This document shows positions 1 through 64,000 of a stretch of DNA of 64,000 nucleotides, piece after piece. The notes below the pieces were generated by a model. The model was given only the letters and a program-made list of their open reading frames with translations. It did no database searches and had not been told where the DNA came from. The DNA lies in assembly GCA_951406725.2 (NCBI GenBank), contig OX597824.1:38440001-38504000 (forward strand), read 5' to 3'. Every line of letters starts with the position of its first letter. Within the stretch, counting starts at the first letter, position 1. Source of the DNA: Octopus vulgaris (Eukaryota). A program made the translations under genes and the position numbers.

Positions 1-399
1 TCTATGCATTAATACAGGGCATTAGCTACAAACAAACAGGAATATGCGCACATACACATATACATACACACATATGTGCACGCACACTCACGCACACAAT
101 TTTACGGGTAGTGGATAAATATACGAAATACATACAACATGTTAGCTACATATTTTGAGTGAAGGGTGGCTTCGTATGTATATTCGGGGTGGATGGTAGG
201 GTAGTAGTTACTATACGTTCTGTTGGATGCCAGATACATGCTAAGGACGTAAACGGTGCATAAGTTTGTATTAAGGTTGATGGAAGCTAAATGTTTTCGT
301 TAGCTGCTGGTAGGTATGTGTTTGGGATTGGGTAAAGCTGGTTGCTAGGTAAATAGGTAACCAGGGAGGAAGGAGGTGTATGTTGTCCCTTCCTCACAC

Positions 400-518
400 A
401 TAAACACAAGCTCCTCTTCCTCTTCCTCATCGTCTTCCTCTCCTCCTCCTCCTTCTCACCATTATCATCATCACTACCACCACCACCACTACCACCACCA
501 CCACCACCACCACCACCA

Positions 519-573
<55 letters not shown>

Positions 574-810
574 TCTCCTCCTACCCGTTCATTATCATTA
601 TCTTTATCATCATCAACATCATCGTTGTCATCATCATCGTCGTCGTTGTCGTCATCATCATTGCCGTCGTCACCATCGTCGACATTGTCGTCATCGTCGG
701 TGCCATTGTCGTTCTTGTTGTTTGCGTTGTTGTCATCATCATCATCATCATATCATCATCACCACCACCATCATCATCATTAACGTCACCATTATCCTGT
801 CACCACCACG
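400..810. repeat. Compound trinucleotide microsatellite (TCC/CAC/CAT/CGT)n
   Basis: Directly visible runs; they explain the poly-His/Ser ORF 376..783. Confidence 0.95.
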
Positions 811-929
811 TATTCGTTCAGTCCTCCCCCCCCACCTGCATATGCTTCGTTGATTTGTGAGTTTATATCAAACTGCTGATATCACACCAATTTGTTGTGT
901 GAAACTTGAATACTGTACTCAGCAATGGA

Positions 930-1085
930 GAAAAAATGGAAACCTTTGGCACGCGGATCTTTCGCAGACTGAACAGGACAAAATGGAAAGACACGGTAAC
1001 AAATGATGCAGTATTAGAAAAGCCGAAAGATCAAAGGTACCTAATCTCCAGAAACAAGTCTACAAAACTTTCATATTTTGATCAT
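930..1085 (+). mobile_element. Short 3' fragment of an RTE-clade LINE
   Basis: Translation METFGTRIFRRLNRTKWKDTVTNDAVLEK...KLSYFDH resembles the RTE ORF C-terminus (E.F..W..RR.L.I.W.D.VTN.EVL...KL.YFGH). Confidence 0.6.
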
Positions 1086-1377
1086 AATGCCCAAGACCAT
1101 CACGACGGCTAGTTACCGCAGAACTACACAACTTTCATCCTCTCTGCTTGTCAACACAAACGGGTAACCTCTTTTATTCTTTCCCTTCCATCCGCTCTCC
1201 TAGCAGTCGACAAAAGATGAGCATAACTACCTACGAAATAAACAATAGAACTTATATTTGTACAATAACATCTCTAAGAAGTTGTATCTTGCATTGTAAG
1301 AAGACAATAAAGGCCATATCAACTAATAATTTTCTCCTCTCATATTTTGTGAATGTATTCGTTACATACATATATAC

Positions 1378-1410
<33 letters not shown>

Positions 1411-1488
1411 TGTATGTATGTATGTATGTATGTATGTATGTATGTATATGTGTGAGTGTGAGTGTGTGTGAGTGTGTGCGTGTGTGTG

Positions 1489-1930
<442 letters not shown>

Positions 1931-2134
1931 AAGGAAAATATATATTCTACAGAAAATAAAGAGTACCAGCAGGGTCGGTTCTCTTTGGAGGCACTTACTA
2001 ATCACTTTTTTCTGTCTTCTAAAAGGTATTCACCAGATTCTCTAAGCTGTTTTCACAGCCCTCCTGCGATTGAGAATTCTTTTATTTTCTGTAGAATACC
2101 GACACACTCGATGATTATAAGTTTGATTACGACA

Positions 2135-2204
<70 letters not shown>

Positions 2205-2242
2205 TACACACGCACATCTATATATGTATACTTGGAGAGAGA

Positions 2243-2458
2243 GATTGCATGACCAAGGAATCAAGGTGTTGCAATCACAATGGCGAGATCGTGGTTTCAA
2301 TTCCTAGACCGGATTGCGTGTTGTGTTCCTCAGCAAAACACTTCATTTCACGTTACTCTGCGATCACTTCAGCACCCGACGCGTGGCACACCGTGCACTT
2401 GTTCAGGCAATGTCAGTTTGACGGAGGGAGTAAGTTAATGTATGGCACATACATCTGA

Positions 2459-2460
<2 letters not shown>
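2243..2460 (+). mobile_element. SINE family D copy (tRNA-like head, decayed)
   Basis: Homologous to 36945-37190. Box-B-like GGTTTCAATTCC is followed by TTGTGTTCCTCAGCAAAACACTTCATTTCACG. Confidence 0.7.
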
Positions 2461-2535
<75 letters not shown>

Positions 2536-2539
<4 letters not shown>

Positions 2540-2690
2540 GTAGGAGTGGCTGTGAGATAAGTAGCTTGCTTACCAACCACATGGTTCCGGGTTCAGTCCC
2601 ACTGCGTGGTACCTTGGGCGAGTGGCCGACCAAACCCTTGTGAGTGGATTTGGTAGACGGAAACATAAGAAGCCAGTCGTATATATGTAT

Positions 2691-2741
<51 letters not shown>

Positions 2742-2958
2742 TGAGCTTATGTATATGTTTGTATGTCTGTGTTTGTCCCCCCAACACCACTTGACAACCT
2801 ATGTTGGTGTGTTTACGTCCCCGTAACTTAGTGTTTCGGCAAAAGATTCCGATAGAATAAGTACTATTCTTACAAAGAATAAGTCTTGGGGTCGATTTGC
2901 TCGACTAAAAGCGGTGCTCCAGCATGGCCACAGTCAAATGACTGAAACAAGTAAAAGA

Positions 2959-2960
<2 letters not shown>
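2536..2960 (+). mobile_element. SINE family A copy
   Basis: Same head, internal (TA)n and 3' tail as 1489-1930. Confidence 0.85.
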
Positions 2961-3016
<56 letters not shown>

Positions 3017-3089
3017 ATATATATATGTGTGTTACGATGTTTACTTGCATAGCAAGTGACTTGATCTGAGATCGTATGCAGAAACGAAA

Positions 3090-3296
3090 ACAATTGCAGC
3101 GTGGAAGGTGTTCATATGCCACTTTGAAACGACCTGCTTACTGACAAAATTCCCACGAGCAATTTTTGTCAGTAAATAGGTTGCGGTTTCAAAGCGACGA
3201 AAATATTTTGACAAATTAAATTTAAATGTTGAAGTGAATCTAAATGTTTTTGTGTGTTTTTAAATGGCTTATAAACACCTTCCACGCTGCAATTGT
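3090..3296. repeat. Fold-back (inverted) repeat; the left arm is an internally deleted copy of the right arm
   Basis: ACAATTGCAGCGTGGAAGGTGTT (3090-3112) pairs with AACACCTTCCACGCTGCAATTGT (3274-3296). An inner pair is 3122-3150 versus 3163-3194. Confidence 0.85.
3165..3215 (+). ncRNA. Degenerate minimal type I hammerhead-like motif (G3 core variant)
   Basis: UUUGUCA-GUAAAUA-G-GUUGC-loop-GCGAC-GAAA-AUAU-UU-UGACAAA: 7-bp helix I, 5-bp helix II, palindromic AAUAUU helix III. The core is mutated (A at position 5). Confidence 0.5.
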
Positions 3297-3297
3297 A

Positions 3298-3348
<51 letters not shown>

Positions 3349-3827
3349 GTGTGTGTATGTGTGTGTGTGTGCGCAGTTTTTGCATGTATGTATGAATGTT
3401 ATGCATGCATGCATGCATGTATATGTGTATGCATGTATCCTGTCTTTTTGAGTGAGATATTGTTAGCACATTAGCATACCAATTTACGAACATCAAAAGC
3501 AGATTAATTAATGAGTTGCCACTATACCTATAACCCTGCTAACCGTGACCATTAGGGTTGTGTACGCAGTGCCAGTTTTAGCAGTTTTCAGGACTCTACA
3601 TTGCATTCAAATAGCTTCCGGATCTCCTTTGTATCACATCCTAGTAATATAAATACGGTGTGGGCACGGCTGGAATAATTTTGATCTTAGATGTCTCGGA
3701 ACAGGGATAATTTGGCGCTAAAGAGCAACAAAAATAGAAACTACTAAAAGAAAAAAAAAGCGATTTTTTATAAGAAAAATAATACCCAAAGATCTGCTGA
3801 TGAAATTTTAAAAATATATATTCCAGT

Positions 3828-4209
3828 GGAAGCACTCCGTCGGTTACGACGACGAGGGTTCCGGTTGATCCGAATCAACGGAACAGCCTGCTCGTGAAAT
3901 TAACGTGTAAGTGGCTGAGCACTCCACAGACACGTGCACCCTTAACGTAGTTCTCGGGGATATTCAGCGTGACACAGAGAGTGACAAGGCCGGCCCTTTG
4001 AAATACAGGTACAACAGAAACAGGAAGTAAGAGTGAGAGAAAGTTGTGGTGAAAGAGTACAGCAGGGATCACCACCATCCCCTGCCGGAGCCTCGCGGAG
4101 CTTTAGGTGTTTTCGCTCAATAAACACTCACAACGCCCGGTCTGGGAATCGAAACCGCGATCCTATGACCGCGAGTCCGCTGCCCTAACCACTGGGCCAT
4201 TGCGCCTCC
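3828..4209 (-). mobile_element. SINE family C, tRNA-derived, full length with TSD
   Basis: The minus-strand head has box A TGGCCCAGTGG and box B GGTTTCGATTCC. A 10-bp TSD ATATTCCAGT lies at 3818-3827 and 4210-4219. A second copy is at 23712-24099. Confidence 0.9.
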
Positions 4210-4491
4210 ATATTCCAGTAATTAGTTTGTCAAATGAAAATAATTCGTTGGGTTTTGCTTCTCTTAGACAATCCCTATCATTCCAAACCATTTAATATCG
4301 AAACCAGTCGAATAAATCTTGCTTCGATTTGTCACAGGATTTCATTCAAATCTGATTTACGCTTTATCTCCTATCGTCGACCCTGCCTTCCTCTCTCCCC
4401 TTTTTTTTTCTTCCTTCAGTTTTTTCAATCTCGTTTCTTTCTTACTCCTTGAATTCATTTATTTCAAGTATTCCATCGAGTGTAATCCTTG

Positions 4492-4568
<77 letters not shown>

Positions 4569-4619
4569 GTCTACACACACACACACACACATACACACAC
4601 AAACACACACACACGCACG

Positions 4620-4688
<69 letters not shown>
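4492..4688. repeat. (TCTA)n + (CA)n microsatellite
   Basis: Directly visible. Confidence 0.95.
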
Positions 4689-5263
4689 CTAAGCCTGGTT
4701 TCACTTGGTCAGTTTGGATGATGTGGCTGTAAAACCTGCTCTGTGTAAGCATTCGACTTGTTTGGGCATGCTTACGTTAAAAAAAAAACAATTTTAAAAT
4801 TACTTTTTTCTGTCAAAACGCTAAAAATAACTGACCAACAAAAAAAAAACAACAACCAAGATTCAACCAAATCAAAAAATAAACCCAAATACTAATTGAA
4901 CAAAGATGAACCATCCCACTTCCATTGCGCGCACACACGCACACACAAACACACACACACGCATTCACATACCCCCCTTTTACATACACACACATATTCA
5001 CACAGAGTTGAAACGCTGTTTGATTTATTTTTCAGCGTACACTACCAAGTATGACATCACCCCCTTCCTTTCTTATTCATCTATCACCCCTTCCTTTCTC
5101 ATTCATAAACACAAGAGTATTATTATAGTAGATTATCTCGGTAACCATGAGAGGTATAAAAAAAAATACAAAGCCCAGAATCACCATTTGTGTAATTTTT
5201 CGCGCAATACCACCCAGGCGTTTGACCGTGAATTCCAAGACAAGAAAGAATCGCCCATGTCAA

Positions 5264-5354
<91 letters not shown>

Positions 5355-5506
5355 TAATTATTATGTTTATTTAATTTAGTGATTTTTAGAATAATATTTA
5401 TTATAATATATTTACAATCTTTCTATATGATTTATAATGGATAATATCTTTCACTATTAATTGAATTACTTAATAGAGGTTTCATCACTTAATTCTCTCT
5501 CTCTCT

Positions 5507-5630
5507 CGACTGAGGATGGAGAGCTTCGAATGACCCGTCCTTGCTTTTTTGTATCGTCTATCTGGATGTTTTGTTGTCCCTTTTTGTATCACCTGGTTGT
5601 CCGGATGTTTTGCGTTCTTGTCCCATTTTG

Positions 5631-5635
<5 letters not shown>
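5507..5635. repeat. Dispersed repeat also present at 39424-39512
   Basis: GACTGAGGATGGAGAGCTTCGAATGACCCGTCC...GTTCTTGTCCC matches GACTGAAGATTGAAGGCTTCGAATGTCCCGTCC...GTTCTTGTCCC. Confidence 0.7.
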
Positions 5636-5662
<27 letters not shown>

Positions 5663-5663
<1 letters not shown>

Positions 5664-5892
5664 ACCGGAGTAAACACATAAATGTGAAACAAGGTGGAAA
5701 AAAGAGTACTCAAATACCAGTGGTAGAGTAATATGCTTTATTTAAAGCAGCAGAAAATTCAACAAAATCTGTTACTCTGAGTTTCTCGTTGCCGTTCATC
5801 AGACAGTTTTTGCTAGAAAAACTGTTTGATGAACGGCAACGAGAAACTCAGAGTAACAGATTTTGTTGAATTTTCTGCTGCTTTAAATAAAG
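5663..5892 (-). mobile_element. Penelope-pLTR-like element with a 76-bp fold-back
   Basis: Arms 5736-5811 and 5817-5892 differ at one base and enclose a 5-nt spacer. The minus strand reads hammerhead motif, then AATAAA, then a tail. A homologue is at 39162-39381. Confidence 0.7.
5769..5806 (-). ncRNA. Minimal type I hammerhead ribozyme candidate
   Basis: CUGU-CUGAUGA-ACG-GCAA-CGA-GAAA-CUCAGAG-UA^ACAG: intact CUGANGA, GAAA and GUA core, helix I CUGU/ACAG, GNRA-capped helix II with a closing A.A mismatch. Confidence 0.65.
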
Positions 5893-5902
5893 TATATATA
5901 TA

Positions 5903-5999
<97 letters not shown>

Positions 6000-6398
6000 C
6001 GATGCTTGTGTGATACAAATGTGGTAAATAATGATAGCTAGTATACCCGTACATTAATATACTTAGTTGTACCAAATTCAACAACAAAAGTGGTAAGTCA
6101 CTTTGGTGCAAGGTTTATCAGAGCCGCACGCAATATCTTTTAAGTAAGAAATTCCTATTTCCGTAAACGCTTATATCCACCATTATTCAGTTTCTGCTCT
6201 CCCATTTATATCATGTTACACGTTCAAATCACCTACGCCCCTACTGTATATCACACACTCTACTGATATACAGTTGCTATTTGTTTTGATATATTCACTC
6301 GGTTTTCCCTTCGTGGTTTTGTTATATCCATGTCTTTCACAGCACGCCTAACACTCGGTTACCGATAGCCTAGTTCAGTGGATCATACATTCAGTGGA

Positions 6399-6478
<80 letters not shown>

Positions 6479-6968
6479 ACACGCACACGCACACACACAC
6501 ACATATGTGTATGTATGTATATATGTATATATGGATATTATGCACGAGTATTATGCGCGTATGTACGTTGTAGTGCTAGTATGATCGAAGGCACACAATA
6601 ATTTTATGTCCCTTAAACCGAAAGAATAAGGAAGCAGAACGGGGAGAGAGAGAGAGAGACGGGGGGGAGAGGGAAAAAGAGAGAGTAGGTGATTAAGGGA
6701 GTGAGTATAGAGTGATAAAGTATACCGACTTATAAACATATGTTATGAAGGAGAGTAAAACTATAAATACATATACAAATAGATTAGTATACAGACAGAC
6801 AGACAGACAGACAGATATACAGACAAACATACAGACAGACTGACAGACAGTGAGACAGATAAACAGACAGATATATAGATAGATGTAGGTACAAACATAT
6901 TAAATACATATAGTAACGTATATACTTTGTGTATTTAATAGTATTTATTACACTAGAGTGGCTTTTAC

Positions 6969-7011
<43 letters not shown>

Positions 7012-7029
7012 GCACACATATATGTATAC

Positions 7030-7347
7030 AGGCGTAAGAGTGGCCATATAGGCGCAGGAGTGGCTATATAGAAGCAGGGGTGGTTGTACGGTAGTGAAGC
7101 CTGCTTGCCAACCACATAGTTTCGAGTTCAGTCCCACTTCGTGGCACCTTCGGCATGAGTGAATTTGGTAGACGGGAACTGAAAGTAGCCCGTCGTATAT
7201 ATATATAATTAAAAAATAGAGTCAACAAGAATCGCCTGACAATCGATGTTGGTGTGTTTACGTCCCCGTAACTTAGTGGTTCGGCAAAAGATTCAGATAG
7301 AATAAGTACTAGGCTTACAAAGAATAAGTCTTGGGGTTGACTTGTTC
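7030..7347 (+). mobile_element. SINE family A copy, internally deleted, with a triplicated ~21-bp head segment
   Basis: An AGGCGCAGGAGTGGCT-like motif occurs three times, followed by the family A body. Confidence 0.75.
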
Positions 7348-7749
7348 ATGAGGAACCGTTAACTTGACTAGATTTACCACTTTCTTTCACACTTTATAAT
7401 TATATCCTTGGCACCCTGGTAAATCTGCAGCCACCTCCCAATAGCCGTTCCACTTTTCATTGCCCACAGGAAGTTTCTTCTTGAAATGGGTCCGTTGTCC
7501 TGAGCGCACGAAGCTAATGAAATCTCTGACTGGTTCTTTTAATGTTTTTTTTTTGTCACTATTAATGAGAGTAATTTGGTTCGTTATAACATTGAAGATT
7601 ACCGAATGGACCGTGTGGGAGACGTTATACAATGAACGTATCAGGTTTTAAAATTGCATGTATTTGTGAGGTTAATAGATAGCGAAAAATGTATGATAAT
7701 ATATAATGATTAAAGAAAGACATAAGAGAAAATAAAGAATGAAGAGTTA

Positions 7750-7935
7750 CTTGTTTTATATTTCTTCCCTAATTTTTCTCGGCCGGTCTTTTTCCCATTT
7801 TTCCAGTTTCCTCTTAACCATTGCTCAATTTTACCCAGATCTTGCTTTGCCCGCATTATGTCCCTGTCAATGCGTTGTTTCCACCGTGGTTCTTTTGCTC
7901 CAACATCTTTTGTTCTCTTATTTGTAATTTCTCCT
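7750..7935 (-). mobile_element. Probable R4/Dong LINE N-terminal ORF fragment
   Basis: EPRWKQRIDRDIMRAKQDLGKI resembles the P.WK.R....I...R.DL motif upstream of the RT domain in R4/Dong elements (recalled). Confidence 0.45.
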
Positions 7936-7954
7936 AACACATACAGACACACAT

Positions 7955-8190
7955 ACAAAAGAATACAAGAAAAGACACGTCAACCTATGGAGAGTAAACC
8001 ACTGGGAGTTATGTAGAAAACTAGGATTTGAACATATTGATAAATGATATGAAAACCCAGTCTAGTATAGTTCGAGAAAACAGTGTTATTAGGGACAGCT
8101 AGGATATTTAGGAGGGTTCTTGACATCCAAGGTTACTTGTAGTAGCCCGATGTTAGGAATTATTTTCTAACAGTCAAATCTGTTGTGTGT
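7955..8190 (+). mobile_element. R4/Dong LINE 3' end (deleted) followed by (TAA)n
   Basis: KEYKKRH..HWELCRKLG and KTVLLGTARIFRRVLDI parallel KEYIHRHD..HWKLCQHYG and KIALLGTAHILRRTL in the 13884-14570 ORF. Confidence 0.65.
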
Positions 8191-8201
8191 ATAATAATAA
8201 C

Positions 8202-8265
<64 letters not shown>

Positions 8266-8270
8266 GTAAC

Positions 8271-8302
<32 letters not shown>

Positions 8303-8307
8303 TGATG

Positions 8308-8382
<75 letters not shown>

Positions 8383-8409
8383 GTAATGATAATAATAACA
8401 ATAACACTA

Positions 8410-9795
<1,386 letters not shown>

Positions 9796-10604
9796 ATTAA
9801 CGAATAGTGGGAATTCTGGACAGGAACTGGTAAACAACTGACGGAATGCCAAAGATTCGCGAAATATTTCAGTAGTATATACCTTTAGAGATGTGTGTCA
9901 CCCACCGCCTCCATCACCTCCTCCACCAATCCCACCATCACCACAGTAGTAGTAGTAGTAGTAGTGCAAGTAAGTAACACATGTGTGAGTATATGAAACA
10001 TACGGTGAGGCGAGGTTGGCGGATGGGAGGTCTGGGAATATAACATTATCAGTAAGTTTCTTGATTGAAATGTAAGATAATGTCAGTGAAATAAAGATAA
10101 AACTAACACAAGAGAGAAAATAAGTAAAATGAATAAATAAATAAGTAAACTATACATAGTAACAACAACGACAATAACAATAACAACAACAGCAACAATA
10201 GTTGAAGTAATAATAATAATAGTAAAAATAAAAACAACTACAACAATAACAGCATCCAGTAAGAATTGTATGGAAGTTGACGAGAAAATATGCATTAATC
10301 ACGTCTGGCATTTTATCTTTGAGTTAGTAGAAGCAGTGTGAGGTCGCGTATAGGTCCGATTAATTAAGGATTTTCTTTCAAAAGGCATGCCAGGCGGATA
10401 AGATATTGGGCTACCTGCTGTTGATGATGCATCGGTTAAAAATTCGCTGCCAGCGCTTCGGTGTGTGTGCGTGCGTGCGTGCGTGCGTACATGCATGTGT
10501 TGGTGGGGTTGATTTTTGTTTGTTTGTTTGTTTGCTTTTTTCCATTTTGTTTATTTTGAAGAACGAAAACAACTATATCACTACCTTATTTATTTCACCT
10601 GTTT

Positions 10605-11995
10605 GTCAGGAATAGGTTCCAGATCAACTAAGAATGTTACCTGTGATAATTCGGTTTGTGTCTTCACAAGATCACATAAGAATGTTACCTGCGATAGCTA
10701 GGCTGGTCTTAACCAGATCTATGCATTTTACTACCTCTGACAGCTGGGCTGGTTCTTAAGTAAGTCGTTTTCAGAGAAAACAAACTTTGATAGCTAGGAT
10801 GATGTCTTGACTAAATCACCTGGGAATCTTACCTGTGATAACCAGACTGGTGTCTTCACTAGATCCTCATATAGGAATGTTAGGCCAGTATCTTAACTAG
10901 ATCACCTTGGAATGTTACTTGTGATAGCTAGGCTGGAGTCTTAATCAGATCTACGTACCGTAAATCTTCGAGTATAGTCCGCCCTTGAGTATAATACGCA
11001 GGGGATTTTTTGGGGGCTGTACTTCTGAAAAACCTAAACCTTGTGTATAATACGCACCTCTTCTCTAACTTGAGTCGTGCGTAATTAAGCCAGCAGCACC
11101 TAGTCGAACAAACACTTCCGCGCATACGTAATGCAATAATGGTGGTGTTCTTAACTGTTATATGGGTATGTAAATGTTTGCAAATTGTGTTTGTTATATG
11201 TTATTCTGTGTTCTGAATACTTTTATTTTAATAAATGTTGCTTACTGCATTTTATGGATGATCCCTTTATCACTTCATTGCTTTCAGGTTTTGCTTAAGA
11301 TATTTTCGTGCCCAGCATCACAAAATGCGTCTGAATAAGCATTGCAGGACAGCAAATAGAGACTCGGACATTGCTTAGAAAATATTTTTCATTTTTCACC
11401 TCGTATATAGTACGCACTAGGGATTTTGACATTTAAATTTTGGGGAAAAAATGCGCATTATACTCGAGGATTTACGGTATGTTACGACATGTGGTAGCTA
11501 GGCTGGTTTTTAACTAAGTCATCAGAGAATACAAACTTTGATAGCTGGGGTGATGCCTTAACTAAATCACCTGGGAATTTTACGCGTGATACCAGGCTGG
11601 TGTCTTCACTAGATCGTCATACGAGAACGTTACCTGTCGTAGCTCGGTTGGTGTCTTAACCAAATGATGTGGGAAATTTGCCTGTGGTAAGTAGACTGGT
11701 GTCCTAACGAGATCACCTGGGAATTTTACCTATGACAGCCAGGCTGGTGTCTTCACTAGATCCTCATATGGGAATGTTACCTGTTGTAGCTATGCTGGTG
11801 TCTTAATGAAATCACGTGGGAATGTTGCCAGTGGTAACTAGACTGGTGTTTTAACGAAATTTCCTGGGAATGTTACCTGCTGTAATTAGGCTGGTGTCTT
11901 GACGAAATCCCTAGGGAATGTTACTGTGGCAACTAGGCTGGTGTCTTCTCAAGGTCTGCAAAGGTTACATGTAGTAACTAAGCTAGTGTTTTAGC
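10605..11995. repeat. ~48-bp minisatellite (consensus about GATCACCTGGGAATGTTACCTGTGATAGCTAGGCTGGTGTCTTAACTA) interrupted by a MITE
   Basis: Repeated GGAATGTTACCTGT and GGCTGGTGTCTT motifs lie on both sides of 10958-11477. Confidence 0.85.
10958..11477 (+). mobile_element. Tc1/mariner-pogo-type MITE
   Basis: TIRs CCGTAAATCTTCGAGTATA / TATACTCGAGGATTTACGG with TA on both flanks. An inverted second copy is at 18364-18867. Confidence 0.85.
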
Positions 11996-12189
11996 TCAAT
12001 CATGTTTTAACGCTCCGATCACCACTTTTACATTACCCTCTCGCATTCCATACAGTCATGCCATTTCTACTTTCAATTCGAAGTGCTTGATTTTTTCAAT
12101 TTCTTTACTCACAACATTCATGTCATTTGGTACGGCTGCATCAAAGTTCTATTCCCGCCCCACCAAAAATACTGTCAGATTATTATTAC

Positions 12190-12235
<46 letters not shown>

Positions 12236-12347
12236 GAGAGAGCAATGCATGCCATCAAAGTGACACATGGGTACAAATATACGAAGCCCAACATACCCAT
12301 CATGACTACCGTCTTATAAGGGTACCGTCTTATAAGGGTACATCAGG

Positions 12348-14890
<2,543 letters not shown>

Positions 14891-14894
14891 GAGG

Positions 14895-15110
14895 ATGATG
14901 GATTGACAGAATCTTTGGAGTGTCGGGAAAATACATTATGCTGCTTTTTCCGGCTTCTTATATTCTGAGTTCAAATACCACCGAAATCAGCTTTGCCTTT
15001 CATCGTTTCGTGTCGATGAAATAAATACTAGTTGAGCAACTGGGTCAATGTAATCAACTTGGCCCTCCCACAAAATGTCAGAGCTTGTGCCCATAGAAGA
15101 AAAGGTTATT
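14895..15110 (+). mobile_element. SINE family B copy, decayed
   Basis: TTCTGAGTTCAAAT...CTTTGCCTTTCATC...CTGGGTCAATGTAATC. Confidence 0.7.
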
Positions 15111-16051
15111 ATTAAGAAATCATCACCGTCGTCGTCGTCGTCGTCGTCATCATCATCATCATCATTCGTTGCCGATCTTTCAAAACGCTTACCTGTTGAT
15201 AGGTAAGAGAATTTGAACATTTTATACTATTACCTAAGTGAATGACATTCATTTTTCATTTGGATAATGCAGAATGAAATATCTTGAACAAGTTTTGGAG
15301 TTTATTTTCACCAAAATTAAGGAGGATATTGGATTGTTTTGTTTTAAGTACTTTTGAATTCTCTTTGTAAATAATAGCCTCTATGATACATCAAAACGAT
15401 ATAATTCCAGCATAAAGAAATCAAAACTACTGAAGAATAAGATACTTGCAACAATAGAAATTGAATATATGTTTTTTTTTTATGTGACACACACTAGAGA
15501 AAATTATTGACGTAATGAAATATAAACTACTGACTTTATGAGTAATAAAGACAGCATACACGTAGACGTTTCACTTAGTGAAGATATTGTCAAGTGAGGG
15601 ATTTCTTATTTGGCCCTAGTAACAAATGAGAATTGAATAGAAAACTTCCGTAAAATAAGTTCACTGCGGCAAACTCGCATAACCAAGGAAAATGCTATTC
15701 TTCCTAATCATCTTATTAAGAATTGGAAAAGAAAACTTTCCTATATTTGACTTGACAGGGATATAGAGGCGTCATTTGAACCAACAAAACTGCAATTAGA
15801 TGTAGCGCTGGTCCACCTCACGTTTGGAGGAGCTCTATATCTCAGTTGAGGTAAATCATATGAATTTCCCTATGTAGTGTTTAACGATGAGGACAAAACT
15901 AGAAGAAAGACCGAAAGGCAGTGATATACAACTTCCCATGCTCTTGTGCCACAGTACATGAAGTGAAATACGAAAATCAGAGTTAGAGTCAATGATGTTG
16001 GTCCTGTTTTCCTTAACACAGTTCACACAGTATCAGAAGGTAGTGTGGAGT

Positions 16052-16284
16052 AAGGCGGCGAGCTGGCAGAAACATTAGCACGCCGGGCGAAATGCTTAGC
16101 GGTAGTTCGTCTGCCGTTACGTTCTGAGTTCAAATTCCACCGAGGTCGACTTTGCCTTTTATCCTTTCGGGATCGATTAAATAAGTACCAGTTACGCACT
16201 GGAGTCGATATAATCGACTTAATCCGTTTGTCTGTCCTTGTTTGTCTCCTTTGTGTTTAGCCTCTTGTGGGTAGTAAAGAAATA
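16052..16284 (+). mobile_element. SINE family B (B2 tail) with 15-bp TSD
   Basis: AGAAGGTAGTGTGGA at 16035-16049 and 16285-16299. Confidence 0.9.
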
Positions 16285-16950
16285 AGAAGGTAGTGTGGAC
16301 TGAAGTCATGAGAAATAGGTATTAATGGCCATACAAGTCTTTATTACTCTCCACGACCATAAGGCTATCACTAAACTGTTTCTAGTCCTGTCAGCAGAAA
16401 GAAAAGTAATAAGACTAACTTTAAGATAGCAGAGTTGCTATACGTATGGCAGCAAAAACAACTTGAGCAAGACAGAAAGAAAGAGGAAGGCAGCAGAGAT
16501 ATCAGCCGGTCTTCAAATGTTCAGCAGTTCACTACTGTATGTAAAGCTGTGAGCCCTTGTATAGTGTTTTAAGTTTTTGCTCATATTCTTATATTATAAC
16601 TAGCAATCCAATTAATATTGATACTGTTTTTATGTCCACGACTCCCCACCTTTCTACATTCTGTTTGTTTCAACTTTAAAAATTTTTGCACTTTGACAGT
16701 TCTACATCTTCCATCAGCTGACCAAGTCACTGCCCTAAAAGAGGTGTTTTTCGTTCCTGCCAGTGATTAGTATATCGACCTTTTTCTTCTACTAACAAAA
16801 GCCATTGTCCAAGAAAATTTTATCCATGTCATGCGCCATATTTACTGCATATTTATACTATTTCTCATTCACTTTCATGACGAAAGGGCGCCATATTTTG
16901 AAATGAACATAGCTGCAGATTCCACCGTGTCTATGACAGTTCCGTATTCT

Positions 16951-17182
16951 TATTTCTTTATTGCCCACAAGGGGCTAAACATAGAGAGGACAAACAAGGA
17001 CAGACAAAGGGATTAAGTCGATTACATTGACCCCAGTATGTAACTGGTACTTAATTTATCGATCCCAAAAGGATGAAGGGCAAAGTCGATCTCGGCGGAA
17101 TTAGAACTCAGAACGTAACGGCAGACGAAATACGGCTACGCATTTCGCCCGGCGTGCTAACGTTCCTGCCAGCTCGCCGCCT
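16951..17182 (-). mobile_element. SINE family B (B2 tail) with 15-bp TSD
   Basis: ACAGTTCCGTATTCT (16936-16950) and ACAGTTCTGTATTCT (17183-17197). Confidence 0.9.
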
Positions 17183-17520
17183 ACAGTTCTGTATTCTGCT
17201 GTTTTAATGTCGGAGGAGACCATCTCGTTCTCGGTTGCAGAAGCAGAAAACAACGAAGCCCATTCCGAACATCCTAGTCATTGGAGAAACGGAAGCTGGG
17301 GGTGGGGAGTGGCTATAACAAAGAAAAATAGACAAAAATAAAAAAAAAAAATCAGCGAGCGGGGCAAAATTATATGTAAGACACATGAAGAAGACCCCAC
17401 CCCGTTCAGCGAGAGAAGATGAAATTCACGATCCAGAGGGAGATCGATATGTTTTTGTGATTAGAACTGAAATTACGAAGATGTAGGGAATGAGTGAAAA
17501 GAAGAGAATTTAATGCTTAT

Positions 17521-17584
<64 letters not shown>

Positions 17585-18363
17585 CAAACGATCAAGAGGC
17601 AGCCAAACGATATGAAGGAGGTAACCCATAGATAAAGAAGGCATCAGTAATTTACAAAAGCCTCAAGGAATCCTTGGACGTTTTTTAACAAGACCAACAC
17701 AAAAATGCTTATGGGCCTTTAGGGTGTATTCAGTTTCAACAGAATGAGTATGAGATATGAAGAATTGGGAGGTGCTCTGATCTGACGTAGTTGGTCGGTC
17801 TTTTACCAATCTTTTGATGGATTATACAATTTTTTTATATATTCAAATTACGTAGTCCTTTATTTCTACTTTGCTTTATATAATCATAAATTTATTCTGG
17901 TTTCTATAATATATACCAAGTTTTCTGATATGTTCATTGTATATAGCTTTGTCGATCGTTTTCAAATGAAAAAGCAGTGATAGGTCGGTTGTCCGATACA
18001 TGAGTCGCAGTTATCCGATTTATGATACAAGAAGTTGTATGGTATATCATACTAGAAGTTGTCTTGTATCATATACTACTAACAAAGGTCGAACGACCAA
18101 TCTTGTTCTGGAATACCATGACAGACATCTCACTTGCCAGTGTTGATGTGAGACTAGATTGGTATTTTAAACACACGCTGGGATTGTGTGGAAGTATTCA
18201 AACGGGGAATGCAAAAATTTCTTAAACATCATCCGATACTTACACCTCTCAGATAGGAATCGAATGGATTACCGTTATACACCATTGTGACTTGGGCAAA
18301 AACTAACAAATCATACAAATGGCAATTGAATAGAGCTTTCATTAAGTTCTTATAAACAGTGTA

Positions 18364-18867
18364 CCGTAAATCCTTGAGTATAATCCGCATTTTTTTCCAA
18401 AAATTTAAAGGTCAAAATCCCTAGTGCGTATTGTACACGAGGTTGAAAATGAAAATTATTTTCTAGGCAATGTTCGAGTCTCTATTTGCTGTCCGGCAAT
18501 GTTTATTCATACGCATTTTGTGATGTCGGGCGCGAAAATACCTTAAGCTAAGCCTGAAAGTCATAAAGGAATCATCCATAACTTGCAGTAAGCAACATTT
18601 ATTAAACGTTATTACTGTTATTTCTTTATTTTCTGCAAACAAAATGCACAAAAATGCTGCACGTTTGCATTATGTTATATATACAATAATAATAAAGGAC
18701 GTTACCGTATACATTTTTACAAACCAAGGACGTTATATAGACCTCCTTGACTCAAGTTAGAGAAGGGGTGCGTATTATACACAAGGTTTGGGTTTTACAG
18801 AGGTACAGTCCCCTAAAAATCCACTGCGTATTATACTCAAGGGCGGACTATACTCAAGGATTTACGG
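18364..18867 (-). mobile_element. Tc1/mariner-pogo-type MITE, same family as 10958-11477
   Basis: TIRs CCGTAAATCCTTGAGTATA / TATACTCAAGGATTTACGG with TA flanks; the internal sequence is the inverted homologue. Confidence 0.85.
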
Positions 18868-19609
18868 TATGACTTTTTGTACTATTCCAGTATCGAGCGG
18901 TTACTAGTTGGTTAAGTTGATCATAAAACTGTGACAAGTATGGTAAACATAAGACTTCTAGAAGAGGTGAACTCTACTGAAATATAGAGCGAAAAGCGAA
19001 TATTGTGTGATTGGGAGAACTCGTAACAATAGTATATGTATGTGCATTTATGTATGTATGTACGTGTGTGCGTACGTGTGTGTGTGTGTGTGTGTGTGAG
19101 TTTATGTGTGTGTGTGTGTATGTGTGTGTGACTAGTTTGAGGGAGTAGAGGCGGTCGTTGTTATGGTGATACAATAGAGAGATTAGCCATCGTGTGTGTC
19201 TATTGACAGAATATTCACATTTACATACGGTTTTTCAAGCATATATATATATATGTGTGTGTATGTGTGAGCGTGTGTGTCTGTATGTTCGTCTATGTGT
19301 ATGTGTGTGCGTTATTTTGTGTATTGAGAAACAGTTGGAGAGAGTGGGGAGAAGGAGGAGGAAGGACAGCAGAGAAACAAGAGACAGAAAACAATATTGG
19401 AAAAAAAAAAAGGAAAGAAAAAAACAAGGTGGAGGGTGAACGGATAAGGTATTATAAAAACGAAAATAACTTTCACCAGAGGTCGTTTACCTTTCTGAAT
19501 GTGGACTGATCGATCATACAAAACTGAGAGAAACACTATTAGATTGTATATCAGTACACAGTATACATACATATATGCGCACGTGCAAACAAACACACGT
19601 GTGATGTAC

Positions 19610-19675
19610 ACATATATATATACATATAAGTATATATGCATATATACAGACATATCCGTATATATGTATATATAC

Positions 19676-19745
<70 letters not shown>

Positions 19746-19835
19746 CGTATATATACGTATATATATATATATATATATATATACAAACATATATAACATG
19801 TATATATCATATATATCTAAATCTATTTATCTATC

Positions 19836-19896
<61 letters not shown>

Positions 19897-20020
19897 CCTA
19901 TCTATCTATCTATGTCTGTCTGTCTGCCTCTCTGTCTCTGTCTCTCTCTCTGTCTCTCTGTCTCTCTCTCTCTCTCTCTGTACACACACACACACACACA
20001 CACGCACACACATATACACA
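19610..20020. repeat. Compound (TA)n/(TCTA)n/(TC)n/(CA)n microsatellite
   Basis: Directly visible. Confidence 0.95.
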
Positions 20021-20239
20021 CATATTCAGAATTGAATAGTTATACCGAAATTATTATTTTTATTATCTGTGGTAATATAAATAGTTGATAATAACGACAA
20101 CAATAATAGGTGGTTGCGGGCCTAAAATAGCATTAGATGGCTATAGAATTAAAATATATATCAATCATAAGGGCACACAAGGCGCCTACCTGGTTTTAAC
20201 TCCTTTTTCTAGCAGATAGGCGTCTTGTGTACCCTTATG

Positions 20240-20279
<40 letters not shown>

Positions 20280-20599
20280 ATATGTATGTCTGTGTGTATG
20301 TATGTATAACAAACATATGCACGCGAACGCACACACACACACACACATCACACACATACACACACGCCCCCCCCCCCCCACACACACAGAGGAGCATGGA
20401 CAGTTTGATAGATAATGTATAGAGAGACGGTGAGCAAGTTATTGAATTAAGTGAAAGGGTGGAGGTGCATTCGCGATTGATGGTGATGGTGGTGTTGGTG
20501 GTGTTGGTGGTGTTGGTGGTGTTGGTGGTCGTGGTCGTGGTTCTGTAAAACCTCGTTTGGTTGGTTTTCGGCAATTTCTTTTAATGGTCAGTTGGCCTC

Positions 20600-20709
20600 T
20601 ACTACTACTACTACTTGTAGTAATAGTAGTGGTGGTGTTGGTGTTGGTGGTAGTAGTAATAGTAGTAGTGGTAGTAGTGGTGGTGGTGGTGGTGGTGGTG
20701 GTGGTGGTG

Positions 20710-20753
<44 letters not shown>

Positions 20754-20787
20754 GGTGATGGTGGTGGTGGTGGTGGTGGTGGTGGTG

Positions 20788-20848
<61 letters not shown>

Positions 20849-20850
20849 AA
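20600..20850. repeat. (GTA)n/(GTG)n microsatellite
   Basis: Directly visible. Confidence 0.95.
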
Positions 20851-21757
20851 GAAGAAAACAATGTGTATTAAATGTATAGGTGATTAGGCACTGAAGCCTA
20901 AAAGCAATTACATATTTTGCTGATATTCTAAGGCTGTGCCGAAAGTATGGCAGTATCATGTAGTTATGTTATATAAGTACATTATAGAAAAGTAGTGTAT
21001 TTGTAGTCTTGTGTTGTGGTTCATCATAGAGGCATTTAGTCCTAGTCCTACAATCTGGCCCTCTTACCTTTCCAACGCTCTCATTAAAGAAAGGAAATCT
21101 TTATTATACAAGAGTTTATTGTAAGTATATCTAATATATGTAACCGAAACACTGGTAACTCATTATTCCACTACCTATCACATCCTCCCTAAGTAAGTCA
21201 TACCTCACTACCTTACACTGCGTTTTATATCAATCACCCCTTTGAAGTAATGATATAATCAGTGTGAAGGAGAAGGAAGAGAGAGAGAGAGAGAGAGAGG
21301 GGATGAGAGAGAAAAAGAAAGAAAGAGAGGAAGAGAGCGAGGGAGAGTTGTTGATTAGCAGATAAGCGTATCGTTTGATCTTCTTGCTGTATCGTTGTCT
21401 AATAATAGTTCGCTACATCAAAGTTGACGTCAGTTGATTTTAGTCTTGATCAAGCAAGTTTCTAAATATACATTCGATCTGCTGAAAATAGCAGCCAGAT
21501 CTCTCGCAAATCACGCTGACCCATCTTAAGTAAAGGATACACTGGACAATGTAGTGTCTGATATGCAAAAATAGATGGGATGGTCAGGAGTGGAACTCTT
21601 CGCATGATCGGTCCTTTCGATCAGAATTTGCTTTGAATCAATGAAGGAATGCTTCTATGTGGTTTTCGACTGCTAGAAACAGTAGTCAAATGTCAAAATC
21701 ACATGATATCATTTTCAATAGGAAAAAATACATTAGACTTCAGTGTACGCATTGTAT

Positions 21758-21826
<69 letters not shown>

Positions 21827-21832
21827 AGGGTA

Positions 21833-22146
21833 AAGACACCCATCGGTTATGAATGACCATAGAATTGCACCTAGAAAGTTACCCTCTGAAGCACAAGTCT
21901 GGGCAAAGTTGCTTTTATGGGAGTCCGGCATACTAACTTCCCATGCATACTAACCTCCCCTCTCCACTGATGTTATCCAAAGGAAAGGCAAAGGCCGATA
22001 CAGCTTGGCACCAGTGACGTCTCAACTCATTGGAACAAAGTGAAATAAAGTGTCTTGCTTAAGAACACAACACACAGCCCGGTCCAGGAATCGAACTCAA
22101 TACTTCATGATTGTGAGCCCGATGCTCTGACCTCTGAGCTATGCAC
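21833..22146 (-). mobile_element. SINE family D copy (tail as in 59863-60196)
   Basis: The reverse complement matches the head (GGTTCGATTCC-like box B) and tail (GGGTAACTTTCTAGGTGCAAT...GGTCATTCAT) of 59863-60196. Confidence 0.8.
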
Positions 22147-22882
22147 CGTGTCCGAGTGAAACCAATTCCTAAACTCAGTAAGTCCTTGCAAACGTTATTA
22201 GAGACCAAGAAGTACCTGTGCATGAATTTGTTTTGGATGGCTAAAGAGTTGTACATAACTGAACCCACTCGTCAACGCAATAAGTTATTAAAAAAAAGCA
22301 GTGACGCAATAGAGGTTGGGACGACCAGAAACAAACTGCATTTCAGTTTTGCTTTTTGTACGAGTTCACCTTCTCCTAGAAGGAAGTTCTAACAAGTACT
22401 AGGTGTCTTCCAAACACACATACTTGTTAACCAATAGCTAGGACCCTAACAGGTGCTAGTTAAGGGGTGGTTGGTTCCACATTCACCAGAATACTGGAAC
22501 TCCCGTACAAGATGCAGCTTAATGTTATACGCAGGACACACACAAATACTCTCTCTCTCTCACACAAATACACATACACACATACACACGTACACACACA
22601 CCAATACACACGCACATGCACACACATATATGTATATATGCATATATATATGTGTGTGTATGTGTGCGTGTGTGTGTGCGCGCATGTGCGTGCGTGTGTG
22701 TGTGTGTGTGCGTGCGTGTGTGTGTATATGTGCGTGCGTGTGTGTGTATGTATATGTGCGTGCGTGTGTGTGTGTGTGTGTGCGTGCGTGTGTGTGTGAG
22801 TGTGTGTGCGCATGTGCGTGTGTTTGTGTGAGTGCGCATGTGCATGCGTGTGTGTATGTGTGCGTGCGTGTGTGCGTGCGTG

Positions 22883-22920
<38 letters not shown>

Positions 22921-23711
22921 TGTTTCTGTGCGTTTTTTAGTCCTTTAGTTTCCTAAACTAAAAAAAAATAAAGTTTGCTTTGACAACCAAATGGTTCCTG
23001 CGTATGATCCCCTGATTTTTTATCCCTCCCGATGCTTGCAGTGAGCAAATCAGTACCAGGTATCTACTAGCAATCGATTACATCGATCTTATACAATGCC
23101 CCTTTTTTTCCCTTACAAAATGATATGTGGCCCTGTGCCAATCTTAGAAGCCGATAATACAGTTATCCCTTTTATTTTCTAATAATTCCAGTTTCATTGA
23201 GTATGATGATAGAAAATGTTGAAAAACCTGTCAAACAAAACAAAATGAAATAAGATAGAATAACACAAAACAAAAAGGAATCTTGTGGAGTTCATTGCTA
23301 TGACAACAAGCAAATGTTACGTCAATACTTTTCCATTCAAGAACCTGTCGATGCCTATTGGTTTCAATCTGTCATTTAATTAGTCTTTCCATATCGTTGC
23401 GGCCGCCATTGCTATTGCCGTCGGCACTACAGCAACCACTGCAAAAACCAGCACCACTACCACCATCGTCGCCGCCACCACCACCATCAACATCAACATT
23501 TTCATCCTTATCCTCATCACTGTACTCGCCGTTATTTGTTCTCCCCTTCCTCATCATAGTCATCCTAACCCCCACCACTACCACCACCATCACCATCATT
23601 ATCGCCATCATCTCCACTACAATCTTTACAAGTATTTGTACATCGTTTCGAATTTGGTTGCAGCAAATCAGTGGGGGTGGGAGTGGAGTATCTGGCGCAG
23701 GTCGCAACATA

Positions 23712-24099
23712 GTAGTAGGAGCACTCCGTCGGTTACGACGATGAGGGTCCCAGCTGATACGATCAACGGAACAGCTTGCTCGTGGAATTAACGTGCAAGT
23801 GGCTGAGCACTCCACGGACACGTGTACCCTTAACGTAGTTCTCGAGGAGATTCAGCGTGACACAAAGTGTGACAAGGCTGGCCCTTTGAAATACAGGTAC
23901 AACAGAAACAAGAAGAAAGAGTGAGAGAAAGTTGTGGTGAAAGAGTACAGCAGGGTTCACCACACCCCCTGCAGGAGCCTCGTGAAGCTTTAGGTGTTTT
24001 CGCTCAATAAACACTCACAATGCCCCGACTGGGAATCGAAACCGCGATCCTACGACCGCGAATCCGCTGCCCTGACCACTGGGCCATTGCGCCTCCACT
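23712..24099 (-). mobile_element. SINE family C with 12-bp TSD
   Basis: Homologue of 3828-4209; GGTCGCAACATA at 23700-23711 and 24100-24111. Confidence 0.9.
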
Positions 24100-24827
24100 G
24101 GTCGCAACATACCCCAAGCTGAGTTAAAAGCATATTGCTTTACGTTTTTGGATAAACACACCACACAGATAGTATACGGAGGTTTGGAGATCCCTTCAGT
24201 CACTTTGGAAATTTCCCGCCTTCTCAAACAAGTTCAGTGGTCTTCATCTAATCTTGCCACAGGCGTATTGTGCGGAACAGTGAGAGTAAGCATGATATGC
24301 ACATTGAGAAATCAGATAGACCAAATTACAGCATCATGTATTTTAAGAACTTTTGAAGGATCATATGAACAGAATAGTCTGAATATTTCTGAAGGAATTC
24401 GCTCTCAAAGAGATGATATTTTATTTTTGTCGTTTTCCTACCTGAATCGGCCTTGGTCTTCATATTTTCGGCGTCGATAAATAAAAGTACCAACTAAGTA
24501 ATAGAATCGATTCACTGAAATGTTCCAGGTGTCTAAAACTTTACCCTTTTGCCTTATTCTAGAAATCTCTTTAAACTAATATTTGCTCTATGAGGCTTTT
24601 TGTTGTTTAATCCCCGGGATCATCCCTTGTTGAACGTGCTTATTATCAAAGATGTTCCGTCATAAGCATCTTGTTATCTTGTACCCCAGGAACAACTTAA
24701 TTCGTTGTTAGGTTTGATACCACCACCCGGTCATTGGCTACCTTTAAGAAATTTTGTTACAAACATTCGCACCAGGCATCCAGTCTAAAATTATCGACAA
24801 AAAGAATAAGTACTACATATATATAGT

Positions 24828-25071
24828 AGAGACGCGTGGCTTAGTGGTAAGGGTCTCAGCATCATGATCGTAAGATTGTGGTTTCGATTCCTGGACCGAG
24901 AAACGCGTTGTGTTCTTGAGCAAAACACTTCATTTCACGTTGCTCCAGTCCACTCAGCTAGCAAAAATGAGTAACGCTGAGATGGACTGGCGTCCGTCCA
25001 GCTGGGGAAAACATACGCCACTGAAGCCGGGAAACCGGACCCATGAGCCTGGCTAGGCATTAAAAGGGCGC
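24828..25071 (+). mobile_element. SINE family D copy (tRNA head, alternative tail)
   Basis: Box A TGGCTTAGTGG and box B GGTTTCGATTCC, then TTGTGTTCTTGAGCAAAACACTTCATTTCACG. Confidence 0.8.
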
Positions 25072-25074
25072 ATT

Positions 25075-25123
<49 letters not shown>

Positions 25124-25629
25124 AATATATATATGTATAAACAAACTAATATATCCTTCTAAGACAGTAAAGTGCCACTTGAAATGCATACAGGGGTTAT
25201 CTACAGAAAATTCAGCTACAGCTTGAGGGTAGACACATTCTTTCATAGGCACCAATCGTTTAACGGTTTCATTCATTCATAGCAATACCGCTGTACAAAA
25301 CCACCATTAGAGCATATGTAAACCTAACTTCCACACCATAACAACTGTTTTCTTCTGATACTGAATATATCGATATAATTATTTTCTATGGAAGCTTCTA
25401 GTAAGTAAGTGTCAGCGTCATCTTACAGTTTTTTTATAGCATTGCAACGGATTTCCTCTCTTCTAGTTGTGGCTTTATCGACATCTTTGTTTTGTTTTTA
25501 ACAAATCTGGTTTGGCTGGGATTTAAGAGTAAAAAACGCACGAAAGTCTTTTTTTTTTTTTACATGGTTCATTAATATCATACTAAATGAATGTTACGTC
25601 AATACATCGATTTGGTTATATATTTATAT

Positions 25630-25683
<54 letters not shown>

Positions 25684-25691
25684 TATATATT

Positions 25692-25749
<58 letters not shown>

Positions 25750-25777
25750 TAAATAGATATTTATATACACATATAAT

Positions 25778-25830
<53 letters not shown>

Positions 25831-26716
25831 GTATTTATGTGTTATGTGTGTGTTTATGAATGTATACATATGTATATGAATAAATCAAGATACTGCAATG
25901 AACGCATGTTCTGACATGTGTTTATAACTTTACATTCATGTAATTATGCATGTATAAACAGTACATGGCATGTATATGCACATGTGACATAAATAGAAAT
26001 ATGTGCATGTGTATGCGTGCGCTCTTTCTCTCTCTTTCTCTCTCCCTCTCTCCTGTATATATATATATATATATGTGTGTGTATTAATTATTAATACAGT
26101 AATTGACTACATAATGTGTTTGCATAACTTCATTTGTAATATAAGCTAAAAGATACACCTGCTGTCCATAAATATACAATTTTCTCCAGGCTGTGACAAG
26201 TAAATGAAATGGTTACACAACAGGTTTTAGCCCTTCGTAGGTCGTTTTTAGTTCATTAGTGAAAGAATATCAAAGATATTGCCAATACATTAACTAAGAA
26301 CACTAGTGTTTAAAAAGCTTTATTGAAAGCGCTCACACAATAGGAAAAACGGATCTTCCATAAAAGGTTGTAACATCCTGATAAAAGATTTTATAACATT
26401 TAAAAAAAATAATTTTAAAAAAATCCCCTTTATACTTAAAAACTGTATTAAATAAATTTCCACATATTCTTTGAAATATTTGGCCACGTCATGCGCCGGG
26501 AGGGACTTGAGCAAACGATCATAACCGGCAAGGTGAACGGCAGACGTAAAAGAGGTAGACCAGCCACTTCTTGGCTGAAAGTCATCGCTGTCCATGGAGT
26601 AGAGGACAGGAGAAAGTGACAAGACATCGTGATGACCATAGCATCGCATAGTGCGATACCTGACTAGGATGATTATGATGATGATGATGATGATGATGAT
26701 GTTGATGATATATATA

Positions 26717-27989
26717 TTGGGTTGGCAACTAAGTTCCCGCCGTTTTTTTAAATTTTGGAATCTATTTTTTTCGAGTATTCTATTTTTGAATCATTTTGGA
26801 ATCTATTTTGTTTTTTCCTTTTTTCTAGTTAATTTTAGTTATTTTTGGTTTATTTTCAGGTCATTAAAATGGAATGTGAAGTGAAGAAAAACGAGCATTT
26901 TCGACACCTTTTTGTTTTTAATCAAGGTTCTAAGGCCGCAAAAGCTGCTCGTGACATTTGTGCTGTGTATGGAGAGGGTGCCATAGCTAAAGGAACCGCT
27001 CTTGCTTGGTATGCCAAGTTCAAAAATGGAAATTTTGACCTCAAAGACGCACCTCGTTCTGACCATCCAGTTATATTCGATGAAGAGCGATTAAACCAAC
27101 TTTTGCACAAAAAATCTCGTCGAACGACAAGGGAACTGGCAGAGAAAATGGAATGCTCCCACACTGCTATAGAAAAGCATCGTAATTCGATGGCAAAGGT
27201 TCAGAAGTATGGAGCATGAGGTCCGCATGCTTTAAGTGACAACAACAAAAATCAGTGAGCCACAATCTCCGCTGGTCTGCTTGCTCGTCACCGCTCAACT
27301 CATGGACACAAGCAACGATTTCTTTACATATTCATTTGTAGCGACGAAAAATGGTGCCTGTACATCAATATGACGCAGCGTAAGGAATGGCTTAGCCCCA
27401 GTAAACAAGTGACACCGCGCGTGAAACAAGATCTTCATCCGCGTAAAACGATATTGTGCGTATGGTGGACTGGGAAGGGATTATTCATTACGAATTGCTT
27501 GAACGGAACCAAACGGTTAACGCGGAACTCTATGTTCAACAGATGGAACGACTCAACGCGGCTATTCAAGAGAAAAGATCTGATCGGCAGCATGGAGTTC
27601 TTCTGCTGCACGACAACGCCCCACCCCCCTCATATCGCCAATATGATCAAGGAAGCCATTTAAACGCATGGCTGGGAAGTGCTCCCACACCCGCCATACT
27701 CTCCTGATTTGGCACCAGCGGATTTCTACCTCTTTCGATCTCTTTCAAATGCTATGCACGGAGTTTCGTTCAATACTGATGCAGAATTGCGAACTTGGTT
27801 GGATCAATTTGTTGAGTCGAAATCGGGTGATTTCTACCAACGAGGTATTGAAAATCTTATTGAACGTTGGGAAGAAGTACTAAACAACAAGGGTAAATAT
27901 ATTATTGATTAATTAGTTGTTATTTTTTATTAGACCTTTTAAAAAATTTGAATTTTAAAAAAACGGCAAGAACTTAGTTGCCAACCCAA
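26717..27989 (+). mobile_element. Full-length mariner (DD34D) element, mellifera-subfamily-like
   Basis: TIRs TTGGGTTGGCAACTAAGTTC / GAACTTAGTTGCCAACCCAA, TA TSD, 1273 bp. Confidence 0.92.
26869..27912 (+). pseudogene. Mariner transposase pseudogene
   Basis: HTH region (ICAVYGEGAI..WYAKFKNGNFDLKDAPRS), *GPHAL (WVPHEL), SDEKW, LLHDNAP and HPPYSPDLAPADFYLFRSL; several stops and frameshifts. Confidence 0.9.
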
Positions 27990-27999
27990 TACATATATG

Positions 28000-28934
28000 T
28001 TAGGTTGTCAAATATGAAATTTGTAGTATAGGGTATATAGTAAACTTTGACAGCTGCTCATTTTGTACCCTTGTAATATTTTCAAAATCTTTATTTTTTT
28101 GTTAGAAAGCTGACACATCTATTTCTTTATTCAAGATCATTTTGCACTTTATAAAGTATTTATAAATCGGTTTTTGCTATTTTTGATTAGAGATGGATAA
28201 GACGGAAATTCGTACAGTTTTGAAATATGAGTTCTTTCCTGGAAATACAATATCACAGACAGCTCGAAATATTAATGGAGTATTTCATTCTGTTATTACA
28301 TAGCAGATAGTAACAAATTGGTTTTCAAAATTTCATTCTGGTGAACTTTGACCTCACAAATGAGCAACGAAGTCGACCAGAATCAAAAGTGGATAATGAT
28401 GAACTGAAAGCCACCGTCGAGTCAGATCCATCTCAAAGTGTCCGAAAATTATCGTTGTCGTTTGGTGTTAGCAAACAAACAATATTGACTCACCTAGTTC
28501 AAATTGGTAAAGTGAAAAGGTTGGATAAGTAGGTTCCACATGAACACAATGAAAACCAGAAACGCTACGTTTAGAAACCTGCATTATGCTACTTTCTCGT
28601 CACATATATGGGTCATTTTTTAATCGATGAGACATGGATCCAATACAACAACCGTAAACGTTCAGCACAATGGTTGGACGAAGTCGATCCACCAAAACAG
28701 CCCGGAAAGCAAAATTCATCAAAAGAATCTGATGGTGTGTGTTTGGTGGTCAGGCGCAGGTGTGATCCATTATGATTTCACCAAACCTGGCTCATCAATC
28801 ACGGCCGACGTACACTGCAGTCAACTTGACCAAATGATGCAGAAACTTACCAAAGAACAGCCTAGATTAGTCAACAGATCCACTGATATTTTATTGCAAC
28901 ACAACGCCAGACAACACATCGCAAAAATGACATT
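28000..28934 (+). mobile_element. Second mariner (cecropia/Hsmar1-like), 3'-truncated, transposase pseudogene
   Basis: Left TIR TTAGGTTGTCAAATATGAAAT. ATG at 28193: MDKTEIRTVLKYEF..., LDK*VPHE, KIHQKNLMVCVWWS, LLQHNARQH. It is cut off by SINE B copies. Confidence 0.8.
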
Positions 28935-29376
28935 GTACTTAATTTGTTGAACCCGAAAGGATGAAAGGCTCAGTCGACCTCCGCGGAATTTGAACTCACA
29001 ACGTAAAGACAGGCGAAATACCTATTTCTTTACTACTCACAAGGGGCTAAACACAGAGGAGACAAACAAGAACAGACAGACGTATTAAGTCGATTACGTA
29101 ATGACATACGAAATACTGCTAAGCATTTCGCCCGGCGTGCTAACGCTTCTTCTTTATTTCCCACAAGGGCTAAACATAGAGGGGACAAACAAGGACAGGC
29201 AAAGAGATTAAGTCGATTACATCGACTCCAGTGCGTAACTGGTACTTAATCTATCGACCCCGAAAGGATGAAAGGCAAAGTCAACCTCGGCGGAATTTGA
29301 ACTCAGAACGTAACGGCAGACGAAATACGGCTACGTATTTCGCCCGGTGCGCTAACGTTTCTGCCAGCTCGCCGCC
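28935..29376 (-). mobile_element. Nested or dimeric SINE family B copies
   Basis: Two B2 tails and two cores on the minus strand; the head AGGCGGCGAGCTGGCAGAAA ends at 29376. Confidence 0.8.
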
Positions 29377-29949
29377 TAACAACTCGGGAATATTATTAGG
29401 ATTCGTTTAACTTCTGAAAAGCACATTAGTTTGTCGATCACATTCCTTATCATTCAAAGCTGAATTCAAATTCTCCCACTGCGGAAAATATTGGTTTCAT
29501 CGACACTAGTGCTTGTCTGGTACTTATTATTATTTTTTTTTTTCGATTCCGAAAGGATGAGTGGCAAAGTCAGCCTCAGCAGCATTTGAACTCAGAACGT
29601 AAAGACGAACGAAATGCCGCTAAACATTTTGCTCAGCTCATCACCTCACCGCGAGAAGTATTACCTGAGATAAACTAGTACCCTCTCCTAGGGTGATGTA
29701 TCTCTCATCTATTTAATAATACCATAGAAACTGAAGATAAGTTCCAATTCAGTGAACCGTGGAGGTTCATTAAAAGAGGATTAATGAATAAACATTTCAT
29801 GAATAGACAACGAGTTGGGGGAGGAAACAACACCATTAATTCATTCATAATGACATTGTTTGGCATTATAGAAACAATTTCATGTGATACGTGACGATGG
29901 TAACTACAATAATGATTATGACAACGTCTTTGGGGGCGGCAACGATCGG

Positions 29950-29961
29950 GGTTAGTGATGA

Positions 29962-29995
<34 letters not shown>

Positions 29996-30545
29996 GGTGG
30001 TGGTGATAGTGTTAATGGTAGTGGTGATAGTGATGGTGATGATGGTGATAGTGGTGGCAGAAGTGGTGATAGTTATGATAATGATGACGGTAGAGTTATT
30101 GTTGTTGTTGGTGGTTGTCCTGGTGACGATGGCGGCAATGATGATAATGAGGAGGTGTTTATGGTGGTGGTGGTGGTGGTGGTGGTGATGGTTGTGTTGG
30201 TGGTGATGATGAAAAATGATAATGATGACGACGACGACGATGATGATTGATGAGTAGGAGGGAAAAATGCAATTACTTTTAGTATTATTTGCTAATTGTT
30301 AATGCTAGTTATATTATATTTAAGTCGATGTGTAATAGTAATTAGTCATGTTAACTCGTTACTAACACCTGCATCACTATGGCAACCTCCTCCACCATCA
30401 TTACCATTTCCCTAAATACCACCACCACCACCACCACCACCACCACCACCACCACCACCACCACCACCACCACCACCACCACCACCACCACCACCACCAC
30501 CACCACCACTACCACCACCACCACCACCACCACCACCACCACCAG

Positions 30546-30576
<31 letters not shown>

Positions 30577-31066
30577 AACAACAACATTATCCTTATGACA
30601 AAAACGCACCACAGCCGCACGCGAGCCAACGAGTTTACTCGACCTGTTAGAAATAGCTACCAAAATCTTTCTCAATTCTATTAAGAATGTCTTCGTCTAA
30701 AAGAATGGGATCTCAGCTCTTGGCGGGGGGTGGGGATTGTGGCGTAGCGGTGCAGTGGTGACCCTAACCCTAACACTCTCCGAAGAAGAAAAATAAGGGG
30801 ATGGGGGAGAAAGGAGGGGTGAGTATAAGAAGGTAAGGAAGAAGAAGAAAAGGTAAGAAAAGAAAAGGAAGGGGGAAGGAGGAGGAGAAGAAGAAGAGGA
30901 AGATGATGATGATGATGATTAAGATGAAGAAGAAGAAGAAGAAGAAGAAGAAGATGATGAAGATGAAGAAGAAGATGATGATGAAGATGATGATGATGAT
31001 GATGATGAAGAAGAAGAAGAAGAAGAAGAAGAAGAAGAAGAAGAAGAAGAAGAAGAAGAAGAAGAA

Positions 31067-31099
<33 letters not shown>

Positions 31100-31110
31100 G
31101 AAGTAGAAGA
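29950..31110. repeat. Cluster of trinucleotide microsatellites (GAT, GGT, ACC, AAC, GAA)
   Basis: Directly visible. Confidence 0.9.
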
Positions 31111-31534
31111 AGGGGCGGAGGAAAAGTAGCAGAAGATTTGACTTTTATTACTGACTTGGTTCTTTCTTTTCTTTCTTTCTTTCTTGCTTCCTCAAAACCT
31201 CGAAAGGACCTTATGTTAAAATTGGTTTGTGACATTGAGTCAAGAACTCAGAGAGCACAAAGGCCGGACGATTACCACACGGTGTTCTATCCCTCGCTTT
31301 GACAACTCACCGATTATCGATTACAACATATCGAATATTAAACTATTCTTTTTAACATTCAGCTTCAGCACCTGTACAACTACTGTCACATTTCGTACAA
31401 CAGATAAGGCGGTGGTGTTGGTGGAGGCAATGTTGTTATATAGCCACAGGTCAGTTCCCATCCAGCAGACCTATAACCAAAAGTGTTCCAGTTCTGCTCA
31501 TTCCTTCTTTTATCAGACACATTGCATCTAGGAC

Positions 31535-31699
31535 TTTTATTCAGCCCGGCAGCTTTCCGCATTATCAATGAAAGTATAATTCACTGTTTCCTATATATCA
31601 AAGGGTACAGCTTTCGCCTAGGAAGGTGACAAGCGAGTACACATCATTGATGAGGCACAAGGAGGTAGAAATGCATTTGGTGTTCTTATGATTCACTGT
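31535..31699 (+). repeat. 165-bp dispersed repeat, copy 1, containing a decayed hammerhead-like motif (31641-31683)
   Basis: Near-identical to 33820-33984. Motif: ACAUCA-UUGAUGA-GGCACAAGGAGGUA-GAAA-UGCA-UU-UGGUGU. Confidence 0.8.
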
Positions 31700-33819
31700 A
31701 TTCGTCTTTGTTGTTGCTGCTATTGTTGTTGTCATTGTTGTTGATGCTGTTGTTATTGTTTAGCATCAGGTCAACCCTGATCCAGCAACTCTATGGACAA
31801 AAATGTTATAGCCTTCACAAACATTTATATTTGTTTATCTATTGACATAATCTAAGACTACATTTTCTAATGAGTCCCCTACCTTTGCTTCAGATCAGGC
31901 TTCATCATGCATAACTATAATGGAAGATACCCCAGTCAACACTATCCCTTCTTAGGTCTTAGTTTATCACGGATTACACGAAACCAAACAATCCTTTATT
32001 TTCCTTAAGGTGTTATTTGAGGAAGTTTTAGTTGCTATGACTAACAGGTTGTGCGACCACGTAGAGAGGATACCCTGTTATCTTCTAGTTAAACATTGAG
32101 TCATGTCTTTATTTAGGTAACCTGTAAACAGAAATTGTTAGTATTAGCAATAGACATATTTTATTAAATATTTACACGAAGAAAATAAAATCGAAGTAAA
32201 TGGATTTGCGGAATTGTTAGTTATTGTATAGGGGAAACGGAAGTGAGATAAACAACGACAAAAAAATGTGTTTTGCTTTATCCGGAAACTTAACTATTTT
32301 TGACGTATCTATTCTTTCTTAATACGTTCTGGAGAATTCGAACGCGAATAGGCGATAGCTGTTATTTTCCGTCACCGGAGTACACCTCCTCATTTTAGAC
32401 ATTATGTGTTCATAACACATGCGATTCACCGTTACACCGCGATATTTCGACCTCGTTGTGTCTCTCATCAGTCAAAGCTACCCCGTCGGACCGATGGATC
32501 TGATAAGAACGAATTAAAAACGAATGGATACGTTATTGCTTGGATTATCGCTGTTCTATGTGCACTCTTTGAATTCATATCCGTTTGACAGACATCAGCA
32601 TTCATCAACAAAAATTTTGTTTATTGATTCTTAGAAAAAACAAGGGATCGTGCAGTTGTCAAATTCATTATATATTATATTGTGTGTGTGTGTGTGTGAC
32701 AATTAGAAGACGATTTGGGACAAGTTGAAAAAGAATGCAATATAGAAAGAATTGGAAGCTCGTCGGTACCAGCGATGTATTACATCCGATAGTATTGTCA
32801 ACGCAGATATTCGATGTTTAACTAGATGATGAAGGCCCCTCTCTATGTGACCCTCGGCCCTCGACCTGCAAGAGATAACAGTTAAATCTTCCTCAGACCA
32901 CAGCTTACTCCTTTATAAAATGGTTATTTGGGTTTCGTGTAGTCTGAGATACAATAACACAGAAGATGGTATGGTAACAGTCTTTCATCATAGGTATACT
33001 TAAAGATGGTCGACCTGAAGCAAAGGTAGGACACATTAGGTTATTCTCAAAACGGAGCACTGGCCCGAATGCTTGCTACAGAATGGTCTCCTCTAAAGAC
33101 ACGTATAGCTATGTGGTGATGTTAGATATGGAGACGGATTAAATCTACCAACCAAGAACTAAAAACGCAATAGACTACAGCAAACACCACAAAACATTTC
33201 AAAATACACTTTAGCAATTCCATCAAAGCACCACACAGAATGGTACTTTATTTTATCGACCCTTAATCGATATAAGTCAAAACTAACCTCGGCGGGCATT
33301 GAACTCACAGCGGGGGGAGAGAGAGAGCTGGAACAAATACCATAAGACATTATGTCCTACGTTCTTACGATTCTGCCAATTCGCTGTCAAAAAAAAAAAA
33401 AATTACTGTTTTATAAAATTGCTCTGTTGCCTACTGCGAAGGAACCATTATGCGATCACTCAGCCTGTTAGAAATAGCAGTCTAATCACTCCCAAATGAT
33501 TATATATTAAAATTAAAAAATTAAAATGGGCACAAACGTAAAGCATCCTTAGGGATAACTAGACTTTAGGGATTTGGAAATATCTTTTTTACTGAGGTGA
33601 ACGTGGTAATGGAATATTTTAAAGGCCCACTGCAATATTTGGGAGAAAACTATGTAGAAATCTCTGTGTATGAAATTGAAACAGCATTAAATTCGAATAG
33701 TATGTATTATATTTCACATTGAAAGGCATAATTCTGTAGTATTCATTCGATAGAAAAATCTCTTTTAGATATGCTGTACTATTGTGAATAGCATGCTACT
33801 TCAATTGCATAGTCAGAAA

Positions 33820-33984
33820 TTTTATTCAGCCCGGCAGCTTTCCGCAATATCAGTGAAAGTATAATTCATTGTTTCCTATATATCAGAGGGTACAGCTTTC
33901 GCCTAGGTAGGTGACAAGCGAGTACACATCACTGATGAGGCACAAGGAGGTGGAAATGCATCTGGCGTTCTCATGATTCACTGT
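33820..33984 (+). repeat. 165-bp dispersed repeat, copy 2
   Basis: Direct repeat of 31535-31699. Confidence 0.8.
33926..33968 (+). ncRNA. Minimal type I hammerhead-like motif
   Basis: ACAUCA-CUGAUGA-GGCACAAGGAGGUG-GAAA-UGCA-UC^UGGCGU; palindromic AUGCAU helix III; the helix II closing pair is mismatched. Confidence 0.5.
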
Positions 33985-34025
33985 TGGAACGAGCTTGTAT
34001 CCCTCTAGTATATATATATATATGT

Positions 34026-34057
<32 letters not shown>

Positions 34058-34206
34058 ATACGTATACGTATATCCCCTACTCTTCGTCTATTATAACTCC
34101 AAAAGGGTACCAGTTGATATACACAACAGGATGATAACCACGGAAGTCAGAATCTGTTCAATGGTATGTAACAGTCTACCTACTATATCGATAAAATGTA
34201 TGTATG

Positions 34207-34286
<80 letters not shown>

Positions 34287-34440
34287 ATTAATTGTTATCG
34301 CCATATTAATATGGCATTCTTATAGATATAAGAATAATCGCTGCCATGGTCAGCTCCATGAGGCCACCACCATCAAGATAGCTATTGATACACGATCTGT
34401 ATCCATTATAACCTTCGAGACTTAGTAATTTTAATATTTC

Positions 34441-34495
<55 letters not shown>

Positions 34496-34669
34496 TGTAC
34501 ACACACACACTCATACATACACACGAATATATGCAGACACATACATATGTATGTGTGTGTGCATCTTTGTGTTGGTTTATCCCCACTTGTCAACCGATGT
34601 TCGGTTGTTTACGTCCCCTTAAGTTAGCAGTTCGGTTTAAAAAAATGACTCCGATTGAATAAGTACCAG

Positions 34670-34726
<57 letters not shown>

Positions 34727-34728
<2 letters not shown>

Positions 34729-35140
34729 GGCGGCGAGCTGGCAGAGTCGTTAGCGTACCGGACAAAATGCTTAGCGTTATTTCGCCAGTCGCTATGTTCT
34801 GAGTTCAAATTCCTCCGAGGTCGACTTTGCCTTTCATCCTTTCGGGCTTGATAATTTGAGTACCAATTGTGTACTTGAGTGAATCTAATCGATTGGGCCC
34901 TTCCCCAAAAATTTCGAACCTTGTGCCTAGAGTAGAAAAGATTATTATTATTCAGGCGGCGAGCTGGCAGAATCGACAGCACGCTGGACGAAATACTTGA
35001 CGATATTTCGCACGACGCTACGTTCTTAGTTCAAATTCTGCTGAGGTCGATAAATTAAGTACCAGCTGAACACTGGGGTTGATGTAGGCGACTTATCCTC
35101 TCCTCCAAAATGGCCGCCCTTACGGCAAAATTTGAAATCA
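34727..35140 (+). mobile_element. Two tandem SINE family B copies after (ATT)n
   Basis: AGGCGGCGAGCTGGCAGA heads at 34728 and 34954. Confidence 0.85.
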
Positions 35141-35653
35141 TTATTATTATTCTAAATTTGTTGTGCAGCCAATTTGATCGACAAACCTTTCAAGACGAGG
35201 CTCCAGTGTAAACGCAGTCCAATGACAGTAGATTAACAAAAGAATTAAAAGAATGTATATCCCCCACCCATTCAGAAGGTGATGGGATCTAATTGAAGGG
35301 TGTTTGACTACTATTTCTAGCAAACCAATGAACCACACCACGTAGATGCTCTACCGTTCTAATCACCACCGGTTAACGGTGGTGATTAGAATAACCGATA
35401 TCGCATCGGATAAAAAAAATCCAAAAACCTTGTGTTGTAATATTTACTTTACGTTGCCTTGCATTCTGAGTTCAAATGCCGTGCACGTACTTTGCCTCTA
35501 ACCATTTCTGGGTCCATTGCAGAAATACCATTTAAGCACAGGGGGTTGATTCACTTGGCAATAACCCCAGCCCTTGATTTTCTGGCCCTCTGCCAATCTT
35601 ATAAATCCTTGTTACAATTATTGGTGCTCCTGTTTTTAAAGGTTTTTCACTGA

Positions 35654-35938
35654 TCTTCTTCTTCTTCTTCTTCTTCTTCTTCTTCTTCTTCTTCTTCTTC
35701 TTCTTCTTCTTCTTCTTCTTCTTCTTCTTCTTCTTCTTCTTCTTCTCCTCCTCCTCCTTCTTCTTCTTCTTCTTCTTCTTCTTCTTCTCCTCCTCCTTCT
35801 TCTTCTTCTTCTTCTTCTTCTTCTTCTTCTTCTTCTTCTTCTTCTTCTTCTTCTTCTTCTTCTTCTTCTTCTCCTCCTCCTCCTTCTTCTTCTTTTTCTT
35901 CTTCTTCTTCTTCTTCTTCTTCTTCTTCTTCTTCTTCT
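35654..35938. repeat. (TTC)n/(TCC)n polypyrimidine microsatellite, about 285 bp
   Basis: Directly visible. Confidence 0.95.
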
Positions 35939-36364
35939 CACCTCTCCTCCTTATCCTCCATTACCCTCTCTCCCACCCCACCCCCGTTTCTTTATTCCTT
36001 CGTTTCAGATGTAGCTATTACCTATTAGCAACAAACAGCCCTCAGAGATCCAGTTTCAATTGATATATTATTACATGCTAACGTTTGTTTTTATATAGCC
36101 TCCCCTTCTCTCTCACTAGCCTTTACATTACACTGCTTTAAATAACTTACATAACACGAATTAGGGGATAGCTTCGATGGCAGCGCAATTCTGTTGACTG
36201 AGAAGTAACCCTCTTCACCTACATATGTGCGTGAGTGTATGAGTATATGTGAACCTGTGTGTTTATGCATGTTTGTATAGTGTCCTGTTATTTTATCCTC
36301 TTCGGGCGAAGAGGATAACACCTTTTGTCGACTGGCTGTATAAATAAATATATACATATGTATT

Positions 36365-36452
<88 letters not shown>

Positions 36453-36453
<1 letters not shown>

Positions 36454-36850
36454 CGCAGGAGTAGCAGTGTGGTAAGTAGCTTGCTTACCAACCACATGGT
36501 TACAGGTTCAGTCCCACTGCGTGGCACCTTGGGTAAGTGTCTCCTACTATAGCCTCGGGCCGGCCAAAGCCTTGTGAGTGGATTTGGTAGACGGAAACTG
36601 AAAGAAGCCTGTCGTATATATATATATATATATATATGTTTGTATATCTGTGTTTGTCCCCACCTCCAACATCGCTTGACAACCGATGCTGGTGTGCTTA
36701 CGTCTCCGTAACTTAGCGGTTCGGTAATACTGACCGATAGAATAAGTACTAGGTTTACAAAGAATAAGTGCTGGGGTCGATTTGTTTCGACTAAAAGCGG
36801 TGCTCCAGCATGGCCGCAGTCAAATGACTGAAACAAATACATGAATAAAA
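36453..36850 (+). mobile_element. SINE family A copy
   Basis: Full head, internal (TA)n and tail. Confidence 0.85.
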
Positions 36851-36944
36851 GATAAAGAAATACTAGACACACACACATATATATCAAGAGAGAGAGAGGG
36901 GGGAGAACGGGCGAGAAGAATGATTGAATGAGTAATTGCGTGAG

Positions 36945-37190
36945 AGGGCATGGCTTGGTGGTTAGGGTGATGTACTAACGATCTCGAGATCGTGTTTTCC
37001 ATTCCTAGACCGGGTGGTGCGTTGTGTTCTTGTGCAGAACACTTCATCTCACGTTACTCTGCGACCACTTCGACACCTGACGCGTGGCACGCTGCGTCAC
37101 CTGTTCAGACAACGTCGATTTGAAAGAGAGCGAGCGCTAATGCGAGGCACGAACAACATTTCATCACTATAAAAAAATCATTTGTGCAGG
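36945..37190 (+). mobile_element. SINE family D copy
   Basis: Homologue of 2243-2460. Confidence 0.75.
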
Positions 37191-37212
37191 GCAGTCCTGT
37201 ATGTATGTTTAT

Positions 37213-37255
<43 letters not shown>

Positions 37256-37532
37256 CCATTTTATTATTATTTTTTTGCAATTTACTTAATGATTGATATT
37301 TTATAGTTATTTTAATTTCAATATTTCTATTATATGTAATTTTCTAGATGGTGTAATTTAATTGTTCAATTTGAATTGATAAAAGGTGGGGTTTTTTTCT
37401 AATTTTTTTCTATATATATATTATATTGTGTGAAATTTGATTTAGTATTTCTAAATTGAATTTTTTTCCCCCGTAGAGTTTGGATTTATATTCCCTCAAA
37501 AAATAGTTATATATATATATATATATATATAT

Positions 37533-37630
<98 letters not shown>

Positions 37631-37765
37631 GTCTGTCTCTATATATGTATATACATGTACGCGATAAGATGCATATACATACACACAACACAACTTTATG
37701 ACTAACGCTTGGAGAGTGTTGGATTCCTCCACACTAGTTTATGTATGCATGCATGTATATGTATA

Positions 37766-38080
37766 CACCAGAACCTCGGTCTACGAATGAAATTCGTTCC
37801 TAAAGTCCGTCTATCACCCGAAATCCTCGTAAACTGAACCTGTGGGAAATTCAAAAGAAGGCATGTCGAAATGGAGCAGAGATGAGCCCTGACTGAAAGC
37901 TTGACAACATCTGACGCTCTCTCGTTGATATTTCCATCTTGTCACTCAACCATTTTTTGCCGGCTTGCGTGTTCGTTACTCGACATACCGTTCGTCTCTC
38001 AAGACGTTTTCTTATTCAGAAAGTTGTACGCAAACCGAGTTGTTCGTTATGCAATACGTCCATAAACCGAGGGTCTACTC
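37766..38080. mobile_element. Tigger/pogo-like MITE
   Basis: Imperfect TIRs CACCAGAACCTCGGTCTACG / CATAAACCGAGGGTCTACTC, with TA on both flanks. Confidence 0.7.
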
Positions 38081-38395
38081 TATTTGCTATCCACTTCACA
38101 CCACTGACACGGAAGTAAACACCGGTACACGGCAGACGTGAGGGAAGTAATACGCAAACATTAGCTGGGTGACATTGTTATGACTGTTATTTCCTTCCAT
38201 ACAGTGTTTTTTTTTATTTAAATTATAGCGTTGCCGTCGTAAATGAGATTAATTCCTATTCTAGACATGTATAATCTTATCTATACAGATAATCTCCTTT
38301 TCGGTACGATGACACTTCACTTCTGATTCAAGGACATTCATATCTGAACGCATTAGTGCAGGGTTCTAACCTTGTGGACTTTTGTGCGTGCGTGC

Positions 38396-38465
<70 letters not shown>

Positions 38466-38579
38466 GGGTGATGGCGTCGAAGAGCTTTGAAAATTTTCTA
38501 ATTCTCAAGTCAAATGTGGTGAAGCATGGAATTTTTTTCAAGCAAACACCCCAAACCATACACACATACATATAGATGC

Positions 38580-38687
<108 letters not shown>

Positions 38688-39161
38688 ATATGTGTGTGTA
38701 ATCGTCTCATTAATTTTATATTCCACAATTTTATAATTATAGAATTATATACATATATAAAGCCATTTGCGATAACTTCAGTTTTATGAGGCTTTTATTC
38801 GTTATAGCCTAAATCCAAATGTAATCGGACTTCATTCATTCCTAAGTGTGCCGTAACGGAATAAATGAGTTTAATGTGATTTGATTCTTTAGCTCTAATT
38901 CGTATTTTATCGTGTCGTGCAGTGAAGCATAATAAAGTGTACATGTGTGCGTGTGTTTAAGTGTGTGTGAGTGTGTATGTGTGTGTGTTTATGCATGCAT
39001 ATAAATGTACGTATGTATTTATACTTCGATATCTCTATCACAAGTAAACTTTTTAAACATGCTGAACAAAAATATATTATATATGTTCAATGTATAAGTT
39101 AAATTTTCGTTATAACTTGACATAAAAGTAAACATTAATATACATGGGTCTATATATGTAA

Positions 39162-39381
39162 TTTACTAAAAAGCAGCAAAAATCACAAAAACTGTTTCAC
39201 GTTCCCGCTCGTCGGACAGTTTTGTTTAGAAAAACAAAACGGTCCGACGAACAGGAACGTGAAACGCTGAGTAACATTTTTGGTGATATTTTTGCTGCTT
39301 TTTAATAAAGCATATTACTCTACCTCTGGTATTCGAGTACTATTTTTTCCACCTTGTTTCGCATTTATGAGCTTACTCTGG
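39162..39381 (+). mobile_element. Second copy of the fold-back hammerhead-bearing element
   Basis: Reverse-orientation homologue of 5663-5892. Motif CCGACGA-ACAGGAACGU-GAAA-CGCUGAG-UA-ACA at 39244-39276, with AATAAA at 39304. Confidence 0.75.
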
Positions 39382-39523
39382 CATATATATATCAGCCGAA
39401 ATTGCGAGGATGATCCGGTTCTTGACTGAAGATTGAAGGCTTCGAATGTCCCGTCCGTGTTTTTTGTATCGTCTTCTAAATGTTTTACGTTCTTGTCCCA
39501 GTTTGTATTTTTCTACATATAAT

Positions 39524-39686
<163 letters not shown>

Positions 39687-39698
39687 TGTATGTATGTA

Positions 39699-40522
39699 TA
39701 GGTTGGATGGAAAGTAAGGCATTAGAAATTGCTTAGAGAATATTTAGTATCACTGAAGTCATGAAAGCATTTTTTAAACAGACAACACTAATGGGGATAT
39801 TTTAAATTTTCTTATTGTCTTATTGTCCTATTTTCCAGATGGCCGGTCGCTTGACTGTTCAGAAGCGAGCTAACATAGCAGCACACTGTGAAGTGTGGAA
39901 TTCCATTGATTCAGAGATGAAAAGGCAAGCATACAAAACTATATCCGGAGACAATAAAAAGTTGTCATGCAAAGCTGATGACCACGGGCTCTGTGAACGA
40001 TGCAAGTAGAAGTGGCCGTCCAACCAAATCCCGATCAGTGGGTAACGTGACAACAGTGCAGGAAATGGTTTAATCGTAGCCCGCAGAAATCAACACGTGA
40101 AGCAGCGTACGGCCTTGCATAAAGAATTGAATTTTCGTCCGTGGAAACTCTATTACGTGCAGGAAAGCCTGAAGACTGTGACCGCAGATGTTCAGAAGTC
40201 CAGATCTCACTCCATATGACTTTTACCTGTAGAGTTACACAAAAGAGGTGTACAAGACAAAACATCGAACACTGGAGGACAAGGAGACAGATTCAGGAGA
40301 TTCTCGATGATATTCCAGTCGACAACCTTCAGAAGGTTGTTCATTCCATCCCTGGCCGTTTGAAGAAACTAGTTGAAGCCACCGGTGCTTACGTTGAAAT
40401 ATGAAGATTTACATTAATTTCCACATGTAATAAAGAACATGTATCATTTGTTTTCAATAAATTTGTTAAAGGAATATGGATTTTATAACCAATTTTTAAT
40501 ACCTACTTACCTTTCGACCACC

Positions 40523-40525
<3 letters not shown>
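39699..40525 (+). mobile_element. Internally deleted Tc1/mariner element (CAGGGTG-type TIR)
   Basis: Ends TAGGTTGGATGGAAAGTAAG / CTTACCTTTCGACCACCCTG. Remnants include MAGRLTVQKRA.., RSGRP and ..IPGRLKKLVEATGAYVE. Confidence 0.7.
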
Positions 40526-40598
<73 letters not shown>

Positions 40599-42202
40599 AT
40601 ATATGTATATATATGTATATATACGTGTATACGTGTGTATGTGTGCATGTGTGCATGTGTGTGTCTGTCTGTTGTGTGTCTGTGTGTATGCCTGTGGCTG
40701 TGCAGATATGTACGTATGTATGTGATTATTCAGTTTTATTTCAAAATCTCTTGCCAATGGAGAAAGAGCCGGCTTCTAACCTTAACCCAAGGGTCCTCCA
40801 TTGCTATGTCGTCAATATCAACAGGGAATTTTTGTATGTATGCATGTATAAGTGCAGTATTTGGTGTCAGTGTATGTGCAGATTTGTATGTTTTGTTTTA
40901 TGTACATATTCTCATGCATATAGTTGCATGTCTAAACATGCGCTTTTACACTTAAATGATAAACTGGAAATTTTTACAGATTTTTACAGTTCCAGGAATG
41001 GCTTGGATCTGTTGTCTTTTAATCAGCTTTCTCCTTTCTGGTTTTGAGAAGCCTAAATTCTCAAGATTAATATTTATGCTCTGTGTTACGTATGTATGTA
41101 TTTATTTAGGTATGTATGTATGTATGTATGTATGTATGTATGTATGTATGTATGTATGTATGCATGCATGAACGCATGCATGCATATATATGTATGTATG
41201 AATGTATGTATGTATGGTGCTGGGGATGGATTTTCAAAGGAGTTCGTTAAAACTTGACAGAAACGTAGCTTCTAATTACAGACGACCAAGGACGCACCAT
41301 AGTCAAATAGACAAGACGAAGCCATTGGCTCACTGAGTAGGTCACGGGTTAGTTGTCTCTGTGTGATATCTTAGGCAAGAGATTTTTACTATAGCATCGT
41401 ACCGACCCAAACTTCGTGAGTGAAATTAGACAAATGAAAACTGTGTGGACGTCTGTTGAATGGAAGCTAACTGTAATTCAACCTTGCCATACACTGCGTA
41501 ACGCTAATTCTGCCTGGGGATTACTCCACGGTATATTCATCCACTTTACACGCAAATTCTTTGAGTAGGTCGTTCAGTTGATCTAACACCTAAATACCCG
41601 TCGTCGAAATAGACGGAGATCCATTTACTTTATGTGTTTGTGTCTGTGAAAGTGCGTGTGTATATGTGTGTGTGTGTGTGTCTGTGTGTATGGTGTGTAT
41701 ATGTGTGGCTGTATGTATGTACGTAACTATGTATGTATGTGTGTATGTATGTGCGTTTATGTATTATGTGCGTTTACGTATGTATGTACGTTTATTTATG
41801 TTCGTGTGCTCATGTTTGTGTGTGTGTGCGTTCACACACACACACACATATTTATATAAGTATATATATATATATATGGGTGTGTATTTGTATGAATGAC
41901 GGTGTATATGTAAACGTATGTATGTCTCTGTGAATATATATGCTGTGAAGAGAAGCATGATCGTGTATATTAATGTGTGTGTGTGTGTATATGCGTGTGT
42001 GGGGAAGTGAGCGTGTGTGTGTGCTTATGTATATATGTGGTTACGTATGCTTATGCGAATGTGTACATGTCCATGCGTGTGTATCTAAGCGTATGTGTGT
42101 ATACATGTATGTATATGTCTACGTGTATCTATATGTGTGTGTGTGTGCGCGCGTGTGTGTGCGTGCGTATGTGTGTGTGTGTGCGCGCGTGTGTGTGCGT
42201 GC

Positions 42203-42249
<47 letters not shown>

Positions 42250-42730
42250 CGTAGATATGATCAGCTCAACAACAGTCAAGTGGTGGACTGGAACGTAATG
42301 GTAGAGCACGGTTGATCGGAGGAGTGGTAAGAGATGAAGAACCAACTGGTAATTATCCACTGCGTTTAATGCTGAAGGTGTTTACAATTGGCGCCCAATT
42401 ATGGAGTCAATTTAGCGCACTAATCACCTTCTATACAGATTCATCCTTCTATAACGATCACATTATTGATCTGCTTATTAAACCTGATATATCTATTGTT
42501 TGATTGGTTCCACAACGTTAATACAATATTCTGAACCATACAGTATTAATTATAATAGGGTTAGTAATTAATTCGTTTATCTATTTATTTATGTATTTGT
42601 GTATCTATGTATTTATTTTGCTAGTTGGTTGGTTTGTTGGTTGGTTGGAGTAATTTTGTCACATTGATGTGGTGGTCGTCGTACTGGAGAGGATTATTAT
42701 TATTGTTGTTGTTGTTGTTGTTGTTAGGGG

Positions 42731-43930
42731 CTAAAATGAAGGTCGACATATCAGTTGGTTGCGGTTTGGCTCCTGGAGAGGCAGGACGATATCATCAAAC
42801 GGCGTCGTCGGATACTGGACCGACGGACCAGTTAAAGTGTTCGGGGTCTGGTTTGGTTCCGACCTCCAGATTGATAAGAACTTGAACGAGATAGAGAACA
42901 GGGTGGCCAGCCTTACCCAGAAATGGGCTGAAAGAAAGCTGTACCTCAAATGTCGGGCAGAGGTGGCGAATACTTACATCGCCTCCGTTATTATTTATCA
43001 CCTGACCATAATGCCTTGTCCCGGTTACTGCTTGACCATGTTGGAGCGTCTCTTACTTAAATTCTTGTGGAAGGGACACATTCCAATGGTCAGGCGGTCA
43101 ATGTGTTGCCAGCATCCTCTGAGTGGCGGATTAGGTACGCCATGGCTCTTGATGCGCATACACGCTCTTTGGTTGCGCCACCTGCAACGATTTCTGGACG
43201 GTGAGCGTGTGTGAGCTCCGTTTGTGAGGTTCGTCTTTCCGCAGCTCGTCTCCTTGACGGAGCTGCAGTCCTTGGTGAAGAAAGACCGAGACTGGGCGCC
43301 TGGCACCTAAAATCATGTCGGGTGCTAACAACCTTCTACTAGTTTGGCAATGGGATCGGTGGATGTTCCGCTTTAGAAATGTATTGAGGATTAGTGGCGG
43401 GGAAGTGTGACGATGTTCTCGGGGAGACTGGGCGCCGATGAGAATGAACTGGCTAGTCTGTTCCGGACGACTTTCCTGTCGGGAACTACCATTGATAATT
43501 TCCAGATGTCCTTGGCCTGACAGTGCTACCGGGGGCTGCTACTAGTTCGAGATAAACACTACAGGCACGGATGTACTGTCAGACGGACTTGCCCGAGGTG
43601 CACGTAGAGTGACGAAGCCGTTCTGTACAGCCTCGTTCAGTGTCTGTGGTTATATTGAACAGCTGCTGTCACGTGTAGGCCAATCAGTCTGTCGGCCGAG
43701 TCTGTAGTGATGATCGCACCGCCACCCTCCTTTGATTGGACAGGCAAAGCAGTTTTCCTTTTCCTGGTGACTGTGGCGAAAGAGGTTGATTGGTGGACAA
43801 GGCTGAAAGGCATGAGAACAGATAAATTCTGTGTTAGATACATGAGGACAAATATATTCTGTGGTAGAGCTCTCATGACTTCTTCAAATTTCACTTGAAA
43901 AGGAAATAGAAGGTGGAGAAGGAAGTGCTG
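42731..43930 (+). mobile_element. Tx1/L1-clade LINE ORF2 3' region, decayed
   Basis: VKVFGVWFG...WAERKLYLKCRAEVANTYIASVIIY...KFLWKG...HPLSGGLG, with a downstream CPRC..E...C knuckle remnant. Confidence 0.8.
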
Positions 43931-44069
43931 AGTTCAAATTCCACTGAGGTCGACTTTGCCTTTCATCCTTTTGGGATCGATAAATTAAGTACCAGTGAAA
44001 CTTTGGGGGGTCGATGTAATAGACTCGTTTCCTCCCCCAAAATGGCTCTTCTTCTTCTTCTTCTTCTTC

Positions 44070-44148
<79 letters not shown>

Positions 44149-44293
44149 CATTATAATTATTATTAGCAAAAAAAAGTGAAGAGTGCAATTGTCATCAAGT
44201 GAACATATCGTGAACAAGTGAACAAGTTGACATATCGTGTATCTGCCATAGGTTAAAAAACTAAACGTGTATAGAGGATTAGTACCTCAATCC

Positions 44294-44354
<61 letters not shown>

Positions 44355-44556
44355 GACATTCACTAGTACAACACCAAAAAAACAACCCCCCCCCCCAAAT
44401 ATATGGCACAGAACTTCCAACCTGTTGTCTCTTGAGGTCTCTGGGTGAGACTTAGAGCCAACTTGTACAGACATAAAGCAAAAGTCAAACATAGAATAAT
44501 AATAATAATGATAATAATAATAATAATAATTATTATTATTGTTGTTGTTGTTGTTG

Positions 44557-44630
<74 letters not shown>

Positions 44631-44812
44631 GTTATCATCATCATTATTATGCCGCCGTGCTGGTAGTTTCGTTAGCACGGCAGATAAAGTGCTTAGTGGC
44701 ATTTCGTCCGTCTTTCATACATCTGGGGACGATGAAATAAGTACCAGTTGAGGACTGGGGTTGATGTTATCGACTAACCCCACCCACAAAATTTCAGGCC
44801 TAGTGCATGTAG

Positions 44813-45181
44813 TACCTCTGCCTTAGCGAAGTTGGAGGTATTGTTTTCAATCGTGTTTGCTTGTTTGTCTGTCCGTGGATAAGATATCTCAATAACCGCT
44901 GGATGGATTCGGATGAAACTTTGAGGGATGTTTGGCCTCAAATCTGTTGCGAACTGATTAGATTTTGGAATCGATCCGGTACCGGACAAAGATTCTGAAT
45001 TATTTTCCCTGCTTTTTTATTTAATTTTTGAGAGCGGTCTGCTTCATTTTTAGTATTCTCGTTTGTGAAAGCAGTCGAGGTTATTTTAGGTATTCTCATT
45101 TTAAAAATCATCTCTGGCTAATCGTTGAGAGGACATTGGTGTTGCCTTGCCAGAGGTTTGCGCTCTCTGAGTGCTCTTGTT
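44813..45181 (+). mobile_element. Helentron-associated non-autonomous element (DINE-1/HINE-like)
   Basis: 5' ACCTCTGCC...GGAGGT hairpin, a (GTTT/GTCT) tract, a 3' subterminal CAGAGGT and a terminal hairpin GCGCTC-TCT-GAGTGC before T-rich sequence. Confidence 0.65.
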
Positions 45182-45220
45182 ATTACTTTTATTAATATTT
45201 ATTCATGCACGCATAACAGT

Positions 45221-45997
45221 TTTATGAGGATCTAGCACAATTATTGAGGAAAGCACCAATTTCTGACAAACTGGTAATCTTGGGAGTTTTCAACGCAATA
45301 GTTGAAAAGGACTACGCTTCATGGCCTGTTTTAGGGCGACATGGCATTGGAAAATGTAATTAAAATGGAGTAGCTCTTTTGACTTTTAGCAGAAAAATAA
45401 ATATAAAACCACCTGGATGCACCCAAGATATAAGCACTGGCATCTCATTGATTATATATTAATCAGAAAACGTGATATGAAAGACGTTTCTAGCATTCGG
45501 GCCATGAGAGGAGCAGAAAGCTGAACTGACCATCGTCTAGTGCGTGGAAAAATAAATTTTTCGATAATACTTAAAAATCGACAGTCTGGTCCTAAGGTAC
45601 CCCAAAAGTTAAATGTTGCAAACTTTAAGTTATCAAGCAACTTGCAAAAATTCCACGATGCTATAGAAAGTATCAATCTTGACCCAAACAATCTATGGGA
45701 AGATTTCAAAACAAAAGTAGTTCAGGCTGCAAGTTCGTCAGTGGGATTTAAATCATGTAAGTCCAGTGACTGGTTCTCTGATAGATCAGCAGAAATTCAT
45801 GATCTACTTTTAGAAAAACAAAACTTAGGCAGTACAATTCTATCTCAGTCCTTGAACCCCAACTCAAAAGAAACTTACAGAAAGCTGAAAGGGAAAGTGC
45901 AGACTGCTCTAAGGAAAATTAAACAGGAATGGTGGAATGATAGAGCAAAAGGGGCACAAGAAGCAGCTGATAGAAATGATTCCAAGGGTGTGTACTG
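45221..45997 (+). mobile_element. RTE-clade LINE fragment (APE endonuclease region)
   Basis: FYEDL..KLVILGVFNA..GRHGIGKCN*NG..TTWMHPRYKHWHLIDYIL..AMRGAE..TDHRLV. Confidence 0.85.
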
Positions 45998-47037
45998 AAC
46001 GATGTAGCATGAACGTATGGCTTGAGTTTTAGCCACTTTGGTCTTTCTCTAGCTCGAAAATCTCATCTGCGCACGCCATGACAACAGATAATAGCTGTTG
46101 TTAGCTAAGAGAACTGGTTGATCCTAGCTGTTGACAGTTTGTTATGTCATAATTTGCTCAGCATCTAGAGATATCCGCTTTTGATTCAATAGCATTCATT
46201 CGCCGAAATATTTCACATCTACCATTCTGCATCCCACGATTTTAATTTACCTTGACTCGAGTAGTAAGATGCTATTTATCCCATTGTTGGGATCCTGGCA
46301 GATGCTACTAATCCGGATTAGTGTATATCCGGGAACAATAGTGGCTAAGAAGTGGTTCCCCACTCCTCTAAACCCTGGAAGTTGCGAACCAGGACACCAT
46401 ACCGGATGATGTTCAATGTCATACTTACGGTTATCGATCTTATAGCTATTTCAAACTATGCATTAACTATATCAACGTTCCTTGTCTCTCTGACAGGAAA
46501 GGTGGAGTCCGTAAAGGCTATGGGCACTGTCCCTACTTTCTGATTAAAATCCCAAGCAAAAACAAACAAAAAAATCAATCAATCAATCTATCAATCAATC
46601 AATCAATCAATCAGTAAGTAAATAGATAAATAGATATTTATATAAGGGGTACGTCAGCCAGGTCATCGGCCAACCAATGAACGAAATCAATAACAAGTTA
46701 AAATAACTATGATATTAACTGACAAATGTTTTTTTGGAGGATGGTGTTATCAGCTAGTTGGCCATGTCAATAAATGGAGCGCTTGCCAATTAATCGATAA
46801 CCTCACAACAAAGACCTGTTATTTGTGTTTATTTTTAGAATCAAATCAATAGAAGCACGATCGAAAACGATCAAACCTATTTAAGAATCGATTGATTGAC
46901 GTTGCGTAGAATAAATCGTGTTATTGATATAGAGGCGATTCGTTTCAATAGCTTTTTTTTGTTTTTCGTTTTTGTGTTTTTTAATTTTTTTGCGATAATA
47001 ATGGCGGTGGTTGTGGTAATGGTGGTGATACTTTAGG

Positions 47038-47081
<44 letters not shown>

Positions 47082-47918
47082 GTGATGATGACGACGATGA
47101 TGATGACGATGATGATGACGACGACGATGATGACGATGATGACGACGACGATGATAATGATGATGATTATGACGACGATAACGATGATGATTATGACGAT
47201 CATGATGATGACCACGACGACGACGAAGATGGCAGAGATAATTGTAGTGGTAGTAATGGTGTTGGTGGTGGTGTTGATGACGACGACTATGATGATATTG
47301 GTGATGTCGATGTTGAAGTTAGGGATGTTGAAGTTTATCAAATAATGATTTATTTAGTTCACTACCCACTCCACGCGCTCATCCCTTTTTTCTCCACTAC
47401 CACCGCCATCATCAGCGCCATCACAAACAGTATTATCATTAAAACCATCCTTATAACCTATCCACCACTGCTTCTACCAACTCCTTTGCCACCGTAACTA
47501 TCAATGGACACTATCATCACAATCATCAACAGCACCATCAGTATCATCATGACCGCTATCGCCCCACGATCGTCATCGTCGCCATCACTAAAACCATGAT
47601 CAGCATCACCATCATCGCTTATATCATCAATACTATTATCATCACTATCACTACCACAACAACAACAAAGACTATCATCATCATAATCATGATCACAATC
47701 ACCCCCACCACCATTACCACCACCACTACCACTACGATTTAGATACTAAGTAAGACTACAAATCTTCAGGTGTATGTGAAGGAACGAGCATTCTGCACCC
47801 ATAAATCCATGAGAAAATAGGGAAATAATGTTCTAGAGTTACAGTCATCCCAAAGAGTGAGAAACAGGATTGATTCCATCAATACCCTAGTTATATTTGT
47901 TTTGATCTCCGGTTTTAA

Positions 47919-48230
47919 CCCCTTACCCAACAATTATTTTGAAAATAAATGTATTTTTTCAGACATATTTTTATTAGTTTCAGTCAATACATGCTCTATA
48001 ACTCATTCATCTATATACAAAGAAAAAAAATCAAAAGGACTCATTGTCACTGCCAGACGTATAAAGTGAGCGAATATACTCGTATATGTCAAAAAAGAGT
48101 TTATAATAGACGAAGGAACTCGTTTGCTGTCGTTTTTTGGCGAGTCTATCTTTTGACGAGTTAACTCGCCAGAGATAGAAAAAAACGATTTCGGTCAAAA
48201 CGCATATATTCGTTTCTGCCGGGTAAGGGG
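47919..48230. mobile_element. piggyBac-type non-autonomous element (312 bp)
   Basis: TTAA|CCCCTTACCC ... GGGTAAGGGG|TTAA. Confidence 0.75.
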
Positions 48231-49155
48231 TTAAAAATCATAAAATGGTCCGGCACTGACATCGGTAAAATTGACACAAAAATATGTAAAGCTTTTCACA
48301 ATGCACAGTATACATCACCCAAATGGGAGATATAGAGAGATTATCAAAATTAATTTTTTTTTCTTTGGTCAGTAAGTGCTATTTCCTACTTGCTTCTGTA
48401 TGGAAATCAAAGGAATTAACTACTATTCTCTTCAAACTTTACTTTTTCTTACCTGGACGTCAATGTTTTGAAACTGACCTATTTTCCATTACATTTCAGA
48501 AAGATTCAGATCAGAGTTGCTGAAGCAGAAATATCGTTAAAGCAAATATTCTGCTAAATATCAAAGATTTTCTTGTCACTTGCTTGACCTTAATCATTTG
48601 AGCATGTCCCTTAATGGCTGACAATATGTGCATCATGAGCAGGAGTATTGGAGGAACATCATTGCCATGTGTCGAGAGGGATTCTTTGGGGTTTAAATAA
48701 ATGTAAGAAAAGCAAAGTTTGACGGAAATATTAGTCATTTTTAATTACTTTCTAGGGGTAAGCAAATAGGGAATAGCAGTTGCTACCCAATGACAAAAAT
48801 CGTGTTACGCTGTTATACGTCATATGAAAGGACACCTATCTTTAGATAGGTGTCTAACTGCAGGGTTAAACACCTGTCTACAGAACCCTAATCCTAATGA
48901 GTGGAGGATAATTGAACTTGTCTGCGAGTATGAAAGTACCAAGAAATTACACTCAATATCAAAAGAATCCAAGAAATATGTAAATGGGTCAATGATACTA
49001 AAGTGCAACTTTATTAAAAGAGAAGAACCCACTGTGAAAGTAAAGCAAATAAAGCACCAGCTTACTTTTTCTCCAAGAAAAGTAAGGCTTTGGTAAATAC
49101 CTGCAAAGGCCAATGAACCTGATTTTGACATATATATATATATATATATATATAT

Positions 49156-49572
49156 AGGAGTGGCTGTGTGGTAAGTAGCTTGTTTACCAACCACATGGTT
49201 CCGAGTTCAGTCCCACTGCGTGGCATCTTGGGCAAGTGCCTTCTGCTATAGCCTCGGGCCGACCAAAGCCTTGTGAGTGGATTTGGTAGACGGAAACTGG
49301 AAGAAGCCTGTCGTATATATGTATATATATATATATGTGTGTGTGTATATGTTTGTGTACCTGTGTTTGTCCCCCTAGCATTGCTTGACAACCGATGCTG
49401 GTGTGTTTACGTCCCCGTCATTTAGCGGTTCGGCAAAAGAGACCGATAGAATAAGTACTGGGCTTACAAAAGAATAAGTCCCGGGGTCGAGTTGCTCGAT
49501 TAAAGGCGGCGCTCCAGCATGGCCGCAGTCAAAATGATTGAAACAAGTAAAAGAGTAAAAGAGAGTAAAGAG
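49156..49572 (+). mobile_element. SINE family A copy
   Basis: Full body and (AAGAGT)n-like tail. Confidence 0.85.
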
Positions 49573-49582
49573 TATATACACA

Positions 49583-50482
49583 CATGGTGCGGTGAATAAA
49601 CTGTGGTCTAAATTACGCAAAAATGAAAATAACACTGACATCTCATTTTAACAGATATATTTACCAAAGTTACATAAAAAATATCTCGAAATACTAAAGA
49701 GTAAATCTATTCAATAAAATCCCCATTGACTTCAACTACAGTCTACACACAGCTTCGGAATCTCCTGAAACTCTTCTGGATGGTCTCCTTGGTTAAGTTG
49801 GTGAATGCTGCCATAATTCTTGCCTTCAGTTGATCTTTGATGTTACAAGTACTTTTGTTAGTCTCTCACTCAACTGCATCCCACACATAATAATCAGGGG
49901 GGGGGGTGCAGTCTGGGGGGGGGGGTTAGGTGGCCAGATGTTAGGGGTGATGTGGCTGCAGAAATTGTCTGACAGCTATAACTGGGTTTTCCTGCTTGTG
50001 TAGCAGGGTGCAGAATCTTGCTGCCAGATATTGGGTCTTCCAGCAGCCACCCTCTTGTCCCAGGGCAGCGATACCTCCTCTTGGCACTTGATGTAGACCT
50101 CCGTGTTGAATCTGAGGCCGTGTGGGAAGATGAATGGAGGTATAACGTCGCCATCACTAGTGATCACGCCAAACACACGATGATGTTGACTAAATGTTTG
50201 ATTTTTATCACTTTCGGTACATGTCCTCAGATTTCACTGTCCTCAGATTGACACCCAAACACTCTAAAATGTTCGTATTGGAGCTTCCGTTGAGAATGCC
50301 AAGGAGTACAGCATGTCATTTCCAAATTTCTAGCTGAGTGAATTGTGTCATTGTGTTGTTTTTCTCGTTGACGGTGCCCAACTGACCTTACTATACTGTG
50401 TAGTCGACAAAATCAAAAACAAACAATGCGCATACGCAAAATTAAAAATATAAAATGGCTACAATTTACCCATCGCACACTG
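49583..50482 (-). mobile_element. Deleted Tc1/mariner (DD37D/maT-like) element
   Basis: TIRs CATGGTGCGGTGAATAAACTGT / ACAATTTACCCATCGCACACTG. Transposase remnant: VFGVITSDGDVIPPFIF..WQQDSAPC..WPPN.PD..PLDYYVW (frameshifted). Confidence 0.8.
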
Positions 50483-50573
50483 CATGTGTGTGTATATATA
50501 TATACATGCACACATACACATACACACACACATATACACACACACACACATACACACACACATACATATATAC

Positions 50574-51468
50574 ACTACATATGTGGAAATCTGTGAGTGT
50601 GTTTGTGGCGTTGTTATCTAACTTCTACATCGTTTTATCGATTTTGATGAAACTTGATATGTGAGTAGAACTCATGTCTGAAATACTAGTGAGGTACTTA
50701 GATTGTTGGAAAAATCGATATTAGGTCCCCTGGAAGAGATTTTTATATCTACTACATATAACTAATATATTATTTTTAAACCTCCAAGGGAAAATAACCT
50801 ATTTGCTCCTGAAAGGGATCTTTATATATAGCTAAGGGAAATAACTCATTCATGTTCGTAATTTATATTTCGTATAAATCAAATTGAGTATGCGTATTTC
50901 TTAGTATTTGAACTATTTGAGTTATTTTCGCAATTTATCCAGTACAACGCTTAAACTAGAAAATAGTATTTTCCTAAACAATAGATCCACTTATTTCGGT
51001 TAGTGACTTATTCACCAATATACCGACACTAGCGCCGAACACACTAAAGCTTTTTTTCAGAGTTATTTACTTTGAATTGTTATTATCTCATATCTGATTA
51101 GCCTGTTATTACGTAACATGCTTCGCGATTTTAGTATACATACCTTATTAGTATTTTCTCCTATGTTCTATATAATCTGGTGATGTATTAAAACCCTTTT
51201 CAGAGCTATTTTATTTGAATTCTTACTATCGAGTAATTAATTTCATGTTTTTACAAAACTGACTTCACAATTTGGGTATTGATAACTTATTGAGAATTCC
51301 TAAAAACAAGATCCTGTGTAAGACAGTTCGGTATTCTCAATAAATGCACAAAAACCGTTTTAAGGGCTACATACTTTGTATCGTTGTTACTGGATTAGCG
51401 AAACAATTATGACAACGGAACCAAGGGATAAATCCCGCTTTCCCGGGAATTACCGAGTACGTCAGCTA

Positions 51469-51469
<1 letters not shown>
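50574..51469 (+). mobile_element. Probable non-autonomous Helitron
   Basis: It ends in a GC-rich imperfect hairpin followed by CAGCTAG|T. The 5' part has an ATCGATTTTGATGAAACTTG motif typical of such elements. The 5' boundary is approximate. Confidence 0.5.
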
Positions 51470-51528
<59 letters not shown>

Positions 51529-51645
51529 TAATATGTTCAATAAGAAATAATTATTTTCGAAATTTTTTCTCTTATGAGGTTTTTACGCTATCTACCTGAC
51601 AATTTCTTGTTAAGTTTTCCTTATTAAGTAGTTGTCCTTAATTGC

Positions 51646-51803
<158 letters not shown>

Positions 51804-52125
51804 CGTATGTATAGCAATAATGAATCTCTGAGTGAGATGTAAACAGTAGCAGCACGACTTAAATGTGGCTAACACACATGGGACGACGCTACTGTTGTTT
51901 ATAGCCCCAGGAAGAAATCTCCTCTATCTGGCTAACAGCACACTGTCTGTGTCCGATTAGTATTTGCGAAGGGAAATCATCGTTCCCATCTCTTGCCTTG
52001 TGTGATACACACGGACTCGAGTTTAAGCGTGTGACAGTCACCAGCTAGGGACGAGAACTGATTCCAAACTGTCAAACTGTCGCTGATCTTGAAAAAGGAG
52101 AAACAAGCCAATAATAAATCTCTGA

Positions 52126-53063
<938 letters not shown>

Positions 53064-53247
53064 TATGAGAGGGTAGCTGATAATAAATACGTTGGTAGTT
53101 ACCTCTTCCTCCTCATCCTTCTCCTTCTCCTCAACTGAACTTGCTTATCCCAGTAGCTAAGGTGTAAATATATATTCTAAAAATACAGAGATCAGGCCAT
53201 CATGCTTCTCACCCGGCAGAAAAACAGAAACTGAAAGTATCAACATT

Positions 53248-53291
53248 ACACACACACACACACACGTATCAACATCTCTCTCTCCCTCTCT

Positions 53292-53366
<75 letters not shown>

Positions 53367-53413
53367 ATCAGCATCTCTCTCGCACACACATACACACGTA
53401 ACAGCATCTCTCT

Positions 53414-53456
<43 letters not shown>

Positions 53457-53550
53457 ATCAACATCTCTCTCGCACATACACTCACACACATACACGTATC
53501 ATCATCATCTCTCTCTCTCTCTCTCACACACGCACACACACATACACACA
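53248..53550. repeat. Minisatellite of unit (CA)n-CGTATCA(A/G)CA-(TC)n-G, five copies
   Basis: An ACACGTATCAACATCTCTC-like anchor recurs at about 53262, 53361, 53394, 53451 and 53492. Confidence 0.85.
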
Positions 53551-54000
53551 CCGTGTAAGGTGTACCGACTTATGTTCTCTATGGTATTGGCACAAGTCCA
53601 CAAATATTGCAGAGCTGATAGTAAAGGGAAGGAGAATTGTTAGTCATTTGAATTGACTATATATTATTGGTATTTACATCTGCTCATAGTCTTCAACATT
53701 AGTCATTTACTATAAATTTATACATATAATATTAAAGGTCCTTATGAAGTCTAACATTTTAAATTTCGAATTTCTATAACTAGGAAGCCTGAAAAAGACG
53801 TAAAATGAAGGCAGGACAAGGCCCAGCACCTCTAAGCAAGACCGTTACCTGTCCTACCTTGTGATCAATGCCCGAGAACAGATCCATTTCCGACTTGGTC
53901 TTTTGAGCCATGTCAAGTTTAAGCATCGTGGAAGGTACCGGATGAACTAAACGCGAATGTCCATTCGGTGGTATAATAAAACTGATCTTCCCAGTGCACT

Positions 54001-54620
54001 CTGCATGTTAGTGGAACATCGCTGAGACAAGAGGAATGGTTTAAATATTTCGGGGCCGTGTTAATGAGTGATGGAAAGCAGGAAGATGAATCGGATGCTA
54101 AAATTGCAGGTGTTGACACAGTAATGTATCAAGCATTTGCATTTCATCCTTAGAAGAGGTGAGATTGGCAAAAAAAAAAAAATTTGACCACTTCATTTCC
54201 GTTTTCGTGCCTATCTTCACCTATGGTCTTCGATATCATGTGATGTCATTCGATCGCGAATACAAGCGGCCGAAACGGCGTTCTTGCGAAGGATCTATGG
54301 ACTAACGTTACTCACCACGGTTCGCAACTCGGAGATCAGGGTGTATTTTCGGTCGAGCTGCTACTTCTCCACATTGAGTGGTCTCAGCTCCGATACTAAG
54401 TGCATGTGATTCGAATGTCGCGGGAGAGAATTAATCGCAAGACAGATTCTTCAAGCCGAGCCATCTGGTAGGAGATCTAGAAGTAGACCAAGAATGAAAG
54501 GGTTGGATAATATCCATAGTTTCAATTGGTCACATGTGGAAATCCAGCCAGAAACTCTAATGACGGTTGTTTCTGAGAGCAATCGTTATTAGAATAAGCA
54601 TTTAAGGAGGAGATAATTAA
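54001..54620 (+). mobile_element. RTE-clade LINE 3' fragment
   Basis: LRQEEWFKYFG..SDGK..IFTYG..RIQAAETAFLRRIYG..VRNSEIR..SQLRY..HVIRM..GRRSRSRPR. Confidence 0.75.
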
Positions 54621-56679
54621 GGAATCTACCCCCACCGCCCTACTAGGAAGATGGATGAATGGATGCATGATCAGTAAAAGACATTTGTGTCCCGAGCAAG
54701 GTATTAAAGTGCACCGAGTGATGTTCTAACTCAGGTTTTAAAATTTAGGGAGAAGTATGGAACTATTTATACGTCAATATCGCTATCCCCAAGTCTTCTC
54801 TTATCTGGGGCGGTAATAGCTGCCAACGGCCTCAGTTGTTGGTCAAATGCCAGAAGATTGCATTGTAGTTAATGCATACAGGACTGAAGGTAGGACCAGT
54901 CTCTACATATGTCACAAACCCACAGGTGTATATAAACTGGTGTATAGTGAAAAACTAAACCAGGTAGACTGATTTGTATATTTGACATATTTTTGACTAT
55001 ATGTTCTATTACGTATATTACTCACAAGTCAGCATTGTTTATTTTCCTTATTAAAGTTTACCGTCGCGTGTACCTAAACGTTTTACTCCATGGTAAACTT
55101 TAGTATGATATTAATAATGTGTAAAATTATGTCTAACAATCGACTATAATAACATATATTTTACTTACTAAATGGCGGTCTTAGCTATTTAACCCTTAGG
55201 CAAGAAGGACTGATTCACGTAACATGAAGGTATGCCTATACACCAGTTAGCCTCTACCATGAATATCCAGGAACCAGCCTTCCTTCGAATCTGAAACGCT
55301 TTAACCACAGAACCAGGGCTATAGTCGATGATCAAGATATTTATTATAATTAGTACAGCGTTATTTAATGGGATATGCAAAGGTTAATGTTTTTTTTTTT
55401 CATCTAAACTTTCTATAGATTACATAGTAGAATGGTTTATGTGATTTAGAGTATCATTGAATATCAGCTGCAAAATTTACTTCAAAACCTTCAGAATCGC
55501 TTAATGATTTGTATATAATAGAGATGAATATATTAAACGAAAAATATGTTTTTGAAGATTCACCCCAATTCAGCAAGAATCTTCCTGAGACTAATTCTAT
55601 ATACAGAAGATTAAAACTGAACTCATTGATTGAACTCATTTTGATGAGATGTAGCATAACAGCGCTGAATTATTCGTGTAATGATTTAACCACTTAGCCA
55701 CTTCGCTGCTGTAAAATTGACACTCTTCAACAGAAAATGTAAAAGCTAAAAACAAAAAAAAGTAAAAGAAGTAACAAAAAATTCTACCGAGTGGATTCGT
55801 TGTTAGTTACTCACACAGCTATAAGACCTGCAATAATTTTTTTGAAAGGGTACTTTAACTACAAGGAAAATGACTGGAATATTATCGGTATAATAATAAA
55901 GATAAATCTGTTGAATAACATTGAGAGCTCAAGAATTCCTAGTTCTTTTTATTCCAATTTCTTCAAAAAGAGAAAAAAGAATGTTATGTATATATGAAGG
56001 AATATTTCCATATTTGAAGAGACGTGGTGGAGGACGGCTAAAATATTTCATTTATATTTGGAAAAGTTTTAGCAATTAGCCAGTGCATTAACCCAAATGA
56101 AATGATGACATGCTTCTAAGATGATTAATTCTAACTTCAGTTTCTTGTCCTGGTAAAAATTAAAATTATGATATTCGAGTATGTCACTCAAAATATTGGT
56201 AGGAAGAGTCATTCAATTGAATCGACTCTAGTTTCTGACTGGTACATCACTTTTCAAGCCTTGACAGTTGAAAGGCAAAACTGAGATCGGCGGGATTTGA
56301 ACTCAGAAAAGTAAAGTTAAATACTTTAACATATAGTTAAATACTGCCAAACATTTTAAACGATGCTCTAACGTCTTTGCTGAAATACATCCATAGCTTT
56401 TATCTTGTTGCATACAAAAATGTTATTCCATTTGGCTCGGCTCGTATAGAGAAAGAGAAGGGGAAATAATTCACGCCTTTTAGTATATGGGTTCATAATT
56501 TCGTTTTCCATTGTCGAGCTAAAAGATTTTCAAATGTGCACTAATTTGACTAATCAGAACCTGTCTTAATCGCGGATCTAATCGGGTTTTGGCTCTGAAT
56601 GCATATATGTTTATGTTTATGTTTTCCAGTTTCAGCTCTTGAGCTGTGGCCATGCTGGGGCACCGCCATATATATATAT

Positions 56680-56792
56680 ATATTACAGAAATATATATAT
56701 ATTACAGAATATATATATATATATTTTACAGAATATATATATATTACAGAAAATATATATATTACAGAAAATATATATATTACAGAAAATAT
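56680..56792. repeat. ~18-bp AT-rich minisatellite (ATATTACAGAAAATATAT)n, about six copies
   Basis: TTACAGAA recurs six times. Confidence 0.85.
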
Positions 56793-57734
56793 TTTAAACT
56801 GGATAAATAATTTTATTTTATAGAGCCGTGGCCCGTATGTTTAAAAACCTTAATCCGTTTCTTTAAATTTTGTTTGTGGCCTAGTCACAGGAGGAACGGC
56901 AGCATCTATGATCATTTCAAAGGCCTCAAAGACTAATGGAATGAATAGAGAAAATTATCCTCAGAACGAACGCTTAGACTGAATGTTTACAACAGAGTGA
57001 ACTCCGTTGAAAGGAGTAATGGTTGAAGTAGAGCGTTAAATCGAGTGACGAGGTAAGTTTACTACGCTATTACATTAACGCCCACCCGACGGACTTCCAA
57101 ACATTTCCTATCGACCACATTTAACTCACTAATATGTGGTCGACCATAAGGTATGGTAAAAGATATTTGCCCAATGTGCGGTTCAATGGGATCGAACTCG
57201 TAATCACAGTTACTACTTAAACCCGCAACCATAGTATAAATGGCTGGGTATTCCTCAGACATTTGTACGCTCATTATAACCTTCAGTACGACTAAGTATG
57301 ACACAGCGAAGGAGAAATGACTAAATTTTGCATTACAGGTACCCTCCATTCACTGGTTCTCCACACCATTTCCATTTATTCAATTTCACTTAAATCTTTC
57401 AAAATGTCAGTCCACCTGAGTTGGTATTCCATAATACCATCTTCCTGTTTTTAAGTGTCCTAAATTAAAACCTTCCGCCAAAATTCCATGTCATTTACTG
57501 TTTCAAACATCAATTAAATAATAGTTTTAAGTTTTGGTACAAGGCCAGTAATTTTTGGAGCGAAGTTAAGTCGATAACACTGACCTCAGCGCTTATATGT
57601 TACTTGATTCCCTCGGAAAGTATGAAGCACAAAGGCGTCGATCTCGGTGGCATTTGAAGCATTTTCTCCGCCGAGCTAATGATTCTGCCTTAAACACCAG
57701 TTAAATACAAACAATAGCTATTTCATTATATTCC

Positions 57735-57946
57735 TTTACTCTATTACTCTTTTACTTGTTTCAGTCATTTTGACTGTGGCCATGCTGGAGCACCGCCTTT
57801 AGTCGAACAAATCGACCCCCAGGACTTATTCTTTGTAAGCCTAGTACTTATTCTATCTGTCTCTTTTGCCGAACCGCTAAGTTACGGGGACGTAAACACA
57901 CCAGCATCGGTTGTCAAGCGATGTTGGGGGGACAAACACAGATACA

Positions 57947-57997
<51 letters not shown>

Positions 57998-58164
57998 ACA
58001 CACACACACACACAGAGTTTCCGTCTACCAAATCCACTCACAAAGCTTTGGTCGGCCCGAAGCTATAGTAGAAGACACTAGCCCAAGGTACCACGCAGGG
58101 TGACTGAACCCGGAACCATGTGGTTCGTAAGCAAGCTACTTACCACACACCCACTCCTACGCCT
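57735..58164 (-). mobile_element. SINE family A copy
   Basis: Reverse complement of the family A consensus with internal (CA)n. Confidence 0.85.
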
Positions 58165-58197
58165 ATATTGTTCATTATTTTCAATATTATTTCACTA

Positions 58198-58410
58198 AGG
58201 TAGCGAGCTGTCAGAATTGTTAGCACGCCGTGTAAAATGCCTAGCGGCATTTCGTCCGTCTTTATGTTCTGGGTTGAAATACCGCCGGGGTCGACTTTGC
58301 CTTTCATCCTTTTGGGGTCGATAGAATAAGTACCAGTTGAGTATTGGTGAATGTTTAATCGACTTACCCTCTCCCCCGAAATTGCTGGCTTTGTGCCAAA
58401 ATTTCCAACA
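58198..58410 (+). mobile_element. SINE family B copy (B1 tail)
   Basis: Head, core and CCCCGAAATTGCTGGCTTTGTGCCAAAATT tail. Confidence 0.8.
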
Positions 58411-59443
58411 AATATTATTTCGCTATATTCTTCATTATTTTCAATAATCAACTGAAACAAAAAGCTGTGAATTTCAGCAGAAATATTGTAACAAAATTGA
58501 TGCAAGGTTATGGTAGACAGCAATACTTTCCTGAGATATGATTGGGAAACCCCCGAGCCAAATGTTCACAAAGCTAAAAATGGATCAGCCTCTCTTAAAT
58601 TTCACAGGTTCTTCATTTTCTCTACACATATCGTCCTCCATCCTTGGTTAGCATTACCTGTTCTCCTTCGGACTATGCGAGTAAAGAAAAAGAAAGAGAA
58701 CGATAGAGAAAGACGAGAGAAAGAAGGAGGGAGGAAACGTTATTGAATGCCGGAGGTATCACCCACACCCGGTATGTTTTCTAAACCACAGCACCAGACA
58801 GCAAATTGAACCATTTCTCCGGCTGTAAAAAGCCAGATGTCTCTGGAAATCCCCTTTTCCGGTCCATGTTTATTTTCTTCAGCTTTACTTACTAAGTGTA
58901 ACAACAGAACAAATGAAATAGTAGACGCACCAATCTCACCAGGTACTTCAGTTCTGCGACAGAACCTCAACAGGATCACTATATAGCAAATATAACAAAA
59001 AGGAACAAAAAAAAAAACAGAAGCTTATTACTTATCTAATCTTTGATTAGGAAAACTATTTTAAGCAAAATAAACGGAGCAAAGCCAAACGATACGATAC
59101 AATGCGGTAGCAAGGTGAGAAATATTTGAGCCACGAGACGTTACCCGGCGCCTTAGTATAACAATCGCCGCCATTCAAGATGTTAGTTTAGGTTAAAGTT
59201 AATTCTGACATATATATACTTTGTCTACATTTACAGCTGTTAACTAATGTCTTTCCTATGTTGTAGCAGTGATATTTACGTGTTTACATCTGTGATGCTC
59301 ATTAATTTACAAAGCATCCGCAGAAAAAAAACACTATGCACTAGAAGATAAAGTATGGCTGTAAGAAATATAAATCAACCCTTGTTAACAGTATAAATAT
59401 GTTTATATATGTACACACACACACACACACATAATCATCGCAT

Positions 59444-59477
<34 letters not shown>

Positions 59478-59565
59478 ATATATACATACATACACACATA
59501 CATATTACTAATGAAAGAAATATGTGAATGGGTCCCTTTGTTTTATGTATAAAGTGCACTCTTCA

Positions 59566-59630
<65 letters not shown>

Positions 59631-59754
59631 GGGCGGATTTTATGCGGCCTACTCTTTCCTAATCTTCAACTCACACATAATTATTTGTATTTGTATATTC
59701 TGTAACTGTATGCATGAATGTATGTGCACATACACAAACACATACATATACACA

Positions 59755-60196
<442 letters not shown>

Positions 60197-60339
60197 TCCC
60201 CCCCCCAGTTAATATGTATATATATGTATATGTGTGTGATATATATACGTGTATACATATGTTACACATACAGAAATACATATACCACAATATGTTGTCT
60301 TACGCTCAGTTAGAAAAGAAAGGAGTCATGGTGGAGTTG

Positions 60340-61865
60340 CTGTGTATATACTAGAGGACCTCACACCCCAGATCCTCCTGTCATATAGTGTGTGACCCTC
60401 AAATTAATATTGTTATATGTACTACATATCGCCCACTGGATGCTCCAAATCATACAGGTAAGTTTGAAGACAGCCTGGCAAAGGCAGAACTTCTCACCAA
60501 ACTGGAGCAACAGTGAATTCCTTTTGGGTGACTTTAATTTCCCTAGTGTGGAATGGCCTGAGAGCCAGATGTTCCCAGGAATGACACACCACCAGCAAGT
60601 ACAGGCGGAGTTTCTGCTCCACCTCACCAATGTTTCTTTCATGGGGCAAAGTGTGTTGCAACTAAACAGGGCAAATAATATACTGGATCTATGATTCACC
60701 AACAAATAGACATTGTCCGTAATGACATCGACGCTGGTCTCGTATCACAGCATAATAGAGCTGTCTATGTATGGACCAAAAGCACCTGCAGACGTAGAGC
60801 CTATAGGAAGCACCTGAAATCTCTCCAAACTGAATTTTCATAAAGCAAACTGGAAAATTGATTGAGAAAGAGATCCTCAAACAAGATTGACGTAAATGCC
60901 TCTCCACACCAGTCATTGTCATGTAACACAAACATTTCATGTCCATAATGTTAGCCACATGTGAAAAATCTTTCCCAGAGCACAAGGCCAACACACAAAA
61001 ACAAGATCCCTAGGGAAAGTAAAATACTTAAAAGATGACGGACAAAGATTGCAAACCGCCAGAACAAACTCCCCAAAAGTAGTGAAAAAGTCTCGCCTGG
61101 AGACATCACTGCTGGAGATAGAGAAAAGTTTGCATCAGTCTCATGAAAAGAGCGAGTAGATAAGGACGCCTGGATTATAGAAAATATCAAGTCGAACCCT
61201 AAAGCTTACTTTAACTTTGCCAAAGAAACAGCCTCAGTACGCCACAAGATGACCCCCTCACAGGAAACCCAATGAGGATAAGTGAAATACTGAACGAACA
61301 GTTCCAAAGTGCGTTCACTACATTTCTGGGACACAAGCAAGTGAACAAACCAGCAGAATTCCTTGCCACTTTACCTGTAAGCAAAGAGGCAAAAATTGAT
61401 TACATCAACATTAAAGAAAATGTAACACTGGCCATAGATGAGATTGACACAAACTCAGCAAATGGATCTATTTCTAATTTGGTAATAAAATGCAAATAGT
61501 TAGTTGAATAGATCCTCCGAACTTTGAAAACGACAGAAAAGGCGACAATAATGGTTCTTTGGGGCGCATATGTCCACAGCTGCTTTGACTACTGCTCCCA
61601 ACTATGGTTACTACTCAGTATAAAATTAAAGGCAGAACTCAAAGCAATCCAACGATGCTACACAAAGAAAACCGTCTCAGTGGAACGCATCAGCTATTAG
61701 GAAAGACCGAAAGAGTTAAAACTTTTCTCCTTAGAACGAATGCGGGAAAATATGCAATGATATACATCTGGAAAATTCTGGAAAGCCATATACCAAACTT
61801 TGGCATTGAAAGTTACACAAACAGCAGAACTGGGCGCCACTGCATAGTGCCAAAGATTCCAATTG
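60340..61865 (+). mobile_element. Decayed CR1/L2-like LINE (APE, linker and 3' end; RT core missing)
   Basis: LLGDFNFP, NILDL, SYHSII, NFHKANWK, IKSNPKAYF, EILNEQFQSAFT, YAMIYIWKILE. Confidence 0.75.
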
Positions 61866-61881
61866 ACTTAAACAAGCAAAA

Positions 61882-61939
<58 letters not shown>

Positions 61940-62071
61940 CCAAACTAACGAATGCTGCTGTTGATTAGCTCCCAGAGGCGATCACCTCTAGCTTGCTATA
62001 TGATGCACGAACCTGCGTTCATAAACCTTCGAACAGAGGAGGTCATCAACTTCTCTTTACTCGCTTGGCAA

Positions 62072-62112
62072 CCACAGACCGGTTTCGGGGTAGTTGCTCC
62101 TTATCAATTTGG
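62072..62112 (-). ncRNA. Minimal type I hammerhead candidate, U3-A8 core variant
   Basis: CCAAA-UUGAUAA-GGAG-CAACUA-CCCC-GAAA-CCG-GUC^UGUGG; palindromic ACCGGU helix III. Confidence 0.6.
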
Positions 62113-62397
62113 GGCAGCCGAGTCCAGCAGGGGTCACTGTTGACCTCTGTTCGAAGGTTTTATTTAAATATATTTAGTGAAAGATATTCACTGATTTTCA
62201 AAAATAGAAATCTTATAATTTCTAAATCTAGATATAGCAGCTGTACTGGATATTAATATTTATTGCTAAACTAACATGGCGGTCTAGAGAAACAGCTGTT
62301 GATTAGCTCCGAGAGGCGATCGCCTCTAACTAGCACGAATATATATAAATAAAACCTTCGAACAGAGGTCAACAGTGACCCCTCTGGACTCAGTTGC

Positions 62398-62440
62398 TCC
62401 ACATTGCTAAGCAGAAACTACCCCGAAACTGGTCTGTGGA
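62398..62440 (+). ncRNA. Decayed sister copy of the U3-A8 hammerhead motif
   Basis: UCCACA-UUGCUAA-GCAG-AAACUA-CCCC-GAAA-CUG-GUC^UGUGGA; perfect 6-bp helix I, with A6 mutated to C. Confidence 0.5.
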
Positions 62441-62632
62441 TGTCAAGCCAGCAAAAGGAAGGTGATGACTTCCCCTGTTCGAAGGTTTATGGACTCAGGT
62501 TCGTGCGTTATATAGCTGAACAACAACAGCATTCGCCCTAATTCTCTGGACTGCCACGTTAGTTTGGCAATAAATATTAATACCCAGTACTGCTGCTATA
62601 TAACTCCTTTAGAGAAATTTTGAAATTATAAC

Positions 62633-62681
<49 letters not shown>

Positions 62682-62752
62682 TATATGTACACATATGCAC
62701 ATACAAACACACACATACACTATCACACAAGCGAGCACACACATACACACAG

Positions 62753-62853
<101 letters not shown>

Positions 62854-63269
62854 ACCTTGGTTTCACAACAGTTGTCTATAGTTATCCACTTTCTCTTTGA
62901 TTTCATAGAGATATTCATATCAGCAAGGTCGTTGATCTCTATGATGGAACATGACTCCGCGAAAGCTATAGAATGAGCTACTATAAATTTTCTGCTCGTA
63001 CAATACATTGATCGTAGAAACCTGTATATTATCGTGTATTATCCTAAATTGTTCAAGCTAAAAATAATCATGACTGCTCTCAGAAAAAGAGGGTGAAAGA
63101 AAGAGAAAGAACCCTGAATAAGAAATCAATAAAAAAGAAATTAAAAAATGAAAGCTTGTAGAGAAGGGATATAAGAGTTGTGTCCCTTTGGCCCGTTAGA
63201 AGGAAAATTAACTTTGGTTAGTGCGGTCAGTCCAACAGAAAAGATTAAAGCTTATAAGACTGTATGCCT

Positions 63270-63582
63270 CATCTCGAGCGAATGGGTGGTGTTCTCCACT
63301 TCGATAGCAGAAACTTGTCGAGATGCTTGCATCATGTGAATATTTTCGATCCCAAGTTCAGTAAGTGGGTGGTGTGCTTAGATTTAAAAAGGATATGAAT
63401 TCCTTCACTATACAAAGCCTGCTCCGCCGTGACCTACTAATAATGTATGGCGTAGATCACTCTACTATGAACCTTTTCATAGTCTGTGAGATATTTTTGG
63501 CATTCAGATTCCAGATATAGTTGGTTAGCTTAGTGGTTTTCTTCTTCCGAACGTACCGGAAAAAAGACTGGGGGTTGGCATA
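63270..63582 (-). pseudogene. Penelope-like element GIY-YIG endonuclease C-terminal remnant
   Basis: My translation: YANPQSFFRYVRKKKTTKLTNYIWNLNAKNI..STPY..SRRSRLCIV..LLNLGSKIFT*CKHLDKFLL. This matches the recalled PLE pattern SFR...T.LS.YIW.LK...PY...RC.LC..LLN.RSE...CRH..KF.L. Confidence 0.7.
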
Positions 63583-63599
63583 TGTTAATTACTGATCTT

Positions 63600-63990
63600 C
63601 TGAACATACAAACAGCTAAACGAGGATAAACTTGAACTAATCCAATTCAGAAAAGAAGATCCACTTAAATTACCATATTTATTTCCTTCGGGTGCTACCC
63701 TCGAGGCATCAAACGCCAAGGAATTCGGAGTAATTATTGATAACAACTTACAGTGGTGAGTCCACATAAACAGCAAAATTAAATTGGCCCATAAGACGTA
63801 CTCCTAGATCCTTAGGAGTTACCGATCTAGGGATTCTTTACGATTATCCTCCCCTTCTCCACCTTCGTCTCCACCTCGAATAATATCGTCCGCTGCACTC
63901 TCGCTACAAGAAACAACGTATTACAAAAATTGAAGCACTGCAGAGATCAACCACCCAAGAAAAATTACAGATGATATGATAAACTTTTAT
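63600..63990 (+). mobile_element. CR1/L2-like LINE post-RT fragment
   Basis: AKEFGVIIDNNLQW*VHI...ILRS. Confidence 0.55.
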
Positions 63991-64000
63991 TATAGGGATC

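Follow-up and report, generated by a model that had tools for sequence, protein, structure and literature searches.

A decayed hammerhead repeat in Octopus vulgaris, likely a non-LTR retrozyme, with a head-to-head junction symmetric about its 14-bp stem

Introduction

What kind of element leaves two hammerhead-like motifs back to back, each enclosed in the same perfect 14-bp inverted repeat? We address this question for positions 61938-62635 of a 64,000-nucleotide stretch of Octopus vulgaris DNA, referred to here as the window. Two classes of element are relevant. Non-LTR retrozymes form tandem units of 150-450 bp with canonical type I hammerheads and are expressed as circles (PMC7229834), and retrozymes are related to the pseudo-LTRs of Penelope-like elements (PLEs; bioRxiv 2026.07.22.740005). 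PLEs are recognised by partial tandems that have next to them an inverted copy truncated at its 5' end, and by insertion into microsatellites (PMC8557442). Recently active PLEs are listed in the O. vulgaris repeat annotation, whose main text, as far as available, has no mention of ribozyme or retrozyme (PMC13282606).

Results

Layout of the locus

The locus consists of two back-to-back decayed copies, A on the minus and B on the plus strand, and a partial copy C of a repeat of about 340-355 nt, and it sits in animal DNA that is rich in microsatellites and contains pieces of retroelements and mariner. Its features are:

61885..61936, no strand: (TA)26 run adjoining the 3' end of copy A, the likely insertion target
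61938..62174, minus: copy A, with head, hammerhead-bearing rod and a tail shortened by a 23-nt deletion near 61948, as compared with B
62023..62036, minus: copy A, 3' arm of the 14-bp stem
62071..62113, minus: copy A, type I hammerhead; U3 62107, A8 62102, predicted cut 62077/62076
62147..62160, minus: copy A, 5' arm of the 14-bp stem
62161..62203, minus: AT-rich linker from one unit's tail to the next unit's head, also covered by other contigs
62176..62192, minus: small hairpin in the linker
62204..62339, minus: partial copy C, corresponding to the tail of the tandem unit before copy A; its start lies 12-14 nt past the position of the stem's 3' arm
62312..62327: 16-nt palindrome in copy C
62338..62339, no strand: head-to-head inversion junction with 2-nt microhomology, symmetric about the 14-bp stem to within 1 nt
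62338..62635, plus: copy B, with head, hammerhead-bearing rod and tail; a 24-nt deletion takes out the palindrome
62352..62365, plus: copy B, 5' arm of the 14-bp stem
62398..62440, plus: copy B, type I hammerhead; U3 62404, A8 62409, A6C 62407, predicted cut 62434/62435
62475..62488, plus: copy B, 3' arm of the 14-bp stem
62636..62671, no strand: (TA)18 run adjoining the 3' end of copy B

Read on the minus strand, C (62339-62204), the linker (62203-62161) and A (62160-61938) make up about 1.2 head-to-tail units with a tandem period of 338, or about 353 once deletions are allowed for. Copies A and B share 87% identity across 180 nt, and the outer ends of both adjoin (TA)n runs, in which any target duplication would be hidden. 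No open frame spans the unit, which has stops in every sense frame, and no reverse transcriptase (RT) or GIY-YIG ORF was found at the locus. The analysis also turned up no partner PLE.

The repeat in sequencing runs

Alignment to three DNA runs returned 579 (X1), 550 (X3) and 492 (X8) contigs from organisms designated A, B and D, numbers which are not copy numbers, and 42 contigs aligned from a fourth run, X17, which may be RNA and is not counted as evidence of expression. Of 24 runs listed, none of them recorded as RNA, 20 contain part of the stretch and one contains at least half of its words. These contigs place the repeat in a high-copy family. Copy B is identical to an X1 contig (record 8) over 62354-62548, and 62064-62324 is matched by an X3 contig with two differences. 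Majority letters were derived from the 40 difference rows listed out of 218, 24 of them inside the two 138-nt domains bounded by the stems. Of these 24, 23 were used together with one insertion row, 62383 T>G, carried by one contig, being left out, and a letter was adopted if its median share across the three DNA runs exceeded half.

At least seven contig pieces pass from the rod into the linker, reaching 62204-62236, and the loose ends at 62229 and 62237 are tail sequence, so that tail-to-head continuity is a trait of the family. A tandem of two hammerhead-bearing units was seen neither at the locus, with its approximately 1.2 units, nor among the contigs listed. This continuity bears on the reading in which an autonomous Penelope-like element left the copies as solo pseudo-LTR fragments, cut down on insertion, and there is no self-standing retrozyme family. 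The partial tandem, inverted copy and TA target are indeed a PLE layout, U3-A8 was first noted in PLE hammerheads (PMC4209133), and retrozymes and pseudo-LTRs are sister sequences in Xenopus (bioRxiv 2026.07.22.740005). Such a reading could also draw on a 1,420-nt contig of X8 (record 29), which matches 62065-62229 and then continues 3' of the hammerhead with 1,254 unaligned letters, either genomic flank or a partner element. However, the tail passes straight into the next head, here and on other contigs, with no ORF between, and the helix sizes are canonical, without the long helix II and the extra nucleotide of minimal PLE hammerheads, and we consider solo pseudo-LTR fragments unlikely.

Two further features of the contigs were observed. 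Loose ends at 62448 and 62487 mark a second, more distant subfamily, which has the 3' arm and the tail in common with the repeat and a hammerhead region that has diverged, and contig depth, when summed, is roughly tenfold higher over the tail than over the core.

Hammerhead core and helices

The core reads UUGAUAA at 62107-62101 in copy A (minus) and UUGCUAA at 62404-62410 in copy B (plus), in both cases with CCCC-GAAA-C(C/U)G-GUC-UGUGG downstream, and U3 and A8 are present in both copies, as an initial annotation of this DNA had read them. That annotation had taken both core versions at face value. UUGAUAA with a natural U3-A8 stands, while UUGCUAA in copy B is an A6C lesion, since most contig depth carries A at 62407 (64%, 92% and 100% of depth, from 4, 10 and 8 contigs, in the three DNA runs). 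A natural A6C hammerhead variant cleaves at less than 0.1 per minute (PMC3088659). The U3-A8 core, the headline of that annotation, is an already published natural covariation: C3-G8 covaries to U3-A8 in several natural hammerheads that are active in vitro (PMC3088659), and U3-A8 occurs in about 1,300 minimal hammerheads of S. mansoni, in Penelope-like elements (PMC4209133).

All conserved core positions (the 3-8 pair, U4 G5 A6, A9, G12 A13 A14, A15.1-U16.1 and H17) are found in copy A and in the contig majority, and copy B fails at A6. Helices I (6 bp, open), II (4 bp) and III (2 bp) are present with two to four broken pairs per copy, most of which are mended by the majority letters. In copy A the core is intact, helix II has 4 bp with one mismatch and a 6-nt loop, helix III is the palindromic ACCGGU, and two of six pairs in helix I are broken, whereas copy B retains all six pairs of helix I and two of four in helix II. 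Helix II follows A9 directly, with no intervening nucleotide. As candidate partners for a tertiary contact between loops 1 and 2, loop 2 is CAACUA and a U(G/A)C bulge lies opposite U, and both presumably resemble the loops of S. mansoni hammerheads. Canonical metazoan type I hammerheads have a helix I of 6 bp, a helix II of 4 bp and a helix III of 1-2 bp with a palindromic loop (PMC4209133), and the helix sizes of the octopus hammerhead match this architecture. Among the 40 listed of 218 difference rows, no changes fall on position 3, position 8 or the stem arms. Since both copies are decayed, they are poor assay templates, and testing them as they stand would mislead.

The hammerhead could in principle be a chance likeness within an ordinary SINE-like repeat whose family never self-cleaved. 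No Rfam model, and hence no hammerhead, was matched in the window at gathering score, and at E up to 10 none of 23 weak hits in 61800-62750 was a hammerhead. A relaxed hammerhead descriptor gave seven hits in the window against 1.5 in shuffles, five of the seven lying elsewhere. Against chance stand the complete set of core positions and of helices I-III with contig-majority letters, a loop 3 that is palindromic in two versions, and the count of zero tRNA genes in the window (ARAGORN), and we regard an accidental motif as very improbable. The five other descriptor hits, at 15430, 32471, 52380, 56075 and 56257, were set aside, none having a second copy like that of the 340-355-nt repeat; the surroundings of three of them were inspected. 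At 32471 (minus) the hit has one hammerhead-like core of the C3-G8 type (CUGAUGA ... GAAA); its helices are weak, and it may be left over from a different family or be due to chance. Scanning for the pattern further afield gave one match among metagenome contigs (L001), within bacterial-looking coding DNA and judged to be chance, and zero matches in viral contigs.

The 14-bp stem and the rod

The perfect 14-bp inverted repeats described in the initial annotation are exact (62023-62036 with 62147-62160, and 62352-62365 with 62475-62488), the one in copy A extending to 17 bp, and the observation that the stem stayed intact amid divergence is borne out, with 0 of 28 stem positions and 18 of 110 interior positions differing between A and B (Fisher p=0.024, post hoc). 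Between A and B the stem displays no covariation, all 14 of 14 pairs being invariant. In 30 shuffles of the window, exact 14-bp repeats within 200 nt numbered 0.03 per shuffle on average, but four such loci besides those of A and B occur in the actual sequence, and exact inverted repeats of this length are therefore no rarity in the genome.

An inverted repeat that is perfect and invariant and displays no covariation, in a window with further stretches bounded by inverted repeats, could also be taken for the terminal inverted repeats of a MITE, a small DNA transposon that would contain a hammerhead-like stretch by accident. The homology of A and B, however, reaches 14 nt ahead of the repeats and over 25 nt beyond them, and X1 contig depth shows no drop across the outer edge (2,276 at 62129-62151 against 2,052 at 62152-62174). 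Furthermore, family contigs do not end at the repeats, no target duplication is seen, and the interior is a continuous rod leading into helix I. We give a MITE hardly any credence.

With respect to structure, a branched RNA domain of about 140 nt had been suggested. The larger conserved fold is retained in our analysis and the branching is not, since the most plausible reading of the 138-nt domain is an imperfect rod, in which an extended helix I carries a canonical type I hammerhead at its tip. In our hand-built model, helix III has 2 bp and a 2-nt loop, helix II 4 bp and a 6-nt loop and helix I 6 bp, beyond which more helices continue unbranched up to the 14-bp stem. Of 49 modelled pairs, 42 in A and 38 in B are Watson-Crick, rising to 48 on A and 45 on B with contig-majority letters, a gain that is partly circular, as the model was built with the contig letters in view and the contigs are unphased and mix subfamilies. 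Changes on both sides appear to have occurred twice, at 62389/62447 from C-G to U-A and in loop 3, with CG in A against UA at 62430-62431. Both forms of loop 3 are palindromic, which is what cleavage as a dimer would predict. When folded without constraints, neither A nor B formed the hammerhead, and the fold of copy B on its own is branched. Folded as a circle, one period is predicted to reach -96.3 kcal/mol (z -5.4, with 0 of 100 shuffles as low) with 61% of its bases paired, at a GC content of 40.5%.

The stem had also been considered as a signature, left at this locus, of an earlier fold-back. This does not hold, because other contigs carry the stem too, and we take it to be a feature of the family that was not made by fold-back here. 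One stem arm agrees with the Pol III B-box consensus in eight of nine letters. A B-box reading was dropped, as no A box was evident by eye and T runs lie inside the unit.

The inversion junction

The position of the junction is described by the stem. Copy B starts at -14/-12 from its 5' arm and copy C at +12/+14 from the 3' arm, so that the arms of B and C line up as a continuation of the stem, shifted by 1 nt. By chance, such symmetry would be met in about 1% of cases (about 3 in 350 for a 350-nt unit). Because the junction is symmetric about the stem to within 1 nt, it suggests stem-guided self-priming, at one locus and with a second inverted contig that does not fit. In this second head-to-head contig (X17 record 9), about 124 nt lie between the arms against about 220 predicted by symmetry, and it would be symmetric only if a deletion of about 100 nt is assumed. 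An X3 inversion joint at 61987-62119, among the 15 of 73 joints listed, is not symmetric either. The fold-back register itself offers only two terminal pairs, with a pairing probability of at most 0.02 in the DNA fold.

Part of what the initial annotation proposed for this region is retained. The partial copy is real (62204-62339) and is the tail of the preceding tandem unit; repeated template switching is not needed for it, as one inversion is seen. A fold-back itself probably took place, the stem likely having guided the inversion instead of resulting from it.

A serious competing account, to which we assign somewhat less than an even chance, keeps the element but has the inversion arise from two separate rounds of reverse transcription, by twin priming, through a dimeric PLE enzyme or by two insertions into one TA tract; the products would have been joined at the 2-nt microhomology, and their symmetry would be coincidental. 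An Anolis PLE protein cuts and extends both strands in vitro (PMC11167929), A and B are 13% different with both outer ends adjoining TA runs, and the weak terminal pairing of the fold-back and the asymmetric X17 contig point in the same direction. Against two events stand the approximately 1% chance of symmetry within 1 nt and the earlier proposal of self-priming for palindromes at PLE inverted junctions (PMC3846280). Minority letters common to B and C (62598/62235) and to A and B (62056/62455), at which most contig depth differs, also speak against two events, but they fit one event and would equally fit one subfamily. The 13% difference between the arms of A and B rules out a fold-back artefact of the library, although none of the contig pieces listed bridges the junction with 31 letters on both sides. 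One joint listed in the contig alignments, 61948-62537, touches the region of copy A's tail deletion.

Discussion

We propose that the locus, a decayed hammerhead repeat, is likely a non-LTR retrozyme, which would have been moved by a Penelope-like RT and whose stem likely guided the inversion. Directly observed are the layout of the copies, the hammerhead core, a high copy number, tail-to-head continuity, (TA)n on both flanks and the place of the junction. That the repeat is either a retrozyme or derived from a PLE is held with considerable confidence. In the proposed pathway, transcripts of tandem units would cut themselves after GUC, probably in dimeric form via the palindromic helix III, and the rod of about 40 bp ending in the 14-bp stem would keep the cut ends together for circularisation. 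A PLE protein with RT and GIY-YIG functions would then use the RNA, as multimers or circles, as the template for insertion into (TA)n targets. Finally, the first strand would pass the 5' arm of the stem by 12-14 nt, fold back on the stem and prime itself, leaving C and A opposite B. For this last step at this locus we see the odds as balanced; for C to continue into A, the first strand would have had to exceed the surviving copy B in length.

The repeat has several properties of a retrozyme, being a non-coding unit of 150-450 bp with a GC content under 50%, a type I hammerhead and multiple genomic copies, and the layout of a PLE, with a partial tandem, an adjacent inverted copy and a microsatellite target. 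Membership in the non-LTR retrozymes is probable and not complete, expression, self-cleavage and RNA circles being predictions. The nearest described counterparts are animal non-LTR retrozymes, especially the 350-390-bp repeats of Mytilus (Cervera and de la Pena 2020, PMC7229834), which share with the octopus repeat the canonical type I hammerhead, the non-coding character, a length of 150-450 bp, GC under 50%, the head-to-tail order and a highly paired predicted circle. In contrast to them, as far as they are described in the available text, the octopus repeat has a U3-A8 core, a perfect 14-bp distal stem and a PLE-style head-to-head insertion.

Hammerheads of the Cercyon PLE in S. mansoni display the same U3-A8 covariation, with a UUGAUAA core in the supplement, and occur in pairs 100-700 bp apart on opposite strands, as the octopus A/B pair does (PMC4209133). 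They are, however, minimal, with a longer helix II, a short helix I, an extra nucleotide after A9 and no helix III loop (PMC4209133), whereas in the octopus hammerhead the helices are canonical, loop 2 has 6 nt and helix I carries a long extension. The natural core variants compiled by Perreault et al. (2011, PMC3088659) include U3-A8, in the available text without a tie to a retrozyme family. With respect to insertion, the endonuclease-bearing Penelope of Adineta vaga (PMC3846280) and the general PLE layout (PMC8557442) resemble the octopus locus in the partial tandem, the adjacent head-to-head inverted copy and the AT-rich or microsatellite targets. At inverted junctions of the Adineta element, local palindromes of 18-38 bp are present and were interpreted as self-priming (PMC3846280). 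The octopus locus differs in having no ORF and in its candidate guide, a long-range 14-bp stem that encloses the ribozyme, with the junction 12-14 nt outside. In vitro, the Anolis PLE cuts AT-rich DNA, and hammerhead cleavage is dispensable (PMC11167929).

No published report of the octopus repeat family was found in the literature searched, a scope that leaves out most subscription papers and Repbase. The U3-A8 hammerhead is known, and within this scope a retrozyme-like family in this host group is apparently unreported. Here U3-A8 is the natural core of a whole family, set in a type I fold that is canonical and has its loops; C3-G8 descriptors and Rfam miss it, and consequently families with such cores may be undercounted. 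Given the junction geometry, junction counts within a single genome could put to the test the earlier proposal that PLE inversions arise by self-priming. A bolder and rather doubtful version is that of an undescribed, probably octopus, retrozyme family with a canonical U3-A8 hammerhead and its own second-strand primer, the stem making first-strand cDNA snap back shortly beyond it and prime itself. If so, stem-symmetric junctions should recur at hundreds of loci and would give direct sequence proof of the mechanism of PLE head-to-head inversion; if the symmetry does not recur, the locus is an ordinary decayed repeat.

Other elements in the window

Directly upstream, 60300-61880 (plus) is a decayed LINE-type reverse transcriptase region with many stops and frameshifts, which by its motifs we take to be CR1/L2-like and which ends at the (TA)n run holding the hammerhead element. 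A 286-aa open frame at 13884-14744 (minus) matches zf-RVT and is the C-terminal part of a non-LTR retroelement, presumably R4/Dong-like, with 526 relatives at E up to 1e-50; in a protein search with a neighbouring retroelement ORF, the best named matches were from starfish, coral, sea cucumber and shrimp (53-60%). Mariner transposase fragments (HTH_48, Transposase_1) lie at 26839-27663 (plus). A near-perfect, MITE-like fold-back with about 68 bp per arm, a short loop and AT-rich flanks occupies 5736-5892, and exact inverted repeats bound 3090-3296 (23 bp), 1943-2098 (18 bp) and 35357-35391 (15 bp). On the minus strand, 9501-9884 and 12725-13192 form a near-identical pair of SINE-like repeats with a trinucleotide tract, 3.2 kb apart.
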